Virus record (IMG/VR): IMGVR_UViG_3300037337_000032
Coordinates: 1-64,000 of that record
Reading direction: 5' to 3' (one strand)
DNA: 64,000 bases
Source of the DNA: a virus
Below are positions 1 to 64,000 of this stretch, piece by piece; the stretch's first letter is position 1; each line of letters begins with the position of its first letter. The position numbers were made by a program, and so were the translations under genes. The notes beneath the pieces are model-generated. The model saw only the letters and a list, made by a program, of their open reading frames with translations. It did no database searches and was not told the DNA's origin.

Positions 1-360
1 ATTAATTTCCATGCCTCGATCAGAAAAATCAAAGAATTTATCTTCTTCCTTTCCGTCTCCAGCTATTTGCTGCATTGCCCAGAGTATTTCATCTAAAATA
101 TAATTCCAGCGTTCAAAATGAAATTCATCTGTATCCCATTCTTTTTCTTTGCTTGCAGCTGAAGTAGAACGAATAGCAACTGGTACGTCTTCGTCTTCAG
201 TACAAGGAGCACCATGCTTTGTTGCTTTTAGCTGTTGAAGCATAGGTACAATAATCATCGCTAGAGTATGATCCATACTCCAGGTATCAAACTTATCAAT
301 TTTAATGCTGATTGATCGAACAGTAGTATTTTTCTTATATGCTCCGATAGAAACTTTCAC
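1..360 (-). CDS. Conserved hypothetical phage protein (partial, runs off window start)
   Basis: GTG at 360 after GGAG RBS; manual translation MKVSIGAY...IKIDKFDTWSMDHTLAMIIVPMLQQLKATKHGAP, open to position 1. Confidence 0.7.
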   Translation of the reverse strand, partial: MKVSIGAYKKNTTVRSISIKIDKFDTWSMDHTLAMIIVPMLQQLKATKHGAPCTEDEDVPVAIRSTSAASKEKEWDTDEFHFERWNYILDEILWAMQQIAGDGKEEDKFFDFSDRGMEIN

Positions 361-362
361 AC

Positions 363-623
363 TTACTCTCCTTGCTTATTATAAGTAATATGATTTTTAA
401 TTTTCCAAGTCTCAAATACTGCAGAACCATTTGCATCTTCGTCTGTACAGATCTGTACAACAGTCTTCATTACCCTTGCAAATCTTACACCATCGGTTAC
501 ATCTATCTCGTGTGTGAAACCCTGTTGATTTGCCCAATCGTTGCTAGTAAACCTATAGGTAAAATAATTACCCACAGATACCTCTTGAAACTCACCTAAA
601 TTGTGCTGCTTAAAGGAAATCAT
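363..623 (-). CDS. Hypothetical phage protein
   Basis: 86-aa ORF with AAAGG RBS, co-oriented with neighbours. Confidence 0.6.
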   Translation of the reverse strand: MISFKQHNLGEFQEVSVGNYFTYRFTSNDWANQQGFTHEIDVTDGVRFARVMKTVVQICTDEDANGSAVFETWKIKNHITYNKQGE

Positions 624-676
624 GCTGTGGCCTTTCTTTGTTTAAATGCTAATTACAAGGTAAATTATACAGCTTT

Positions 677-979
677 TTACAGCTTATGCGAAAATTCTAA
701 AACTTTACTTGCGTTGTATTTTTCATAATTTCTGATAGGACTGCGGTTGTCTGTGTGCAAATAAGTACTTTTTGCTTCCGTGCTGTACTTAGCCTTGTAA
801 GCAGACAAGAATAAATAAGTATCCCAATCTTCTTCAAGGTAGGCTGTAGAGCCTTTGATGTAGCTATAAGAGCTGATTTGATCAACAAGACCTAGTTGGA
901 TCAATTCCGTAAGCTTAACTGCCATCCAACCGTGCGCTGGATCTGCATAGAATTTGTAAGTTTTGGCTTTATGTTTCAT
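677..979 (-). CDS. Conserved hypothetical phage protein (DPxHGW motif)
   Basis: FYADPAHGWMAV...SSYSY...AYLEEDWD motifs; GGAG RBS. Confidence 0.65.
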   Translation of the reverse strand: MKHKAKTYKFYADPAHGWMAVKLTELIQLGLVDQISSYSYIKGSTAYLEEDWDTYLFLSAYKAKYSTEAKSTYLHTDNRSPIRNYEKYNASKVLEFSHKL

Positions 980-1053
980 TTTAACTCCAAGTGTTTAAGC
1001 TTAAATTATAACGCAAAAAAGCTCCGTAGGATATACCCACAGAGCTTTAAAGG

Positions 1054-1581
1054 TTATTTAGTATCTTTGTAAAAAGTGTGAGCACCTATTACAGCATATG
1101 TATCTTTTGTTTTTGTCCAGTAGTTAGAGATTGATTTATGTGCATAAAATAATACCGAAGGATTTAGTACGTTCTTAAAAGAACCTTTCTGGATGCTCTC
1201 TACTACAGACTCTACTTTAGCATAAGCTCTGATGCTCATACGGTCGATATGCTTTACTTTTTCAACATCCGGCATATTTTTAGCTAAATAACTGAACTGT
1301 CCTTTTTGATATATTACTGCACAGTATGTCATCGGGAATTTTAAGCTATTTTTCCTATTCTCTATTACCGAAGCAACCGCCATAATGCCCTTTAGACTTT
1401 GATTGCCAGCTTCGTACCACAGTGCATTCTTCAGACAATTTGCCTGTCTTTTTTTATCCTGTTCTTGTGCTATGTAAGTATTTTTTTCTATCTTAGTATA
1501 TGCCTGATATTCAGACACAAGCATAAAAAATACAATTAACATCCCAATGTACAGCACAATGTACTTAAATAGTATAGGCAT
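1054..1581 (-). CDS. Cell wall hydrolase, SleB/Hydrolase_2 family
   Basis: CL..ALWYEAGNQ...G..AVASVIENR...FP.T.C.VIYQ.GQFS and IGAHTFY; N-terminal TM segment. Confidence 0.85.
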   Translation of the reverse strand: MPILFKYIVLYIGMLIVFFMLVSEYQAYTKIEKNTYIAQEQDKKRQANCLKNALWYEAGNQSLKGIMAVASVIENRKNSLKFPMTYCAVIYQKGQFSYLAKNMPDVEKVKHIDRMSIRAYAKVESVVESIQKGSFKNVLNPSVLFYAHKSISNYWTKTKDTYAVIGAHTFYKDTK

Positions 1582-2391
1582 TATTCTTCTCCACGCTTGG
1601 CCTTACGTTGATTGCTGAAGTCTTTCTTTTTTTTATCCTTCTCTTTCACACGGGACTCTTCGTAGCCTGCGTCATCAAAGCGTTTCTTTTTAGCTTTGTT
1701 GTTTTGTAGATAAGAACTCTGCATGATTTTTCCTAGTTAATTAAATAAGATTGAATTATACTGCAATTTCTTGCTTTGAGCTGCATTGCTCAAAAATATA
1801 CTGAGCTTCCTCGAAACTTTGCTCAATAGCTACATAATTTACAGTTTCACTGTCGTAGTCTACTTCAACTACATCATAAAGAGATTTAATTTCTTTACTG
1901 CGAATAATAACGAACTCAGTCTTTTTCATAAATATCCTCTATATTAATAAGATGTTTTCTTGTATTCTTTTTCAACTTCTAGTCGAAAAATTGCATCTGC
2001 CATTACTGTCTGGACTTGCAGTACAGAGTATATTTCATCTATTGTCATATCTTCTCTTGCCTCTTCAACTAATTTTTGCAAAAGAGCATCAAATGAGTCC
2101 CTATTCATAGTAGTCCTTTAAATTGCTATTGTTAAAATATTGCAAACTCTCTAGTACTTCTTTTTCATCTTCTTGTGAATTAAATTCTAGAGAGTCTTCA
2201 TTATATATGGAATTTAGCTCAATTTTCTGCTCTTTATTGTTTTTATTCAAAATAGTGCTTCCGGTAAGTTTGATAGATCTTTTTTAGTATCATAAGTATT
2301 CTTTGCGTCTATAAGAGCTTGGCTCTCTTTTGTACGTTCTGCATTACTTATAGGAAAAGGCCAGTTCTTAGTTTGGCTGTCGAGATGTTGT

Positions 2392-2697
2392 TTATCCTTC
2401 ATAGTGTCCTTTTAAGTATCTCTTCATTGCAATGTCTGAACCTACAGACAACCTGAAAGAATCATAACACACTTTTTGTAGGTCTGAGTTCAATTTCTCG
2501 TAGCTTTTTAATTTTTGCATTCTGATTGTTCCTAGACCAGTCAAGCGGACTGAACCGTTCTCAGCCAGAAGCTTTTGCAAGCATTTTGTTAGGTGCTCTA
2601 ATACATCTTCTACTTCGTAAGTGTGGTAGTTGCAGGACTTCGCTACAGCTGCAATAAGCTCGGCATTACTTACGGGAGTTTTTACTTTAGTTTGCAC
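2392..2697 (-). CDS. HU/IHF-like DNA-binding protein
   Basis: SNAELIAAVAK...L.ENGSVRLTGLGTI, histone-like fold pattern. Confidence 0.7.
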   Translation of the reverse strand: MQTKVKTPVSNAELIAAVAKSCNYHTYEVEDVLEHLTKCLQKLLAENGSVRLTGLGTIRMQKLKSYEKLNSDLQKVCYDSFRLSVGSDIAMKRYLKGHYEG

Positions 2698-2900
2698 TGA
2701 AATACTTCCATAAAATTAGGTAATGCAAATGAATTGAATATCTCTTCAGTCTCTGCAAAGGTAATCTGATTTGCAACACATAGCAAGTTAAACACTCTAT
2801 TGTCCCCGAGTACACTAAAGAAATCACCCTCTGTTAGCTTATTAAGTTTAACGGGTATAGCGATTATTTCCCAATCTTGAATGTCATGTTCGTTAATCAT
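2682..2900 (-). CDS. Hypothetical protein
   Basis: 72-aa ORF translationally coupled to thyX and the HU-like gene. Confidence 0.55.
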   Translation of the reverse strand: MINEHDIQDWEIIAIPVKLNKLTEGDFFSVLGDNRVFNLLCVANQITFAETEEIFNSFALPNFMEVFQCKLK

Positions 2901-4609
2901 TATAATTCCTCCAGATTGAATACCTTACTGATAGCTTGTGCAACTGCCAATGCAATTTCACGGTGCTCTGTTTGTGTGCTTTCATCTTTACGCACTTCAA
3001 TATAATGGATAAAACTACGAATAGTCCCCTGCATGTATAAACGAGACATTGTATTACCTTCTGGTAGTACTGCACGAGCTTGTTCTTTAGCAATACCGTG
3101 TTCAATTGCCCATTTATAAGCTTCACTAGAAGCTTCAATTACGCGCTTTTGTTGTACTTCCCATTGAAATGCAAGCTTACGGTGGTCATTGTTTTGCATA
3201 TCCAGTGGAATGGAATTCTGACGGTTCTTTGTATCTTGCAGTCGAGCATCACGTAATACAAATGCTAAATCTTTTACAGGATCCGCGTAACGCTGACTAT
3301 TATGGGTAAGAATACCGTTTCCAATGTAATTATGACTCACATGGTCAACTTCCATATCATATGTCATTTGTTCCCCCATATACTTTATAGAGACAACTTC
3401 ACTCCACTCTACAGTAAGTGTATTTCCCTTAGATTTCTCCCTCCAAATTTTACAGTCTCCGTTTAAACCGTGGTGTTCTTTGTGGCACTTCTTGCAAAGA
3501 ACTTCAATGTTGTCCTTATCATAAGCAAACTCAGGATATTCAGCTACAGTTTTAACGTGATGCATTTCCAACTTCTCATTAGAAGAACACCGCTTACATT
3601 TGTAATCAACTGATTGCAAAAACTCACTCCGCAAAGAGGTACACCAATCTGCAATTTTCTGTCTCTCGCTGCGATCTACCCCACCTCTCCATAAATTAGA
3701 TTCGCTACCTTTTCTTGCAGACTTGCGCATTTTTTCAATTGTTTCCATAGAGTGTTTAGGAAGATTGTATCCATAGGCTCCTTTGTTCCAAGCAATAGTA
3801 TATGAAGCTACCTCTTGTTTTGTAAACTGAAGTTTATGAACTTTCAACCATTTGCGAATAGTATGCGTACTAACTTCAGCAGCGTGAGCAATATAATTCA
3901 AGCCCTCACCTGACGCAATAGCTTCCTCTTTTGTTGCTGAAAGCCAAGCTTTGTCTTGATGTACAGCAATACCGTTACAAGCTAAGAAAGATTTTTTACG
4001 CATTGCTGCTGTGTCATTTGACATAAATAATCCTACAGCTTCTTCCATAGTTTGAAAACCATCTTGAGTAAAGAACTTGTGTTCTTTAGTCGCGGTAATA
4101 GACTTACCATTTGCCAACGTAAGTTTAAACACAGGTTTGATACCTGTACAAAATACTTCCTTAATGCCTACAGCAGTAAACACTTTACTTTTTTCATCAA
4201 ATACACGAACATATTTTGGCAAGCTACCTTTTAACTGGAGATTGTATAAGTGCTCAATACTGCGTTTATAGGCAGATCGTTTACTATTTTTAACTCCACT
4301 TGGTAGTTCAAGTGTAATTAAAGTATCACCTGCTACACAAAACTCCTGAAATGCAAAGCTACGGTGACGCAAGATCTGTCTTGCAATATCACGGGTAGTT
4401 TCAATCTCTACCGTAGCACTTGCCATTTCAAACGGAGAAAAATGCTTATGCTTTAGTAGATACTTCAAAAGCTTATCTGCAGTGTCATTATTAAATTGAT
4501 TACTCGGATTAGATACCCTAGCACAAAAAGCAATAAGATCTTTTGCTGAACTAAAGCTTTCTTTGAATTCTTCTGCTGCTTGCGTGTAACCTACTAATTT
4601 TACTTTCAA
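2900..4609 (-). CDS. thyX: Flavin-dependent thymidylate synthase ThyX, intein-containing
   Basis: HFSPFE, RQILRHRSFAFQEF|intein|SQRY, AKEQARAVLP, TQ.EHR motifs; mature protein about 222 aa. Confidence 0.93.
   Translation of the reverse strand: MKVKLVGYTQAAEEFKESFSSAKDLIAFCARVSNPSNQFNNDTADKLLKYLLKHKHFSPFEMASATVEIETTRDIARQILRHRSFAFQEFCVAGDTLITLELPSGVKNSKRSAYKRSIEHLYNLQLKGSLPKYVRVFDEKSKVFTAVGIKEVFCTGIKPVFKLTLANGKSITATKEHKFFTQDGFQTMEEAVGLFMSNDTAAMRKKSFLACNGIAVHQDKAWLSATKEEAIASGEGLNYIAHAAEVSTHTIRKWLKVHKLQFTKQEVASYTIAWNKGAYGYNLPKHSMETIEKMRKSARKGSESNLWRGGVDRSERQKIADWCTSLRSEFLQSVDYKCKRCSSNEKLEMHHVKTVAEYPEFAYDKDNIEVLCKKCHKEHHGLNGDCKIWREKSKGNTLTVEWSEVVSIKYMGEQMTYDMEVDHVSHNYIGNGILTHNSQRYADPVKDLAFVLRDARLQDTKNRQNSIPLDMQNNDHRKLAFQWEVQQKRVIEASSEAYKWAIEHGIAKEQARAVLPEGNTMSRLYMQGTIRSFIHYIEVRKDESTQTEHREIALAVAQAISKVFNLEEL
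3299..4339 (-). mobile_element. Intein in ThyX (347 aa) carrying HNH endonuclease and NUMOD3-like segment
   Basis: Starts CVAGDT, block B ATKEHKFFT, ends TYDMEVDHVSHNYIGNGILTHN followed by Ser; internal CKRC..LEMHH...NIEVLCKKCHKEHH. Confidence 0.92.
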
Positions 4610-5181
4610 GATAAATCCTTTCGATGTTGATCTGCTAAATATATTTCTTCATTCTGCATAAACTTACTAATCTCAACCTCATCAATGAATTTGTGTTTAT
4701 CGTATAGAATATATGCTGAATCTAAACCAACGTCAAGCATTTTACCACGAGAATCTTTAAAATTACCATGACAATGCCCATGTAGATGCCATGCACCATG
4801 ACTTTGACGATGCCAACTTGCAATAGGAAAGTGAAATAGTACAACGGGTATTTCACCTATTGTAATTTCTTTATAATCATACCATGCAGCAATTAGTTTA
4901 TCTTTTACAAGTTGATCTAGGTGTTCACGACGATCGTGATTCCCTTTAATAAATATCTTTTGGCCTTTCAGCTTAGATACAGCTTCCGCTAGATCTTGAT
5001 AGTTTTTATAGAATGATAAATCTCCAAGGTGATATACAATATCTCCTGAAGATACTTCTGTATTCCATAAGTTAATAATCCACCGATCGTGATTTTCTTG
5101 TGATAAACAATCAATGCCTCTATTAGTAAACTTAACAATATTTTTATGACCTAAATGTAAATCACTTGTAAAGATCTTCAT
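4606..5181 (-). CDS. Calcineurin-like metallophosphoesterase
   Basis: SDLHLGH, LGD, GNHD, HGHCH motifs. Confidence 0.9.
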   Translation of the reverse strand: MKIFTSDLHLGHKNIVKFTNRGIDCLSQENHDRWIINLWNTEVSSGDIVYHLGDLSFYKNYQDLAEAVSKLKGQKIFIKGNHDRREHLDQLVKDKLIAAWYDYKEITIGEIPVVLFHFPIASWHRQSHGAWHLHGHCHGNFKDSRGKMLDVGLDSAYILYDKHKFIDEVEISKFMQNEEIYLADQHRKDLS

Positions 5182-5192
5182 TTAATAGCCCT

Positions 5193-5630
5193 TTAAAGTT
5201 GGATACAAAACTTACTTTTCATCTTCTGTATTGTATCATCAGGGTAACCGTGGATATTTTTATTACCGTGATAATTTTCTACAACAAGGGATACAAAGTT
5301 TGCACCGGCCATCATAGCAATATCCATGTATGTTTGTACTTCCCAGTCTGTAACGCTAGTATTTGATACAGAGACATTGAAGCCCTGCTCTAAAAAGTGC
5401 AAAGCTGTACTCCTGCAATATGTATGTGCTTCTTTCAGTTTGCTAGCATCAAAATTATAGTCAAAACAATTAGTAACTGCATTATATTTATAAAAATAAT
5501 CATCAGCTTCTACATCAAGGGTAGTTACAGCGCATTTATTTAAAATAGCTGCAACTGTACTTTTTCCAGATCCAGGTAAACCACGAATTAGAAATAGTGT
5601 AGGTTTTTCTTTATTCATTAAATTCTCCAA
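5193..5630 (-). CDS. P-loop kinase (polynucleotide kinase-like, AAA_33)
   Basis: RGLPGSGKST Walker A, EADDYF, VSNT, N.HG.P motifs. Confidence 0.8.
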   Translation of the reverse strand: MENLMNKEKPTLFLIRGLPGSGKSTVAAILNKCAVTTLDVEADDYFYKYNAVTNCFDYNFDASKLKEAHTYCRSTALHFLEQGFNVSVSNTSVTDWEVQTYMDIAMMAGANFVSLVVENYHGNKNIHGYPDDTIQKMKSKFCIQL

Positions 5631-5826
5631 AATGTTTTTTTACTACTGCTACACCTTCATCAACATCAGTGTAGTGCAGCATAATGTTGGTACATTCCTG
5701 CACAATCAACTGGGCAAACTCTTCCATGTATTTGACACCACTTGGCAATCCATTCTGCTCAGGTTTGTATCCAGTCTTCTCTGTGCGACATACCTGCTGG
5801 GCCAGTTGTAGAATTCGTTCGTTCAT
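5611..5826 (-). CDS. Hypothetical phage protein
   Basis: MNERI.QLA...EEFAQLIVQEC...KHFG pattern; GGAG RBS. Confidence 0.65.
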   Translation of the reverse strand: MNERILQLAQQVCRTEKTGYKPEQNGLPSGVKYMEEFAQLIVQECTNIMLHYTDVDEGVAVVKKHFGEFNE

Positions 5827-5877
5827 TTTATGCTCCTTGGTACTAAGTGTTAATTATAGTAGATTTTGGATCAATTG

Positions 5878-6174
5878 TCATCCAGCAATAATTTTAATTT
5901 TGTGCCCCAGCAGCACTTCAATTTCGGCAACTGTCAACTGTTTAACTGGCTTGATTACTTCAGCTTCGGTAACTTGATTGCCATTCAAGAACCACGACTT
6001 GTCGCCACTAATACACTCAATAGCCGGTCCATCTTCACGATGCAGTAGTCCATTTAAGTACCATACCTTGTCGCCATCAGTACACTCAACTGCTGGTCCA
6101 TGTGTACGATGCAGTTGGCCATTTAAGTACCACTCGGTTTTGTCTGTGCTAACTTGTACGGTGTATTCGATCAT
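5878..6174 (-). CDS. LHREDGPA-repeat protein
   Basis: Repeats WYLNGQLHRTHGPAVE, WYLNGLLHREDGPAIE, WFLNG. Confidence 0.75.
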   Translation of the reverse strand: MIEYTVQVSTDKTEWYLNGQLHRTHGPAVECTDGDKVWYLNGLLHREDGPAIECISGDKSWFLNGNQVTEAEVIKPVKQLTVAEIEVLLGHKIKIIAG

Positions 6175-6185
6175 TTTGGTTTCCT

Positions 6186-6599
6186 TTATTTATAGTAAAC
6201 TTTTTGTATTTCGACTGCATTGTCTTGCAAGTATTGTACACCAGAATTGTCTCTATATTCATCCCTGTAGAAGAACTTTTTGATGCCAGAGTCTACAATG
6301 TCAATTGCACAGAAGTTACAGCAAGCGTGTGTGCAGAACATTGTAGCACCAACTGCACTTTGATTACTACGTACAAGCCCCATTAGAGCGTTCTTTTCAC
6401 TGTGACGTACCCTAGGGTCAGTAGTACCGTCTTGCAGCTGATTAGGGTCGTTTATGTGCTCTGCATGTGCATTGTAACCACAAGATATGATACGGTTGTC
6501 TTTTACGATAACAGATCCTACTCTTAACCTTTTGTCATTACTACAATGCGAGAAAGCTTCTGCGCATTTCATATAAGCTTGAATGTGCTTAGACTTCAT
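6186..6599 (-). CDS. dCMP deaminase-like protein
   Basis: VG.VIVKDNRIIS.GYN, HSEKNA, THACCNFCA zinc motifs. Confidence 0.85.
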   Translation of the reverse strand: MKSKHIQAYMKCAEAFSHCSNDKRLRVGSVIVKDNRIISCGYNAHAEHINDPNQLQDGTTDPRVRHSEKNALMGLVRSNQSAVGATMFCTHACCNFCAIDIVDSGIKKFFYRDEYRDNSGVQYLQDNAVEIQKVYYK

Positions 6600-6972
6600 A
6601 TTCTTTTACTCCGTTTTCAGTCGTATATCTTACAAGTTTAACTCCAAAACCTTTTAGCATAGCTTGGCAAGTTAGGCAAGGTTTAGCTAAGGCAAGATCA
6701 CCATTATCGTGAAAACGCTGCACCAGTATGCTATGAATATCTTTACGTCCGCATTGTAGCACAGCGGCTAACTCAGCATGCATAAAGATCTTTTCTTTAG
6801 CTTCACCTGCTTTAACCGCAAAGTGCAGCATCAGTGGATGGGACTTGTAATAATTATTAGTTCCTGCGCCTAGAATTTTACCTTTACGATCAAAGCATGT
6901 TGCAACAATAGTGTAGCGTTTTCTATCAGCCATGTTAGCGAAGTTTTTTAAGTTTACGTTGAATTTGTTCAA
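6589..6972 (-). CDS. Second zinc-dependent cytidine/deoxycytidylate deaminase-fold protein
   Basis: MHAELAA and AKPCLTCQ motifs. Confidence 0.75.
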   Translation of the reverse strand: MNKFNVNLKNFANMADRKRYTIVATCFDRKGKILGAGTNNYYKSHPLMLHFAVKAGEAKEKIFMHAELAAVLQCGRKDIHSILVQRFHDNGDLALAKPCLTCQAMLKGFGVKLVRYTTENGVKEYEV

Positions 6973-7357
6973 GACACCGCATTGAGGTTTTAATTTTTCT
7001 TTGGTGAGAACGTAGGTGGTTTAAGCCCTTGAAAGTTGTAGCTGAAGTTGAGTCCTCTGGGTCACACAAAAGCCAAGAACTCTGAATACTAGTATTTAGT
7101 TCTGCTAAGTGACTATGAGCTAAATTCAGTATAGAAGTATTAAGGTCTGTCAGGAATTGTAGTTCCTTTTTTGTAAGTGCCCCAGGGTCTTTAATTTTAC
7201 TAATACTCTTATTAGCCTTTAATAGCACAGACTCTTGGACTGGTAGACCTAGCATAGCTCGTTCAGCTTTTTGCCAGGCAATCTCTGCCAAGTTGAGATC
7301 GACCCCAGCTAGGCCCATCTTGTTAGCCATGTGTAAAAACTCACTTGTAAAAATCAT
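6935..7357 (-). CDS. Hypothetical protein
   Basis: 140-aa ORF with AAAGGA RBS, first gene of the leftward unit. Confidence 0.6.
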   Translation of the reverse strand: MIFTSEFLHMANKMGLAGVDLNLAEIAWQKAERAMLGLPVQESVLLKANKSISKIKDPGALTKKELQFLTDLNTSILNLAHSHLAELNTSIQSSWLLCDPEDSTSATTFKGLNHLRSHQRKIKTSMRCLEQIQRKLKKLR

Positions 7358-7389
7358 AAAAAGTTCCTTTCGTTAAAGTTTAAGGCTTG

Positions 7390-7480
7390 ATCTTAGCACA
7401 AGAATTTGCATTTGCAACAAACAACTGTAAAAATTATCTTACAAAAAAGTACTTGACAAGATATGATAAACTGCTACAAT
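7390..7480. promoter_or_regulatory. Divergent sigma70-like promoters
   Basis: Plus strand TTGACA...TGCTACAAT (about 7453-7480); minus strand TGCTAAGAT near 7390-7398; lies between divergent gene blocks. Confidence 0.6.
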
Positions 7481-7644
7481 CCCAAACGGGACGAGGGACG
7501 GAGGGACAAGTGAAGGGTGACAAGCTCGGGGTTCATCGCTGAAGTTCATAACTGAAGTATAACTGCAGTTTAACATGAGTTGAGCATAAGTTAGTACTTT
7601 ATTATTAGTTTTATAAATTTAACTCATTAACGTAAAGGGTAAGT

Positions 7645-7875
7645 ATGAAATATTCTAAAAGTAAACCTGTAGTACACTATAAAGGTGAAGCCAGTTTCTT
7701 CTATCACAGTGAAGACTCTAATGTGCTTGTAGCAAAATTAGCTTTTGTAACAGATCACCCTAAGTTGGGTAGTTGCTACAATGTAAGAACTAGTGCAGTG
7801 ATGGACGTTAGAAATGATGGTACAATTGAGACTAGAAACACAATCTACAAACCAGTGCCAGCTGATCCCCGTTAG
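7645..7875 (+). CDS. Hypothetical phage protein
   Basis: DHP.LG....VRTS.V......IETRNTIYK pattern. Confidence 0.65.
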   Translation: MKYSKSKPVVHYKGEASFFYHSEDSNVLVAKLAFVTDHPKLGSCYNVRTSAVMDVRNDGTIETRNTIYKPVPADPR

Positions 7876-7907
7876 TTGGATCTATTTTATAACTAGGACT
7901 ACATGAA

Positions 7908-8321
7908 ATGCAAGAAATGCAAGATAACATGCAAGAACACATATTACGTAATGCAATAATTACGCCAGATGGTACTTACCTAGAGAGCTTTCATAGGCAT
8001 GACTATAAGAGTCATCAGGATAGCTTAACAGGAGAACTTTACATGGTAGACGGAGGATATGACTACGTACGTAGATCAGTCAACAAAGTGCCTGCACAGG
8101 ACTTGACCGTAACAACTTTAGATCCGTTTACTTTACAACGACGTGCTTTTACCTGGGGATCTTATGGTAAAATGCAGGATCAAGAGAAGCACTATATTTT
8201 TCTGTGTGATCTGTCGGAAGAGCATATTTGTGCTATACTTAGAACTCAAGATAGACTCAAGGGTACTTACGTAGAGGTACTTCTAGAGAAAGAATTGGTT
8301 TACCGTAAAGGAGAAATTTAA
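7908..8321 (+). CDS. Conserved hypothetical phage protein
   Basis: NAI.TPDGT.L.S.HRHDY...YMVDGG.DY.RRS motif. Confidence 0.7.
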   Translation: MQEMQDNMQEHILRNAIITPDGTYLESFHRHDYKSHQDSLTGELYMVDGGYDYVRRSVNKVPAQDLTVTTLDPFTLQRRAFTWGSYGKMQDQEKHYIFLCDLSEEHICAILRTQDRLKGTYVEVLLEKELVYRKGEI

Positions 8322-8564
8322 TGTCAGATGTTGAGAAATTTTGGGCTGCTGCTTCTGTTAAATTTGGTACAACTCGTACTTGGCACGAGCTATCACCACA
8401 AGAGCAAATTCGTTTCGTAATGGGAATTAATATCTTAATGGAGATCCTATCAAAATGAAATTTCCTGCACTAATTTGGCAATCACCTTCTATGTTCTACT
8501 ACGCAGGCTTATACCTAAAGATTGGAAATAAAAGGTATCGTATATTTAAAGTAGGAAACAAATA

Positions 8565-9473
8565 ATGACAATCCCAGAAGGTTTTAAACCTCAGCTTGCA
8601 ATCGAGCATAGCAAAGTTAAGATGGTTCCTAAAGAAATGTATATGTCAGAAAAACTAGACGGCATACGCTGTCTTATATTTTCAGGTGTAGCGTATTCTC
8701 GCAGTCTAAAACCAATACCAAATAAAAGCATTCAAGCGTATGTAAAAATGCACGCTGAATTGTTAGAAGGATTAGATGGAGAACTGATTGTAGGTGATAA
8801 GAATGCACCGGACGTGTTTAACAAAAGTACTTCAGGTGTTATGCGTATCGAAGGAGAACCTGATTTTACTCTCTGGGTTTTTGATTACTGGACTCAACTA
8901 CGGACATGGTACTGGAGATACATAGAGTTAAATCAAATTCAAAGCTACTATGGATTTCCAGATAGAGTTAAAGTTCTAGAGCACTTTCAGGTTTACACTC
9001 AAGAAAATATTGACGAGTTTGAGGGTAAAATGCTTGCTCAAGGTGCAGAGGGTATCATGCTTAGAGATACAAATGGTTACTATAAGAATGGTCGCTCTGG
9101 TACTAAGAATCCTGAGTTGCAGAAGGTCAAACGCTTTGTTGATGCAGAATTTGAAATTATAGGTTGGGAGCCTAAGTACCATAATTCAAACGAAGCGAAG
9201 ACAAATGAATTAGGCCGCACAGAGCGATCTACAGCTAAAGATGGTATGGTAGCATTAGATACAATGGGAGCGTTGATTCTACGTGACTCTAAAGGGTATG
9301 TATTCAATTGTGGGAGTGGTATGACTGATGCAATCCGAGAAGACCTATGGAACCGCAGAGAAGCATTGATGGGTCAGCTAGCTAAGGTAAAATATTTCGA
9401 CGTTGGGACTGGGTACTCAGTACCGAGATTTCCTGTGCTAGTTGGTATCCGGCATAAAGATGATATTGGTTAA
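8565..9473 (+). CDS. ATP-dependent DNA ligase
   Basis: EKLDGIR motif I, LDGEL, EGIMLR, LQKVK, PRFPV. Confidence 0.93.
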   Translation: MTIPEGFKPQLAIEHSKVKMVPKEMYMSEKLDGIRCLIFSGVAYSRSLKPIPNKSIQAYVKMHAELLEGLDGELIVGDKNAPDVFNKSTSGVMRIEGEPDFTLWVFDYWTQLRTWYWRYIELNQIQSYYGFPDRVKVLEHFQVYTQENIDEFEGKMLAQGAEGIMLRDTNGYYKNGRSGTKNPELQKVKRFVDAEFEIIGWEPKYHNSNEAKTNELGRTERSTAKDGMVALDTMGALILRDSKGYVFNCGSGMTDAIREDLWNRREALMGQLAKVKYFDVGTGYSVPRFPVLVGIRHKDDIG

Positions 9474-9501
9474 TTTGACGGAACAAAAAAAGGACAACAA
9501 A

Positions 9502-10512
9502 ATGCAAGAACGTAAATTAGCAACTATCCGAAAAATTGATGCAATTGATCCTATTGAGGGTGCAGATACAATTGAAGTAGCTACTGTAGATGGCTGGAAA
9601 GTTGTAGTAAAGAAGGGCGAATTTCCGTCTGATACTTATGCTATTTTCTGTGAAATTGATTCATGGATACCACATGAGCTTGCACCATTTCTAACTAAAG
9701 TGTATAAAGAACCACAAGTATTTGAGGGTATCAAAGGTGAAAGACTACGTACAATTAAATTACGTGGTCAAATTAGTCAAGGTCTTCTTCTTCATATTGG
9801 TTTTTTAGATGAATGGACAGTAGGGGATGATGTTACAGCGCGCTTTGGTATTATAAAGTGGGAACGGCCTATTAGCACACAGTTAGCTGGCATGGCACGA
9901 GGTAATTTTCCCCTAGAAGTACCAAAGACTTATCAAGAGCGGATTCAGAATTTGGGGCGTTCAGGTTCGTTTGAGCGTATTCAGGAAGATAATTGGAGCG
10001 TGACAGAAAAACTAGACGGTGCCTCATGTACGTTTTATTTGGACATAAATGCTGATTTTCATGTTTGTTCTCGCAATCTGGACTTAAAAGAAGATGAAAC
10101 AAATACATACTGGAGGTTAGCAAATAAGTTTAAGATTGAAGATATTATGCGTAGGAACTTTATGCTAGGTATCGCTATTCAAGGTGAGATGATTGGTTTA
10201 GGTATTCAAGGCAATCAGTATAAAAATAGCTTAGATTTCTATATTTACGATATTTATAATACAAAGATTAATCAATATCTCCTGCCTGTCCAACTTAAAG
10301 CAGCTTGTGCTAAACTTGGCTTGTCGCATGTACCTATTATATCTGAGAATACTACACTGCAGGCTACTACAATTGCACAACTAATCGAAGAAGCTGAAGG
10401 TAAATCTGTGCTTAACGGCAGTAGTCGTGAAGGTCTAGTATATAAAAGTAACACAGTACATGATCGTTCTTGGAAATGCGTTAGCAATTCTTGGTTACTT
10501 AAAAATGAATAG
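9502..10512 (+). CDS. RNA ligase, DRB0094/Rnl2-like family
   Basis: RKLA.I..I..I.PIEGAD.IE N-domain, TEKLDGAS, QGE..G.GIQGN, REGLV; ATG 9502 after AAGGA. Confidence 0.88.
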   Translation: MQERKLATIRKIDAIDPIEGADTIEVATVDGWKVVVKKGEFPSDTYAIFCEIDSWIPHELAPFLTKVYKEPQVFEGIKGERLRTIKLRGQISQGLLLHIGFLDEWTVGDDVTARFGIIKWERPISTQLAGMARGNFPLEVPKTYQERIQNLGRSGSFERIQEDNWSVTEKLDGASCTFYLDINADFHVCSRNLDLKEDETNTYWRLANKFKIEDIMRRNFMLGIAIQGEMIGLGIQGNQYKNSLDFYIYDIYNTKINQYLLPVQLKAACAKLGLSHVPIISENTTLQATTIAQLIEEAEGKSVLNGSSREGLVYKSNTVHDRSWKCVSNSWLLKNE

Positions 10513-10520
10513 GAGTTAGT

Positions 10521-12242
10521 TTGGCTGCATTTATTAGACACACAAGTTGCCCCAAGTGTAATAGCAAAGATAATCTTGCTGTTTACGCTGATGGTAGTTA
10601 TTTTTGCTTTAGTTACTGTGGGTATAAATCGGTAAGCGAAGATTTCAAAGAAGCAAATAAAAAGAGTATTATTAAAGTTCGCTCTAGCATTAAAAAGGAA
10701 ATAGAAAATATGGAAGTTAAACCTAGTAGTAAACCTGCAATGACACCAGAAGAAAATGCAGAAATTAAATCTGAAACTTCTGTTAAGGCAAAAGGCTTTA
10801 GGGGTATTTCTGATGGCACATATTCAAAATTTGGTGTTCGTCATGCATTTGCAGAAGATACTGGAAAGGTAATTGAACAATACTATCCTTGTACTCAAGA
10901 TGGACAGCTCGTTGGATATAAGGTTCGTGAAGTGCCTAAAAACTTCTACTCAAGGGGTCGAACAGGAGCAGACTGTGAATTATTCATGCAGTTCAGGTTC
11001 AATCGTGGTGGTAAGTATGTAGTCATTACAGAAGGTGAAGTTGATGCTTTATCTGCATACGATATGTTATCTGATTACAATAAGAGTAAAGGATGGGATT
11101 TTGAAACTGCTGTTGTTTCTCCTACTACTGGAGCTGGTTCATATAAACAGATTGCAGGTCAGTATAAGTTCTTTGATTCTTTCGATAACATTATTATTGC
11201 ATACGATAATGACAAGGCAGGACAAAAGGCAACAGATCGACTTCTTAAAGTACTACCAAAAGGAAAAGTAAAGATTATGCCTATGCGTTTTAAAGACGCT
11301 AACGAATATTTAGATCAAAACGCATCTTCTTCTTTTGTGAGTGATTTCTATAGTGCTAAAAAGCAAGTACCTGTTGGTGTTCTTGCTTCTAGTAAGTTAT
11401 ACGAACGAATCATGGGTCAGTCTGCAGTATCTAAGATCCCTTTTCCTCCTTTTATGCAGAAGCTTAACGAGTTGTTTGTAGGTGGTATGCCATTAGGACA
11501 CATTGTAAATATTGCTGCAGATACAGGCGTGGGTAAAACAACTCTCGTAAATGAATTAATTTATTATTGGATTTTTAATTCACCGCATACTGTAGGGATT
11601 GTTTCAATGGAATTAGATGCAGGGCAGTATGGTGAAGTATTATTGTCTAGGCACTTAGAAAGAAAGATTGCTCTTATTGAAAGTCAAGAAGAAAAGATCG
11701 CCTATCTCAGTAGTCCGCATGTAGTTGAAAAGGCCAGAGAACTTACAATTAAAGAAGATGGAGACTCTCGCTTTTATCTTTTAGATAATCGTGACGGTAC
11801 AATTGAAGAGATCCAGGATACGGTTGAAGAACTTGTGTCTGCTTGTGGGGCTAAGGTAATTGTTTTAGATCCACTACAGGACATCCTAGACGGCCTGAGT
11901 AACGAAGAGCAAGCGGACTTTATGAAGTGGGCCAAAGGCTTTATCAAAAGTCACGGAATTACTTTCATCTTCATCAATCACATGCGAAAGACACCTGCAG
12001 GTCAAAATGGAGCAGATAGTGAGCAAAACATTATGGGGTCCAGTACAATTATTAAATCATCATCTGCAAATATTCTGCTTAAACGGGATAAGATGTCTGA
12101 AAGTGAAATTTTAAGAAATAGCACAGATATTATTGTTACTAAGAACCGTATCTGTGGTCTTACTGGTTCCGCTGGCTCTATTTACTACGACAATGCTACA
12201 CATACACTGCATAGCCTAGAGGAATGGCTAAGTAGTCACTGA
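10521..12242 (+). CDS. DNA primase-helicase (T7 gp4/Twinkle-like)
   Basis: CPKC zinc finger, TEGEVDAL and YDNDKAG TOPRIM, ADTGVGKTT Walker A, KNR..G.TG. Confidence 0.93.
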   Translation: MAAFIRHTSCPKCNSKDNLAVYADGSYFCFSYCGYKSVSEDFKEANKKSIIKVRSSIKKEIENMEVKPSSKPAMTPEENAEIKSETSVKAKGFRGISDGTYSKFGVRHAFAEDTGKVIEQYYPCTQDGQLVGYKVREVPKNFYSRGRTGADCELFMQFRFNRGGKYVVITEGEVDALSAYDMLSDYNKSKGWDFETAVVSPTTGAGSYKQIAGQYKFFDSFDNIIIAYDNDKAGQKATDRLLKVLPKGKVKIMPMRFKDANEYLDQNASSSFVSDFYSAKKQVPVGVLASSKLYERIMGQSAVSKIPFPPFMQKLNELFVGGMPLGHIVNIAADTGVGKTTLVNELIYYWIFNSPHTVGIVSMELDAGQYGEVLLSRHLERKIALIESQEEKIAYLSSPHVVEKARELTIKEDGDSRFYLLDNRDGTIEEIQDTVEELVSACGAKVIVLDPLQDILDGLSNEEQADFMKWAKGFIKSHGITFIFINHMRKTPAGQNGADSEQNIMGSSTIIKSSSANILLKRDKMSESEILRNSTDIIVTKNRICGLTGSAGSIYYDNATHTLHSLEEWLSSH

Positions 12243-12252
12243 TAGTTGACTT

Positions 12253-12292
12253 AAGACCTAAAGTTGTGATAGACTTTGGGTCTTGTTTATTT
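12253..12292 (+). terminator. Hairpin (terminator or regulatory) between helicase and polA
   Basis: AAGACCTAAAGT/ACTTTGGGTCTT stem followed by GTTTATTT; overlaps TTGACT...TAGACT promoter-like sequence. Confidence 0.5.
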
Positions 12293-12303
12293 GGAAGGAA
12301 CAC

Positions 12304-14601
12304 ATGCGTTACATCATTGACATCGAGAGTACAAACCTACTACAAAATGGTTTAGATTACTCTTCTATGCCTTACACTTTAAAACCAGATTATAAAGTTT
12401 GGTGCGTAGTTGTGCGTAACATTGACACAAATGAAGTGCAATCGCTAGTAAAAGAAGAGATCACTTACAAGAATTTGAGCAGTATTTTAGAGGATTGTAC
12501 GGAGCTTATCGGGCATAATATTGTAGCTTTTGACTTACCTGTTCTTATGCTCTATGGTGCATTAGACTATAGCGTAGGGTATCCAGATCAGAGTAGTACA
12601 CTCTTTGGTAAACCTGTAACTATTACAGATACACTTCTGTGGTCAAAACTTTTAAATGCAGATAGACTTGGAGGTCATAGTCTAGATGCCTGGGGTAAAC
12701 GTTTAGGAAATACAAAGGCGCACTTTAAGGAATGGGATCGTTTCTCTCAAGAAATGCTAGACTATTGCATTCAAGACACTAGCGTAAACCATTCAGTACT
12801 TACTGAAATTATTAAAGAGCAAGGTAAGACTGCTTGGAAAAGACCGTATAGTATGGAGGTAAAACTAACCGACCTTACTCTACGACAGGAACTCTTTGGT
12901 TTTGACTTTAACGTAGAACTGGCACATAAAAACGTAGCTGAACTATCTGGTTTTATGCAGGGTATTGCAAAGACCGTTGATCCTCTATTACCTAAGAAAC
13001 GCATGACACAAGGCAACGCAAGTTTCTACCAGTTACCAAAGATCCGTTTCAAAAAGAATGGCGAAGTATCGTCTAATCTCATTAAGTTCTGTGAAAAGCT
13101 GGGTGCTGTACTATCAGAAGACCACCAAACTATTTTATATGATAATAAAGCATTTCCTATAACCACAGAAGTACCTCTAAAAAGTGAAGAGGAAGCAGAT
13201 ATTGAAGATATCGATGTAGTTAAGAGTTATTTACTAACACTGGGTTGGATTCCGTCAGAAGTAAAAGAGCGTGATATCGTAAAGAAAACAGATAAAAGTC
13301 TAAGAGATTATGATGGTATCATTGAAGCGATTGATAGGTATGTAAAGCAAACAGAGAACTCTGTATTTCGTGAGTTGCGCTTAGACTTCTTAGGTGTACG
13401 CATGGACAATCTTCGTGCATTTCTTATCAAGAAGATTAACGGTACAAAACCTATTTACTTACCAACTACACCTAAACTAACTGTAGGATTAGAAAAAGAG
13501 ATATGCCCTAATCTTATTGCACTTGGTGAAAAAGGTGATTTCGTAAAAGATGTAGTGCATTATTATACCTACAGGCATCGAAAGAACTCTATCTCTGGTG
13601 GTGCATTAGATGAAGATGGCGAGCCTATGACTGGTTTTCTAAGCGCAGTACGCGAAGATGGTCGTATACCTACACCTGCAGATACTTTAGGTGCAAACAC
13701 TGGGAGATACCGCCATAAGATTGTCTGTAATGTACCAAGGGTTACTTCTTTGTACGGGGAACAGATGCGTAGTTTATTTGGGAGTGGTAAAGGCTTGTGG
13801 CAACTTGGGTATGACTTTGCTTCACTAGAAGCTAGGGTTATGGGACACTATGTACTTCCTTATACTGATGGTGTAAATCTTGCAGATGCACTAGTCGCAG
13901 AAAAACCTAATGATATTCACAGTATTAATGCAGGTAAACTAGGTATTGATCGTACATCTGCCAAAAGTTTTTCATATGCAGCCATTTACGGCGCTCAACC
14001 TAAAAAACTATCTAAGATGCTAGGCATCAGCGAAGCAGAGGGTCAAGCGTTATTTAAAGACTATTGGGATGCTGTACCTGCACTGAAGGAATTAAAAGAA
14101 CGTGTAGAACAAAGATGGGAAGCAAGTGGCAAGAAAAGCATTCCGGGTATTGACGGTAGGTTGCTATCAACCCGAAGTAAGCACAGTCTTATTAATGTAC
14201 TGTTTCAATCTGGTGGTGCTATTGCAGCTAAGTGGTCTGCTGTGCGTCTAGCTCAAGCAATGGAAGATGAGGGTATTTTAGGTGATCCTTTTAAGCACAG
14301 TAAAAAAGATGTTAAAGTCTGGTGGTTGATCCACATGCACGATGAACAACAGATGGCATGTCATCCGAGCCTACTAAAGATTAAATCTTTTGAGTCTGAA
14401 GAAGAAGCTAAAGAATTTTGCAAGTTAAATGCAGGTTGTAGTGCTATCGGTCACGGTTCAAAGGGTGCTTACGTAGGTTTGAAGACCTTACCCGTAGATT
14501 GCATTGAGAAAGGTATCAAACAAGCTTGCAATGAATTGAAACTCCGTGTAGACTTAGGCTTTGAATACATCCCCGGTGCAAATTGGGGGCAATGCCACTA
14601 A
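12304..14601 (+). CDS. polA: DNA polymerase, family A, with 3'-5' exonuclease
   Basis: DIE ExoI, GHNIVAFD, YCIQD, DFASLEAR motif A, AKSFSYAAIYG motif B, HDE motif C; ATG 12304 after GGAAGGA. Confidence 0.95.
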   Translation: MRYIIDIESTNLLQNGLDYSSMPYTLKPDYKVWCVVVRNIDTNEVQSLVKEEITYKNLSSILEDCTELIGHNIVAFDLPVLMLYGALDYSVGYPDQSSTLFGKPVTITDTLLWSKLLNADRLGGHSLDAWGKRLGNTKAHFKEWDRFSQEMLDYCIQDTSVNHSVLTEIIKEQGKTAWKRPYSMEVKLTDLTLRQELFGFDFNVELAHKNVAELSGFMQGIAKTVDPLLPKKRMTQGNASFYQLPKIRFKKNGEVSSNLIKFCEKLGAVLSEDHQTILYDNKAFPITTEVPLKSEEEADIEDIDVVKSYLLTLGWIPSEVKERDIVKKTDKSLRDYDGIIEAIDRYVKQTENSVFRELRLDFLGVRMDNLRAFLIKKINGTKPIYLPTTPKLTVGLEKEICPNLIALGEKGDFVKDVVHYYTYRHRKNSISGGALDEDGEPMTGFLSAVREDGRIPTPADTLGANTGRYRHKIVCNVPRVTSLYGEQMRSLFGSGKGLWQLGYDFASLEARVMGHYVLPYTDGVNLADALVAEKPNDIHSINAGKLGIDRTSAKSFSYAAIYGAQPKKLSKMLGISEAEGQALFKDYWDAVPALKELKERVEQRWEASGKKSIPGIDGRLLSTRSKHSLINVLFQSGGAIAAKWSAVRLAQAMEDEGILGDPFKHSKKDVKVWWLIHMHDEQQMACHPSLLKIKSFESEEEAKEFCKLNAGCSAIGHGSKGAYVGLKTLPVDCIEKGIKQACNELKLRVDLGFEYIPGANWGQCH

Positions 14602-14782
14602 CGTAAACGCAGCAATGCTACAATGCAGGAGGACATGACTTACACCTACAAATACAATGAAGAATATGGTACACTACAGCAAATAGACGAAAATAGTGTA
14701 CTAAAATCTAGCCTGAGTATGCCAAAGAGTGATCTAAATAGCATTGCTCAGTTGAACATAAAAGAAAATATTTTACGTAAAG

Positions 14783-14812
14783 TTGCCACAGATGTGAAAA
14801 TTATTGTATAAT
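14783..14812 (+). promoter_or_regulatory. Sigma70-like promoter for the tRNA/ncRNA cluster
   Basis: TTGCCA-18 nt-TATAAT directly upstream of the RNA cluster. Confidence 0.55.
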
Positions 14813-14888
14813 CTCTTTAGTTGGCTTGATCACCAACAACTCAGAGCTGAGATTGAGCTACTATCGGGTGCAAAGCCCGTCCAAATCT

Positions 14889-14963
14889 ACGGTGTTCGTT
14901 CAAAGGATAGGACAAGATTCTTCTAAAATCTTAATAGAGGTTCGATTCCTCTACGCCGTACCA
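14889..14963 (+). tRNA. tRNA-Arg(UCU)
   Basis: ACGGTGT/ACGCCGT acceptor, AGATT-CT TCT AA-AATCT anticodon arm, AGAGG-TTCGATT-CCTCT T arm, encoded CCA. Confidence 0.92.
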
Positions 14964-14968
14964 GTTAT

Positions 14969-15069
14969 GCAACTGTAGCTCAGTGGTAGAGCAGGAACCG
15001 ACTCATGGCGAAGGGCCAAATGCAGTCGGGTAAACTAAGCCGTTGGTTCGAGTCCAACCAGTTGCACCA
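14969..15069 (+). ncRNA. tRNA-like RNA (101 nt) with canonical acceptor, D and T arms but an extended non-canonical anticodon arm
   Basis: GCAACTG/CAGTTGC-A-CCA, GCTC-AGTGGTA-GAGC, GTTGG-TTCGAGT-CCAAC; central CCGACT/AGTCGG long hairpin. Confidence 0.8.
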
Positions 15070-15076
15070 GTAAATT

Positions 15077-15228
15077 AGTCCCGGTAAGCCTGTTGCTTGT
15101 ATCCCTAAAGTTAGCGGCTCAAACCTCCGAAGCGGGTGCAATCCCCGTTAACCTCTAAGTGCAAACTTAGAATTGTAAAAATACAGTAGTGATTTGCGAT
15201 ACTACGTAGGATTTCTAGCATGAGGACT
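15077..15228 (+). ncRNA. Candidate multi-stem structured RNA
   Basis: AGTCC/GGACT closing stem with nested stems and T-loop-like hairpins; no ORF. Confidence 0.45.
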
Positions 15229-15304
15229 GTCGTCCAAAAAAGCGCAACGATAAATTTCTCTTACGTGCGCAAAAAGACACTATAATACTGCTTAGGGGCA
15301 GTTG

Positions 15305-15421
15305 TTATAGTTCAGTATATTTCAGGTTGGACAGTATTCGCGGTACTGTTATTTGGGATGGCGATTTAGTGTTTGTTCACTGAGGGGTACCATCTAAGAT
15401 ACGGAATATACTGAACTATAA
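15305..15421 (+). ncRNA. Candidate RNA closed by a 17-bp perfect terminal stem
   Basis: TTATAGTTCAGTATATT ... AATATACTGAACTATAA with internal hairpins. Confidence 0.5.
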
Positions 15422-15423
15422 TT

Positions 15424-15498
15424 GCGACAGTAGCTCAACGGAAGAGCAGGGTACTCATAATGCCTTGGTCGTGGGTTCAACTCCCACCTGTCGCACCA
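15424..15498 (+). tRNA. tRNA with CAU anticodon (elongator Met or Ile2)
   Basis: GCGACAG/CTGTCGC acceptor, GGGTA-CT CAT AA-TGCCT, GTGGG-TTCAACT-CCCAC, CCA. Confidence 0.92.
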
Positions 15499-15512
15499 AA
15501 TAAAGGAGTAGT

Positions 15513-16334
15513 ATGCAAAATTTATTGATAGGCTCTAGGGCTTTAGCCTATTGGAATAAAAACCTCCAGATAAGTTCTAATGCAGATTGGGACATAATTA
15601 GTGATAAGCCCATTGAAGGTGCTGAGTGGCACGACAGTAAGTTTCTAAACAATGCAGAGTTTGAACAATTTACGAATAGCAGCGATGTTATTGAATTTAA
15701 CAATAACAAGGTTAGTGTTGTAAATATTTTTGGCTTGTCGATTATTAAAAGAAGTCATCTATGGCGTAGTCTGAGTTTTCAAAAGCACATTACACATTAC
15801 CATAAATACCTGACAAATTTTAAACGCAAGCAATATAATTCATATATGGAACAAATATTGCAAGAACGTATTTTACTTACAATGCAAGCATATCCGCAAG
15901 CATATCCAAGGTTAAATAAAAGAGTAGATGAATTTTTTGACGACTATGTAACAAAAAAATATAATCACGACTATTTACACGAACTAGTCGCTTACTATGA
16001 TAAACCACTGTATACTCGTATGCAACACAATCCAGACAGAGCTTGGTGCGATAAAGATCTCTGGAATGATCTAGCACTGGAAGATAAAACAAAATGCATT
16101 GCTGAAGAAGTACAAGTAATTGCAATTGAAAGATTCATGGTGCCAAACGATTGGAAGTACTCTGTAAGACTTGCATATATAAAATCTTTAGATAAGGTAT
16201 GTACTACTCTGTGCAGTGGTTGGTTTCGTGATCACGCGATTGACTACTATCCAGAAGTTTTAGCTTTATGTGATACACTAAGAATTGCCAAGATTAGAAA
16301 GGAACTTGAACTTCAATATACTTACTTAATTTAA
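15513..16334 (+). CDS. Conserved phage protein with Pol-beta-type nucleotidyltransferase-like N-terminal motif
   Basis: LIGSRAL...ADWDII (hGS..DhD); C-terminal HDYLHE, L.KVCTTL.SGWFR. Confidence 0.6.
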   Translation: MQNLLIGSRALAYWNKNLQISSNADWDIISDKPIEGAEWHDSKFLNNAEFEQFTNSSDVIEFNNNKVSVVNIFGLSIIKRSHLWRSLSFQKHITHYHKYLTNFKRKQYNSYMEQILQERILLTMQAYPQAYPRLNKRVDEFFDDYVTKKYNHDYLHELVAYYDKPLYTRMQHNPDRAWCDKDLWNDLALEDKTKCIAEEVQVIAIERFMVPNDWKYSVRLAYIKSLDKVCTTLCSGWFRDHAIDYYPEVLALCDTLRIAKIRKELELQYTYLI

Positions 16335-16376
16335 ATGTCAATGTTTAATAAAATTTATACATAAAAAGGAAATATA

Positions 16377-16727
16377 ATGCTAAATAATAAAGTAACTGAA
16401 ATGCTAAATAACGCTGATAATAACGTTCTAAAAGAAATGTATGGTCGGGATTTTAATTGTAAATCTGATGCATACGATAGTGAAAATACTGCAGCTTTTA
16501 AGTTAAAATTAAGGGCTGAAAATATTGCTGTATTGTTAGAAGCTGAATATGGAGGCGAAGGTGAAGGAGAGGAATTCTGGACAGTGTACTCCTTTACTAG
16601 AGGACTTGAAGTAGTATTAATTAAGCTAGATGGTTATTACCTATCCTATGACGGCTGTACTTACAAACAATTCTACGAAGTCTATCCCAAGCAAAAATTT
16701 GTAACAGTATATGAACAGAGAGCTTGA
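16377..16727 (+). CDS. Hypothetical phage protein
   Basis: GGEGEGE..W.V..F......K.DGYY.SYDG pattern; AAGGA RBS. Confidence 0.65.
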   Translation: MLNNKVTEMLNNADNNVLKEMYGRDFNCKSDAYDSENTAAFKLKLRAENIAVLLEAEYGGEGEGEEFWTVYSFTRGLEVVLIKLDGYYLSYDGCTYKQFYEVYPKQKFVTVYEQRA

Positions 16728-16752
16728 CTTATTTTTGCAAATTTGTTATAAT
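16724..16752 (+). promoter_or_regulatory. Sigma70-like promoter
   Basis: TTGACT-17 nt-TATAAT. Confidence 0.7.
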
Positions 16753-16870
16753 TTAATTTACAATTAAGATTAATTGTACTAGTCCATCTAATATGGGCGG
16801 CTATTGACATTAACCGCTCTAATATGATCTAATATAGTCCGCAACCTAAACATCCTTGAAAGGGAAATAA

Positions 16871-17533
16871 ATGAACAAACTAACTGGAACTCTTCTTTAC
16901 GTGCAATTGAATAAACCAACAAAAGCTTTTTTTAAAGCAGGAGAGGATAAAAAACCAGACGAATGGAAAGCATCTGTAGCGATTGTAGATGAAGACATTA
17001 TCGATGAATTTGAAGACTATTGCAAAACTGTAGATGCAAAAGTATCTGTAAAGAAGGTAAAAAGTACAGAGTTCAAAGCTACTTATAAAGTAGATGCACC
17101 AGAAGGCGCAGGTAAAAATCTGTGGGTTGTTACTTTCCGTAAATCCACTGAGCTAGGAAAAACTGGCCGCGCTGTCCCCGATCAGTATAAGCCAAAAGTA
17201 TTCGAGAAGATTAAAGACATTTTAGTTGACGTAACAAATACGAAACTACCTGCAAATGGATCTATTGGTTCAATTAGTATTGATGAATTTACACGCGATA
17301 ATGGAACAAGTTCAATGTACTTAAAGAATGTTCTTGTTACTAAAATGATTGAATATGTACAGGAAGAGTCTGAAGTATATATTCCAGGTAACGAGTTTAG
17401 CGAAGAAGTCCACGAAGTAGCGGCAATTGAAAAGACCCAAGTAAAAAATAAACCTGTGACAACACCTGCGGTTAAAACTAAAGCTAAAGCTAAGGTTGAA
17501 ACCGAAGATTTTGATGATGATATCCCATTCTAA
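16871..17533 (+). CDS. Single-stranded DNA-binding protein
   Basis: Replication-module position, NGS motif, acidic tail EDFDDDIPF. Confidence 0.75.
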   Translation: MNKLTGTLLYVQLNKPTKAFFKAGEDKKPDEWKASVAIVDEDIIDEFEDYCKTVDAKVSVKKVKSTEFKATYKVDAPEGAGKNLWVVTFRKSTELGKTGRAVPDQYKPKVFEKIKDILVDVTNTKLPANGSIGSISIDEFTRDNGTSSMYLKNVLVTKMIEYVQEESEVYIPGNEFSEEVHEVAAIEKTQVKNKPVTTPAVKTKAKAKVETEDFDDDIPF

Positions 17534-17547
17534 TAGGAAAGTAAATA

Positions 17548-17745
17548 ATGAATAAACCTCTTATGAAAGTGTTAAGTATCCTACTTATAGTATTCCTGGT
17601 AATTCTATGTCTTATTTTTATACCTTTAATTACAATCTGGGCACTAAATACACTATTTCCTATTCTAGCCATCCCATATTCATTTTATAGCTGGTTAGCT
17701 GTAATTGTTATGAATGCAACGTGGATGTACAAACCTTCTTTTTAA
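17548..17745 (+). CDS. Small membrane protein
   Basis: Hydrophobic; IWALNTLFP.LAIPY...WLA pattern. Confidence 0.6.
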   Translation: MNKPLMKVLSILLIVFLVILCLIFIPLITIWALNTLFPILAIPYSFYSWLAVIVMNATWMYKPSF

Positions 17746-17756
17746 AAGGACTTAAT

Positions 17757-18005
17757 ATGCAAAATCAAAATACTACCCCAAGTACCCTTCAAAGTAAAGA
17801 AGCAATTGCTCGCCTAGTAAAGCTTTATACACAAGAACAATCTCTCGGTGAGGAAATCAAGGAAGTTAAAGATGCATGTAAAGCTGCAGGTTTTGATCCT
17901 TCTGTGCTAAGTGCAGTAGCTAAAGCTATCGTAAAAGATGGAGTAGATAAACTAGTAGAAAAATCAGAGCTTACTTTAGAAGCTGTTCTAGTAGCACGTA
18001 GCTAA
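17757..18005 (+). CDS. GapR/DsbA-like small dsDNA-binding protein
   Basis: RLVKL..QEQ.L.EEIKEV....KAAGFD pattern; ATG after AAGGA. Confidence 0.6.
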   Translation: MQNQNTTPSTLQSKEAIARLVKLYTQEQSLGEEIKEVKDACKAAGFDPSVLSAVAKAIVKDGVDKLVEKSELTLEAVLVARS

Positions 18006-18011
18006 CTTATT

Positions 18012-18045
18012 ACCCCTTCGGTCAAAAGCTGAAGGGTTTTTCTTT
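18012..18045 (+). terminator. Intrinsic terminator
   Basis: CCCTTCGG/CTGAAGGG stem followed by TTTTT. Confidence 0.7.
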
Positions 18046-18055
18046 AAGGAGAACT

Positions 18056-19033
18056 ATGACGGAAAGAATTCTAATTATTGACGCTGACCTTATTGCTTAT
18101 AGATATGCAGCTGCTAATGAAACTAGAAGTATTAATGCCAAGCATTTAAAATCAGGTAAAGAAAAAGTATTTAAGAATAGAACTGAATTAAAGACCTTGC
18201 TAAAAGAAAAAGGCTTTGAGTTTAATGCAGATAAATATTCTATTCAGGATGTTCAGACAGCTTCTTCTATCACCTTTGCATTGCGAAACGTGAATGGTCT
18301 TATTAAGCGTTTAACAGAGCATACGTGGGCCGATAAGGTTGAGCTATATCTTGGATCTGGGAAAACATTTAGACACGACCTACCTCTACCTGTGGCATAT
18401 AAAAACAATAGATCAGATTTGTTAAAACCATTACAATTACAAAATGTAAGGCGCTATATGCAAGTAAAGCACAAAGCTGTGCTTATCCGGCACATAGAAG
18501 CAGATGATATGTTGAGTATACGTGCTTACGAAGAGTTAGCTAAGGGTAACTATCCTATTATTGTTTCTGCAGATAAGGATTCGCAACAGTCCCAGGGTAT
18601 AGAAGTATTAGACTTTACGAAAGACGATTGGCAAGGTAAGGTTATACCTATTGTTGGATCTTTAACAAAAGTTAATAATGCTATTAAGGGGGATGGCTTA
18701 AAGTTTCTAGCCTTTCAAGTCCTAGCAGGAGATACCGCAGACACCTATAAAGGTTATGAATTATCTGAACTAAAATACGGACCTGTGAAAGCTATGAAAG
18801 CCCTAGATAGTGCAAATACAGAGCAAGAAATTTTACAGGTATTAATAAGTGAATTTAAACTTTTGTATCCAGATCCATTTACTTATTTTGACTGCCACAG
18901 TGTAGAACACACAGAAGTAGATTGGTTTGATATGCTGCAAATGTATTGGCAATTAGCGTATATGAAACGCAGTATAGATGATGATAGTAGTTTTGTTAGA
19001 TTTGCTTCGGAGAAAGGTATATATGTCAAATGA
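18056..19033 (+). CDS. 5'-3' exonuclease (T7 gp6/RNase H-like flap nuclease)
   Basis: IIDAD, YK.NR, EADD, SADKD, LAGDTADTYKG. Confidence 0.88.
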   Translation: MTERILIIDADLIAYRYAAANETRSINAKHLKSGKEKVFKNRTELKTLLKEKGFEFNADKYSIQDVQTASSITFALRNVNGLIKRLTEHTWADKVELYLGSGKTFRHDLPLPVAYKNNRSDLLKPLQLQNVRRYMQVKHKAVLIRHIEADDMLSIRAYEELAKGNYPIIVSADKDSQQSQGIEVLDFTKDDWQGKVIPIVGSLTKVNNAIKGDGLKFLAFQVLAGDTADTYKGYELSELKYGPVKAMKALDSANTEQEILQVLISEFKLLYPDPFTYFDCHSVEHTEVDWFDMLQMYWQLAYMKRSIDDDSSFVRFASEKGIYVK

Positions 19034-19244
19034 AAAAGAGCAACTAGTTTATAGGCTAAGGAAACGAGCAGAAATTCGCAGGAGTATTTCTGAGCGTAAA
19101 TCAGTACAGGAAAATAAACCCGACAGAATCTCCGAATTACTAGAAGAAGCTGCAGATGAGATTGAAAAACTAACTTCTATTTCTGCTGAGCTTGAAGAAA
19201 CTGTTAAACGGCTGTTGCTAAGAGAAGATGCAAACGACCATTGA
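19023..19244 (+). CDS. Hypothetical phage protein
   Basis: LVYRLRKRAEIRR.I..RKSV...PDRI..LLEEAADEIE. Confidence 0.65.
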   Translation: MSNEKEQLVYRLRKRAEIRRSISERKSVQENKPDRISELLEEAADEIEKLTSISAELEETVKRLLLREDANDH

Positions 19245-19743
19245 TTTATACAATGCAGCAGATGTTAGGAAAGTAAGAGAGTTCCTAACAAACGAGCAGA
19301 ATAATAAATGTGCAGTAACTGGCATAGAGATAGCAGCTAAACAGCATGTAACCGACCATGCGCACGATGAAACACAACTAGTTCGTGGAGTATTACACAG
19401 GCAAACTAATAGCTTTCTTGGTAAAGCTGAGAATGCTTTTGTAAGACTAATCGCATGGTGGTATCCGAATGATCTACCAACCCTATTAAGAGAGTGTGCA
19501 GAGTACCTGGAAAAAGAACCAGACTTACGCTACCGACATAACGGATGGATCAAAAAGATAAATACGCAATTTAATAAGCTCAAAGAATCTCAGAAAGACT
19601 CTGTACTTGCTAAACTTGGTAAACCACCTGGAAAGAATGCAGTAGAGCGTAAAAAGATGTTTCAATCTGCTGTGTTAACTAAGAAGTTTAGCTATAGCGT
19701 AATCTGTAGTTTTATCAATAAAGAAAGAGTCACAACTTTTTAG
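19228..19743 (+). CDS. Recombination endonuclease VII-like protein
   Basis: Q...CAVTG, DHAH...VRGVL....NSFLGK. Confidence 0.8.
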   Translation: MQTTIDLYNAADVRKVREFLTNEQNNKCAVTGIEIAAKQHVTDHAHDETQLVRGVLHRQTNSFLGKAENAFVRLIAWWYPNDLPTLLRECAEYLEKEPDLRYRHNGWIKKINTQFNKLKESQKDSVLAKLGKPPGKNAVERKKMFQSAVLTKKFSYSVICSFINKERVTTF

Positions 19744-19765
19744 GCTCATTTAACAAAGGACTGGT

Positions 19766-19951
19766 ATGAAAATCCGAGTAATCAGGTGCAGTGATCCATT
19801 GCTATGGTACGCTAGCCACATAGGTCAAGAATTTGATGTAGCTTTCGTAGACCAGAATTCTTACTGGAGTCGAGAAGTAGATGGTGTATTCAATTGTTTA
19901 AATTGGTTGCACAAAGAAGACGCAATTATTACAGAAGGAAATGCAGAATGA
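19766..19951 (+). CDS. Hypothetical protein
   Basis: 61-aa ORF with AAGGA RBS, WY...IG..F.V. Confidence 0.55.
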   Translation: MKIRVIRCSDPLLWYASHIGQEFDVAFVDQNSYWSREVDGVFNCLNWLHKEDAIITEGNAE

Positions 19952-20895
19952 AATATTCAAAAAATACGATTAACTTAATTAAATCAATGCAAAGCTTAGG
20001 ATTATCTTCACGAAAGATTGCAATGCAATTAGACATCAGTAAGTCAGGTGTCAATGATCTTTTTAAGCGAAAAGCTACACTGCTATGTGAGCAAGAGGCT
20101 GAAGATTCTAAGGGTAAACAACCTCGTATTCTTATCTTCGACTTGGAGACGGCAGCTGCCACTGCTCTCACATTCGGAAGATTTAAGGTGAACTTGTCTC
20201 AGGCTAATATTCTAGAGAATGGTGGTTGGATTCTTTGCGCTTGTTGGCGCTGGTTAGGACAAGAAGAGGTAGAATCACTGTGGCTCTCACCACAAGAAGT
20301 TGCTGAGTGCGATGACAGCAGGATTGTGGAGCGATTATTTGAACTATACGAAGAAGCTGATGCTGTACTAGCGCATAATAGTCTAGGCTTCGACCATAAG
20401 GTTCTACAGGCAAGGGCTATCTATAATGGATTTCCAGCTTTACCTTTGGTTAAAGTATTAGATACACTTCAACTAGCACGAAGATACTTAAAGCTCCCAA
20501 GTAATCGTTTAGACGCAATCGGTGAGTTCTTTGGCCTTGGACGGAAGATTGACACAGGTGGTATTTCTCTGTGGAAGGAAGTTCAATCTGGAGATAAAGA
20601 AGCTATGGCTAGGATGCTTGAGTACTGTAAACAAGACGTTAATTTGTTGTACGAGGTTTACCTACGGACTCGTCACTTGGGGCGAGCAGGTTCAGACTTT
20701 AATGCAGCCTTGTACTACGACGATGATAAGGTTCGTTGCCGTGTTTGTGGAAGTACTGATGTCTACGAGACTGGTCGTACTACAGAGACAGCACTGAATT
20801 CTTTCGCTGAAGTTCGTTGTAATAGTTGTGGTGCTGTTCATCGGCATCGTCAGGCTAAGACAACAAAAGAAAAACGAAAAAACTTGTTGATGTAA
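19948..20895 (+). CDS. RNase H-fold 3'-5' exonuclease (DnaQ-like) with N-terminal HTH and C-terminal Zn ribbon
   Basis: FDLET, AHN..GFD, DTL, YCKQDV, CRVC...CNSC. Confidence 0.8.
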   Translation: MKYSKNTINLIKSMQSLGLSSRKIAMQLDISKSGVNDLFKRKATLLCEQEAEDSKGKQPRILIFDLETAAATALTFGRFKVNLSQANILENGGWILCACWRWLGQEEVESLWLSPQEVAECDDSRIVERLFELYEEADAVLAHNSLGFDHKVLQARAIYNGFPALPLVKVLDTLQLARRYLKLPSNRLDAIGEFFGLGRKIDTGGISLWKEVQSGDKEAMARMLEYCKQDVNLLYEVYLRTRHLGRAGSDFNAALYYDDDKVRCRVCGSTDVYETGRTTETALNSFAEVRCNSCGAVHRHRQAKTTKEKRKNLLM

Positions 20896-20946
20896 AGCAA
20901 CTGTGATATACTTATATCGTAGACCGAAAGTAACAATCTAAACATA

Positions 20947-20975
20947 AACCCCCGGCTAATAACCGGGGATTTTTA
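20947..20975 (+). terminator. Intrinsic terminator
   Basis: CCCCGG/CCGGGG stem followed by ATTTTT. Confidence 0.7.
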
Positions 20976-21157
20976 CATTAAGGAATAAGTAATGACACAA
21001 ACTTGGATCAAATGGTTAGTAAATAATAGCATGCGATTTGTTGTATATTTTGTTTGGTTTTTAGTGCTACCGCTATATCTTATTGCATATGCTAAAGACG
21101 CAGCTAGTGACGCCTCTAATGATCTTAAAAAAATTCAAAAACTCAAGAAGGATTAAT

Positions 21158-21682
21158 ATGCAGGAAGAACCTACCAACCAAGTTAACGATTATAGTATAG
21201 AAGACTTTCAGATTGATTGTTATGCATTTAATGAAATTGCAGAAAAGCATAGTCTTACAAGTTTAAAAGATATTACATTACAGTATGAACTGATAGCAGA
21301 AGAGACTCAAGAGATTAAAGACAAGGGTATTGACTTCAACGACCCGACAGAGGTTCTAGATGGTGTGCTTGACGTTATGGTAACTGCTCTAGGCTTACTA
21401 CAGAAATTAGAATATTTAGGTATAAACGTAAATAAAGCTATGCAAGATACTGCATATAATAATTTAAGTAAGTTTCCATATTCAGAGGATATAGCGATTT
21501 CTACCGCACAGCACTACGAAACCAAGGGTGTTAAAGTAAAAGTAGAGTATAACTCAAGCTACGATCTTTTTGTAATTAAGAATGAATCTGATAAGGTTAT
21601 GAAACCAACAGGATTTGAAAGTAATAACCTAGCTAATTGCATACCACTTAACTTACTTATGGATGGATTTAAATATGACTAA
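21158..21682 (+). CDS. MazG-like/PRA-PH NTP pyrophosphohydrolase
   Basis: LIAEETQE, EVLDGVLDV, NNLSKF, KVMKP. Confidence 0.75.
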   Translation: MQEEPTNQVNDYSIEDFQIDCYAFNEIAEKHSLTSLKDITLQYELIAEETQEIKDKGIDFNDPTEVLDGVLDVMVTALGLLQKLEYLGINVNKAMQDTAYNNLSKFPYSEDIAISTAQHYETKGVKVKVEYNSSYDLFVIKNESDKVMKPTGFESNNLANCIPLNLLMDGFKYD

Positions 21683-22067
21683 TATGCAAAGTACTACACA
21701 AGAAATTAAAGAATGGCAGCACCCAAGTAGTTCTAAACTGGATACTACACAGCAACCTATTGGTACTAAATACGACCAAGACAAACTGCAATATACTCTA
21801 ATTCCACCTAAAGCACTAGAAGCTGTAGCTCGTAACCTAACCATAGGACTGAAGAAGTATAAAGAGCGTGACAACTGGAAAAAAGTGCCCAATGCAAACC
21901 AGCGATATCTAGATGCACTTTACAGGCATCTGGAGGCCCATAGAAGCGGTCAGTTGTATGATGTTGATAGCAGTGACCCAACTATGCCGCATATGGCTGC
22001 AGTGGCTGTAAATGCCCTATTTTTACTTGAATTTATGCTAGACCCCAACTTAAAGGAAAAAGAATGA
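21675..22067 (+). CDS. dATP/dGTP diphosphohydrolase-domain protein (DUF5664-like)
   Basis: G.KYDQDK....LIP, G.KKY...NW, A..RHL......D......HMA. Confidence 0.8.
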   Translation: MTNMQSTTQEIKEWQHPSSSKLDTTQQPIGTKYDQDKLQYTLIPPKALEAVARNLTIGLKKYKERDNWKKVPNANQRYLDALYRHLEAHRSGQLYDVDSSDPTMPHMAAVAVNALFLLEFMLDPNLKEKE

Positions 22068-22196
22068 TTACTACTATATTATATATTTGTCTAGCTTTAA
22101 GCGTAACTACATTTGTGCTTATCTATTTAGCTATTCTGAAAATAATTTATGAGAATAAGCAACTTTATGCTAGTCTAAAGAAAGATAAAGAAAACC

Positions 22197-22225
22197 TTGA
22201 TTTAACTAAAACCCTGTGATAGAAT
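22197..22225 (+). promoter_or_regulatory. Sigma70-like promoter upstream of the RNR unit
   Basis: TTGATT-17 nt-TAGAAT with TG extension. Confidence 0.6.
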
Positions 22226-22254
22226 CACTATTCTCTTAATTTTAAAGGTAGTAA

Positions 22255-22674
22255 ATGAATAAAAAAATAAAGCACCCTGTCCGCCCTAATGCTATCGTTG
22301 CTCTTTGTGTTATCTCAGAGTCGGAAATCTCAAGAGTAATGCCAAATTACAGCGCAGAGTTTGAGAACGAAGAGATTAAATTTAAGAGTTTCCTTTATAA
22401 CTTAGGTATGGACATTAATAAGCCGTTTCAACGCCAAGATGGTCTTCAGCATCGTAATCGATTGAATGAAGTGGTAGTCTGTAGTAGGTGGGTGGGAGAA
22501 GAACGACTAGACGAAGCTTGGATTTATAGCAGTTACGCAAGTAAATCTGCTATTGATAAAGCAAGTGGAAGCAAGTTAACAGAAGACTTGTACCGCGCAA
22601 GGTATGAGACAGAAGACGCGCAAAATATGTTAGAAGCACGAGAACGATATAATACAACAACTGAGGAAGAATAA
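22255..22674 (+). CDS. Hypothetical protein
   Basis: 139-aa ORF coupled to nrdB. Confidence 0.6.
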   Translation: MNKKIKHPVRPNAIVALCVISESEISRVMPNYSAEFENEEIKFKSFLYNLGMDINKPFQRQDGLQHRNRLNEVVVCSRWVGEERLDEAWIYSSYASKSAIDKASGSKLTEDLYRARYETEDAQNMLEARERYNTTTEEE

Positions 22675-23666
22675 TGCTAGAAAAGCACTTATTGCCAATT
22701 AACGAACGACAAGAACCCGTAGAATTTGCAGATCAACAACTGAAAGTATTCTGGTTGCCTGATGAGATTAAAGTAGAAAAAGACGTACAAGATGTACTTG
22801 TAAACTTTACACCAGCCGAGAAACATGCAGTTATCACTACGCTAAAGCTGTTCAGTATCTATGAAACACACGCAGGATCTGAGTATTGGGGTGGAAGATT
22901 TAAGAGTATCTTTGATGGTGCTGAGTTTCATAGAATGGGTTCAGTATTCTCTATGTTTGAGCTTGCAGTTCACGCTCCATTCTACAATAAGATTAATCAA
23001 TTACTACATATTGATACACCTGAGTTTTATACTTCATATTTAAACGATCCAGTACTGAAGCAACGAGTAGAGCATATTGGTGAAATTATTGCTCACCCTG
23101 ATAACCTAATCTCACTAGCTGCTTTCTCAATGGTAGAAGGTGTTATTTTATACTCTTCGTTTGCATTCTTGAAGCACTACCAATCTCAAGGTAAGAATAA
23201 GCTAATGAATATTGTACGTGGAATTAATTTCTCCGTTAGAGATGAAAATATGCACTCTGTTGGTGGGGCTTGGTGTTTTAAGTACAGACTAGAACAGATT
23301 AAGTCAACTATGTCTGCTGTAGAATTTGAAGAGTATACTGCTAGTATTGAAAAGCAAGTAAGAGAAGTAGCCCAAAAACTATATGAGCATGAGTGCCAGA
23401 TAATTCATAAGTTATTCGAGCAAGGCGAAATTAAGGGTATTACTGCACATCAACTTGAGAACTTTGTACAGTCTAGAGTTAACGAGTGTTTAAAGCAATT
23501 AGGCTTTGCTAAACAATATGATGTAAAATACAACCCAATTTCTGAATGGTTTTACAAGGGTATTAACAATTATACGTTCAATGACTTCTTTAGTGGTATG
23601 GGTAATCAATATCACCGCAGTTGGGATAGTTCACAATTCGTATGGAAAAAGGAAATAAATGAGTAA
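22674..23666 (+). CDS. nrdB: Class I ribonucleotide reductase beta subunit
   Basis: FW.P.EI, E...H...Y, VEGVILYSSF, RDENMH, DFF tail. Confidence 0.92.
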   Translation: MLEKHLLPINERQEPVEFADQQLKVFWLPDEIKVEKDVQDVLVNFTPAEKHAVITTLKLFSIYETHAGSEYWGGRFKSIFDGAEFHRMGSVFSMFELAVHAPFYNKINQLLHIDTPEFYTSYLNDPVLKQRVEHIGEIIAHPDNLISLAAFSMVEGVILYSSFAFLKHYQSQGKNKLMNIVRGINFSVRDENMHSVGGAWCFKYRLEQIKSTMSAVEFEEYTASIEKQVREVAQKLYEHECQIIHKLFEQGEIKGITAHQLENFVQSRVNECLKQLGFAKQYDVKYNPISEWFYKGINNYTFNDFFSGMGNQYHRSWDSSQFVWKKEINE

Positions 23667-25362
23667 TATCTATAAAGAACTAAGCGAAGAACGTAAAGAA
23701 CTACAGTTGAGAGGTTTAGTACCCCAGTGGTATACTACTGCAGGTTATCAGATGTTCAAAGAAAAGTACGAATATGAAGTTGAAGGTCAATCTGTTCGTG
23801 GGCAGTTCGAGAGAATTGCCAAGACCGCAGCAAAGCATTTAAAAGGTACTTCCTTTGAAGAAGCCGCAGAAGGTAAGTTTTTCGATCTGCTATGGGAAGG
23901 CTGGCTTTCAGCTAGCACCCCCGTGTTGGCAAATATGGGAACTAGTAGGGGTATGCCTGTATCTTGCTCTGGGACTGTAATAGAAGACTCTGTGGATGGT
24001 TTCTACAGTAATCTACGCGAAGTAGCCCTGCTTACTAAATATGGATTTGGCACGGCTACAGATTTAAGTGCAGTTCGTCCTAGAGGATCTAAGATCAGTA
24101 TCGGTGGAAAAGCAAGTGGTGTATTACCTGTAATTAAGGAGCACGTAAACGCCATGCGTAATATCGCCCAAGGAACTGCTAGACGTGGTGCCTGGGCCTT
24201 CTATTTGAACATTGAACACGGTGATTTCCATGAGATTGCAGATCATATATTAGCCGAACCAGATGATTTAAATGCAGGGTGGGTAATTAAACAGTCTTTT
24301 ATTGCTGCACTGGAAAATGGAGATAAAGAGGCAACTGAACGTTTTCAAAAGGCAATGAAGATTAAGATGGTAACTGGTAAAGGTTACTTCTTCTTTATCG
24401 ACAAAGCTAATGCTAAACGACCTTTGACTTACCAACATCACGACTTAAAGATCAACAACAGCCAACTGTGTTCTGAGATCATGCTATTCAATGATGAAAA
24501 CCACACCTATACTTGTGTACTGTCATCTATGAACGCAGCAAAGCGCAAAGAGTGGAAAGGCACAGATGCCCCTTATTGGGCTACAGTGTTTCTAGATTGC
24601 GTAGCATCTGAGTTTATAGAGAAAGCTCGAAACGTAAGTGGACTTGAAAAAGCAGTAAGATTTACTGAAAAGAGTAGGGCACTTGGTTTAGGTCTTTGTG
24701 GTATTCATACTTTATTCATGCAAGAGATGTTTACGTTTGAGAGTTTTGATGCTCATATTCTAAGTCAAGAAATTTCTGCAGATATCTGGGAGCAAGCTGA
24801 GAAAGCTACAAAAGATATGGCAATTGTGCTTGGTGAACCTGAGTGGTGCAAAGGCTTTAATCGTAGGAATAGCCACACTATTGCTATTGCCCCTACTAAA
24901 TCTACTGCGCTATTGATGGGTGGTGTCTCAGAGGGAATCAATCCAGATCCTGCTATGAGTTACAATCAGATGACAAGTGCAGGTGAGATTGATCGCTTAA
25001 ACCCTGTACTACTTGAGCTGATGAAGAACAAGGGTGTTTACTCTAAGAAGCACGTGCAAGAAATTACCGACAAGCAAGGATCAGTACAGCATGTCAGTTG
25101 GCTAGATGATGTTGAAAAACAAGTATTTAAAACTGCTTTTGAAATCAACCAGAAAGCTGTGTTAAGATTAGCCTCTGCTCGAAGTAGATATATTGATCAG
25201 TGGCAGTCTTTGAACTTATTCTTTGCTGCTGATGAAGATCCGGCATGGATTGCTGAAGTGCATTCTGAAGCTTTTCGTGACCCTAATATCTTAGCTTTGT
25301 ACTATATTTATACACAGGCTGGAGTACAAGCTAGTAAAGGCGAATGTGAAGCCTGCCAGTAA
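23659..25362 (+). CDS. nrdA: Class I ribonucleotide reductase alpha subunit (short, no ATP cone)
   Basis: STPVLAN, PVSC, SQLCSEI, AIAPT.S, LYY, C-terminal CEACQ. Confidence 0.93.
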   Translation: MSNIYKELSEERKELQLRGLVPQWYTTAGYQMFKEKYEYEVEGQSVRGQFERIAKTAAKHLKGTSFEEAAEGKFFDLLWEGWLSASTPVLANMGTSRGMPVSCSGTVIEDSVDGFYSNLREVALLTKYGFGTATDLSAVRPRGSKISIGGKASGVLPVIKEHVNAMRNIAQGTARRGAWAFYLNIEHGDFHEIADHILAEPDDLNAGWVIKQSFIAALENGDKEATERFQKAMKIKMVTGKGYFFFIDKANAKRPLTYQHHDLKINNSQLCSEIMLFNDENHTYTCVLSSMNAAKRKEWKGTDAPYWATVFLDCVASEFIEKARNVSGLEKAVRFTEKSRALGLGLCGIHTLFMQEMFTFESFDAHILSQEISADIWEQAEKATKDMAIVLGEPEWCKGFNRRNSHTIAIAPTKSTALLMGGVSEGINPDPAMSYNQMTSAGEIDRLNPVLLELMKNKGVYSKKHVQEITDKQGSVQHVSWLDDVEKQVFKTAFEINQKAVLRLASARSRYIDQWQSLNLFFAADEDPAWIAEVHSEAFRDPNILALYYIYTQAGVQASKGECEACQ

Positions 25363-25443
25363 TAAATGTAAAATACAATGCAATAAAATGCAATATAGCG
25401 ACATCTAAGCAATTAAAAGTACTATAGCGTAATCTGCAGACGT

Positions 25444-25490
25444 AAAAATACCCGGAGTCCTGTGAAGGATATCCGGGTTTCTTTTATTTG
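25444..25490. terminator. Bidirectional terminator between convergent replication and late units
   Basis: AAAAA-ACCCGG...CCGGGT-TTCTTTT. Confidence 0.7.
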
Positions 25491-25930
25491 TGTAGTCCTA
25501 AAATATATCTAGTTTTACCGTCTGTATTTTTAGCTGTCAGTACTTGGTTACGATTAGCACCTGCATTAAAACTGATATGAGTCCATGTATTAAATTCGTT
25601 TATTGCTTGATCAAATTCAATACCTAAAGTAATCAACTGCTGTACTACATCGTAAGGTTCTACACCTTGCACTACAATGTCTACTGCTTTACCTTGACTA
25701 TGCTGGCTTGTTTTAACGCCTCCTACAGCTTTATTTACAGCTGGGCTACGGTAGCCGCTTGTAACTCTTAAGGAGAGGCCTAGAGCTGTTCTAAGCGGTT
25801 GTAGGATGTTTGTTACCAACTGCTGTAGATTTTGCACTACTTCTTCAGTTGGTTCATTAGAAATACCCAATTTAACAGCAGATGCAGATTGTGTAAATTC
25901 TCCTAGAGAGAAGTTCTGAGATAGTTGCAT
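25484..25930 (-). CDS. Endolysin, peptidase M15A family
   Basis: LS.NF.L.EF, SGYRS..VN.AVGG...SQH..G.AVD, W.HIS. Confidence 0.9.
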   Translation of the reverse strand: MQLSQNFSLGEFTQSASAVKLGISNEPTEEVVQNLQQLVTNILQPLRTALGLSLRVTSGYRSPAVNKAVGGVKTSQHSQGKAVDIVVQGVEPYDVVQQLITLGIEFDQAINEFNTWTHISFNAGANRNQVLTAKNTDGKTRYILGLHK

Positions 25931-25940
25931 ATTAAATCCT

Positions 25941-26432
25941 TTATTTAGTTAGCTTACTAATAGTATCATCTTTATTCTGAGAGCTTCTAGAAGAGCCTCT
26001 GTGAAAGTTAATGATAGTACCAGTTAAAGTCCAGAGCGAACCTAATGCCATATAAACTAGCTCTTTATTCTCTGCAGGAACTCCTTGAAAGAAAGCTAAC
26101 CAAGACACAAGTACAGCAGCACCTACTACTATAAAATCTAAAATATAAGCTGAATTCTTAGATAATAAAGATGCACTAACTGCCTCTTGAATACGAGCAT
26201 TCATGTTACGAGCATCTGCAGTATTTTTAAGATTCAATTCTTCTTGAAATTCTTCGTGCTTTAATACTGCTAGTTTTAATTCTGCAATCTTTTCTGCAGA
26301 CATATCAGGTTCAAGTTTAATACCTGTTTTCTCTTCTACGTAATCTAAACCTTTGTCTACTACAGCTTGGGCTACTTTATGCAGATTATTAGATAGAAGA
26401 GAACTGATTACACCCGCTAAGATTGGTAACAT
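25941..26432 (-). CDS. Holin-like membrane protein
   Basis: TM segments, DAR motif and F..GSS.SS..K tail, adjacent to endolysin. Confidence 0.65.
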   Translation of the reverse strand: MLPILAGVISSLLSNNLHKVAQAVVDKGLDYVEEKTGIKLEPDMSAEKIAELKLAVLKHEEFQEELNLKNTADARNMNARIQEAVSASLLSKNSAYILDFIVVGAAVLVSWLAFFQGVPAENKELVYMALGSLWTLTGTIINFHRGSSRSSQNKDDTISKLTK

Positions 26433-26443
26433 ATATTATATCC

Positions 26444-26671
26444 TTACATGCCTATGATTATTTTAAGTACATTAGTTATACCCATAGACTGAGATAGAAC
26501 TACAAATACAGCACCCATTGCTAAATATTTAATCTGATTAAGTGTCTTCTCAATGCTGCTTAAAGCCCTACGTAGATCTGTAGAAATATCTTGAAGCTTT
26601 TTTAACTCCTGTGCATGATCATCTACTTTTATTTCGAGCTTTATAACTCGGTGTTCAATTTGTTCTGACAT
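26444..26671 (-). CDS. Coiled-coil plus TM protein (XhlA-like holin/antiholin)
   Basis: Coiled coil then hydrophobic C-terminus in the lysis cassette. Confidence 0.55.
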   Translation of the reverse strand: MSEQIEHRVIKLEIKVDDHAQELKKLQDISTDLRRALSSIEKTLNQIKYLAMGAVFVVLSQSMGITNVLKIIIGM

Positions 26672-26781
26672 AGTGGTTAGTATCCTTAGCGGCTGAGATA
26701 GGAAGAAGTTATAATCTGTAATAAAAAATAAACCTGAGATAGTTACTATTTTATAAGTAGTATCTCAGGTAAAGTTGAACT

Positions 26782-26811
26782 ATTATAGCATAACTATTCT
26801 AGTAAATCAAG
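26782..26811 (-). promoter_or_regulatory. Sigma70-like promoter of lysis cassette
   Basis: CTTGATTTACTAGAATAGTTATGCTATAAT on minus strand. Confidence 0.65.
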
Positions 26812-26871
26812 GTTTAAGCTGACATTGAGTCACTTTTAACACGAGATGTAGAATAACTATTTATCATTACT

Positions 26872-27819
26872 TTATTCTCTAGATAAAATATCCTCTATTA
26901 CTGCAAGCTGGCGTATCTGTACATCTCTTATCTTTATGCCACTTTCTATATACAGATTTTGTAATATACCACTTATTGCAGAACCTTTAATGGTTTCAGT
27001 CATAAGTACTTTTCTAAGCCCCTCAGATAGATCTGATGTACACTGCTTATCTGTATTCGTATGCACAAACAAAGCAGACCAACCGAGGTCTTCAATTTCT
27101 GCGTAACCCTGTTCCCTAAGTGTCGCTATGTTTTTTTTACCAACCAAGCTATGCTTAGGTGCTGCAATGATTCGGAGACTCCCACTATTAATTAGCCCAC
27201 TTATTAAGGGGTTATCTGGGGCTGCCACTATGTAGTCTAGGCGTCCAGCAACGAGGTCAATGACTACTTGCCCAATACTTTTGTATTTAACTACTTCTGT
27301 TTTTGTAGCTAAACTTTTATCCAGCAGCTTAATAGTAAGGTAGTGACTCTCTGTAGCCCCTCCACCAAAAAGCCCTTGCTTTGTTATGCCTGCATCTACC
27401 AGGTCCTTAGCGGTGAAGATATCTGACTTTGTGCTTACAAGTACTGCTAACGGTACTTGTATTAGTCCGTGGACAGGCGTTAAACCGCTAATCGGGTCTA
27501 ATTGAGAACTAGCATGTGTAGCTTTAAGGTAACCCAGAGTAGCACCAGCAACTAGTGCTGTGCTGCAGTTAGCTGGTAAATTTGCAAACTTGTTTAGACC
27601 TATTACGCCGCTTGCACCGGGTACGTTTACCACTACTACAGGTCTTCCCAACTCCTTCCCAAGCAGGGGTGCTAAGTATCTTAGGGCTACGTCAGTAGAA
27701 CTTCCGACTCCAGATAGCGTCATTAGTGTTAGTGGCGAAGCTAGTAAACTTGCCGAACTAAATAATAGTAAAAAAACTAAAAAGTATTTTTTATAATTCA
27801 AGTTAGCCTCCATTTTCAA
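26872..27819 (-). CDS. Bug/TctC family tripartite tricarboxylate transporter substrate-binding protein
   Basis: Signal peptide; G..TD...R.LA..L.KELG.PVVV.N.PGASG.IG, YK......DLVAGRLD, TLREQGY. Confidence 0.85.
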   Translation of the reverse strand: MKMEANLNYKKYFLVFLLLFSSASLLASPLTLMTLSGVGSSTDVALRYLAPLLGKELGRPVVVVNVPGASGVIGLNKFANLPANCSTALVAGATLGYLKATHASSQLDPISGLTPVHGLIQVPLAVLVSTKSDIFTAKDLVDAGITKQGLFGGGATESHYLTIKLLDKSLATKTEVVKYKSIGQVVIDLVAGRLDYIVAAPDNPLISGLINSGSLRIIAAPKHSLVGKKNIATLREQGYAEIEDLGWSALFVHTNTDKQCTSDLSEGLRKVLMTETIKGSAISGILQNLYIESGIKIRDVQIRQLAVIEDILSRE

Positions 27820-29161
27820 TATAATTAAATCTAGCCTGCACTTCTGTTTTTGTTAAGCCTATACCAGCAACCTGTACAACATCCCCTGTACTGTTAAACC
27901 TACGTGGAAACAACTGTGCAGCATACAGGTCTACCACATATATTGCGGGTATAGGTGTAGCATGGTAGCCCCTAGCCTCATAGTATGTTTGCTGTTTCTT
28001 TGGTTTATGTATGTCCATCATATGCGCTATAGCCTGATCAAGAACAGGGTGTACTGCAGCAAAAAAACGAACATGGGAATTGGCTGCACCTCGTGCGTTC
28101 CAATCTAGCAACGTCCACTTATTGTCGTACCACACAAACTGTACACTATGTAGTCCGTTTCTTAGCCCATACTTAGTACACACACCTTGCAGTAGAGTAG
28201 CTAGTTCAGATATATCGCCTGTGTATGGTGTAACACGTCCGAACTGGTTGACAGATGGCAACCTGTGCTCGTCAACAGACCATATAAGAGCCTCACTTTC
28301 ACAATTAACTGCAATGTGAATATGGAGGCTCTTTATAGGGTAGCTTAAAGCTGGCTGGATAACATACTCACCATACAGCGGGTTAGGCTTTGCTTGTTCC
28401 TCCCAGAAAGATGAGTGCATGGAATCAACAAAAGCCGAAGGGGACTCCCAAGTACTATAAGCAATTCCGTTATCTTCCTTAGAATACGTTCGTCTACGCT
28501 TAACGAATATAGGTGTGTTTGGCAACCCTAATACGTCTTCCTTTTTTAGTGGAATAGTTACGGGCAGTGAGTCAAACCCTAGGGACTTCATATCTATTCT
28601 ATCTGTTAGACTTAGTAAGACACCTGCAGTAAACGGTACGCTAACACCTGTGCTAGGGTAGGCAAGCATTTCGTACACATCTGTGTCTGATAAGAGTAAA
28701 ACGTAACCAGCCAAGCTAATATCTGTAGTTATGTCAATACCGAGGTTATGCTGCAACCCATCTAGCGTATTTTTATTTAGTAATTGCATTGTATTTTGAG
28801 GTACATACAGCGTTTTTCGATTTGTATCGCTGGCAACGTAGGCACTGGGGGAATCAAATAGTGTTGATTTGATGTACGGCACCCAAAGACAGGTTGCTTC
28901 ATCTAAGTACAGCCTTGGGTTTTTATTTGGCAAATAGAAAGCATCCCGTTCTGCATCATAAATATAACCTACCCTCGCAAAGTTTTTACGTATAGCTGAA
29001 CCACCATCTGGTTTTCCGTCTGCACTATAATGCACTCCACCTCGGGTATCAATTGAGGTCTGAACCCAAGTATCGGTCTTTGGCATTTCGTCGATGAACA
29101 ACTGTTCAGCCAGAATTACTTCGGTTACAGACCCCAATTCTACTTTTGCGTAATATGGCAT
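27803..29161 (-). CDS. Fusion of tail-fibre-associated N-domain and ATP-grasp-like domain
   Basis: N-term WVQTS..TRGGVHY...RKNFA..GY.YD..RDAF; C-term PIFVK, YVIQP, VQF...W.LLDWNAR. Confidence 0.55.
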   Translation of the reverse strand: MPYYAKVELGSVTEVILAEQLFIDEMPKTDTWVQTSIDTRGGVHYSADGKPDGGSAIRKNFARVGYIYDAERDAFYLPNKNPRLYLDEATCLWVPYIKSTLFDSPSAYVASDTNRKTLYVPQNTMQLLNKNTLDGLQHNLGIDITTDISLAGYVLLLSDTDVYEMLAYPSTGVSVPFTAGVLLSLTDRIDMKSLGFDSLPVTIPLKKEDVLGLPNTPIFVKRRRTYSKEDNGIAYSTWESPSAFVDSMHSSFWEEQAKPNPLYGEYVIQPALSYPIKSLHIHIAVNCESEALIWSVDEHRLPSVNQFGRVTPYTGDISELATLLQGVCTKYGLRNGLHSVQFVWYDNKWTLLDWNARGAANSHVRFFAAVHPVLDQAIAHMMDIHKPKKQQTYYEARGYHATPIPAIYVVDLYAAQLFPRRFNSTGDVVQVAGIGLTKTEVQARFNYIENGG

Positions 29162-29185
29162 ATTTCTCCTTAAACTGTAAAAAAA

Positions 29186-29512
29186 TTAAGCCACAACTGC
29201 AAATATATCTTTTAGTGCAACTGTAATAACTCTGGGAGTTATAATTGCAACTGGCTTTTGTAGATTTGTAATTGTAAATAAACCGTCGAAAGTGAAACCA
29301 ATACTTGTACTTCCAAGCTCTTCTTTTAGCTCAAATACCCCTGTAATATCGTCTAAAGCCCAAACCATGCACGGTGTAGTTTCTTGTGGTATTTGAATTG
29401 TATTGTATGGAGGTAACCATGTTTCTGTATTTCCATCCCATATACAAATATTTTCAACTACTCCATCTTTAATTATTAAATAAGATTGCTCTGTCATATT
29501 TACCACCTTCAA
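29186..29512 (-). CDS. Tail fibre assembly-like protein
   Basis: Y.II.DG.V.N...WDG...W.PP, IG.T.DG pattern downstream of a glycine-rich fibre gene. Confidence 0.55.
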   Translation of the reverse strand: MKVVNMTEQSYLIIKDGVVENICIWDGNTETWLPPYNTIQIPQETTPCMVWALDDITGVFELKEELGSTSIGFTFDGLFTITNLQKPVAIITPRVITVALKDIFAVVA

Positions 29513-30153
29513 AATTGGAAAACTACAATACCTTGCCTGCCAGCGCCGCCGCCGCCTGCGGCACCGCCAGCCTCCGGCTGGCCTTGTTTATTAAATCCGC
29601 CTGCTGAACCTCCTCCGCCCCCACCTCCTCCAGACCCATAACCACCCGCACCACCCGTGCCTCCGCTGCTTGCGGCAGATGTCCCAGCGCTAGCGCCCCC
29701 GCCAAAAGCAGCGTAGCCATGACCCCCGCCATAGAAACCGAAACAGCCTGCAGTATTTATCGATCCCCCGGAAGCGCCTCCAGATGCTGCGCTCGCAGTT
29801 GTAATACTCTGTGTCCCCGATGTTATTGTAGACGTACCACCTACCCCACCTACTGTTACGCTAATGGTTCGTCCTGCGGTTAATCCTGTAAGGAAACTAA
29901 CAGCTACTGCGCTACCGTTACCACCTTTACCAGGTAGCCCCATACTATTTCCATAACCGAGGCTGCCGGTAGCACCATTAATGCCTCCACCGACAACGGT
30001 TGCAGTAACGCGTGTCACACCTGCAGGTATTGTAAACGTACCGCTGGAAGTAAACGCTTGCCCACCACCTCCGGCGCTACTGGCTACAGCAGCTGTACTT
30101 TGCGTAGTTGCGTCATTAAATGTAATGCTTGTATTACCTACAGTAATTCCCAT
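29509..30153 (-). CDS. Glycine-rich short tail fibre/tip protein
   Basis: ITFNDATTQ.TA, FTSSGTFTIPAGVT.V...VVGGG, Gly-rich tract ending G.VV. Confidence 0.75.
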   Translation of the reverse strand: MGITVGNTSITFNDATTQSTAAVASSAGGGGQAFTSSGTFTIPAGVTRVTATVVGGGINGATGSLGYGNSMGLPGKGGNGSAVAVSFLTGLTAGRTISVTVGGVGGTSTITSGTQSITTASAASGGASGGSINTAGCFGFYGGGHGYAAFGGGASAGTSAASSGGTGGAGGYGSGGGGGGGGSAGGFNKQGQPEAGGAAGGGGAGRQGIVVFQF

Positions 30154-30163
30154 ATTTTTCTCC

Positions 30164-30934
30164 TTATGCGACAGTAAAGCCAGTTGTTTGGTTCATTATA
30201 AATTTAGTAACGCCTGCGTACTTAAACAGCAACTCAGCGCCTGCTTCTTCTACAGTCCAGTTGGATGTTAATACTCTGGTTGCGTTAGTAGCATTGGTTG
30301 CATTGGTTGCATTGGTTGCGTTAGTAGCATTGGTTGCATTGGTTGCAGTAGCTGCATTACCTGAGATACTAATGCCCCAAGTTCCGGTAGCATTAAGGCC
30401 CGTAGTACTAGGTGCTCCTATTGTATTATAACTAATAGTAGCACTAGAGCCACCGTTAAATGCACTACCACTTGCTGCACCTGCTCCTGTATTATTAAAG
30501 GTAGCGCTATTATTTAAGTTTAAGCTGATAGCTGCGCTGCCGTTAAAAGCTACACCGTTGATGTTTCTAGCGGTTGCTAGTACACTAGCAGTAGCTGCGT
30601 TACCAGATATATTACCTGTAATCTTAGCACCAGCCAGTGAAGTAATCCAATCAGGGTTTGCGTAAGAACCTGTAGTAACTACACCATTTGTAACTGTACC
30701 TGCATTACCACTTACACTAATAGCATAAGTTGCTGCGAGGTCGTTCCAAGCACTGCCATTATATTTCTGCCATTTACTTACTGCAGAACTCCATCGAATA
30801 GAGTTAGTAGGTACGTTTGTTGCTGAAGTGACAGCAGGGTCAAGCCCTACTGCCAAATCATCAAAGCGTAAATCTAATTCTGTTACGAAATTAGTGTAAG
30901 TACTAGTAAGTACTGGCTTTGAATGATCTGCCAT
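30164..30934 (-). CDS. Tail fibre protein with (NAT)n repeat
   Basis: ISGNAATA, LATARNINGVAFNGS, tandem NAT repeats. Confidence 0.7.
   Translation of the reverse strand: MADHSKPVLTSTYTNFVTELDLRFDDLAVGLDPAVTSATNVPTNSIRWSSAVSKWQKYNGSAWNDLAATYAISVSGNAGTVTNGVVTTGSYANPDWITSLAGAKITGNISGNAATASVLATARNINGVAFNGSAAISLNLNNSATFNNTGAGAASGSAFNGGSSATISYNTIGAPSTTGLNATGTWGISISGNAATATNATNATNATNATNATNATNATRVLTSNWTVEEAGAELLFKYAGVTKFIMNQTTGFTVA
30277..30350 (-). repeat. 9-bp coding tandem repeat (Asn-Ala-Thr)
   Basis: (gcattggtt/gcgttagta)n on plus strand. Confidence 0.85.
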
Positions 30935-30936
30935 AT

Positions 30937-33900
30937 TTAATATCCTTTTATAGCCCAAGATGCAGAACCTGATACTCTAGCACCTGTATTATCGAATAGG
31001 TAAAGTTTGAATGATTGCGGATACAATGTACCAGCACCACTTGTATTTGCAGTTGTCATATTTACAACAAAAGTGTTTGATGTAGAAGACAATACTGTAT
31101 AAACAGCAGTAATACCAGTACCACTAGAAAAATACAACTTAACTTTTTGACCTGCAATTAGCTCATGAGCAGTACTTGTTACAGTACAACTATTTGAGAC
31201 AACAGAATAAGTAGTATTTAATATACTATCCTGAAAATCATAAACAGTAGTAATAGGGGTAGTTCCTGATGGTGATAATGTAATGCTCTGTACGTCGATA
31301 AACTCTTTATTAAAGTTAACAATAGTTCCTAGAGTATCTCCAGCTACGCCAGCTACACTTCCTGCATCGTTCTTTAGTTTAGAGTCCGCTCTAACAGAAA
31401 GCTCTGCAATTTCATATAGATCTTTATCTGTCGGTGCAGTTACAGTCAACCTTACCTTAACGTATCTGAAGTTTGTTCCATATACATCGGTAACTCCATT
31501 ATACTCTACGAAGGTAGAGTTGTCAAGAGATAAACTTATTTTAGGTATTACTGTAGGGTTGCCTGCAATAATAGCCCCACGAGAGTTTAATACTACCCTG
31601 CTAGAAGATAAAACTACGCCAAAGTCAAAAGTCTCTTCATAGAATGCACTTCCATTTGTAGGTTGTACATAGATAGGGTAGCCTGCATTGACTTGTGCTT
31701 GTGGGCTTGCCCAGCTTCTTGTAGTAAAGTGCTGTTCAAAAGTCTCTGTAGTATTTACTGGTAGAGCTAAAACATTACCATCAAAAGAAGCAGAAGACTT
31801 AGTACCAGTGAAACTACTAAAGTATTCTCCATTGAAAGTAAAATCAGGTGGTTCATTTACTAGTGTAGTAATAGCAACTGGTGCGCTTTCAATAGCATCA
31901 GTATCTACAGCAGCTAACCAGTAGGTATACTCTGCTCCTACAATCTCTGTAATAGTAGTGAAAGCTCCCTTTTTATCTCCAATAACTGTAGCAGTTTCCC
32001 ACACTGCACCTCTCTTAATTAACACATGGTCAATCGGAAGAGAAGTCCTTTGGGGTAAAGTCCAGAAAAGCATAACTGTATTATCAATTACTTGTGCTCT
32101 TGCATCAGACACAGGATCTGGCGCTGCCTTAGTAACTAACTGAGAAAAACCTGAAGATTTATTCCCATGAATATCTACTGTTTTAATAGTAAATAATCTT
32201 CCACCAACCCAATCCGCTGCAATGGTAATAGTATTACCTTTTACAGTTTTTACACTACCGTTGTAAGTTAACTCATAGTAGGATATATCAAACTCAGAGG
32301 CTGTTACATCGTTCCAATTTAGATTAACTGTAGCACTTGTTAGAGCAGTATCTTCATAGTCAAATGAAAATGATTCGATATTTGAAGGTGTAGGAAGAGA
32401 GTAAGAAACACTTGTAGGATTTAAGCTATAGTTTCCAGCTGAATCAACTGCTTTAACATAGAGTGTAAAGGCAGTATTATACTGTATAAATGCACGGTTA
32501 GCATCTCCATAGAAAAGCCTACTTATATCGTTAGAACCCCAACCACTATCTGAATCTCTGACTTCATATGTATATACATCTAGTTCTGGATTATTATCCC
32601 ATGTTAGAAGTAACTGACCACTTGACTTATCCGAGAATACTTTGAAATTTGTTACATCTGAAGGTGGGTTAGTCTTTCCTACTACTGTATGATTAGAGTA
32701 AGAACTCCAGTTCCCAACAATACCATTACGACCCACATATCGCATTCTAATCTTATAAGTACTGCCCTCTTGAACGTCACCAATAGATGCAGAACCTTTT
32801 TGATACGGAACAAAGATAGATCTAAAGTTTAAGCCTGCAGTAGCTGCTAATAGGTCATATTGTACTTCTACAGATTCTACTACGGCAGGAAGCTGTGATG
32901 CGTTTACATATGCAGCTGCAATTCTATACTGAAATACACCCTTAGATATTCTCTCCATTACTGATTCATCACTTACAAATCCAGTGATCTGTGGAACCTT
33001 ATTACCAAAATTCTCAACTTGTAATCTAGGCGGCAACGTTATCTGAGATTCAAATACAACAGCTGCAGTTAGGTTTAAATACTGAGTGTATATATTATAT
33101 TCAGATGTTACGCCATAATCTACTAAAGTAAGTCTAGCTGAGTTATTTGCAGAAGGTTCGATACCTATTACAATACAGTCTTGAGCCTCTTGTTGTAATT
33201 CTCCAAATAAGAATAGATCCAGTACATCAGCTTCTGTTGTAGTCACTGCAGTAGTTAAATCAACTTCATTATAGTAACCATCTATAGTTTTAGCTACAAG
33301 AGTTCTTACTGTAGAAGCACCTAGTTTACTTCTAAATCGTAGGGTATAATTAACACCCGCTTGCATTGGAAGATCTTCGTCTAGCAGTAGCTTAGTACTT
33401 GATAACCTAGTTTTAATTCTACCGGAACCTAAACCCCACATTGGGACATCGTGCATTACTTTCACACGGTCACCTCTATTACATACTAAGTATTCTATGT
33501 CAGAATTAAGAGTATAAACTTCTGGTCTGAGTTTAATCTGTGCCATATGCCAACGAGCATGATCGACAACTAGGCTGCGTTTAGTTACACCTGGAAGAGT
33601 AATGCTTTCAAATAATGTAGCATTTGTAGCTGTCTTACCTATATCATAAACAATAGTTTCTGATTCTTGGTAATCTCTATCTTCATCGTAGAATGTTACA
33701 CGTAAACCTTCTGGACGTTTAGGCAATACTTTTGTAGCTTCAAAACCCCAAGAGTTATGTGGTGTAAAATGCTGAATTACATTTGGTTTAACTTCGTCTA
33801 TAACTACTGTCCATTTACCATCAACAAGTGCAGGACTAGCTCTACCAGCAGCACAAATATCTCTGATAACTTCTAGTATACTTCTAGCTTCTCCTAATAT

Positions 33901-35856
33901 ACCGTTGTACTCAAAACCCATGCTTTGGCAGTAATTGTAGAAGTATTGCAACTGCGCTAGATTGATTTGAGTATTTGCGTTAGTAACCTTACGTGGGTTA
34001 GCTGGATGCTCTAGTACGTAGCGCATCAAAGCTGCTGGGTTATTTGTATTACCATCTACCCATGCAGTTCCATTCCAATCTTTACACCAAGTTTGGACTA
34101 CTGCACTAATACCTTGAATGCTTCCATTTAGTTGCTCAGTAGCCTTAATTTTGAAAGCTGTCTTTGCAATCTTAGTTCCAACAGGATCAACTGCAGGCGT
34201 AGTATTACGTAAGAATGTTACATCTTGTAGAACGGAAACAAAGTAGTAACGAATATCTGGATTGTCTTCTACGTTATCCCCAGTCTCTCTTCGTGCTCTA
34301 ACTAGCATCTGTGGATTATTTAAACCTGAGTATGTACGTGTAGTAGTAAATGCATCTTTCTTAGCCGTATCTCCACCTATAGTTAATAACTCAAGTAAAG
34401 TAAAAGTAGTACCTGAATCATTCGAAGACTCTAGTCTAATATTCACTGAAGTAGCTGCAGAGTTACCTGCATTATCTCCTTTAGTGAATATCTTACGTAA
34501 ACCCTGTGGAAAATGCAAAGCTACCGTAACTGAAGTGACAGGCACAATCTCTTCATTTGTGTTAAACTCTGTTCCAGTAGCGGCCTCGAACCAAGGACCA
34601 GGAGCTACTGTTGCTTCTGGGTTGCCATCACATACTAATTCAATCTGTGTATTAATCTGTGTTATGTCGTTTCCATAGATAGAATCAAAGTCCCTCTTAG
34701 TAGTTGCAGAAGGTTCAGTTTTTCTATCAAGTGTAATGTAATTGTAATCTGTAAAGTTAGTTAAAGGTATTTCACCTATTCTTAAAGTAGCAGCATCGAT
34801 AGTTAAAGGGCCATAGCCCCAGACTAATAGCATAGATAAATAACTATCGCGTTCATTTTCGTATGTCAAGAAGTTTACGGAACCTAGTGGAGGTGTTACA
34901 CGTACTTTTCCTAAAACAACAGGGATTGCAGCATAAGGTGTAAGAGGATTAGAACCTCCATTAACCATTAATTGCTTTTCTGCAGAACCAGGGTCATTCC
35001 TATTTTGAACTACAGGTGGCCTGATTGGTGCAATAGCATTTACTAGTGCAGAACCAATCATCATAATACCTGCAGTTACTGCGATATTTAATGCAGTTAA
35101 ACCTAAAGTTACACTCCCACCCATAACACCTGCAGCTGCTGCTGCAGATGTATAACCAGTAAGAGAACCTGCAAGCATTGGAGCATAGAAAGAAATAGCT
35201 AAAACAGCTATTAATCTTACTGCATCTCCTGTAGGAACTGCTCGGTATTCGATTACGTCGTTCTTATTGATAACAGTAGTATGCCAATCCTCTTGTGCAA
35301 TAACTCTACCATTGATCATTACACTGATTCTGCTTTTAAGCTCTGCAGCTACATTATACTGCAAGCTAATATTCTGTATAAGCTCTGTTACAGTAGTACC
35401 TGGAATAACTGCTACTGTGTAGCGTTCAGTTTTTAATGGATGCGGGACTGTGTTTAGAATAGCATTTTTATTCTCAGAATACCTGAAGAAACCTACCGTG
35501 CGTTTATTCCACTTAGTTGAACTTAGTGATTCAATAGCAGTATCTTGCTTTTCTCTTACATGGATAAAGTGCGTAGGGCTAATAACTAAACCTACGTGAG
35601 ACTCTATACCTAGAATTCTAAATAGAACAATATCGCCTACTTGAGGTTCCTCTGCAGGTTCCCATCCTTCTTTATATTGTGCAATTAGCTCTTCGATTCT
35701 TTTGTTATCCTGCACAGCGTAATCTGCAGTAAAACTTGGTAGACTGATGTTCTTTTCTTCTTTGTAGATCAGACGGACTAAACCATAGCAGTCTAACCCT
35801 GAAATATCCCTACCTTTTTCAGCGTAAGGAATACCTACATATTTATCAAAATTCAT
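30937..35856 (-). CDS. Tail tip/central fibre protein: NlpC/P60 (lambda K-like) fused to I-like and J-like/FN3 domains
   Basis: GLDCYGLV...H.G...FIH N-terminus; IPVVLG, NNPA, FN3 repeats; 1639 aa. Confidence 0.85.
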   Translation of the reverse strand: MNFDKYVGIPYAEKGRDISGLDCYGLVRLIYKEEKNISLPSFTADYAVQDNKRIEELIAQYKEGWEPAEEPQVGDIVLFRILGIESHVGLVISPTHFIHVREKQDTAIESLSSTKWNKRTVGFFRYSENKNAILNTVPHPLKTERYTVAVIPGTTVTELIQNISLQYNVAAELKSRISVMINGRVIAQEDWHTTVINKNDVIEYRAVPTGDAVRLIAVLAISFYAPMLAGSLTGYTSAAAAAGVMGGSVTLGLTALNIAVTAGIMMIGSALVNAIAPIRPPVVQNRNDPGSAEKQLMVNGGSNPLTPYAAIPVVLGKVRVTPPLGSVNFLTYENERDSYLSMLLVWGYGPLTIDAATLRIGEIPLTNFTDYNYITLDRKTEPSATTKRDFDSIYGNDITQINTQIELVCDGNPEATVAPGPWFEAATGTEFNTNEEIVPVTSVTVALHFPQGLRKIFTKGDNAGNSAATSVNIRLESSNDSGTTFTLLELLTIGGDTAKKDAFTTTRTYSGLNNPQMLVRARRETGDNVEDNPDIRYYFVSVLQDVTFLRNTTPAVDPVGTKIAKTAFKIKATEQLNGSIQGISAVVQTWCKDWNGTAWVDGNTNNPAALMRYVLEHPANPRKVTNANTQINLAQLQYFYNYCQSMGFEYNGILGEARSILEVIRDICAAGRASPALVDGKWTVVIDEVKPNVIQHFTPHNSWGFEATKVLPKRPEGLRVTFYDEDRDYQESETIVYDIGKTATNATLFESITLPGVTKRSLVVDHARWHMAQIKLRPEVYTLNSDIEYLVCNRGDRVKVMHDVPMWGLGSGRIKTRLSSTKLLLDEDLPMQAGVNYTLRFRSKLGASTVRTLVAKTIDGYYNEVDLTTAVTTTEADVLDLFLFGELQQEAQDCIVIGIEPSANNSARLTLVDYGVTSEYNIYTQYLNLTAAVVFESQITLPPRLQVENFGNKVPQITGFVSDESVMERISKGVFQYRIAAAYVNASQLPAVVESVEVQYDLLAATAGLNFRSIFVPYQKGSASIGDVQEGSTYKIRMRYVGRNGIVGNWSSYSNHTVVGKTNPPSDVTNFKVFSDKSSGQLLLTWDNNPELDVYTYEVRDSDSGWGSNDISRLFYGDANRAFIQYNTAFTLYVKAVDSAGNYSLNPTSVSYSLPTPSNIESFSFDYEDTALTSATVNLNWNDVTASEFDISYYELTYNGSVKTVKGNTITIAADWVGGRLFTIKTVDIHGNKSSGFSQLVTKAAPDPVSDARAQVIDNTVMLFWTLPQRTSLPIDHVLIKRGAVWETATVIGDKKGAFTTITEIVGAEYTYWLAAVDTDAIESAPVAITTLVNEPPDFTFNGEYFSSFTGTKSSASFDGNVLALPVNTTETFEQHFTTRSWASPQAQVNAGYPIYVQPTNGSAFYEETFDFGVVLSSSRVVLNSRGAIIAGNPTVIPKISLSLDNSTFVEYNGVTDVYGTNFRYVKVRLTVTAPTDKDLYEIAELSVRADSKLKNDAGSVAGVAGDTLGTIVNFNKEFIDVQSITLSPSGTTPITTVYDFQDSILNTTYSVVSNSCTVTSTAHELIAGQKVKLYFSSGTGITAVYTVLSSTSNTFVVNMTTANTSGAGTLYPQSFKLYLFDNTGARVSGSASWAIKGY

Positions 35857-35875
35857 TTATATTCCTCTTGTTGGT

Positions 35876-36397
35876 TTAGAACATACCACTGAAATATCTT
35901 GGCGTAAAAGAATGCACCGGAAACGGCTCGCGTTCATAATCAATCATAGATAACTCAGCTGTAACAGTATCTGCATTATAAGTAAAACCAGTAATATAGA
36001 AGTCTGAGAAAGATACTTCGACTACATCGGGAGATTTACTGAGTACCAGTTCTAATTTAATTCTAGGTGGTGCTGTTAAAGTTCTAATAATAGGCGTAAG
36101 AAATCTAGTAACATCGTACATTACAATAGAACATCTGGGAGCTTGTGCTTCATCTTCAGATGGCAGGGAAATCTGCATAGGCAGGAAAGTAAAGTCCTGT
36201 GAATTACTAGTAACACCATATGTAACTTCCGCTGCATTCTCAGATAATCGCTTAGTATATCCGTCTGCTAATCTATATACAACTTGATCTTCATTAAAAG
36301 GATCATAGATAGTAAGTAGTATAAGTAAGTCATCATCTGCATCAGGAGAGAAAACTGCTCTTAACGCAGCAGGTGATAGTGAAGTTAATCTACTCAA
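35876..36397 (-). CDS. Minor tail protein (DUF1833-like)
   Basis: F..LPM.ISLP, P.VVE, FTP..F.G.F; position after distal tail gene. Confidence 0.7.
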   Translation of the reverse strand: MSRLTSLSPAALRAVFSPDADDDLLILLTIYDPFNEDQVVYRLADGYTKRLSENAAEVTYGVTSNSQDFTFLPMQISLPSEDEAQAPRCSIVMYDVTRFLTPIIRTLTAPPRIKLELVLSKSPDVVEVSFSDFYITGFTYNADTVTAELSMIDYEREPFPVHSFTPRYFSGMF

Positions 36398-36756
36398 GGT
36401 AACACCTCAAATTGTAAAGAGACTTGCCAATACTCTGGTAGAAGATAAGCTAAGGAAAACAGTTGTCCGTCCCCTTGAGGTACTATTCTGACTTCGACTA
36501 CTGCTAGTGTTCTAGGATGTGTAAAGTCGAACCTAGCCGTAGCCATTAGTGTATCCTGAGTAAATACTCTGAGAGTCTCACACTGCGCCGTAGACATGTC
36601 AAACTGAACGCTAAGGGTATCTGGACGTTTACCTCTTCTGCGCATCTTTGCAGGCCCAGAATCAGTTTGAGTTCTGAGAATTATTGCACCAGAAGTCTCT
36701 GAGTAACTAGACAAAGGTCTTTGTGGTAAAGATCCAGGCCATACATAAGCTGCCAT
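36394..36756 (-). CDS. Distal tail protein
   Basis: WP..LP, RT.TDSGPAK.RRR, F.F.HP; directly after TMP. Confidence 0.75.
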   Translation of the reverse strand: MAAYVWPGSLPQRPLSSYSETSGAIILRTQTDSGPAKMRRRGKRPDTLSVQFDMSTAQCETLRVFTQDTLMATARFDFTHPRTLAVVEVRIVPQGDGQLFSLAYLLPEYWQVSLQFEVLP

Positions 36757-36761
36757 ATATA

Positions 36762-39700
36762 TTATCTCCTAATTAATTGTGGTTGAATACCGAATGTAGA
36801 CTTAATAGATTTCTGTGAAGAACTACCGCTGCGTGATATTTCACCTGCTTGCATTTCACCGATTACTACTTCAATCTTTCGGTTACCCTTAGAGTCCGTA
36901 GTTTCATTTGTAGTTGCTTGTGAACTGCTGTTATTAATAACTTGCACAGAAACATTACTAGAGTTACCACCGGCAGCTACTACACCCAGAGAACCATCAG
37001 ATCCTCTACGAAGTGGCATAATAGCTTCAGGACCAGCTTCACCCATCATGCCGGTGCCTTTAGCGAACTTAAACATAGTAGGAGAATCTACGATTGAGTT
37101 TGTGAATGAACCACCGTTAGCAAACTTCTGTACACCTGCATCAAATGAACCACCATTCGCAAAACCAAGTGAAGAAGATATAGCAGCTACTATACCAGAG
37201 CCACCACCTGCAGCTTTATACATGTTAGTCATAGCCATCTGCATTTCAAGTTTAATCAGACCTATGAGCATAGATTTAACCATATCTCCAAAGGATGTTT
37301 TGCCAGTTAAAGCAAAGTCTACAATTGCATCACCCATGCCTTTAAACAAGTCCTCAAAGGCAGTAGCATACGCTTGATTGCGTTTAAAACCGTCGGTTAA
37401 TAAGTACTGCTCTCTATCATAGACTTCTTGCGCTTTAGCTTTCTTGACCTCAGCTAGATTTGCGTATAGAACTTCAGCTTCAGCATATTCAGCTTGATTC
37501 ATTGTTCGGGAAGCTTCTGCTAGATTTTTCGCATACTCATTGTCAGCTTTCAAACTAGCTTCTTTAAATTTAGACAGTGAAGTAATAGATGCTTTTTCAG
37601 CTTCTGTTTTAAAGTCCATACCAGAGCTAGAACTAAGAGTTTTACGTTCTGCATTAATATCTGTAATATTTTTATCTACGGTTATCTTAACACTCTCTAA
37701 AGCTTTAAACGAATTTGAAGTTTTATAAATAATATTTAGTAGCTTACCGTATTCCTCAAGTGATACATTTCCAACTAGGAGTGCTTCATCTAGTTTTCTA
37801 AGTGTACTGTAGTATTGATCACCCATGTTATCGCTCTTACCGTATAGATCTGCAATAAGGGTTATATCTCTTTTTCTTTCGTCTTCTGTTCTCTTTAGTA
37901 TTTCATTAGCATTAGCTTCTGCATAAATTGCACTGATTGCATCTTGACGTGTTTTAGATTGACCCTTAAAAGCATCGGTTGATCGTATCTGAGCTAGCGC
38001 GATTTCTGCTTTTGTTAGATTCTCTACAGCACCAATTTGAGCTAGCAGGAAACTGGTAGCCTGTTGTAGCATCTGCTGATAAGACTGCTCTATTTTACTA
38101 GCTTCATTTTCAAGTTTATTAGCTGCTTCATCTCGCTTCTTTTTGTCGTCTTCGAACTTACTTGCTGCCTCTGAGTTCTTAGCTTCGACAGCTGCTAAAT
38201 CTTTTTTGGCAGCTATTTCATTTTTTAAATCTTCTATTAAACCTTGCGTAGCTAATATGCGATTATTTGTAGCTGAACCTTCTGTACCTGCTCCCCTACG
38301 CCCCTGCAGGAATGCTAGATTTTTTTCAACTTGAGCTAGTTCTTCTGTTAAAGTATCTCTACGTCCTATATTCATAATAGAATCCCAAGTAGCACTCCAA
38401 ATCTTACCTAGTGAAATGCCAAGCCTTGTAATACTACCAAAATTTTCTACTGTTCTATCTGCTGCAGTCTTGCCTGCATCTGCATAAGCTGCAGTAGCTA
38501 GCTCTGCAGCTTTAATAGCATTACCTGCACGCTCATAAGCATCAATTTGTTTTAGAATCTCTACCGGGATAGTACCAAGTTTAATAGCTAATTTAGTTAA
38601 AGCTTCTGTTGGTTTTTCTTGGAGTTCTTTGAACTGCTTTACTGTATCTGCAATTGGAATATCAAAAGCTGTCTTTAGTGCTTGAGCAGTTGTTGCAATC
38701 ATTTTTAAACTAGAAACAGACATGCCGCCAATCTTTGCCATTTCTGTTAGGACTTTAAGCGCATCTCCAGTGCTTACACCGAATTCATCCATACCCCTAG
38801 CTGCATCGTATGCCATATCTAGATTTAGACCCATAGCAGCACCTGTTAGGTTTAGCGCCCTGTTTAATGCATTCTCTTCTTTTACTAGCGAACTAACAGA
38901 AAAAGCTAAAGCAATAAGCGCAGCTATCGCAACAGCTGCCCCTACTCCTACAACAAAAGTTAGAGCTTTTCCAATGAGATCAAATGCTTTTACTAGCCCC
39001 GATCCCTCTCCAGATATTGCGATAAGTTTAACACGAAATATATCTAATAAAGCAGAAGTGCCTGTTATTTGCATACCGAACTTTACAATAGCACTACCAG
39101 AACCAGTAATTGCATTTACTATTAACTGACCTACAGCTAAACCAATATCTTTCACGCTGCTAACCATTGCTTTACTGGCTTGAACAAGCATGGCACCCAT
39201 TTGAGAACCTGCTACCCCAGCTAATGCAAATTGATCTCGCAACTGACCACCCTGTTGTAATAGAACAGTAAGAGGCGCCTGACCGGAGTATAAACCAACA
39301 GCGATGTCGGTAATCTGTGGGCCAAGGGCACGAGATAGGTAATCTACCTGACGATTGCCACCTGCTTTTTCAATAGAGCCTAAAGCTGTTTTATACTTTG
39401 TTAAAGCAGCCGCTTGCTCTGATGCAGTTTTACCTGAGCGTTTTAATGCCTGTTCAAACTTTATTAGTTTATTGTTTGTTGCACTTGTGATCTCTCCGTT
39501 AGAGGCAGTTAATCTAGTAGCTCTCTCCATTTCGGTAGCTACATATTCGCTAGCCTTAGCCGTTGCGTTTGTTGCTTGAACCTGATCTCGCATACTTTTA
39601 GTTCTAGCATCATTAGCCTGGTTAAGCCTTAAACTCTTCTGTACTAGTTGTTCGTACTCTGTACCAAGGCCAGTTAGACTCCTACCTTCAATGCCGTATA

Positions 39701-40259
39701 GTGCAATCAAACGCTCTTTTTCACGAGCTAGGTCGGTCATTTGCTTTTCAGTTAAACCTAGATTTCTGTTAAATAAGCTGGTGACTTCATTGGTTGTTTT
39801 ATATTCATTCTGCAGCTTCTGGAGTAACCCGATACTTTTATCAAAAGGATCTCCACCGATTAAACTACGCTGAGTTTTCAACGTATTATTCAGAGCCAGC
39901 ATATCTTCATCTAAAGCACCAGCAGCTCTAGCTGTAGCTAAGATCGAAGCTTGACCTTTGGAATTACCTTGTGCCATATACTCTAGGATAAGATTCTGGC
40001 GCTCTAGCATAGACGTAGATTTACCTACAGCAGTTGCAGATTTTTCTTCTGCTTGCTGTAATTTAACCTTAGCAAGTGCAGCCCTAGAAGCAGAGTCCTC
40101 TGCCTTAGACAATTCTTTATTAGTCTTTGCGGATTCTTTAGCAAAGTTCTGCATTGGTTTATCTAACTTAGATACTTCAACTGCTAACTTAGCAATTTCA
40201 GCTGCTGCGTCTTGTAGTTGCTTTGTATCGACGACAAATTTTAGACTGGCAAGTTCCAT
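36762..40259 (-). CDS. Tail tape measure protein
   Basis: PQITDI...L..GQ.P..VLLQQGGQL (lambda H-like), FA.GG...GEAGPEAIMPL C-terminus; 1165 aa. Confidence 0.93.
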   Translation of the reverse strand: MELASLKFVVDTKQLQDAAAEIAKLAVEVSKLDKPMQNFAKESAKTNKELSKAEDSASRAALAKVKLQQAEEKSATAVGKSTSMLERQNLILEYMAQGNSKGQASILATARAAGALDEDMLALNNTLKTQRSLIGGDPFDKSIGLLQKLQNEYKTTNEVTSLFNRNLGLTEKQMTDLAREKERLIALYGIEGRSLTGLGTEYEQLVQKSLRLNQANDARTKSMRDQVQATNATAKASEYVATEMERATRLTASNGEITSATNNKLIKFEQALKRSGKTASEQAAALTKYKTALGSIEKAGGNRQVDYLSRALGPQITDIAVGLYSGQAPLTVLLQQGGQLRDQFALAGVAGSQMGAMLVQASKAMVSSVKDIGLAVGQLIVNAITGSGSAIVKFGMQITGTSALLDIFRVKLIAISGEGSGLVKAFDLIGKALTFVVGVGAAVAIAALIALAFSVSSLVKEENALNRALNLTGAAMGLNLDMAYDAARGMDEFGVSTGDALKVLTEMAKIGGMSVSSLKMIATTAQALKTAFDIPIADTVKQFKELQEKPTEALTKLAIKLGTIPVEILKQIDAYERAGNAIKAAELATAAYADAGKTAADRTVENFGSITRLGISLGKIWSATWDSIMNIGRRDTLTEELAQVEKNLAFLQGRRGAGTEGSATNNRILATQGLIEDLKNEIAAKKDLAAVEAKNSEAASKFEDDKKKRDEAANKLENEASKIEQSYQQMLQQATSFLLAQIGAVENLTKAEIALAQIRSTDAFKGQSKTRQDAISAIYAEANANEILKRTEDERKRDITLIADLYGKSDNMGDQYYSTLRKLDEALLVGNVSLEEYGKLLNIIYKTSNSFKALESVKITVDKNITDINAERKTLSSSSGMDFKTEAEKASITSLSKFKEASLKADNEYAKNLAEASRTMNQAEYAEAEVLYANLAEVKKAKAQEVYDREQYLLTDGFKRNQAYATAFEDLFKGMGDAIVDFALTGKTSFGDMVKSMLIGLIKLEMQMAMTNMYKAAGGGSGIVAAISSSLGFANGGSFDAGVQKFANGGSFTNSIVDSPTMFKFAKGTGMMGEAGPEAIMPLRRGSDGSLGVVAAGGNSSNVSVQVINNSSSQATTNETTDSKGNRKIEVVIGEMQAGEISRSGSSSQKSIKSTFGIQPQLIRR

Positions 40260-40347
40260 TTTTATTTCCTACGTAATGAATAGTATAATTCTATGTATAT
40301 ACTATTATTAATACATACATAGAAGCCCTCCTGAGAAGGCTACTACT

Positions 40348-40743
40348 TTATTTCTTAGAGGCTTTTTTTCGTTCAGCTTCAGACTCTTTTGCATATGATA
40401 GCATTGCTTCGTTATCTATGCGTTTAATTAAGCTCAGTTCCCAGTCTTCAATCTCTATACCTATGAGATCTAGATAAGCTTTAAGGTCAGAGTACGCTAT
40501 AGGGTTGACACCGTAACCATTAGATGATCTTGCATTATTAAGATCTATAAACCAACGCCAGACTTGATTGCAACTTTCTGGTAATTCTTTAATATCATCT
40601 AGCTCTTTAGGTTTCACACCTGTTTGTCGCCATATGGAGTTTAATTGATCCCGTAAGGAACCAGAGTTACCAGATTTTCTACTTAGCTCAAACTCTTGCT
40701 TTACGAACCCAATAGCATCGTCAATTTCACTCTGAGCGAAAGT
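40348..40743 (-). CDS. Tail assembly chaperone extension (GT-like), probably reached by frameshift
   Basis: Frame open from 40743 to 40348; W.WF..L...R, PI...D, WE...I..ID. Confidence 0.65.
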   Translation of the reverse strand, partial: TFAQSEIDDAIGFVKQEFELSRKSGNSGSLRDQLNSIWRQTGVKPKELDDIKELPESCNQVWRWFIDLNNARSSNGYGVNPIAYSDLKAYLDLIGIEIEDWELSLIKRIDNEAMLSYAKESEAERKKASKK

Positions 40744-41140
40744 TCAGGAGTTGACCTGATTCCTCCATCACTGCATCTTTAATCCAAGAATATTCACTAA
40801 AAACTCGCTCTGCATTTTCTTTTGTGAATGCAACCTCTTTACCGTTCTCTGTGATATTTTCCCATCCGATTACACGGACTACGGCAGACTCTACACTCAG
40901 CTCTTCAGCTTCTTCTAGTGTCATATCTTCAGGCTCTTTGCCTCTTCGTTTTGCTTGTTGTTCACGCAGTTTAAATTCTGCGTATTTCTTACGACCAAAA
41001 GCTTTTACTGTTTTAGATTGATCGCCACGTACATTAATAAATACACCAGTAGCTTCACCAGTTCCAGGAAGTTTTAATTCAAACTTATAGCCAACTTCTG
41101 CGATCTCTGTGTAATTATGCTTTGCTAGGTCAAATTTCAT
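40727..41140 (-). CDS. Tail assembly chaperone (G-like)
   Basis: Between tube and TMP; V.G..S...GWE.I...F..ENA...W....V..ES....NF. Confidence 0.8.
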   Translation of the reverse strand: MKFDLAKHNYTEIAEVGYKFELKLPGTGEATGVFINVRGDQSKTVKAFGRKKYAEFKLREQQAKRRGKEPEDMTLEEAEELSVESAVVRVIGWENITENGKEVAFTKENAERVFSEYSWIKDAVMEESGQLLNFRSE

Positions 41141-41173
41141 AATACCCTTTCTATTATTTATAAACAAGAAATG

Positions 41174-41203
41174 ATTATAGCATAAATTTCGAGATAAATC
41201 AAG
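41174..41203 (-). promoter_or_regulatory. Sigma70-like late promoter
   Basis: CTTGATTTATCTCGAAATTTATGCTATAAT on minus strand. Confidence 0.65.
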
Positions 41204-41216
41204 AGGTGCAAATAAA

Positions 41217-41248
41217 GAAAAACCCCTTGGCTTTTGACCAAAGGGTTT
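41217..41248 (-). terminator. Intrinsic terminator after tail tube gene
   Basis: CCCTTTGG/CCAAGGGG stem followed by U-run on minus strand. Confidence 0.7.
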
Positions 41249-41272
41249 ATTCGTAAGTTATCTGTGCAAGTA

Positions 41273-42478
41273 TTAAGCAGCAGAATCTTGGATTTGAATT
41301 GTAGTTGCAACTAAACCTGCACTAGTTACATCGTTAAGTAAAGCTTGGAAACTGGTAGATGCGATAATACCGAGTTCGCCGTCATCTTTGGTGAAGCTAC
41401 TTAGTTTGACTTTAGGCAGTGTAAAAGTAACGAAGTCAGCAGCAGGGCTACTGTCTACAGTTACGCTAAGTACGATAGCAACAGGTGTTTCACTGTTGAA
41501 GTAACTACGGAAAGTTGAATCTTGGAAGTAAACACTTAGATTGCCAGTAACACGGATACGACCAGTGAAAATCTCAGCAATTGAATTAGAACCTACTGCT
41601 GTTGCATTCTCTGTTGCACGTTCGATTGAAAAGTCAGCAGAAGTTACCAAAGCAACAGGAGCGCCATCTACAAGCATGATACCGTTAACAGCAGCAAAAA
41701 TACCATTGGAATTCTGTGCAGTTGGTGAAGTAAAGTACTGAGTTGAACCTGTTTGTGCTAGGTCTTTACCTGCAAATCCGAAGTCTAGTGTAGTTAAGCC
41801 GGTAGCAGGTAGTTGAACAGCCATGCTGTTTATTTTCATACCCGTATAAACTTCAGATTGAGCAATATCGGAGTAGAACTCTTCTACTGTATATGAATCA
41901 TCTGTATGGCCTGAAGCAGGGACGAAGGTTTGCTTTCCTGGCGCAACTAGTGTCACAGCAGATGCAGTAACCTGTGCGGTCATTGTAGAGCTATTTAGAG
42001 GCACTACAGTTAAGTTTGTAGCTGTAATTGCAGCGACTAGCAAGTTCTTTGCATTGTCTGAGGTAGCTGTTAAACCACTAGCACGGACAATCATACCTAC
42101 ACGAACACCATCAGTTAACCATGAACCTGATGCACGAACAAGTTCGTAAGTACCAGTAGTAGAAGTAACTGTTACTTGAGCAGAAGCGCCTAGACTAACA
42201 GAAGTAAAATCACGGCCACTAATAGAACCCATGAAATCAGAGTAAGTTAAAGCAGATAACTCACCATTCAGAGAACCTTCAGCGGAACGTACGCCATGCC
42301 GAAAGTCAGAGACTTGCCGATCTGTGCGAATCTCACCAGACTCATAGGCTTCTTTTACTAAGTTAAAACTTGCAGTTACACGGCGAAGTAATTTAGCGGA
42401 TGTTGCACCGGCTACAGTGCCCCAAGTACTTTCTTTCTTGTAAGCAACAACTTTCGATGTACCTTTTGAAATTGGCAT
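41273..42478 (-). CDS. Major tail tube protein
   Basis: ESTWG, S.EIR.DRQ..D.R.G....G, G.L.VYF; siphovirus tube. Confidence 0.85.
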   Translation of the reverse strand: MPISKGTSKVVAYKKESTWGTVAGATSAKLLRRVTASFNLVKEAYESGEIRTDRQVSDFRHGVRSAEGSLNGELSALTYSDFMGSISGRDFTSVSLGASAQVTVTSTTGTYELVRASGSWLTDGVRVGMIVRASGLTATSDNAKNLLVAAITATNLTVVPLNSSTMTAQVTASAVTLVAPGKQTFVPASGHTDDSYTVEEFYSDIAQSEVYTGMKINSMAVQLPATGLTTLDFGFAGKDLAQTGSTQYFTSPTAQNSNGIFAAVNGIMLVDGAPVALVTSADFSIERATENATAVGSNSIAEIFTGRIRVTGNLSVYFQDSTFRSYFNSETPVAIVLSVTVDSSPAADFVTFTLPKVKLSSFTKDDGELGIIASTSFQALLNDVTSAGLVATTIQIQDSAA

Positions 42479-42543
42479 ATTATTTTCCTTAATTTAAATT
42501 TTCAACATTTGCAAATGTACTGATTTAGGTTCAGCAACCTTGA

Positions 42544-42951
42544 TTAGTATGAGTATACTTCTGCAACTAATTGAATTAGTACAGGGCAGATCACTCTTTC
42601 AGATACAATAGTATTACCTGCAATTTGCGGTGTTTTTAGCACATGTATCTTTACATTATCTTCTTCTAGTACTAAACCTTTTGCAAAGTGATTGCGAACA
42701 AGTTCAGCCTGTGTAATAACTTCAGAAGTACCTTTGTTAGCAGAACCTACAATAAACACCTGTAGAGTTACTCTTTCACGGTGGAAGCCTACGCCTAGCA
42801 CAGGATCCTCTGGGGCTTGAATTGTAAATTGAACTCTTTGATATATTGAAGCAGTAGGCTCAAAACTAACTCCCTCCCATGCTGTAGCTAAAGTAGGAGT
42901 CAAAGCAAGTAGCCTACGTTCAGCTGCTCTTTTAATTTGTATAATTGCCAT
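42544..42951 (-). CDS. Tail terminator protein
   Basis: AW.GV.F.P, QV.I....N.G, HF.KG; position. Confidence 0.65.
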   Translation of the reverse strand: MAIIQIKRAAERRLLALTPTLATAWEGVSFEPTASIYQRVQFTIQAPEDPVLGVGFHRERVTLQVFIVGSANKGTSEVITQAELVRNHFAKGLVLEEDNVKIHVLKTPQIAGNTIVSERVICPVLIQLVAEVYSY

Positions 42952-43442
42952 TAACTTTCCTTATAATAATCGTCAAGATGTAATTGATATGTTCTCATGA
43001 CGGAATCAAGTGTAGGCTGCATTATTGGTTGATTTTTATTGTACCTATCAAAATTCTTCTCAAGTTCAATAATATAAGGTCCAAAGTTACTGATCATTAT
43101 AGTTTCACCTAGCTTATAATCATTTAAGTCTGATTTTATAAGTGAAGATGCCATATCGTCAGAACTGTCTCCGTATAGTGCTTGCATCTCAAGAGTGCCA
43201 TCTGTAGATACTCTCCAAGAACCTTTAGCAAAACCTTCTATAGGCTCTAGACCGATTAATTGTTGTCGCCTCAAGTACAGATCTTCCCACTTAACTGAAT
43301 CACCGATAGGAGTATTATCTATTGCGGTTACCGCTACAATGTATGAGAATTTCTCCACCATACCTTGCATCTTTCTGGTAGCTTCTTCGTGGAAGTCTTT
43401 TAAGCTTTTCTCTAGTGCAGAGGTATTTACTGATATTTGCAT
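42951..43442 (-). CDS. Neck/tail completion protein (HK97 gp10-like)
   Basis: TP.GD...G....SW, ISN..PYI..LE. Confidence 0.65.
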   Translation of the reverse strand: MQISVNTSALEKSLKDFHEEATRKMQGMVEKFSYIVAVTAIDNTPIGDSVKWEDLYLRRQQLIGLEPIEGFAKGSWRVSTDGTLEMQALYGDSSDDMASSLIKSDLNDYKLGETIMISNFGPYIIELEKNFDRYNKNQPIMQPTLDSVMRTYQLHLDDYYKES

Positions 43443-43444
43443 TA

Positions 43445-43801
43445 CTAACTCTTTACGGCTAATATCTTATATAGAATTATCAGACCATCTGCAGCGTGTT
43501 CAGTTATTGAGTCTATAGTATAAGTAGTAGAATCAAGTGTTATCTTATCTTTAACAGCAGGTGTAAACGCTAGATTATTATTTGCTAGATGAAAAAGAGC
43601 AGAATCTCTTCCAATCATATTCGGAAAGTTATACTGATTAGCTCTTACGTGCTTCTTGTACATTATAAGTTGATAGCTAGTTTCCGTGTTGCTTGTAGAA
43701 CTTGTCTCAACATCATAATAACCTTCTTGAACTGCAATATAAGTACAAATTTTACCATGTTGATTTAATGCCTTAACTGTAAGAGCTAAATATCTATCCA
43801 T
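43445..43801 (-). CDS. Head closure protein
   Basis: G.YD.ET, P...DKI; position. Confidence 0.6.
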   Translation of the reverse strand: MDRYLALTVKALNQHGKICTYIAVQEGYYDVETSSTSNTETSYQLIMYKKHVRANQYNFPNMIGRDSALFHLANNNLAFTPAVKDKITLDSTTYTIDSITEHAADGLIILYKILAVKS

Positions 43802-43814
43802 ATACTTCCTTCAG

Positions 43815-44243
43815 TTAAATGCCAAACGAACCAAACCGTGAAGGGTAAGAAGGATTAGTCCTTGAGGTGTAGTACGTATCAGATGGTTGTTTAATTATAT
43901 TATTATCTAAGTTAGCATCATTAGCTCTCATATCGTCCTTAGATATACCGCCTGCATACCCTTGAATCTTATCATACATAGAATTAAGACCTGGACTCTT
44001 AATATATAATTGCAATGCCTGCATATAGTTCTTTGCAGCTGAGGATCCTTTAATACTAAAAATATCTACAGTTTCATCAGTACGCATAGAAAGCTTTAGA
44101 AGAATACTCTTAGCTGAATCCATAGAAGCTCGTTGGATATTCCAATCGTGCTTACCCAAGAAATATGTATACTCGTCATCTGACATAATTGGAAACTCAG
44201 TCGAAACGTCCCCAAGCTCTATTCTCAATGCATGTATTGTCAT
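43815..44243 (-). CDS. Head-tail adaptor protein
   Basis: LR.ELGD......SD.EY.YFL, YAGGIS..DM. Confidence 0.65.
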   Translation of the reverse strand: MTIHALRIELGDVSTEFPIMSDDEYTYFLGKHDWNIQRASMDSAKSILLKLSMRTDETVDIFSIKGSSAAKNYMQALQLYIKSPGLNSMYDKIQGYAGGISKDDMRANDANLDNNIIKQPSDTYYTSRTNPSYPSRFGSFGI

Positions 44244-44264
44244 AGTGTATGTCCTTTAGTGTAG

Positions 44265-44409
44265 CTAACATAAAAACTGAAATAGTAACATCTAAGTATT
44301 TAAGTACTATAGCGTAATCTAAGTAATTAAAAAGACTATAGCGTAGTCTGTAAACTTAATAGTACTATAATATAACAATACTAATGCTATATTTCAATTC
44401 TTATGTTAG
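44265..44409. repeat. 145-bp element with 20-bp imperfect terminal inverted repeats and internal CTATAGCGTA(A/G)TCT repeats
   Basis: CTAACATAAAAACTGAAATA ... TATTTCAATTCTTATGTTAG. Confidence 0.65.
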
Positions 44410-44445
44410 AAACCCGCCGAAGCGGGAATCTAAATTAACTAGCTA

Positions 44446-45459
44446 TTAGTTGCTTGAAAACAAACGAACTAGAGCTTGTGGGCGGCGAACTAGGTTCAAA
44501 AAGTTAGATTCGGTTTGAATCTCAATCTGGCTACCTTTAGGATCGCGGAAAGTGAAAGCATAAGCCTCTTCACCGATGGTGTTAACAAAGTCAAACTTGT
44601 TAGCAGGTGAAAAGTAGCTGATGAACATGTCGCTAGTACCTAGTGGCATTGCGTAAGCATCGCCAGCAGGGATTAGAACAGCACCATTGTAAGAACCACG
44701 GTATTCAATGTACTCAACACCGCCATGAGTAAAACGACGGTATAGACCAGAGCCTAGACGCTGACGTAGTGGCTCTTGAGTGCTAGAGTAGTACTTGTAA
44801 GCTTCTTTGACGCCAGCTTGAGTAATTAGCTTACCGAAGAAACCAGGTGAGCAAAGGACAGTTACATTACTTACGTTCTCACCAGAGAGGATGTTATCCT
44901 GAATGTGAGCGATAGCCTCTTCGGACTTACCGAGGACATCCGTACTTGTAGTGCCTAGTACGAAGTCAACCTCTTTGCGGGTAACACCAAAGTCTGTGTA
45001 GTAGTTACCAGCAACAGTACCGTTAGGAGCATAGATAGCACCAGTGGTAATGGCAAAGCAACGGGCAGCTTCTAGTGTAGCAGCGTGGCTACGGCGAATA
45101 CGCTCTAGCTTACGTGCAATAACAGCAGCTTCAGTTTCAGATTGATCTGGAGAGCCATAAGCACGCTTGCCTTGGACGTCTTCAGGCTTGATTGCGTCAT
45201 CAAGTGGAAAGTGCGGGATAGCAAATGAACGTAGAGCACGGGTGTCATCTTTGTTTACGTTGTTACGCTCACCACGGACTTTATCGGTAACTAGGCCGAG
45301 AGTACCTTGGCTGGATTCAACGGTAATGCTGTGCTGGGCTACACCTTCATTACGGAAAATTCCGAGTTCGTTGACTAGACCCCATGTGTTTGGAACTAGG
45401 AGTAGTTCTTCGGTATAGTCTACGAGTTCAAATGGTTTTTCAAAACTGCGAGTTTGCAT
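44446..45459 (-). CDS. Major capsid protein (lambda E-like, HK97 fold)
   Basis: IPHFP.DD.I.PED.QG.R, YF.PA...VNT.G, E...ESN.L...RP. Confidence 0.92.
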   Translation of the reverse strand: MQTRSFEKPFELVDYTEELLLVPNTWGLVNELGIFRNEGVAQHSITVESSQGTLGLVTDKVRGERNNVNKDDTRALRSFAIPHFPLDDAIKPEDVQGKRAYGSPDQSETEAAVIARKLERIRRSHAATLEAARCFAITTGAIYAPNGTVAGNYYTDFGVTRKEVDFVLGTTSTDVLGKSEEAIAHIQDNILSGENVSNVTVLCSPGFFGKLITQAGVKEAYKYYSSTQEPLRQRLGSGLYRRFTHGGVEYIEYRGSYNGAVLIPAGDAYAMPLGTSDMFISYFSPANKFDFVNTIGEEAYAFTFRDPKGSQIEIQTESNFLNLVRRPQALVRLFSSN

Positions 45460-45497
45460 TATAATTTCCTTGTTTTATTATTAATATACGTTAGCTA

Positions 45498-45893
45498 TTA
45501 AACTGCATCGTTGCTAAGAATACCCTTAGCATCGAAAGCAGCATATACGGCAGCTTTTTCTGAGTCTAGGTTATAACTTGCATCTAGAATTAGACCAGCT
45601 TTAGATACGATAGCAGCACCGCGAACTAAGCATAGAACTCCGGTGGCAGTAGCAGAAGCTACAGTTTTCTCGACCATTACGATTGCATCAGCTACTTGCG
45701 AGCCATCGCTAGCAGTCTGAACTGCAATTTTATATGTACCGTCTGCGGTGACTTTACCTAAGACAGTACCAGGGACTAGGGCAGCGGCAGTACCGTTGTA
45801 GGTAACTACGAGGCGGCAATAACCTGCTTCTGGGAATAACTCTTGTTTGACTACGTTTGAAAGACGAGCGGCTTCTGTTGCGATTAGTGGCAT
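45498..45893 (-). CDS. Head decoration protein
   Basis: GTVLGKVTA.G.Y......DGS..A..I, upstream of MCP. Confidence 0.8.
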   Translation of the reverse strand: MPLIATEAARLSNVVKQELFPEAGYCRLVVTYNGTAAALVPGTVLGKVTADGTYKIAVQTASDGSQVADAIVMVEKTVASATATGVLCLVRGAAIVSKAGLILDASYNLDSEKAAVYAAFDAKGILSNDAV

Positions 45894-45910
45894 TATATTT
45901 TCCTTTTAAT

Positions 45911-47161
45911 TTACTTAGCTTGCTTTGCTTGCTTGGCTTTTAACAGTCTAGCTACAGCAGATTCTTTACTGGAGGCTTCTTCAGTAGAAGCACCTTTTTC
46001 TACAAACATATCAGAAGATTCTACAACTTGCATGATTGCTTCAATAGCAAGAACAAATGCAGTAAAATCATCTTCAGATTCTAGTGTCAAACCTGCCTTA
46101 GCGATTGCTTGAACTTTGCTTTCGTCTTTTACGATAGCTTTAATTTTTTCAGTTTTTGCCTTGTTGATAGCTTCTTTTTTATCAGCTTCAAATTTAGCAA
46201 TAGTATCCAAGGCTTTTTGTAGTTGTACTTTTTGCTCTTCTAGAGCTTTTTGCACAAGTTCAAACTGAGCTTTTTCTACAGTTTCGACTTTCAATTCGTC
46301 ATCCATCTTAGATTTCTCCAATTCTTCTTTGTTAACAGAGGTAGACACCCCTTGGCTTGTCTCAACGCTAGCGTTTGTTGAGGTATCATTATCTTCTGCA
46401 AAAGCAGTAGGTTTAGATTCTGTATCTAGAGACTTCTGTACTTTAGTAAGTGTAGAAGATTTGTGACCTACACGAACATCCGTAGGTTTATCATCTCTAT
46501 AAAGTCTAATCAACGTAGCAGGATTATCTTCAGTTCCTTTTACGCTAAAACTTGTATTGGGTACTTTGATTGTTCCGTCTTGTACAATCTTTTCAATCTT
46601 ACCAGTAGCTCTACCACCACTGGAGTTCCATGAAACCATATCACCAACTTTTGGTTTATATGCTTTTTCTAATTTGTCAAATGCTTTTTCGATCAAAGCT
46701 TGATCATTTAATAGTGCTAAGTATTCGTTTTCATCCAACTCAGATAGAACTTGTGAAAGACTCTCAGCACCGTAAGCAGACTTCATTACCTCGTAAGATT
46801 CTAACCTAGACTGAATGTAATCTTCATGATCTGCATTAGACATCATAGCACCATCAGACATCTTATGCATCGGTTCGTAACCCATCATAAGAGCTAGTAC
46901 TTCTGCATCGTCTCCATATAAAGAGAAAAACCTACGAAGAAAATCTGGTAGCTCCATTGTAACGCGAACTTGTTGCATCTTTTGCACAAACTCTTCGCTG
47001 AAATTACTGGCCTTTAATACAAGCTTATAGTCTGCACCAGAAGCAGGACCACCTTGATCTTTAGATACAAGAGCAATATGTGAACCTTCTGCACTAAAAT
47101 CGATATTACTTAGTTTGCGCTTAGTCTTAATTGTCTTTTGCGTTGTTTCCAATGTTTGCAT
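45911..47161 (-). CDS. Scaffold/prohead core protein with inserted Tudor-like (DUF2945-like) domain
   Basis: HIALVSK.QGGPA.G N-terminus, KVGDMVSWNSSGG...G.I insert, coiled-coil C-terminus. Confidence 0.7.
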   Translation of the reverse strand: MQTLETTQKTIKTKRKLSNIDFSAEGSHIALVSKDQGGPASGADYKLVLKASNFSEEFVQKMQQVRVTMELPDFLRRFFSLYGDDAEVLALMMGYEPMHKMSDGAMMSNADHEDYIQSRLESYEVMKSAYGAESLSQVLSELDENEYLALLNDQALIEKAFDKLEKAYKPKVGDMVSWNSSGGRATGKIEKIVQDGTIKVPNTSFSVKGTEDNPATLIRLYRDDKPTDVRVGHKSSTLTKVQKSLDTESKPTAFAEDNDTSTNASVETSQGVSTSVNKEELEKSKMDDELKVETVEKAQFELVQKALEEQKVQLQKALDTIAKFEADKKEAINKAKTEKIKAIVKDESKVQAIAKAGLTLESEDDFTAFVLAIEAIMQVVESSDMFVEKGASTEEASSKESAVARLLKAKQAKQAK

Positions 47162-47175
47162 TGTATTCCTTTATG

Positions 47176-47937
47176 TTATTCATCTGCGTCTTCGACATTA
47201 GCCAAAGCACCGATAGATATACCTGTAATTTCATCATCTTTAATCATCTGCCAGAGAGTGTCATCGTGTACTTGCAAGGTAATTAGCCATGTGCTTTTCT
47301 TGACGAACTGTCCGTTTAATGTCATGTCACAAGCAGCTAAGTAAGATTCAATAATATCAAAAGTATCTGTCATAACTAAATGAAACAAGTTAGCTCTCAT
47401 CATGGACTTATTAAAGGACTCTTTAGCCTTACGAACTTCTTCTTCTGATGTATAATCTCCATGAAGATCTGTGTGATCTGGGAGCATTGCTACATAAGTA
47501 ACCTGCTTCAATTCTTCCTCTAAAGCCTTAACTACAGTTAATTTACTGCTGTCATGCACATAAGAACCGCCGGAGCTTTTTGTCAACTCTTCTTGCTTTA
47601 ATATTCTTCTAGACCAAGCTACACCTGCAGAGCCACCCCAAAGTAGCCAAGCAATTGTTCCTGCTGTGGGGCCACCATCCTGCATTTTCTTTTCAGGTTT
47701 GTAGTTTTTCTCATGCCTACTGAAGAAAGCTGACATTCTTTTAACAGTATCTAGGCTTAGATTACCATTAATTATATCTCTTGCTCTGGCTACGCCAGAA
47801 CCTACACCTTCTTCTTTAGCCTGAGATGCATCTAAACCACCGCGAGAGTATTTCTCTCTCATGGTTAGCCCGCGCTTTGCATTATTCTTCATTGCATCGG
47901 TGGGAGAAAAGCTTTTAGCTTTATAAATTGTTTCCAT
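47176..47937 (-). CDS. XkdF-like prohead serine protease with extra N-terminal domain
   Basis: PD..D.HGD, NLFH, ESY, W...K..EITG.SIGA; N-terminal GVARAR...RM.AFFSRH...IAW.LWGG. Confidence 0.75.
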   Translation of the reverse strand: METIYKAKSFSPTDAMKNNAKRGLTMREKYSRGGLDASQAKEEGVGSGVARARDIINGNLSLDTVKRMSAFFSRHEKNYKPEKKMQDGGPTAGTIAWLLWGGSAGVAWSRRILKQEELTKSSGGSYVHDSSKLTVVKALEEELKQVTYVAMLPDHTDLHGDYTSEEEVRKAKESFNKSMMRANLFHLVMTDTFDIIESYLAACDMTLNGQFVKKSTWLITLQVHDDTLWQMIKDDEITGISIGALANVEDADE

Positions 47938-47966
47938 ATTATCCCTATTTAACGCAATATAAAAAT

Positions 47967-47997
47967 TATTATATCACAATTTTACTAGAAAATCAAG
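47967..47997 (-). promoter_or_regulatory. Sigma70-like late promoter for head genes
   Basis: CTTGATTTTCTAGTAAAATTGTGATATAAT on minus strand. Confidence 0.65.
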
Positions 47998-48006
47998 TAT
48001 AATAAA

Positions 48007-49014
48007 TTAAACTGCAATTAGTTTTGATATTAATTCTTCTAACTTATTGATTCTTTGCTCTTGTTCTAAGATTCGCTTAGATAATGCTATGGTTGAAACT
48101 AGTGCTGCATTTCCATAAGCTACCGATAGCCCTCCATTTTCATCCTCAAGCACTGAATTTGGAAGTACTTTTTGTAGTGCTTGGGCAGATACTCCATCTT
48201 GTGTTATAGCGACATCTAATCTATCGTAAGTGCCGTGTTTAACTCCAGACAGCTGTATAATAAAGTCTTCAGGTAAATCTCTCCAATTTGTCTTAATACG
48301 TTCATCAGAATTTGCAGTTATATTACCGCCGCAAGTTAAGTTAGTTCCATTAAAAACTAAATTGGCAGATCCTGCCATCGTTCCTGCGTTGTTGTAAGCT
48401 ACCTGAGTTGTAGTTCCAATTACTGAACCACCTAGCGCAGCAGTTGTTACAGCTGTCACTCGACCTTTGGCGTCTACAGTAACAACAGGTACTGCACCAG
48501 AACTACCATAGCTACCTGCAGTAACCCCAGACGCTGCTAGTGTAGCAATACCTGTTACGGCAGCACTACCGTTAAAACTGCCGCTAGTATAAGTAACATC
48601 TCCAGTTAAAGCGATTGTGCGGCCTGTCTGTAGATTAGTTGCAGTAGTTGCATTACCTGTAATACTAGCCGAGCTATCGATATAACCGGCTGGATTACTG
48701 CTATTGTAAGGAGTATAACCAAGAGCAGTAGTTACATTACTGCTATTAATTTCACTACGTATTGTAGCACTACTTTTATTTTCTACACTTCCAAGACCAA
48801 CGTCACTAGAAACAAGAGATACTTCTCCTGTTTTACCAGCAACTGAAGTAACAGTCCCCGTTAAGAACGAATCAATTGTTCCATTTGCTTTCTTAAAGTA
48901 CAACTTGCTATCGGCATAATTAATAGCTAACTCACCAAAATCTAAATCTCCGACTAAAGGTACTTTAGAGACTACGGATGATTTCTTTAATATAATTTTA
49001 CTTGACATTTGCAA
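48007..49014 (-). CDS. Fibre protein with C-terminal peptidase S74 intramolecular chaperone
   Basis: GELAIN..D.KLY, VTSVAGKTG.V, V.VDAKGRVT, SDERIK...G.SAQ..Q.VLP..V. Confidence 0.8.
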   Translation of the reverse strand: MQMSSKIILKKSSVVSKVPLVGDLDFGELAINYADSKLYFKKANGTIDSFLTGTVTSVAGKTGEVSLVSSDVGLGSVENKSSATIRSEINSSNVTTALGYTPYNSSNPAGYIDSSASITGNATTATNLQTGRTIALTGDVTYTSGSFNGSAAVTGIATLAASGVTAGSYGSSGAVPVVTVDAKGRVTAVTTAALGGSVIGTTTQVAYNNAGTMAGSANLVFNGTNLTCGGNITANSDERIKTNWRDLPEDFIIQLSGVKHGTYDRLDVAITQDGVSAQALQKVLPNSVLEDENGGLSVAYGNAALVSTIALSKRILEQEQRINKLEELISKLIAV

Positions 49015-49071
49015 TCCTTAATAAAGGTAAAAAGAAAGGCTGTAAAAACCGCCTGTTATCTAGTAAATACT

Positions 49072-50403
49072 TTAGTATGTTCCACCGTCTACTTGAGATA
49101 TAGAAACCAAACCTGCTGTTACTGAAAAGTCAGTACTATCAAACTTAGAGAGACCTAGCACTGAAGTGCTTGCAGTTGGAATAGCACTTGAGCCAGCTGC
49201 AGTTACTAGCCCCTTAGCATTTACTGTAAAGTTAGGAACTGTTACTGAATTACCAAAACTCCCTACATTTCCGTTAACTGTAGTTAGAGTTAACGCAGCC
49301 GATACAGCAGCACTTCCATTTACAGCAGAAAGAGTAGCAGTAGCATCGCCAGTTAAGCTTAGATTACGTGCAGTTTGCCATGTTGTTGCAGTACTAGCAT
49401 TACCAACCAGAGCAGCATAAACAGTAGCTACATTTAGATTCTTATTTAAGTTCCAGCGATCATCTACACTTGAATAAGTTAAAGTCGCTGGTACAGTTGG
49501 GCCGATAATAGTTAAGCCACCACCATCAGCACCCGCTGCATCAACAGCATCTTTAGCTAATTCAATATTCTTGTCGCCTACAGCTACAGTAGTACTGTTT
49601 ACAGTAGTAGTAGTACCCTGTACAGTTAAGTTCCCTGTAATTACTGCATTGCCTGTTACATTGATATTAGCTGAAGTAATATCATCACTTGTAAAAGTAC
49701 CATTTACGTTTACGTTATTAAATACTACGTTACTTGTTGGAGCAACTTCTTGTCCAATCGCTAATGTTACAGTATTATTTGTAACTGTAGCAGCTACACC
49801 AGTTCCTCCTACAAAGGTTAGAGTATCTGTTAATAGGTTAACACTGTCTGTACCAGTACCTCCTGCAATGCTAAGGCTACTAGCTACGCTAGCTGTACTT
49901 ACAGCAGTTACTAGACCTTTAGCGTTCACAGTAACAATTGGTATTGTAGAAGCACTACCGTATGTGCCTATACTTGAGTTAACAGTAGCTAGGGTCAAAG
50001 CAGTAGAAAGATTTGAATTACCGTCTACAGCAGCAAAAGTTGCAACAGCATCTCCAGTTAATCCTAGACTACGTGCGTTTAACCATCTTGTAGTTGTGCT
50101 TGAGTTACCAAGCAACGCTGCAGTAATTACGTTAGCTGCAAAGTTGCCTGAAGCATCTCTCTTTACAATAGTACTTACTGTATTATCTGCAGTTCCAGCA
50201 TCAAGCATATCAGTATAGCGCTTACCGCCAATGATTGTGTGATTTACTGCATTACCTGAAGTCTCAGTACCAGTTCCTATGTATAATCTGTCGCCACCAT
50301 TTGAGCCATTATCCCCCAAAGAAGAGTAAGCTAGTACGCCCTGTCCTAAGACAGCAGGATTACCAGATACCTCTGATCGTTTGATTCTTAAAATTGAAGC
50401 CAT
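49072..50403 (-). CDS. Fibre protein (Mtd-N/hyaluronidase-like N-terminus, repeated TVNAKGLVT units)
   Basis: IKRS...P..L..G.LAYS, GNLTVQGTTTTVNS, DGGTY C-terminus. Confidence 0.75.
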   Translation of the reverse strand: MASILRIKRSEVSGNPAVLGQGVLAYSSLGDNGSNGGDRLYIGTGTETSGNAVNHTIIGGKRYTDMLDAGTADNTVSTIVKRDASGNFAANVITAALLGNSSTTTRWLNARSLGLTGDAVATFAAVDGNSNLSTALTLATVNSSIGTYGSASTIPIVTVNAKGLVTAVSTASVASSLSIAGGTGTDSVNLLTDTLTFVGGTGVAATVTNNTVTLAIGQEVAPTSNVVFNNVNVNGTFTSDDITSANINVTGNAVITGNLTVQGTTTTVNSTTVAVGDKNIELAKDAVDAAGADGGGLTIIGPTVPATLTYSSVDDRWNLNKNLNVATVYAALVGNASTATTWQTARNLSLTGDATATLSAVNGSAAVSAALTLTTVNGNVGSFGNSVTVPNFTVNAKGLVTAAGSSAIPTASTSVLGLSKFDSTDFSVTAGLVSISQVDGGTY

Positions 50404-50415
50404 TATTTTCCTTGG

Positions 50416-50670
50416 TTAGTATTGTCCAGACTCTATTGTCTGTTGTTCTAATAATCTAGTTGCTTTCCATTTTTGATCTGCAACAGAATACACTAAGATA
50501 GAACCCTCTAGCTTATCTGTAGTATCTACATCGGCAGCATCTGCTAGATTTTGAATACCATCTGCCCCGGGTGGCCCTTGTTCAGCTGTAGTAATAACTG
50601 AAGTACTAGTGGGGGCTTCATCTATAATTATAGTCTCGTATACTGTATCTACGAGTACATCAGTTGTCAT
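50416..50670 (-). CDS. Small virion-associated protein
   Basis: QGPPG, L.D..DVD.....GSILVY...KW. Confidence 0.55.
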   Translation of the reverse strand: MTTDVLVDTVYETIIIDEAPTSTSVITTAEQGPPGADGIQNLADAADVDTTDKLEGSILVYSVADQKWKATRLLEQQTIESGQY

Positions 50671-50712
50671 ACAGCTTCCCCTTTGTTTTTTGAATGAATA
50701 GGTTTATTGCAA

Positions 50713-51204
50713 TCATCTATGTGCTTCCCTGCTATTAAAGTAGTCTTTAGTTATATTTTGACCTATACTCATACAAATTGCAGCTAAATGGTGCGGCCCG
50801 AAATTAGCCGCAGACTGTAAATAAGGATAGGCTACCCATTCATTACAGAACCATTTATTACTTACTTGTTTACCGGGTAATACAGTAGCCAAAGCACCGC
50901 GCCAATCGTAGGTTTCATTTTTAGTGCAAGACAATAAATCAATAGATGCAATAACACTCCACTGGGGAACATCAGCAATTATCCAGCTATCTTTGGTAAG
51001 TGTCACTTGCTTAGAGCGAACACCCCCTTCACGTAAGCTAGAACTTGCAATTATTACCGAGCCATCTGCCTGTTCCGAATGAATAGCTTCTACGTGTGTA
51101 ACATAACTGTATTGACCCTTTTGTGCCAATTTTGTGAGTCTCCAACCAGACCTCACTATAAAGCTGTCCTTAGCGTGTGTGCCAACGTAGAAGGCTATTT
51201 TCAT
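50713..51204 (-). CDS. Permuted papain-like amidase (YiiX/YaeF, NlpC/P60 superfamily)
   Basis: THVE.I, SS.REGGVR, YDW.G, KWFC.EW (His before Cys). Confidence 0.75.
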   Translation of the reverse strand: MKIAFYVGTHAKDSFIVRSGWRLTKLAQKGQYSYVTHVEAIHSEQADGSVIIASSSLREGGVRSKQVTLTKDSWIIADVPQWSVIASIDLLSCTKNETYDWRGALATVLPGKQVSNKWFCNEWVAYPYLQSAANFGPHHLAAICMSIGQNITKDYFNSREAHR

Positions 51205-51653
51205 AATTTTTCTGTGTAACTCAACGGCCAGCCGCTGGTGAAGTTGTAGGTACTTGGTGACATACTCTTCATAAGTTCTAATCTATGCTTCTCTGCAGTA
51301 ACAAATACTGCTTGCTCGCGAATAACCATAGCTTGAAATATCTGAGTAGCTATTTTACTAGTCATAGTAACAAAAGAGCCATCCATAGTCTTCCATTGCA
51401 AACCAGCGGGAATATTATCTCCCATAATCATTAAACCAAGGTGTTGAATCTTTGAGCTTGCATCGGAATGAAACCATTTACCATCCACTTCTGCACCTCC
51501 ATCTTGAACTCTAGTTCGGTGATCTTTAATAAGCTCCCACTCAATTGGGGTGGATTGTCTTAACTCTTCGTAGTTATCAAAGTGATTGCTCTGCATGAAA
51601 GCTGCAGTAGCTTGTATTGTAGCTCCTGTGCTATTTATTTTATATAGTGGCAT
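51201..51653 (-). CDS. DUF4376-like tail fibre assembly protein
   Basis: W..IK..R.....GG..V.GKWFHSD..S, WKTMDGSFV.M, F...E.H, GWP. Confidence 0.7.
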   Translation of the reverse strand: MPLYKINSTGATIQATAAFMQSNHFDNYEELRQSTPIEWELIKDHRTRVQDGGAEVDGKWFHSDASSKIQHLGLMIMGDNIPAGLQWKTMDGSFVTMTSKIATQIFQAMVIREQAVFVTAEKHRLELMKSMSPSTYNFTSGWPLSYTEKL

Positions 51654-51663
51654 TTTACTTTCC

Positions 51664-53409
51664 TTACACCATTGAAACGTAAACAATACGAGATACACCT
51701 GTAATAGCGATTACTGCTGCAGCTGTTTTAACTGTAAGATTCTCGTACATGGCAAAGTGCGGGTATGGATTTTGGTCTAGAGCTAAAGCAGCAACGCCTA
51801 CTAAACTCAACTCTGCTCCGCCCTGTGAACCTGCTGTTGCAGTTGCGAATTGAAAAGAAGTTGGAATTGCTGCAATGCCAATTTGAGTTGCAGCTAGCAT
51901 TAGAATCTTAGATGGCACCCCACCACCATACGGGTCAAATGCACCCACACGTCCAATGCCGTTAGGTACTGTAGTACCTGTGGTAATAATTGCCCGACCA
52001 CTTGTTGTTTTCAGCCAAGTTACCATAGCTGCTGTTGCTGCCATTGTGTTCGTAGCTACGTTAGATACAAACATAGCTGCTCTAGCATTAGCAGATGCAA
52101 ACATGGCAGCGCGGTTAGCATCTGTTGCACCGGAACCCAGTAGTCTTGTCATGGCGGCTTGTCCGCCAGTTAACGCTGCGATTGCAACGCTACTATTAGT
52201 AGCAACCGTAAAGTTTGCATGGTCAGCTAATGCGCCTACTGCTGCAACATTACCTGCAAAGGCAGACATAACAGTAGCGTTTCCTGCTATGACCGAGAAG
52301 TTTGCGCTGGTCGCAAGAGTGACCAGCGCAGAAGAGTTGCTTGAGATAGCTGAAACCATTGCGGTACTAGCCAAAGCTGCTGTCAAGTTAGCGGAATTGT
52401 TTACAAGCGCAGAGATTGCAGCACTGTTAGAAGCGATGGCGTTAGTTACAGTAGCGTTCCCAAGAACTCTGAAAAAGTTTGAATTAATTGCAAGTGCAAT
52501 CATGGTTGCCGAGTTGGTTGCCATTGCCTCGGAAGCCCCACCACTAGCTAAAACCTTTACCAAAGCCTCGGGGTCGTCTACCATTGAAATAAGCGTAGGA
52601 TATAATGCAGGAACTAACCCAGCTAATGTAGCAGCAGTTGCTGGAACGCTTGCGATAAAGTGCAAACTTGCCTTATATGCAATCCAAGCAGCAGGATTTG
52701 AGTATACAGCATCGATTGCGACTTTGGTATTTGCAATAGCAGTCATTGCATCTAGCACTGGAGTTACTACAGACATTGCTGTAGTAGATGCAGCAACATA
52801 AGGAAATGCTTCACTAGACTCAGCAAATAAGCGAATAGAGACTGGATTGTTTGCAATCTCCGACATCATTGTTGCATTCGATGCAGCTACACCAACAGAA
52901 GGTAAACTTGCAATTAAAGCCCGTGTAGCACGACGGGATGCAACTACTGCTGCCTTTGCCACTGGGTTGGCAATAAGAGCATTTATTGTAAAGTAGTTTG
53001 CAGGAACTAGACCAGCTAGAGTTGCAATAGCATTCTTAGAATTTACCTCATAATTAGCACTAGTAGTAAGCAACCTCCAAGCTGTAGGGCTACTCTCTGC
53101 AGCACGTAAAGCCCCGATATTTAGGGCCACTGCTTCCATAGCAGAAGGCACATCAAGTATAGATTTGCAAGCCGTAAAGTTATCTTCAGTAGCTTGTGCA
53201 AATACTGTATTTATAGCTGTAGTGCTGCCAAGTAATGTAGTAACAGTAGTAGAGTTCGAAGCAATCCTTCGGGTTGTACCGCGCATAGTAAGAAGAACTT
53301 TAAATTCTCCAAGTCTTCCGCCGTCTGTTAATGTAGTTTCTAGTTGTGAACCAGTAACACTGCCATTTTCAATTGCGTTTAATAGTCGAATAGCTCGTAA
53401 TGCAGGCAT
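51664..53409 (-). CDS. Ala-rich helical repeat protein, probably virion-associated
   Basis: 581 aa with recurring S..AM.A.A units. Confidence 0.6.
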   Translation of the reverse strand: MPALRAIRLLNAIENGSVTGSQLETTLTDGGRLGEFKVLLTMRGTTRRIASNSTTVTTLLGSTTAINTVFAQATEDNFTACKSILDVPSAMEAVALNIGALRAAESSPTAWRLLTTSANYEVNSKNAIATLAGLVPANYFTINALIANPVAKAAVVASRRATRALIASLPSVGVAASNATMMSEIANNPVSIRLFAESSEAFPYVAASTTAMSVVTPVLDAMTAIANTKVAIDAVYSNPAAWIAYKASLHFIASVPATAATLAGLVPALYPTLISMVDDPEALVKVLASGGASEAMATNSATMIALAINSNFFRVLGNATVTNAIASNSAAISALVNNSANLTAALASTAMVSAISSNSSALVTLATSANFSVIAGNATVMSAFAGNVAAVGALADHANFTVATNSSVAIAALTGGQAAMTRLLGSGATDANRAAMFASANARAAMFVSNVATNTMAATAAMVTWLKTTSGRAIITTGTTVPNGIGRVGAFDPYGGGVPSKILMLAATQIGIAAIPTSFQFATATAGSQGGAELSLVGVAALALDQNPYPHFAMYENLTVKTAAAVIAITGVSRIVYVSMV

Positions 53410-53419
53410 AATAAATTCC

Positions 53420-54016
53420 TTATTTAGTTGTAAATATTGCAGCTAAACGGATAGTTTCATCCTCGTCTAACTCATCTCTGAATGCTTCTTCTATACTGTT
53501 AATTGCAGCTAAAAAATCCTGTGCTGGTACAGCTAGAAGCCACTGACCTAATGCATCCGTAAAGCAAGTTTCATCGTCATCTGGCTCAATCTGTGTATTA
53601 TACCACATAAATAGACCAAGACCTTCAATTACTACTGAGTCATCTAATTGTCTCGGTAGAGCAGGAATATCGCGTAGCATACCTCTACTTTCATATTCAA
53701 GGCTATTCAGGGATGTAGCTCCGCGTGGGATTACCGTATCACCTTCACCCAACAGAGATAGACCGTTAACAGTCCTAATCGTTAGGCCAGACACAAGAGT
53801 GTCTTGCTTTAAGCCAATTGCTATCCCTTGTGCGGTGCTGATGGGCTTGCTGGCATCGGACGTATTACTTACGTTGTTTAATGCGTTTACGCGGGCTGTA
53901 GTAGCTGCAAACGTAGCCTGAGCCTCAGAAACTGCAGTATCTCTTGCTAGTACTGCAGTTGTAAGTAGGTTATTTGCGGTGGCTAAATCCGCTACTGTTT
54001 GTTCTAAAGTTGGCAT
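53420..54016 (-). CDS. Hypothetical fibre-associated protein
   Basis: V.NTSDA.KPISTAQ, KQDTLVSG..I.T.NG.SLLG.G, EPDDDETCF. Confidence 0.6.
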   Translation of the reverse strand: MPTLEQTVADLATANNLLTTAVLARDTAVSEAQATFAATTARVNALNNVSNTSDASKPISTAQGIAIGLKQDTLVSGLTIRTVNGLSLLGEGDTVIPRGATSLNSLEYESRGMLRDIPALPRQLDDSVVIEGLGLFMWYNTQIEPDDDETCFTDALGQWLLAVPAQDFLAAINSIEEAFRDELDEDETIRLAAIFTTK

Positions 54017-54017
54017 T

Positions 54018-54200
54018 TCATCCTCCTGTGCGAGTTATTAGCGCGGCTTGTGTATTGGTCATGGCAGTAACGATTTGGATTAGTGGCAACTGCACCGTAG
54101 AAGACATAACTGCCTCTACGCTTGTTCGCTGTGTTGTAAATAGCTCAACCGCTTCGGTTACTACAGCTGTAAGTTCGATAATAGTTATATCTGTGCTCAT
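54018..54200 (-). CDS. Hypothetical protein
   Basis: 60-aa ORF with GGGGG RBS, in operon. Confidence 0.5.
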   Translation of the reverse strand: MSTDITIIELTAVVTEAVELFTTQRTSVEAVMSSTVQLPLIQIVTAMTNTQAALITRTGG

Positions 54201-54399
54201 AATTCCCCCGAAATAAGTTGCGCCATATATATGTTCTGAAACCTGATGGTGTTGTACGCTCTAGCTATTTCAACTTTTGCAATATGTGACACCTGTGGTA
54301 TATTTATCTGAAAAAAGTCACTCGGATGATTCAATTCCATGTATTCAATCGTAGCCAATATTGAATGCCCGGTACTGATAAATTGAAAATTCAGCATGA

Positions 54400-55869
54400 T
54401 TATGTTGAAATCAATGAAACGCTAAAATCAGGAGAAGTAGCCGTAGGCGTAACATCATTATTGGCTGCACCCAGCGTCATAGTAGCCCCGATACCGTTAG
54501 AGAAAGCAAAGCCCTCTACTGGTAGTGGATAAACCAAAGTACCGCTCGCCGGTAAGCTGCAAACAATCACGGGCGTACCGTTACCAGCTGTTGGTACGGA
54601 AGCAGTATCATACAATTTTAAGTGCCGTGCTGTTGCTGTGTAGTTCGTAAATACCACGGTGCGCAAGATAGCGGGCACGTTGCGGATGGAAACAGAGTTC
54701 ACATTCACCGCTCCCTGATTCCCCAATATAAACAACGGGATTAGCGCATCCGCCGACGCTGGTAATGACCGAACCGAGCCTATTACGTTTGATCCAGCGG
54801 GAAGCGCACCGAACGAGACAGGAACCAAGTCGTCTGTGGCAATAGACACTCGTTGTACGCCTGCACCACGCACACCGCCACCAGTAGCGACTACCGTGCC
54901 GAGGATTTCCATCAACGCCGAAGGCGAGTTGTTCAGCTGGGTGGCGGCAGGAATAGTGCCAAACGCAGTATCAAGTTCAAACAACGCTGTTAATGAACCA
55001 CTGTTAAGGAATGTGACCCGAATATAGTTGCCGTTGATAACACCCGAACGGGCGAACCCGACATTCGCCGAAACAGCGTAAGCCAAAGTTTGATTTACTT
55101 TTGTGCCCAACTCGTCGGAGAACTGTTCAATCGTAATCACGCCATCCTTGTCAGAGAACGCCAAAATGATGAACGCCTGCTGAGACACAATCGACTCAAC
55201 AGCACCAACGAACGATGCACCCGAAGCTAGCTGGGCCGAAGACGAGTTAGCCGTACTGAAATGGTATACCTGACCTGCAGGTATCACGTTTAGATTTTTC
55301 TGGCCGGTGCCTGCCTCTGTTGTTTCCAGCAGGTTTCCCGCTCCGTCTGCGAGTCTTACAACGCCAATAGCCTTCGTGGTTTCGGCCGCCAGCGTAACTG
55401 AACCAACTGCCGAAATCTGCCCGTTGGTGTTGAGTTCTTTGTACCCAAACGCCACACCCTGGATGATGCCGGACGTAAATGCAATCACGCGGACTCGCAA
55501 AAACTTCATACTGATCGGTACGGTAATGATTGCGTTGGCTGTTGCTGACAGCACGTATGGCGAAAGGATAACCCCCATGTCCTGCACGGTCAGCGGGACG
55601 AACGTCCCGTTATCATTCGATCCCTGAAACTGAACCGAACCCACCCACGTACCAGTGAGTTGCACCGAGATGAACTTATAGGCGGATGCGTCAAACGAAG
55701 CGATCAGGTCGTTGTTGGCTACTGTTACGTTTGATACCTCAATGCTGATCGGCAGCGATGGGACTATCTCAACACCTGCGCTGTCGTATTGTGTAACACG
55801 AATAGCCTTGCTAATCGCATCTATTGTTGCTAGGTCACTTGACGTACCCGACTTTATTTCTACAGCCAT
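54400..55869 (-). CDS. Beta-rich virion structural/receptor-binding-like protein
   Basis: SVQLTGTW.G.V.FQGSND, LKLYD..S.PT.G..TP, G.AFS.GI; GC-richer than flanks. Confidence 0.6.
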   Translation of the reverse strand: MAVEIKSGTSSDLATIDAISKAIRVTQYDSAGVEIVPSLPISIEVSNVTVANNDLIASFDASAYKFISVQLTGTWVGSVQFQGSNDNGTFVPLTVQDMGVILSPYVLSATANAIITVPISMKFLRVRVIAFTSGIIQGVAFGYKELNTNGQISAVGSVTLAAETTKAIGVVRLADGAGNLLETTEAGTGQKNLNVIPAGQVYHFSTANSSSAQLASGASFVGAVESIVSQQAFIILAFSDKDGVITIEQFSDELGTKVNQTLAYAVSANVGFARSGVINGNYIRVTFLNSGSLTALFELDTAFGTIPAATQLNNSPSALMEILGTVVATGGGVRGAGVQRVSIATDDLVPVSFGALPAGSNVIGSVRSLPASADALIPLFILGNQGAVNVNSVSIRNVPAILRTVVFTNYTATARHLKLYDTASVPTAGNGTPVIVCSLPASGTLVYPLPVEGFAFSNGIGATMTLGAANNDVTPTATSPDFSVSLIST

Positions 55870-55881
55870 TTTATTATCCTT

Positions 55882-56352
55882 CTATTGTAAAAGCCAAGCT
55901 ACACCATATGTGCCGTTTGCACTGGCATTGCCCATCTCACCGTAAAGTGTAAAGCCAACACCCTGTACTATACTGTGTGCCGCAAGTCGTATAGGGTCAA
56001 CTAACATATCATCTACACTGTGAGACACTGTTGCTATGTTCCTCATACTAAGTAATATAGTAGAGGTTGCTAATATTGTATCAACACCTGTAATAATTAC
56101 TTGTGCTGTCTTACTACTTAATCCAAAATCTAATGTAGCAGTTCCTGCTGTACCATTTATACCTTGAGCACCAGTTAAACCTGTCGGGCCAATCTCTCCT
56201 TGTATACCTTGAGCGCCAGTATCGCCAGTTAAACCTGCAGGGCCAATCTCTCCTTGTATACCTTGTATACCTTGAGCGCCCGGTACGCCTTGTTCAGCTA
56301 TGCTAATAACTGTGGTAATACCCGGAGTCCCTACAACTACCCTAGTTGTCAT
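55882..56352 (-). CDS. Collagen-like (Gly-X-Y)16 protein
   Basis: GVPGAQGIQGIQGEIGPAGLTGDTGAQGIQGEIGPTGLTGAQGINGTAG. Confidence 0.8.
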   Translation of the reverse strand: MTTRVVVGTPGITTVISIAEQGVPGAQGIQGIQGEIGPAGLTGDTGAQGIQGEIGPTGLTGAQGINGTAGTATLDFGLSSKTAQVIITGVDTILATSTILLSMRNIATVSHSVDDMLVDPIRLAAHSIVQGVGFTLYGEMGNASANGTYGVAWLLQ

Positions 56353-56705
56353 CTAGTTACCTCTGGAGCTGCTGTAAGACTTCCCTCTATAACTCTAGTG
56401 ACTGTTCCATCAGCAAATACAATCTCTAAATCATATGCTGCACTTGAGAATGTATATGCAGTAGATACGCCAGATGGAATTACAATCTTAAATTTACCAT
56501 TTAAAGCATCGTGAATTTCTAATCTTAAGTTTTCTGTAGTAAGGGCATCTAGAATGGTAGTATCAGTTACAGTTCTTCTTATTTGCATTCTAGCAGTGCA
56601 ACCAGTAAGATTAACTGCTACAGCTGGTACTCCTGTTTTCCATTGGATAATTTTAACAAACGTAGAACCTTTGTAAATCTCCAGATCAATATGTGCGGGT
56701 TGCAT
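56349..56705 (-). CDS. BppU/LtfC-like fibre-anchoring adaptor protein
   Basis: L.I..G.TF, NLTGCTARMQIR, YDLEI....G.VTR..EG.....PEVTR. Confidence 0.7.
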   Translation of the reverse strand: MQPAHIDLEIYKGSTFVKIIQWKTGVPAVAVNLTGCTARMQIRRTVTDTTILDALTTENLRLEIHDALNGKFKIVIPSGVSTAYTFSSAAYDLEIVFADGTVTRVIEGSLTAAPEVTR

Positions 56706-56762
56706 TTTTATTCCTTTTAAAACAACAATAACCCTGAGTATTACTCAGGGTATTTGTAAATT

Positions 56763-56792
56763 ATTATAGCATAGAATTTATAATAATTCAAG
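56763..56792 (-). promoter_or_regulatory. Sigma70-like late promoter for fibre cassette
   Basis: CTTGAATTATTATAAATTCTATGCTATAAT on minus strand. Confidence 0.65.
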
Positions 56793-56798
56793 TAACAT

Positions 56799-57167
56799 TT
56801 AATGTTTATTTAATCTGTATCTTACACTATCAGGTAGTTTACCACCTTCACTGGTATTCCAGCCCATATTCTTAAAAGGTCTGAAAATACTCTCTATGTA
56901 GTATGCTTGAGCTGCTGTGCATACGCATAATCTAGATATTATAATATCTTCTATTGCATATTCATTAAGTACAGTATGTAGTGCACTATAACTACTAGAA
57001 GTACTTTTAGCTTTTCTACAGTGCTCTTTAAATCTAACCTCTATTTCTCTAGTAGTAACACCAACGTATCCTTCTGAGAATACGTCAGTGTGTTCTTTTA
57101 AATGCAGCCAATATACATAAGCTGTTTTCTGGTTAGCCTGCGATAGACTACCTACGTTAGCCTGCAT
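56799..57167 (-). CDS. Free-standing GIY-YIG homing endonuclease (short)
   Basis: YVYW...GYVGVT....RFKEH, E...RP...GWN...GG. Confidence 0.8.
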   Translation of the reverse strand: MQANVGSLSQANQKTAYVYWLHLKEHTDVFSEGYVGVTTREIEVRFKEHCRKAKSTSSSYSALHTVLNEYAIEDIIISRLCVCTAAQAYYIESIFRPFKNMGWNTSEGGKLPDSVRYRLNKH

Positions 57168-58632
57168 TTTCTAAGTTGTTACTAGAAGTATCTGCACCTG
57201 TTGGCCCAAGCGAAGTACCTTCACCTGCTGTCTTAAAGCCGTCTCCACTTCGAGAAGTCATATCAGGCAAGTACTCTGCATTAGGTTCTTGCTCTGCAGG
57301 TAGACTATCTACTCCAATAGCTTCACGAACTCTATTTAGAACTGCACGATCAACTTCAAGAACAGAAGTACTTGCAAAACGCTGAATTGCTTTAGAGAAT
57401 GACTCAAGATCTTCAGCATCTAGGTTATCAAAGTCCATGTGACCCATTCTAGATATGTCCCATGAATTTAGTTCATAAGTTTGCTTGATCAAATCTTCGT
57501 TAATTACATCACGAATTTTCCTCAGCATTGCTTCGGCTGCAGTAGCTGAAAGTGAATTCTTAACTTGGCCTAAAGCATTAGATCCACCCCCAGACTGTCC
57601 TAGTACGAGAATATCTGCAAATAAGGAAGTTAAGATTGAATTCTTGTAGTACTCTTTAATCTTAGAAGTATCCATTGCTTTACTACCATTTAACGACAGT
57701 AGCTCTAATTCAAATAGAGGCTGTTTGGTATCTGGATCATGAGCTTGAGGTAAAATTAGAGCAGATTGTTGATTTAGCTGCATATTTCGCATTACGTTTT
57801 CATAGTACGATCTAATAGCTTTTTGATCCGTAGATGCATCTGCAGATAAATACTGCGGAGGTAGCTTTAGCACAGGAAGTCCAACTAAATCTTTAGCTAC
57901 ACCGTTAGCTTCAATCTCTTCGATTACACTTAGAAACCGCCAAGACAGATACGCATCTCTTAGCATGGACTTACCAAAAGGATCTCCTTTGTGCTTACCT
58001 GCTTTAAATAAGATAATCTTACTTCTACCTAAAATGACTTCGTTATTAGTACGTGTACTATAGCGATTATAGACGTCTGAAATAGCAGATAAATTCTGCT
58101 TGACGCCTTTCACTTCGTTACCATCTTCACTGAATATAAACTTCTCAATTGTCTCTTGACTTCTGATTGGTAGCTTTTTCCATCCAATGATACCGTCGTT
58201 ATATTTAGATCCATTGGATTTTAAACGCCTACGGTATACTTTTTCATGCACAGAGAAACCATACATATTTGCAGAAAGAGCTTCAGATATAAAGTCAGAC
58301 CAGCTGTACTCCTTCATATCTTGCATCATTTCATTTATAATCTCAGCTTCACGAAGCTCTTTAGCTGAAGCTCCAGCTACTGGTTTAAATATCCAATCAG
58401 CTTTTCCGATTAAGTTATCAAATAATGTTAAAGCTGAGTTAATTGTTCCGTGGTAAGACATTTGCTTATAAGTAGCAATACTGTGCGGAAAGTTCAACTC
58501 GCGTTTTAATTCATCGTTAGATACGCCATTAAAGACATTCAAACCAAGATAGCCTGTTTCACTTAATTTAAAACGCTCTGGATCTTCGCTAAATGATTTC
58601 TGTACTAAATTACTATTTGATTTACGTGCCAT
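57157..58632 (-). CDS. Portal protein (DUF935-like)
   Basis: YGFSVHEKVY, P.G.S.LR..Y..W....IE..EA.GV.KDL.G.P; follows terL. Confidence 0.9.
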   Translation of the reverse strand: MARKSNSNLVQKSFSEDPERFKLSETGYLGLNVFNGVSNDELKRELNFPHSIATYKQMSYHGTINSALTLFDNLIGKADWIFKPVAGASAKELREAEIINEMMQDMKEYSWSDFISEALSANMYGFSVHEKVYRRRLKSNGSKYNDGIIGWKKLPIRSQETIEKFIFSEDGNEVKGVKQNLSAISDVYNRYSTRTNNEVILGRSKIILFKAGKHKGDPFGKSMLRDAYLSWRFLSVIEEIEANGVAKDLVGLPVLKLPPQYLSADASTDQKAIRSYYENVMRNMQLNQQSALILPQAHDPDTKQPLFELELLSLNGSKAMDTSKIKEYYKNSILTSLFADILVLGQSGGGSNALGQVKNSLSATAAEAMLRKIRDVINEDLIKQTYELNSWDISRMGHMDFDNLDAEDLESFSKAIQRFASTSVLEVDRAVLNRVREAIGVDSLPAEQEPNAEYLPDMTSRSGDGFKTAGEGTSLGPTGADTSSNNLENAG

Positions 58633-58647
58633 TAACGGCTCCTTTTC

Positions 58648-61334
58648 TTATGATACTAATGAACTGCGATACTCAGGTATTACACCAGAAGCACCCGATC
58701 CAAAGGGGTTTGAACCTGTGAAGTCAGGTAGTGAAAACGTAGGAATAACTAGCTCTTTATTTAACAAAAGAAAGGCATCTGAACAAACGTCTGCAATGTC
58801 ATCTTTCTTTTTAGGGTCACCATCGAATACTTCAAGTTCATCATAAAACGCTTTGTTCCAGTCTGCTTTTACTACATTAATAAAACCAGCTTGTGCTACA
58901 CTTGAGAATGGTGCAAAGCGAGTAACCTTTGATTTAACTGGTTTAGACAACCTTACGTTGAAGCCCATCTCTCCTAATTTGCGCTGTAAATCTCTTGCAT
59001 AAGCTCCAGCAGCAGCAGCAGGATCAAGAGGGATAGATACTGTTACATCTTGACCATCATGCACTGCAGTCTCAAAGATCATTTTCTCTACGTTATGCAC
59101 TCTATCTCTCATAGACCGTAGATCTTCTACAGTATACACATTAGTACTATCCTTTGACATTAGCACGCCACGAGTCCAGTCTGGATTAGGGTACTGCTCC
59201 GAAGGCAAGCTAAAGGCAAGATCCCATGCTCTAATGCGCTTCTTAGCTCTTCCGTTAGGTAGCTCTACCTCTTGTACCCACTCGCGTTTAAACAGCCCAG
59301 AGGACTGCTGACGAGCGTACCATGAACCTAGTAGCAACCGTTCCATTTCTACTCTAGGCAATGCCTTGAGTTTAGATATATAGGTAGGATCTGCTTTCAT
59401 CAGTGGAGGGTTATCGTAGATTGTACCCGGTATGAACTTAAAGGTAAGAATACCAGATTGATCTCCTCCACCGTAAGTATCTTCTAGCTCTCGCTTAGTA
59501 TCCGACCACACAAGAGATCCACCTGCTACTTGCACCATGTAGCGCATCGGGTATATTTCTTTTCTAATTGGTATACCACGTTCATCTAATGCGAATTCTA
59601 CCCACTCTCTGATAAAACTATCATAGTCTGGATTGCCTGTAGCAAATGCTTGCTTCTTATAATCCACAGAAGTAGACCGTAGACGTGAAAGCAGGTAAAC
59701 TACGTTATCTTGATTCAACTGCTGTATTTCATCAAAGCCTAGAAACGTTATTTCTGAACCTTGATAGTTATACTTATCTGAAGCAGTATCTAAATATCCA
59801 AAACGTAATTTAGCTCCAGAACGAAAGATTAGCTCCTGCTCGCGCACTTTTACTCTCAGCTTAGGATCTACTTTTTTATACAGATTTACTGCTGAATCAA
59901 ATAAACCGCCTGGATTAGATATCTGTTTAGTAGTTCTTCTGAAGATTACACCACGAGTTCTAGGGTGGTGACAGAACTTCAGGAATGCACCTAAAAGACA
60001 GTGCGAATTATGAGTAACAATGTAATTACTCGTTAAGAATAATCTGTCTTCACCTGAAATACTTATGCATGTAGCGTAATCTGAGGCAACTTTTGTTATG
60101 CTGATTATGCGATTGCCAGTAATCTTGAACTTAGTCCTTGTACTTTTTCTAGGTAAGCTGAAGAGTTTGCTCTGATATTTACCTCTGATATATAAGTTGT
60201 ATGAATCTAAGCATGGTACCTTAGCACCTAACTTGTTTTTGTAATACGTCTTTTTAACCTTAATAGAACAAGTAAACCCAAGCGAATGCAATACCTGTTT
60301 GATATCCGAAGCTAGTACCTCAGATGCAGTAGAATAATAACAAGCACCGCCTGCGTCTACATAGCCGTCTGTATCCATCAAACCTTGTAGAAGGTTGAAA
60401 CGATCCTCTACTGTACTTCTTTTATATTCTTCTGGTATGAACTTAGTTTCAGACCTTTTACCATATAAGTTTAATTTCTTTAGTGCAGGTACTAGTTTTT
60501 GAACACCATACATAAATACATTATTAGGTTTCTCCGATGAGTACCTATTTACAGTATAACCTTCACTGCGAATTCTATCGATAATCTCTACATCTTGAGA
60601 GGTAATAGTAGCAATAGTTGACACTAAGCAGCCATCACCAATAAGCGCACCAAGTGTATATGGGGCTATATCTAACTGCTCTTTATCAAAGCCTATAGGC
60701 TCTGTAAGAGGTAGTATAGGTCTGAAACCTTTACCTAGTCTATTCAAAAGATGAAGAGTTGTATCAACCTTAACCTTGCCTCTGCCTCTAGCTTCATGGT
60801 AAGACCAAAGGTGCTCACCGCAAACATCTACAGTAGAAGCATCTTGCATCTCAACCCTGTAAATATCTACTACACCCTGTGGGAATATACCTGTTACTTT
60901 TTCCTTTGTGTTCTTGTGGGTTATTACTGTTTCGCCAATATAGATATCTTCTACATTCTTGAAACCAACATCAGTGAGCACTTTTTCACCATGTCTAAGT
61001 GCTTTACCAGAACCAGCTGCCTTTACTGTTATATGCTTCGTTAGAGCATCCCAAGTTTCCTTGGGTGTCGGACTATATCTTTGCAACTCAATGCACCTAC
61101 TGTTTCAGCTCCACTTGGAGCTTACTCCCTTGCGGGATAGTCTCTACACACGCCCGAAGTTTCCTTCTGCTTGGCTCGGTATTGCCCTCGTCTTTACGTT
61201 AGGGTTTCACCGAATTAAATAGGTTTTAAATGGAGGCGCATATGTTCACCACCATAGAATGTAATATCTGCATCACTCATTAAGAATTGTTCCTGAGCAC
61301 TAGATGCAGGTGAAAATACAATGTTACTTGACAT
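58648..61334 (-). CDS. terL: Terminase large subunit; exon 1 61334-61248, exon 2 61020-58648; contains an intein
   Basis: Spliced MSSNIVFSPASSAQEQFLMSDADITFYGG+AAGSGK|intein|S restores Walker A; Walker B FLGFDE, TGNP, RAWDLA, DD..D; mature about 487 aa. Confidence 0.92.
60007..61002 (-). mobile_element. Class-3-type intein (Ala1, 332 aa) with LAGLIDADG endonuclease in TerL Walker A
   Basis: ALRHGE start, EHLW block B, ATCISI block F, VTHN followed by Ser; LGALIGDG and LQGLMDTDG. Confidence 0.9.
61021..61247 (-). mobile_element. Self-splicing group I intron (IA2-like, 227 nt, no ORF) in terL
   Basis: Exon ends in U, intron ends in G; P1 AUGGUGGU/GCCUCCAU, P4 UUCGGU/ACCGAG, P7 GACUA/UAGUC, P7.1 and P7.2 hairpins, P9 GAAA. 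Confidence 0.92.
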
Positions 61335-61342
61335 TTATATCC

Positions 61343-61687
61343 TTAATCCGAGTTAATTACTTTTAAGCTAAATACTGGAGCATTCTGCTGCTGAATCTCA
61401 ATACCTGCTTCATCTTGTGCTTCTTCTGTGTCATACATATCTAAAGTTAATCTGCGATAGTTATCCAAAAGGATAGTTGCAGCTTTTAGCTGATTTTGAT
61501 GCGAAGCTTCTTGGTTCTTCATGATACTTGCAGCCTGTACAATAGCTTCAGCGATATGGGGCTTAATTCGCCTTAACAGCATAACCAACTCACGTTCTTT
61601 TAGTTCGCGGTTAGTTGGCTTATCACCTACAGTGTCTTGTCTAGGTGGTCTTCCCTGCGGGTTACCTGATTTACCTTTTATAAACAT
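61343..61687 (-). CDS. terS: Terminase small subunit-like protein
   Basis: F.KG.SGNP.GRP N-terminus, Q.KAA..LL; directly upstream of terL. Confidence 0.7.
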   Translation of the reverse strand: MFIKGKSGNPQGRPPRQDTVGDKPTNRELKERELVMLLRRIKPHIAEAIVQAASIMKNQEASHQNQLKAATILLDNYRRLTLDMYDTEEAQDEAGIEIQQQNAPVFSLKVINSD

Positions 61688-61701
61688 TTAATCTCTCCTA
61701 T

Positions 61702-61903
61702 GTTAGCTCTGGTTACGATTCCAGAATAGCCCTCTCGTAGCTATCGCCGATTAATACGCTGTTACTTTGAATAAGTACTTGGCTTGCTATGGCAGCAAGC
61801 TACCATCTGCAATACTCAGCTGAAGTGCAAACTTCATGTTACCTCGCAACAGATTCGAGGGACGCCTAAAACCGCAGCGACAACGTACCCAAGGTAGAGT
61901 TCC
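61702..61903 (-). ncRNA. Candidate ~200-nt multi-stem pseudoknotted RNA between tRNA-Tyr and terS
   Basis: Seven or more complementary segments, no ORF, GC-richer than flanks. Confidence 0.55.
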
Positions 61904-61988
61904 TGGTGGATATTCTAGGAGTCGAACCTAGTTGCCCGAAGGCCACAGATTTACAGTCTGCTGCAGTCGCCAATGCTGCTCAACATCC
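61904..61988 (-). tRNA. tRNA-Tyr(GUA)
   Basis: GGATGTT/AATATCC acceptor, GCAGA-CT GTA AA-TCTGT, variable arm GCC-TTCG-GGC, CTAGG-TTCGACT-CCTAG, CCA. Confidence 0.93.
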
Positions 61989-62019
61989 TTTTCTGTTTGC
62001 TATTGTGTAATATCGTATA

Positions 62020-62090
62020 TGGTAGCAGAGGAAGGACTCGAACCTTCTGCATCGAGCTTATGAGACTGACGGATACCCTGAATCCCTGCG
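62020..62090 (-). tRNA. Atypical tRNA-Met(CAU)-like gene with shortened D arm and 1:72 mismatch
   Basis: CGCAGGG/CTCTGCT-A-CCA, CT CAT AA loop, GAAGG-TTCGAGT-CCTTC. Confidence 0.6.
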
Positions 62091-62105
62091 TTAATTTAGT
62101 ACTTA

Positions 62106-62294
62106 CTAATCTTCTGTAATTGCGTTATCATAAAAGACAACTCGTGTCTTTCCGTTTGGGCGCTTTAATAATTCTAATTCTACTTGCATTTCAGAATCAA
62201 TGTCATCTAGAGCATCAGCTTGACAGCTTTCGCACTCAGAGCCTTGATCGAATACTACAAGTTTAAAATATTGGTTGCAACTTGTGCATCTCAT
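62106..62294 (-). CDS. Small CxxC/CxxC zinc-finger protein
   Basis: MRCTSC...CESC. Confidence 0.55.
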   Translation of the reverse strand: MRCTSCNQYFKLVVFDQGSECESCQADALDDIDSEMQVELELLKRPNGKTRVVFYDNAITED

Positions 62295-62308
62295 AATTGT
62301 TATTATTC

Positions 62309-62361
62309 TTTCTTTGTATATAGCTACGAAGATAATTTCTTTGTATATAGCTACGAAGATA
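62309..62361. repeat. Tandem 27-nt duplication
   Basis: ttctttgtatatagctacgaagataa present twice. Confidence 0.8.
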
Positions 62362-62565
62362 AACCTCGTATACTTTTGTAAGTCCCGGTTACTTATCCGG
62401 GTCACACTGAAGCATCTAGAACTGAAAGGAGTGAAAGGGTAGCTAGACTAACGTATGAAGATTGTCTTCTTTGTAGTGTTAAGCTTTTTCTGTCTTAAAC
62501 AGGTTTGCACCTCTTAATAGTGCAATTTATTTTAGATCTTGTACTTAATTCACAAAGAAGTCTCG

Positions 62566-62595
62566 ATTATAGCACAAGATATGCTGTATTTCAAG
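62566..62595 (-). promoter_or_regulatory. Sigma70-like promoter for tRNA/terminase unit
   Basis: CTTGAAATACAGCATATCTTGTGCTATAAT on minus strand. Confidence 0.65.
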
Positions 62596-62628
62596 AGCAA
62601 TATCAATTAATATCCAATATATCTGATA

Positions 62629-63120
62629 TCAATCGAATATACAATATCTGTTTAAAATCTTAGCGTATTTAAGTTGTATCCTAGAATACAGTATTTTAGC
62701 TATTACTACATCTTGCACTACTCTTACTTTATCCTTTGAATTCTCTTTCCATATCAGAAGATATGAAAACATATCCTTAGAATGCGGCTGCAGTTTTAAA
62801 GCACCTGATAAGTTTCTATGTGCTTCTTTGATAATATTATATATATTCTTAGGTAATAGTTTTAAGTTTATATACCTATAATCATCTTCATTTAAATTTC
62901 TATGCAAGACTACTTTATCTTTTTGCACTATTATATTTTGCACAAGTTGTATTGCTGTCTTATTAGCTTTAAACTTTAATCTCTTACCATTCTTATAAAA
63001 TATAATATAACCCTCTTCATTTGGAAATATCCTACGGTATCTTAAATTATTCTTTATTATAAAGAAAGCACCTTCAATCATGTCATAATCTAAAATTAAA
63101 CTTATTTCTGTTATTGTCAT
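62629..63120 (-). CDS. Degenerate HNH endonuclease-like protein
   Basis: LDYD...G.F, GY....NG....KA.K.A, VLHRNLN.DD.R..NL. Confidence 0.55.
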   Translation of the reverse strand: MTITEISLILDYDMIEGAFFIIKNNLRYRRIFPNEEGYIIFYKNGKRLKFKANKTAIQLVQNIIVQKDKVVLHRNLNEDDYRYINLKLLPKNIYNIIKEAHRNLSGALKLQPHSKDMFSYLLIWKENSKDKVRVVQDVVIAKILYSRIQLKYAKILNRYCIFD

Positions 63121-63124
63121 ATTG

Positions 63125-63830
63125 CACCTAATAAATAATAAAAGAATATACTTAGTATATTAATATAGGATATCAATGTAGGTTATATTAATATTGTAAT
63201 TATAGTTAAATCTACATTGGTATCCTATATTAACTATATTACTTGATCTGATTAACTAAAAATTACAGCTTTGATAGAAGCCTCTACAAGCTCTTTGTTG
63301 ATGTTCAGGCTACACACCCATCAACTTAGTCTCTACGAACCGTCTGAGAGCGTTCTAGAGCACCTGTTGAGCCTTTCTGACGATCTGCACCAACTACAAG
63401 TTCAGTATTGCACTAAAATTCAGTTTATTAGCACTAATCTTACTTTATTACTTTATTACTTTATTACTTTATTACTTTATTAAATAATAATAATATCACG
63501 AGCTGAATATAGATTATTAATATATATAATATATATAATAACAACTGCAGTTATACTATATATTAATAATCTATATTAAACTGCAGTTATACTAGTAGTT
63601 ATTTATATCTTAGTTATATATACAGTTTATTAATGTTACTATCTAATGTTAATATGTATAGTACTATCAGATGTTACTATTAATATATAACACATGATTA
63701 ACCTATATATAACTGAGATATAACTGCAGTTTAACGTATAGTATTAATATAGGTATTATTAACGTTAATAATAATATACGTATATAATATACATATATAC
63801 CTATATATATACGTTAGTATATTCTTAGTG
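63125..63830. other. Very AT-rich non-coding region with repeated AACTGCAGTT palindromes and TTTATTAC tandem repeats (possible origin or genome-end region)
   Basis: Direct inspection; no credible ORF. Confidence 0.55.
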
Positions 63831-63906
63831 TAGCACAGGTTTTTACACTTGTCAAGCTATTTCTATAAATTGTTTACTTGACTTGTGCAAAAGCTTATGT
63901 TACAAT
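63826..63906. promoter_or_regulatory. Divergent sigma70-like promoters
   Basis: Plus TTGACT-17 nt-TACAAT; minus TTGACA-17 nt-TACACT; AAGGAG-ATG at about 63953 starts a partial ORF. Confidence 0.65.
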
Positions 63907-64000
63907 AATTTAACATTAAGAGATTAACCCACATAACCCACAAAGGAGAGCTATGAATATTAAGAAAATTGAAGCATATAGTTTATTTGAATTCTGCCAA

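Follow-up and report, generated by a model that had tools for sequence, protein, structure and literature searches.

The large terminase gene (terL) described here raises two questions: how the nine-residue ATP-binding loop of a DNA-packaging motor, GGAAGSGKS, can be made when it is coded in three pieces, and whether the two insertions that divide it, a group I intron and an intein lying 18 nt apart, travel as one mobile unit or as two. The gene is located on the minus strand of a 64,000-nucleotide stretch of viral DNA (IMGVR_UViG_3300037337_000032:1-64000, hereafter the window). A sequence-only reading of the window had placed both insertions and had proposed that the intron, which has no nuclease of its own, hitch-hikes with the nuclease of the intein as a composite homing unit.

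Anatomy of the split terL gene

The window derives from a complete genome of 74.5 kb with terminal repeats, and near-identical DNA was found in several salt-lake metagenomes; among RNA runs, no match to this phage was found. The minus-strand gene order is tRNA-Tyr, a gene for a 114-aa DUF5681 protein, terL, a Mu-type portal gene, and a small GIY-YIG-like ORF, and Limnohabitans phage DC31, which is filed under Pakpunavirus, shows the identical order. The DUF5681 gene (61343 to 61687, minus strand; from Pfam and the ORF list) is the upstream neighbor of terL, and only 8 nt (61342 to 61335) separate its stop from the terL start. This gap is the slot of free-standing nuclease genes in relatives; here it is empty. 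A tRNA-like stretch at approximately 62022 to 62095 was also seen by eye, which neither ARAGORN nor Rfam called.

The start codon of terL is an ATG at 61334, with an AAGGA ribosome-binding site approximately 8 nt 5′ of it, and all parts of the gene lie on the minus strand. Exon 1 (61248 to 61334) encodes 29 aa (MSSN...TFYGG) that align to residues 1 to 29 of the uninterrupted DC31 TerL, and it terminates in the first two glycines of the Walker A loop. It is followed by a 227-nt group I intron without an ORF (61021 to 61247), then by an 18-nt segment coding for AAGSGK (61003 to 61020), with which exon 2 begins and which supplies the final six N-extein residues, and then by 996 nt encoding a 332-aa class 3 intein with a LAGLIDADG nuclease domain (60007 to 61002). 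The C-extein (58648 to 60006; 452 aa plus the stop codon) has 62% identity to DC31 TerL and holds the remaining ATPase and the RNaseH-like nuclease domain (Pfam Terminase_6N and Terminase_6C). Its first residue, a Ser (60006 to 60004), completes GKS and also occupies the +1 nucleophile position.

The uninterrupted 489-aa TerL of DC31 reads ...TLAGGAAGSGKTYTS at this point, with the loop GGAAGSGKT, which shows that exon 1, the six residues, and the C-extein match an ordinary TerL colinearly. Since DC31 reads through here, a normal Walker A loop is obtained only if both inserts are removed, and the restored protein has the features of a Terminase_6-type large terminase. The anatomy therefore supports the earlier claim that GGAAGSGKS would be rebuilt only by RNA splicing followed by protein splicing. 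The listed 812-aa ORF, which begins at a TTG at 61086, has a false N-terminus made of translated intron, as had also been claimed. This doubly split anatomy is far beyond chance, and it recurs in an independent sample, locus L004.

The boundaries of the two inserts are fixed by natural alleles that lack exactly 227 nt, exactly 996 nt, or both. Among 80 related terL loci in IMG/VR, L004 carries both inserts, with an intron 100% identical to that of the window. L003 and L005, whose C-exteins have 100% and 97% identity, respectively, to that of the window, keep the intein and miss exactly 227 nt, and L006 and L024 (86% identical) are without both inserts and read GGAAGAGK/SHCLLG. In metagenome run X6, a 10-kb contig with a depth of 55 skips exactly 227 nt. 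Weak evidence comes from run X3, in which a 73-nt contig with 4 mismatches skips exactly 996 nt and still covers the 3′ end of the intron. The indel comparison alone gives a 1-nt ambiguity at the intron boundary, which was set to GGU/...G/GCA because group I introns follow the rule of a U before the 5′ site and a G at the intron end. Every coordinate of the sequence-only reading held up against the sequence and these alleles: exon 1 ends in ...TFYGG at 61248 in the alignment to DC31, the intron is confirmed by Rfam and by the alleles without exactly 227 nt, and the intein, followed by Ser, is confirmed by Pfam and by the intein-less L006 and L024.

Other gene structures were considered and rejected. 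A TerL start downstream of the intron was excluded, as exon 1 is contiguous in uninterrupted homologues and conserved across all intron-bearing lineages; a homologous exon 1 is present in most related loci with sequence extending that far. Use of another in-frame 3′ splice site, either behind ACG or behind the upstream AAG, was rejected because it would put 5 to 6 extra residues in the loop, and natural intron-less alleles drop exactly 227 nt.

Structure and conservation of the two elements

The intron was identified by its Rfam match, its exact presence/absence polymorphism, and covariation. RF00028 matches positions 61257 to 61049 with 64.3 bits (gathering score 50, E = 5e-14), the only such match in the genome in the Rfam scan. 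The conserved splice-site U of the model is 61248, and the intron ends in a terminal G at 61021. P1 (61254-61247/61238-61231) includes the U61248-G61237 wobble, and this splice-site pair is retained in 6/7 aligned introns. P3 is formed by 61223-61218/61101-61096 and P7 by 61144-61138/61075-61070, all on the minus strand, and the remaining helices are P4, P5, P6/P6a, P7.1, P7.2, P8, P9, and P9.1, with P2 absent. Its length of 227 nt leaves no room for a nuclease gene.

Covariation was assessed in seven distinct introns from relatives, with 59 to 89% pairwise identity, using the canonical structure including the P3/P7 pseudoknot. Standard pairs were found in 96.6% of cells, and pairing fell to approximately 40% in a control in which partner columns were slid. 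Compensatory change was evident in 36 of 64 pairs, including 6/6 pairs of P3 and 3/6 pairs of P7, and the extra helices P7.1 and P7.2, located between P7 and P3′, had compensatory change in 3/3 and 4/6 pairs, respectively. In addition, the first three bases of exon 2 can pair with UGC 5′ of the guide sequence to form P10, and in the alignment, inspected by eye, this 3-bp helix covaries in three intron lineages (GCA/UGC in the window, GCG/CGC in L014, GCU/AGC in L016). The comparative evidence identifies the intron as group I, of the IA type usual for phages, and indicates that its RNA is selected for the group I fold.

The intein begins with Ala1 (ALRHG...) and ends in ...VTHN, followed by Ser. 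Class 3 inteins lack an N-terminal nucleophile and are defined by a W-C-T triplet (PMC2807308, PMC5050341). In this case, Trp66 (60807 to 60805), Cys312 (60069 to 60067), and Thr330 are found at block positions B:12, F:4, and G:5, and together with Ala1 they assign the intein to class 3. Block B also has His64, and Thr330, His331, and Asn332 (60015 to 60007) precede Ser+1. Across 39 distinct relatives, Ala1 is conserved in 29, the Trp and the Cys each in 37, and Thr-His-Asn in all 39, with a +1 residue of Ser or Thr in 38. In nearly all of these relatives, the insertion directly follows a P-loop Gly-Lys, and the host proteins are ATPases of various kinds, in agreement with published accounts of class 3 inteins. 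By these signatures, it is a textbook class 3 intein.

The nuclease domain contains the LAGLIDADG motifs LGALIGDG (Asp123, 60636 to 60634) and GLMDTDG (Asp212, 60369 to 60367), with acidic residues intact, and both Asp residues are kept in 36 to 37 of the 39 relatives. Pfam LAGLIDADG_3 matched with 33.7 bits against a cut-off of 22.5, and Hom_end matched as well. The AlphaFold model of the intein has a pLDDT of 93.6, and its best fold match is PI-SceI, the endonuclease of the yeast VMA1 intein (E = 1e-17, TM 0.70). The predicted two-domain architecture of Hint and LAGLIDADG resembles that of PI-SceI, which has only 16% sequence identity, belongs to class 1 (Cys1), and is approximately 120 aa longer. 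A PDB sequence search with the intein returned only weak matches to the gp41-1 intein. Relative to L003-L005, pN/pS is 0.07 to 0.25 over the intein and 0.09 over the nuclease domain, similar to the extein, which indicates that purifying selection extends over the nuclease domain. The inteins of five terL lineages are 43 to 54% identical regardless of the identity of their exteins (31 to 79%), and this decoupling points to horizontal movement of the intein.

Allele states and nuclease genes in related phages

Alignment of the related terL alleles recovered all four possible states: neither element, intron only, intein only, and both. When loci were clustered at 95% nucleotide identity, giving approximately 60 terL lineages, both elements were present in 2 to 3 lineages, the intron only in 8, the intein only in 4, and neither in 45, and intron-only is the most frequent interrupted state. 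There may be a weak positive association between intron and intein (odds ratio approximately 3 to 4; Fisher p = 0.11, or approximately 0.25 with L086 and L087 merged), estimated from lineage counts that are phylogenetically non-independent and from a biased sample in the case of the L086 lineage, which was found via its intein. Such an association is possible because two unrelated terL lineages carry both elements, 15 to 18 nt apart. In these related phages, the two elements come and go independently, as judged from their alleles.

Single lineages show the same independence. Near-identical phages of one lake system are distinguished solely by having or lacking the intron. L003, with the intein only, and L004, with both elements, have common backbone SNPs that are distinct from the window, and they differ by the intron. 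Between 61456 and 60977, L004 nevertheless matches the window without a difference, which together with the shared SNPs indicates exchange of a short intron-spanning tract on an allele in which the intein was already present. The intein nuclease is not expected to be behind this exchange, because an allele that holds the intein cannot be cut by its own nuclease. A second terL lineage, 31% identical to the window's, repeats the pattern of states: L086 and L087 carry intron and intein at a distance of 15 nt, in the same DNA context as in the window (GGTGGT^GCAG), L151 and L152 have the intron only, and L153 has the intein only. The TerL C-exteins of L086 and L151 are 93% identical, whereas their introns are only 53% identical, which indicates that the intron has been replaced in this lineage.

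The gap upstream of terL, 8 nt long in the window, is filled in several relatives. L014, L015, L016-18, and L034/35 have a gene of 209 to 259 aa between DUF5681 and terL, and its product (family A) contains NUMOD4, HNH_3, and helix-turn-helix domains. Of 11 intron lineages, 4 carry this gene, compared with 0 of 47 intron-less lineages (p = 0.0008). In the reverse test, a search of IMG/VR with the NUMOD4-HNH protein family gave ten further loci with a full-length relative, adjoining TerLs that are only 34 to 51% identical to the window's. Nine of the ten have terL exon 1 immediately 3′ of the nuclease gene, with a group I intron after it in the corresponding position; L171, the tenth, is truncated at its 5′ end and gave no more than a short intron match. 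Overall, a free-standing nuclease gene adjoins terL in L014-18, L034/35, L158-165, and L172-173 (NUMOD4-HNH) and in L151, where the slot gene is a T5orf172 nuclease. In intron-less alleles, the slot is often filled otherwise, by a GIY-YIG-like family, an HNH_3-AP2 gene, or a Cys-rich family of 147 to 180 aa.

The L034 locus may preserve the trace of a transfer. Compared to its nearest intron-less relative, it has 95 to 100% identity across the greater part of terL and the portal gene, and identity drops to 58 to 90% (mostly 72 to 88% within terL) from the DUF5681 gene to approximately 700 nt beyond the intron. From the alignment, this block of divergence looks like a co-conversion footprint.

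The idea that an ORF-less intron depends on a neighboring nuclease is sound. The choice of partner in the sequence-only reading was the intein, and the recurrent partner in relatives is the free-standing NUMOD4-HNH gene upstream of terL. A nuclease gene next to the interrupted gene, the arrangement expected for collaborative homing, is present in these relatives and absent from the window, and a family-A NUMOD4-HNH gene was not found anywhere in the complete 74.5-kb genome. By sequence comparison, the window's intron may be regarded as an orphan of the HNH cassette family. Four intein-less intron lineages also have no nuclease gene in the upstream slot (L020-23, L037, L152, and the Barba phages, the last according to annotation), which shows that the HNH gene is not required for the intron to persist. 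The small GIY-YIG-like ORF 3′ of the portal gene was ruled out as the nuclease of the intron, as homologues of the same size occur in the intron-less DC31 and L024.

Four insertion points were found inside 18 nt of the Walker A coding stretch. Most intron lineages use the site after GGTGGT, past which the intron of L034/35 lies by 6 nt and a probable mini-intein of 152 aa in L070 by 9 nt, and the class 3 intein follows the Lys codon. L070 also bears a class 3 intein, three codons past its 152-aa insertion, which is considered a probable mini-intein solely from its Cys1, SAEH block, and ...GN/S end; sequence searches of Pfam and the PDB with this insertion gave no match.

Possible routes of mobility and comparison with known systems

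We consider it most probable, at roughly 0.8, that the Walker A stretch of this terL holds two independent selfish elements, both of them functional, and that the intron is an orphan of an HNH cassette. Under this reading, the pre-mRNA would self-splice at GGU/GCA to yield an 819-aa precursor. Protein splicing would then follow the class 3 route: attack by Cys312, in block F, on the bond between Lys and Ala1, transfer of the N-extein to Ser+1, and cyclisation of Asn332, leaving a TerL of 487 aa whose loop reads GGAAGSGKS. Intein-less terL in co-infecting relatives would be cut by the intein's LAGLIDADG nuclease, and the intein would be copied into it. The intron family would normally travel as a cassette consisting of the NUMOD4-HNH-HTH gene, terL exon 1, and the ORF-less intron. 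The HNH gene is absent from this genome, which suggests that recombination brought in the orphan intron or kept it in place. A spacing of 18 nt would then reflect two elements aiming at one highly conserved DNA, as opposed to a built unit.

The composite unit proposed earlier, in which an intron without an ORF relies on the intein-borne LAGLIDADG nuclease and spreads jointly with the intein by co-conversion, now appears improbable. It is attractive in that 18 nt is well inside usual co-conversion tracts, that the intron has no nuclease and the genome no family-A HNH gene, and that the unrelated L086/L087 lineage has both elements as well. Independent distribution, which the sequence-only reading itself took as evidence against co-mobility, is however what was found: four allele states with non-significant linkage (p = 0.11 to 0.25), in which the intron without the intein is the commonest interruption and the intein alone occurs in phages with 97 to 100% identical C-exteins. 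The L003/L004 pair differs by the intron on a common intein backbone that this nuclease could not have cut, and the introns of L086 and L151 are far more divergent than their C-exteins. It is plausible on general grounds that the intron would be co-converted when the intein homes, as a by-product. The remaining possibility of a dead gene or an assembly artefact, with one element incapable of splicing and terL a pseudogene, or with a chimeric contig, is very remote, since the genome is complete with terminal repeats, the arrangement recurs in independent samples and runs, the catalytic and structural signatures are all intact and under purifying selection, and terL is essential to tailed phages.

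A protective role for the intron is compatible with two independent elements, and we regard it as tentative. The orphan would split the putative target of HNH or other nucleases, which would protect the allele from cutting and marker exclusion. The relatives that carry the HNH cassette live in similar habitats, the intron-less L005 has synonymous changes right at the insertion site (GGA GCT compared to GGT GCA), and loose ends in run X3 indicate an intron-bearing variant with different DUF5681-terL DNA in the same lake series. An exact IMG/VR search with the 30-nt loose end representing this alternative upstream DNA gave no match. A neutral orphan that is hard to delete precisely would fit the data equally well. 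Speculative, and rather doubtful, is a view of the 27-nt Walker A stretch in this terL clade as a contested landing pad, on which the HNH-plus-intron cassette and the class 3 intein would each hinder the nuclease of the other. An extended PI-SceI-like target would be cut short by the intron 18 nt upstream, and the HNH target by the intein, and the doubly occupied allele, immune to both nucleases, would be favored in mixed infections. If true, this would account for at least two origins of the pair.

DNA packaging in this phage would rely on an RNA ribozyme and then on a protein-splicing domain at one nine-residue catalytic loop. Four natural allele states, some of them in near-identical genomes of one lake system, and a free-standing HNH gene as a third player provide a ready-made system for asking whether selfish elements with a common DNA target cooperate, compete, or protect the genome.

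Introns in terL with a short exon 1, collaborative homing, class 3 inteins in P-loops, and genes interrupted by an intron as well as an intein have all been published; for both elements within a single Walker A motif, no report was found in the searchable literature. Lazarevic et al. reportedly found in 1998 that bnrdE of the Bacillus prophage SPbeta holds a group I intron and an intein. The nrdA and nrdB genes of Pectobacterium phage CB7 have group I introns, which bear their own HNH genes, and an intein (PMC7344957). Like these, the window's terL is a single essential phage gene needing both RNA and protein splicing; unlike CB7, its intron has no ORF and its elements lie 18 nt apart within a nine-residue motif. 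For CB7 nrdA and nrdB, no description was found of an intron and an intein sharing one short motif (PMC7344957).

Precedents for the intein come from mycobacteriophages, where the DnaB intein of Bethlehem is of class 3 (Tori et al. 2010, PMC2807308) and the P-loop Lys/Thr junction in TerL is a "classic" intein site (Kelley et al. 2016, PMC5050341). Our intein shares with these precedents the lack of an N-terminal nucleophile, the W-C-T triplet, the Ser/Thr at +1, the Lys-Ser/Thr P-loop site, a LAGLIDADG domain, and a phage terminase as host protein. It differs in that its host is the Terminase_6-type TerL of a Pakpunavirus-like aquatic phage and in that only six N-extein residues lie between intron and intein.

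Collaborative homing was first described for psbA of cyanophage S-PM2 with F-CphI, and in T3/T7-like phages. In terL of phage ICP1, the layout was shown experimentally (2023, PMC10448857). Relatives of the window resemble ICP1 in having a free-standing nuclease gene directly upstream (NUMOD4-HNH in 13 loci, T5orf172 in L151). The window itself is unlike ICP1 in having no adjacent nuclease gene, a nuclease-bearing intein 18 nt downstream of the intron, and an intron inside the Walker A motif itself. A further likeness to ICP1 is of practical relevance, in that exon 1 is missed by annotation pipelines: in 115 records of cultured Rheinheimera Barba phages, terL is annotated from after the intron.

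Alleles of the Walker A loop

The intein-bearing, intron-less allele L005 differs from the intron-bearing sequence exactly at the intron site, where it reads GGA GCT vs GGT GCA (L005:2978-2992, columns 91-105 of the DNA alignment of terL alleles from the near relatives of the window). Both changes are synonymous, and they eliminate the U required by the splice-site wobble pair. The Walker A loop of another related terL (L070:2807-3976) holds two in-frame inserts spaced only three codons apart, in the order GGSAG, a 152-aa insert beginning with Cys1 and ending in GN, SGK, a 235-aa class-3-type intein, and Thr. The 152-aa insert had no match in Pfam or PDB sequence searches.

Introns in other terL genes

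The same-site terL intron is present in cultured Rheinheimera Barba phages, for which 115 records match, and is illustrated by Barba1A (MK719701; L155:2333-2760). In the Barba annotation, exon 1 is listed as the hypothetical 'gp093' and the intron sequence as 'gp094', with terL beginning only past the intron; the word "intron" is absent from the Barba genome paper.

Farther down terL, a second group I intron was identified in both L020 (5170-5956) and L037 (2725-2939), relatives that carry the Walker A intron but no intein, with Rfam scores of 75 and 60 bits, respectively. The second intron of L020 precedes a 175-aa ORF that has no Pfam match. The terL of Vibrio phage VEN, an unrelated podovirus, is also split by an intron, in this case with a homing endonuclease gene (L156:815-3411), and the core of this intron is approximately 70% identical to the window intron.

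The slot upstream of terL

In intron-less alleles, the slot that separates the DUF5681 gene from terL is a hot spot, housing at least three further families of free-standing genes (L006, L008, L012, L024, L026, L028, L041, L045, L051-56, L061, L072, and L081). One is GIY-YIG-like (393 aa), another is represented by an HNH_3-AP2 gene, and a third is Cys-rich, with a length of 147-180 aa and no Pfam match. Shortly past the DUF5681 gene, two relatives contain Rfam matches to the int-alpA sRNA (L034:2927-2992 and L067:1136-1202), with scores of 39-42 bits, above the gathering score of 35.8.

Other features of the window

A tRNA-like stretch with a CCA end was observed by eye upstream of tRNA-Tyr (62022-62095, minus strand), and was called by neither ARAGORN nor Rfam. 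Downstream of the portal gene, a 122-aa GIY-YIG-like ORF (56750-57160) forms an island of sharp divergence, with approximately 100 positions differing from L003 (intein only) and L004 (both elements), relative to approximately 1-2% elsewhere.

What the first reader, a model, noticed from the sequence alone, without database searches (positions are those of the whole stretch)
61702..61903. ~200-nt pseudoknotted RNA between tRNA-Tyr and the terminase genes
Minus-strand pairings: UACC/GGUA; UGUCGCUG/CGGCGAUA enclosing CCUCG/CGAGG, UGAAG/CUUCA, UGAGUAUU/AGUACUUA and GCUUGCU/AGCAAGC; then UAGC/GCUA and UCUGG-AAUCGUAA-CCAGA. Loop AUCUGU can pair with GCAGAU, forming a pseudoknot. It starts right after the tRNA CCA and ends at the terS RBS. 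It could be a new phage ncRNA, a ribozyme, a cis-regulator of terminase expression or a packaging-related RNA.
Basis: inference. Interest (0 to 1): 0.72.

Follow-up and report, generated by a model that had tools for sequence, protein, structure and literature searches.

The report
New folded RNA beside phage tRNAs
The 200-base gap between tRNA-Tyr and the packaging genes of this salt-lake phage encodes a real, intricately folded, pseudoknotted RNA from an uncatalogued family. Many uncultured water phages carry it once per genome, often inside their tRNA gene rows, and its job is unknown.

Summary
The flagged stretch (minus strand, 61700-61903) is a real structured RNA. A covariance model built only from eight relatives finds it at 84 bits, E = 3e-28. 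Across 38 distinct long forms, 94% of predicted pairs form, against 68% when shuffled and 32-42% when slid, and 37 of 48 pairs show compensatory changes.

Its long-range helix UGUCGCUG/CGGCGAUA is not conserved. The pseudoknot is real, but the loop's partner is AACAG just before a conserved CGU, not GCAGAU.

No Rfam 15 family matches. T4 rnaC and rnaD do not match my models.

At least 55 distinct members occur in uncultured aquatic phage contigs and in one isolate, Limnohabitans phage DC31. Each of six complete genomes has one copy.

The RNA is not terminase-specific:
- It abuts tRNAs of five identities.
- It lies between two tRNAs in two phages.
- Shorter forms precede hsp20 in T4-like phages.

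I read it as a stand-alone RNA released by tRNA processing and acting through its conserved loops (about 45%). A cis-acting leader of the packaging operon is the main rival (about 30%).

First readers of this scan flagged look-alike stretches in other genomes.

The parts
61700..61903 (-). The whole structured RNA (long form, about 204 nt).
   Evidence: Model R1, built without the window, matches 61700-61904(-) at 84 bits, E = 3e-28.
61904..61988 (-). tRNA-Tyr(GUA). Its 3' CCA directly abuts the RNA's 5' end.
   Evidence: ARAGORN; Rfam tRNA at 43.3 bits.
61893..61903 (-). 5' single-stranded tail GGAACUCUACC (family consensus RAACCYACC). It is conserved but unpaired in the model. It resembles an anti-Shine-Dalgarno sequence and can pair with the downstream AGGAGAG.
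   Evidence: Alignments. Duplex energy is -7.6 kcal/mol in the window, but across the family pairing with a sequence's own SD region is no better than with another member's.
61889..61892 (-). P1 5' strand, UUGG. It pairs with CUAA at 61703-61706 and closes the whole fold.
   Evidence: RNAalifold. 92.8% paired over 38 sequences, but only A-U to G-U variation, so weakly tested.
61871..61886 (-). P2 hairpin (ACGU/GCGGU with one bulged G). The loop UGUCGCU lies at 61876-61882.
   Evidence: Helix 2. The stem covaries: CCGUU/AACGG changes to CCGAAG/CUUCGG. The loop is near-invariant.
61860..61867 (-). Near-invariant junction block AGGCGUCC.
   Evidence: Invariant in 23 of 23 5' domains. Variants GGUGUCC and GAGCGUCC appear. 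The proposed pairing GGC/GCC is not supported (73.6% paired).
61842..61860 (-). P4 hairpin CCUCG/CGAGG with loop AAUCUGUUG (61847-61855).
   Evidence: Helix 5: 100% paired, 4 of 5 pairs with two-sided changes.
61848..61852 (-). Pseudoknot 5' strand, CUGUU, inside the P4 loop.
61756..61763 (-). Pseudoknot 3' strand AACAG (61759-61763), followed by the conserved CGU (61756-61758).
   Evidence: own 4.5 against cross 2.8 Watson-Crick pairs, 0 of 10,000 permutations reach the observed value.
61821..61842 (-). Junction GUAACA (61837-61842) and P5 hairpin UGAAG/CUUCA (61821-61836).
   Evidence: Helix 6: 97.4% paired, 6 of 6 pairs with two-sided changes.
61772..61818 (-). P6, UGAGUAUU/AGUACUUA. Its loop carries the conserved GCCAAG (61778-61783) and a lineage-specific inserted hairpin GCUUGCU/AGCAAGC (61782-61800).
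   Evidence: Helix 7: 96.7% paired, 8 of 8 pairs with two-sided changes. The insertion is seen only in the window and L002.
61727..61743 (-). P7 hairpin UAGC/GCUA with loop UACGAGAGG (family consensus NACGAAANG, a GNRA-type cap).
   Evidence: Helix 8: 5 of 5 pairs with two-sided changes.
61708..61725 (-). P8 hairpin UCUGG/CCAGA with conserved loop AAUCGUAA.
   Evidence: Helix 9: 99.5% paired. The loop is AUAAAGUAA in short forms.
61703..61706 (-). P1 3' strand, CUAA.
61343..61699 (-). Shine-Dalgarno AGGAGAG (61693-61699) and the 114-aa ORF (61343-61687). I take the ORF to be the small terminase from its position directly upstream of terL.
   Evidence: DUF5681 at 26.5 bits, against a cut-off of 27.5. 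PHROG 3900, of unknown function. terL follows. 'terS' is an inference.

Best explanation
It is a gene for a compact, stand-alone non-coding RNA of about 195-205 nt.

**Fold.** A closing helix P1 holds a multi-helix junction. The junction carries P2, an optional P3 (absent here), a domain of P4, P5 and P6 locked by a pseudoknot between the P4 loop and the strand after P6, and then P7 and P8.

**How it is made (inferred).** In this phage it is transcribed with the upstream small ORF, a tRNA-like element and tRNA-Tyr. A sigma-70-like promoter lies near 62566-62594. The RNA's 5' end would be made when the tRNA is cut out. In phages where a tRNA follows, RNase P cleavage of that tRNA would make the 3' end.

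**How it acts (inferred).** It works in trans through its near-invariant unpaired blocks: the P2 loop UGUCGCU, the junction GGCGUCC, GUAACA, the P6 loop GCCAAG and the P8 loop AAUCGUAA. These would bind a conserved partner, most likely a host or phage protein of the RNA or translation machinery. It does not control terS specifically. Because the phage genome is packed, in this phage it also forms the structured 5' end of the packaging-gene mRNA.

**Shown:** the fold, the pseudoknot, the family, the contexts and the copy number.
**Inferred:** transcription, processing, action in trans and the partner.
For: **Fold and family.**
- The model built without the window hits it at 84 bits.
- 94% of cells pair and 37 of 48 pairs have two-sided changes on 38 sequences.
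- The pseudoknot covaries.
- Many G-U pairs on this strand only point to RNA rather than duplex DNA.

**Independence from the downstream gene.**
- In L148 the RNA fills the gap between tRNA-Ala (ends 6425) and tRNA-Asp (starts 6621). In L154 it lies between tRNA-Val and tRNA-Asn. In L256 tRNA-Pro follows 79 nt downstream.
- The next ORF is 196 nt or more away in L060, L109 and L205.
- An HNH gene lies between the RNA and terS in L005.
- Downstream genes are heterogeneous: terS-like, HSP20, RF-like and unknowns.

**Link to tRNA processing.** The RNA abuts the 3' end of tRNAs of five identities: Tyr, Thr, Ala, Val and Trp, the last in a weak hit.

**Gene-like distribution.**
- Six of six complete or near-complete genomes hold exactly one copy.
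- It is present in unrelated phage types. This phage has a PolA and a T7-like primase-helicase. L042 is T4-like, with a clamp loader, RegA and PolB.

**Transcription in the window.** There is no minus-strand terminator between the promoter-like site at 62594-62566 and terS.
Against: - There is no expression data. No RNA run holds the sequence, so transcription, processing and stability are all unproven.
- In most long forms the RNA ends 10-15 nt before the start codon of a terS-like gene. A cis role is therefore a natural reading.
- The 5' CCUU can pair with the Shine-Dalgarno AAGG/AGGAG.
- No partner protein was identified. RegA and HSP20 are absent from this genome.
- The hairpin after the short forms meets simple terminator criteria in only 1 of 3 loci tested.
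Confidence: 0.45

Rival explanations
1. It is a cis-acting 5' leader of the packaging operon: a riboswitch-like or protein-responsive translational operator, or an mRNA-stabilising 5' structure. In the switch version, forming P1 (UUGG/CUAA) frees the ribosome-binding site. In the alternative fold, the 5' CUCUACCUU tail pairs with AGGAGAG and blocks it. In the stabiliser version, the folded 5' end protects the 5'-monophosphate mRNA left after the tRNA is cut out.
For: - 25 or more long forms end 10-20 nt before the start of a same-strand ORF, usually the DUF5681 terS-like gene.
- The tail and the Shine-Dalgarno region pair at -7.6 kcal/mol in the window, and this pairing is part of the MFE fold.
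- The fold has riboswitch-like complexity, with a P1-closed junction and optional peripheral stems.
- In short forms, CUC pairs with the GAG of the Shine-Dalgarno sequence.
Against: - Copies between tRNAs, or far from any ORF, have nothing to regulate, yet they score as well as the window (93-97 bits).
- The downstream genes share no function.
- Tail/SD pairing with a sequence's own SD region (-4.0) is no better than with another member's (-4.1), so it is generic CCUU:AAGG complementarity.
- The consensus P1 does not overlap the Shine-Dalgarno sequence.
Confidence: 0.3
2. It is a self-cleaving or otherwise catalytic RNA that separates the tRNA transcript from the downstream mRNA, or caps or protects that mRNA's 5' end.
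For: - The fold is complex, with a pseudoknot, GNRA-type caps and invariant junction nucleotides.
- It always sits at a boundary between transcription units.
- Phage genomes are rich in small ribozymes (my own knowledge).
Against: - No match to any Rfam ribozyme family at E <= 10.
- tRNA-processing enzymes already explain both ends in the tRNA-array copies.
- No candidate cleavage site was identified.
Confidence: 0.1
3. It is a packaging element. It could be an RNA that joins the packaging motor, as phi29 pRNA does. It could instead mark the DNA site (pac or cos) recognised by the small terminase encoded next to it.
For: - It lies directly upstream of the terS-like gene in most long forms.
- There is one copy per genome.
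Against: - It is found in T4-like phages between regA and hsp20, far from any terminase gene in the 9.5-kb locus.
- It is found inside tRNA arrays.
- Compensatory changes with strand-specific G-U pairs fit RNA, not a duplex DNA site.
- There is no Rfam Phage_pRNA match.
Confidence: 0.04
4. It is a trans-acting antisense RNA against host 23S rRNA. The 5' block CUACCUUAGG(A)CCGUU is complementary to the universally conserved strand joining helices 69 and 70 (about nt 1918-1933 in E. coli).
For: Against the E. coli rrnH operon, the best blastn-short hit of L024 (15 of 16 nt, E = 0.05), of DC31 (13 of 13, E = 0.013) and, jointly or nearly, of L042 and L148 (10 of 10) falls at this one antisense site.
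Against: - The E-values are marginal, for a 5.7-kb target and eight related queries.
- The CCGUU part covaries with its own P2 partner and becomes CCGAAG in many members. Only a 10-mer therefore stays complementary.
- The block is partly engaged in P1 and P2.
- The window itself has two mismatches.
Confidence: 0.03

Closest known systems
Phage T4 stable RNAs, species 1 (rnaC, 139 nt) and species 2 (rnaD, 119 nt)
   Same: These are small structured RNAs of unknown function, encoded right after a tRNA in the phage tRNA cluster (annotation). They are co-transcribed and processed with the tRNAs (my own knowledge). They are similar in size to the short forms.
   Different: No detectable homology. 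R1's best hit in the T4 tRNA region is 8.8 bits on the wrong strand, and R2's best is 7.4 bits, E = 0.39, elsewhere. rnaD has a hairpin with the same GUCGCU loop just after the tRNA, and a GUUGCCGCAACGGUUAG stretch lies after rnaC. Neither reaches significance. T4 rnaD ends in CCA and this RNA does not.
GOLLD (RF01998) and ROOL (RF03087) large ornate RNAs
   Same: They are orphan, intricately folded RNAs often carried by phages next to tRNA genes. Their function is unknown (PMC12286853).
   Different: They are 500-800 nt and form homo-oligomeric cages. This RNA is 100-205 nt. It has no Rfam match.
phi29-type packaging RNA (pRNA, Rfam RF00044)
   Different: There is no Rfam match. pRNA is restricted to phi29-like phages and is not tied to tRNAs (my own knowledge). 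This family also occurs away from terminase genes.
cabRNA, the structured RNA from staphylococcal phage terminase genes that activates CBASS (Banh et al. 2023, PMC10686824)
   Same: It is a structured phage RNA arising at the terS/terL locus (abstract).
   Different: cabRNA is transcribed from within the terminase coding genes. This RNA is intergenic, upstream of terS, and is often not near terminase at all. Sequence similarity was not tested.
Catalogue of 8,495 candidate structured RNAs from IMG/VR (Fremin et al. 2023, PMC10690425)
   Same: It uses the same data source (IMG/VR intergenic regions). It reports candidates upstream of terminase genes and candidates overlapping tRNA-Tyr predictions.
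   Different: I could not check whether this motif is among them, because no supplementary files are held. The main text describes nothing like it.
Riboswitch and operator leaders such as the T4 gene 32 pseudoknot
   Same: They are pseudoknotted 5' leader structures placed just before a ribosome-binding site.
   Different: Those sit only before their cognate gene. This RNA also occurs where there is no gene to control.

Membership tests
Any Rfam 15 family (4227 models, including all ribozyme, riboswitch, pRNA, GOLLD/ROOL, tmRNA and 6S families) | A covariance-model match at or near the family's gathering score. | tested here: not met
   There is no hit in 61700-61903 at E <= 10 or at gathering thresholds. 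There is none on the elements in L236, L237, L239 and L240 at E <= 1.
T4 rnaC / rnaD stable RNAs | Encoded immediately downstream of a tRNA in a phage tRNA cluster, on the same strand. | tested here: met
   The window RNA starts 1 nt after the CCA of tRNA-Tyr. L148 and L154 carry it inside tRNA arrays. The T4 layout is shown.
T4 rnaC / rnaD stable RNAs | Sequence or structure homology to rnaC or rnaD. | tested here: not met
   R1 and R2, run with filters off over the T4 tRNA region, give no significant hit on rnaC or rnaD.
T4 rnaC / rnaD stable RNAs | Accumulates as a discrete stable RNA processed from the tRNA precursor. | not testable with these tools
   No RNA sequencing run holds the sequence.
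Riboswitch (cis-acting aptamer plus expression platform) | The aptamer is consistently in the 5' UTR of functionally related genes. | tested here: not met
   The downstream genes are terS-like, HSP20, RF-like, unknowns, tRNAs or nothing.
Riboswitch (cis-acting aptamer plus expression platform) | An expression platform with mutually exclusive pairings that involve the Shine-Dalgarno sequence or a terminator. | tested here: inconclusive
   Tail/SD pairing is possible but generic. The terminator-like hairpin after short forms passes the scan in 1 of 3 loci. A CUC/GAG mini-hairpin lies over the SD in short forms.
phi29-type pRNA | Match to RF00044, and carried by phi29-like phages next to the genome end. 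| tested here: not met
   There is no Rfam match. The carriers are genomes of 75-150 kb with tape-measure or T4-like modules.
GOLLD / ROOL | Match to the Rfam model, and a size above 500 nt. | tested here: not met
   There is no Rfam match. The length is 100-205 nt.
This new family (working definition) | A 5' block CCUURGG, a P2 hairpin with a GUC(G/A)C loop, RGG(C/U)GUCC, P4 whose loop forms the pseudoknot, and P7 and P8 with a loop ending in GUAA/GUAC. | tested here: met
   The window matches R1 across the full length of the model, positions 1-198. All blocks are located.

The most novel reading that the evidence does not exclude
The RNA is a new functional class rather than one more orphan motif. 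One possibility is a new ribozyme that defines the boundary between tRNA and mRNA. The other is a trans-acting phage RNA that engages the host translation apparatus. For example, its conserved 5' block is antisense to the 23S rRNA strand joining helices 69 and 70, or it could act as a decoy for a tRNA-directed defence nuclease. Its spread across unrelated aquatic phage lineages, as a single-copy gene inside tRNA arrays, would then mark a widely used phage tool.
Probability: 0.12. Interest if true: 0.9.

Novelty: new member of a known kind. Interest (0 to 1): 0.62.

Why it matters
Phage tRNA clusters have been known since T4 to hide small stable RNAs whose function is still unknown.

This family is a well-defined new example. 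It has a fold of 8-9 helices plus a covarying pseudoknot. It has at least 55 distinct members. It is present in unrelated phage lineages, T4-like and PolA-type. It is always single-copy.

One cultured carrier exists, Limnohabitans phage DC31 with its host DCL3, so the function can be tested directly.

Sequence conservation across lineages is concentrated in unpaired loops. That argues for a shared molecular partner, and finding it could reveal a general phage strategy in translation control, RNA processing or counter-defence.

For annotation, the result also shows that the gap before terS in these phages is a gene and not a spacer.

Tried and rejected
- **Single-sequence folding significance.** z = -1.24, not informative. 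The window's MFE (-59.6 kcal/mol) differs from the conserved fold (-31.3), so thermodynamic prediction alone misleads here.
- **First pattern scan** (GTTGTCGCT..AGGCGTCC). Most of the 118 loci were chance hits. All 30 hits of the stricter pattern in bacterial genomes failed the model.
- **Multi-copy promoter or regulatory box.** Rejected: one copy in the window and in the whole genome.
- **RegA operator idea.** Short forms follow regA. No RegA gene is found in this genome or in five other carriers, although the control search also found none anywhere.
- **Functional link to hsp20.** There is no HSP20 gene in this genome.
- **Closing helix GGC/GCC** (model helix 4) and the alternative GCGU/RCGU. 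No covariation, 73.6% paired.
It is present in a subset, but sequence swaps are not consistently compensated.
- **Sarcin-ricin-loop mimicry.** The window's P7 loop UACGAGAGG equals 23S 2656-2664. The family consensus is NACGAAANG, so I read the match as incidental.
- **Homology to T4 rnaC/rnaD.** Not detected.
- **Expression.** No RNA holder is listed among public runs.
- **BLAST of the element against deposited phages.** No match for the window's copy. Only DC31 matches the 5' domain.
- **Supplement of PMC10690425.** Not held.
- **E. coli genome BLAST.** Uninformative for short matches.

Full report
**Setting.** The window is 64 kb of a 74.5-kb viral record with direct terminal repeats. DNA runs from salt-lake metagenomes hold the sequence.

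On the minus strand the order is as follows.
- A sigma-70-like promoter site (62594-62566).
- A 99-aa ORF.
- A tRNA-like element lacking a D-arm (about 62023-62090).
- tRNA-Tyr (61988-61904).
- The flagged 200-nt gap.
- A 114-aa DUF5681-like ORF that I take to be terS from its position.
- terL and a Mu-type portal gene.

The phage has a T7-like primase-helicase, a PolA-type polymerase, a ribonucleotide reductase and a 1165-aa tape-measure protein. Its nearest deposited relative is Limnohabitans phage DC31. DC31 has the same layout of tRNA-Tyr, 200-nt gap and DUF5681 gene, with the gap unannotated.

**Is the structure real?** Folding the window's sequence alone says little (z = -1.24). No Rfam 15 family matches the gap even at E <= 10. 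The comparative evidence is decisive.

I gathered homologous gaps in four ways.
- Relatives of the terS-like protein in IMG/VR.
- A 5'-domain DNA pattern in IMG/VR (32 loci) and in metagenomes (55 loci, 31 confirmed).
- Two 3'-domain patterns (14 more long forms).
- The 30 pattern hits in bacterial genomes all failed the model, so they are chance matches.

RNAalifold on a plain MAFFT alignment of eight relatives, without the window, predicted 48 pairs, 26 of them with compensatory changes. The covariance model R1 built from that alignment finds the window at 61700-61904(-) with 84 bits, E = 3e-28.

On 38 distinct long forms aligned to R1:
- 94.0% of cells form standard pairs, against 68.4% after shuffling partners and 32-42% after sliding partners by 1-3 columns.
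- 37 of 48 pairs show two-sided changes.

That alignment is fitted to the model, which favours the structure. The MFFT-only result and the slid controls argue that the signal is real. Frequent G-U pairs on this strand indicate an RNA of the same sense as the flanking genes.

**Anatomy in the window** (coordinates).
- A conserved single-stranded tail, GGAACUCUACC.
- P1: UUGG 61892-61889 with CUAA 61706-61703.
- P2: hairpin 61886-61871 with the near-invariant loop UGUCGCU.
- P3: absent here. In other members it is a hairpin with 10-14 two-sided changes per pair.
- The block AGGCGUCC.
- P4: CCUCG/CGAGG.
- The junction GUAACA.
- P5: UGAAG/CUUCA.
- P6: UGAGUAUU/AGUACUUA. Its loop holds GCCAAG plus a lineage-specific inserted hairpin.
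- An A-rich linker.
- The pseudoknot strand AACAG, followed by the conserved CGU.
- P7: UAGC/GCUA, with a GNRA-type cap.
- P8: UCUGG/CCAGA, with loop AAUCGUAA.
- CUAA, and then the Shine-Dalgarno sequence.

Helices P3 to P8 are strongly supported. P2's stem covaries: CCGUU/AACGG changes to CCGAAG/CUUCGG. P1 is almost invariant and so only weakly tested. The model's three-pair helix GGC/GCC is not supported.

**The pseudoknot.** GCAGAU lies in the lineage-specific insertion. In the 95%-identical relative it is mutated to GCCGAC with no change in the loop.

Across the family the P4 loop instead pairs with the 4-7 nt immediately 5' of the conserved CGU. Examples are CUGA/UCAG, UUGUAA/UUACAA, UUGUC/GACAA, CAUAA/UUAUG, GUGC/GCAC, UAUAGU/ACUAUA, CUUAUAG/CUAUAAG and, in the window, CUGUU/AACAG.

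Over 26 distinct loop/partner combinations, a loop forms on average 4.5 Watson-Crick pairs with its own partner and 2.8 with other sequences' partners. None of 10,000 permutations reached the observed mean (first seen). Relatedness of the sequences inflates such tests, but 19 different helix sequences are hard to explain otherwise.

It may be an alternative conformer in this lineage.

**What the contexts say.** The RNA is not tied to terminase.

- **tRNAs upstream.** The RNA starts within a few nt of the 3' end of tRNAs of different identities: Tyr, Thr, Ala and Val.
- **tRNAs on both sides.** In L148 it fills the space between tRNA-Ala and tRNA-Asp inside a 19-tRNA array. In L154 it lies between tRNA-Val and tRNA-Asn. 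In L256 a tRNA-Pro follows.
- **No nearby ORF.** In L060, L109 and L205 no ORF starts within about 200 nt.
- **Inserted gene.** In L005 an HNH gene has been inserted between the RNA and terS.
- **Short forms.** Forms of about 100-140 nt keep the 5' domain, P4, a P7-like hairpin and P8, and lack P5 and P6. They precede hsp20 or unknown ORFs.
- **T4-like carriers.** L042 is a T4-like module: clamp loader, RegA, the RNA, HSP20, a GNAT acetyltransferase and PolB.
- **Copy number.** Every complete or near-complete carrier genome tested has exactly one copy.
- **Cultured carriers.** Among 50,697 deposited phage genomes only DC31 carries the 5' domain.

**Interpretation.** A single-copy RNA shared by unrelated phages and embedded in tRNA arrays, with its strongest conservation in unpaired loops, looks like a gene for a stand-alone RNA. 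The enzymes that mature the neighbouring tRNAs would excise it, as is known for T4 rnaC and rnaD (my own knowledge; layout). I give this reading about 45%.

In the window the RNA would also be the 5' end of the packaging mRNA. A cis role (stabiliser, or a switch between P1 and tail/SD pairing) remains the main rival at about 30%. The tail/SD pairing is strong in the window (-7.6 kcal/mol), but across the family it is generic rather than co-varying.

The other readings are minor.
- Ribozyme: about 10%.
- Packaging RNA or pac site: about 4%.
- Antisense to 23S rRNA: about 3%. The 5' block complements E. coli 23S at about 1918-1933 at marginal E-values, but part of that block covaries with its own P2 partner.

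No expression data could be found.

**Comparison with known families.** Rfam has no match. The T4 rnaC/rnaD region is not matched by either model. rnaD does have a hairpin with the same GUCGCU loop right after its tRNA, and a P2-like string lies after rnaC. These are leads, not evidence of homology.

GOLLD and ROOL share the tRNA neighbourhood but are far larger. The IMG/VR catalogue of candidate structured RNAs (PMC10690425) may contain this motif. I could not check, because no supplement is held.

First readers of this scan flagged look-alike stretches in three other genomes. A follow-up on another genome described a 165-nt pseudoknotted RNA in freshwater-phage tRNA arrays that may be related.

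**Verdict.** This is a real RNA family that I did not find catalogued. Its fold is well supported. Its pseudoknot partner and its long-range helix are wrong. Its terminase-centred interpretation is too narrow.

Noticed in passing
window 61020-61257 (-), with terL exon 1 about 61258-61334 and the 812-aa ORF 58648-61086: terL is invaded twice within about 35 codons.
- A group I intron (Rfam Intron_gpI, 64.3 bits, 61257-61049) follows the exon-1 peptide MSSNIVFSPASSAQEQFLMSDADITFYGG.
- A LAGLIDADG intein sits in the Walker A motif (AAGSGK | intein ... HN | S).

DC31 terL has neither. The true 3' splice site seems to lie about 27 nt beyond the end of the Rfam match.
   Followed up: partly
window 62023-62090 (-): A tRNA-like element lies just upstream of tRNA-Tyr. 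It has a perfect T-arm, a CAU anticodon loop and a CCA end, but almost no D-arm (Rfam tRNA 18 bits, missed by ARAGORN). It is conserved in the 95% relative L002, whose tRNA-Tyr in turn lacks about 12 nt of the D-arm.
   Followed up: partly
window 2900-4609 (-): The thymidylate synthase ORF (569 aa) has its synthase segments at aa 1-90 and 438-562. An HNH endonuclease domain lies between them. This is an intein or an in-frame mobile insertion.
   Followed up: no
window 14969-15066 (+): Rfam calls a third tRNA here (50.5 bits, 98 nt long) that ARAGORN did not report. It may be a tRNA with an intron or a long variable arm.
   Followed up: no
L244 (phage T4) 2836-2875 (-) and 3140-3172 (-): T4 has a string GUUGCCGCAACGGUUAG followed by a GC hairpin just after rnaC. 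It also has an rnaD 5' hairpin whose loop, GUCGCU, is identical to the P2 loop of this family. Neither is significant by the models (E = 0.54 and no hit). They may be remnants of a common origin.
   Followed up: partly
window 61731-61739 (-): The P7 loop UACGAGAGG is identical to the core of the 23S sarcin-ricin loop (E. coli 2656-2664). The family consensus is NACGAAANG, so the match is probably incidental.
   Followed up: partly
L251 about 3753-4000 (+): In one carrier the ORF right after the RNA is an 82-aa protein with a release-factor-like HIPTGI motif (like ArfB or the RF-1 domain). This is a translation-related neighbour.
   Followed up: no
L005 875-1500 (+): An HNH-type endonuclease gene is inserted between the RNA and the terS-like gene. 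This shows that the junction between the RNA and terS is a target for mobile elements.
   Followed up: no
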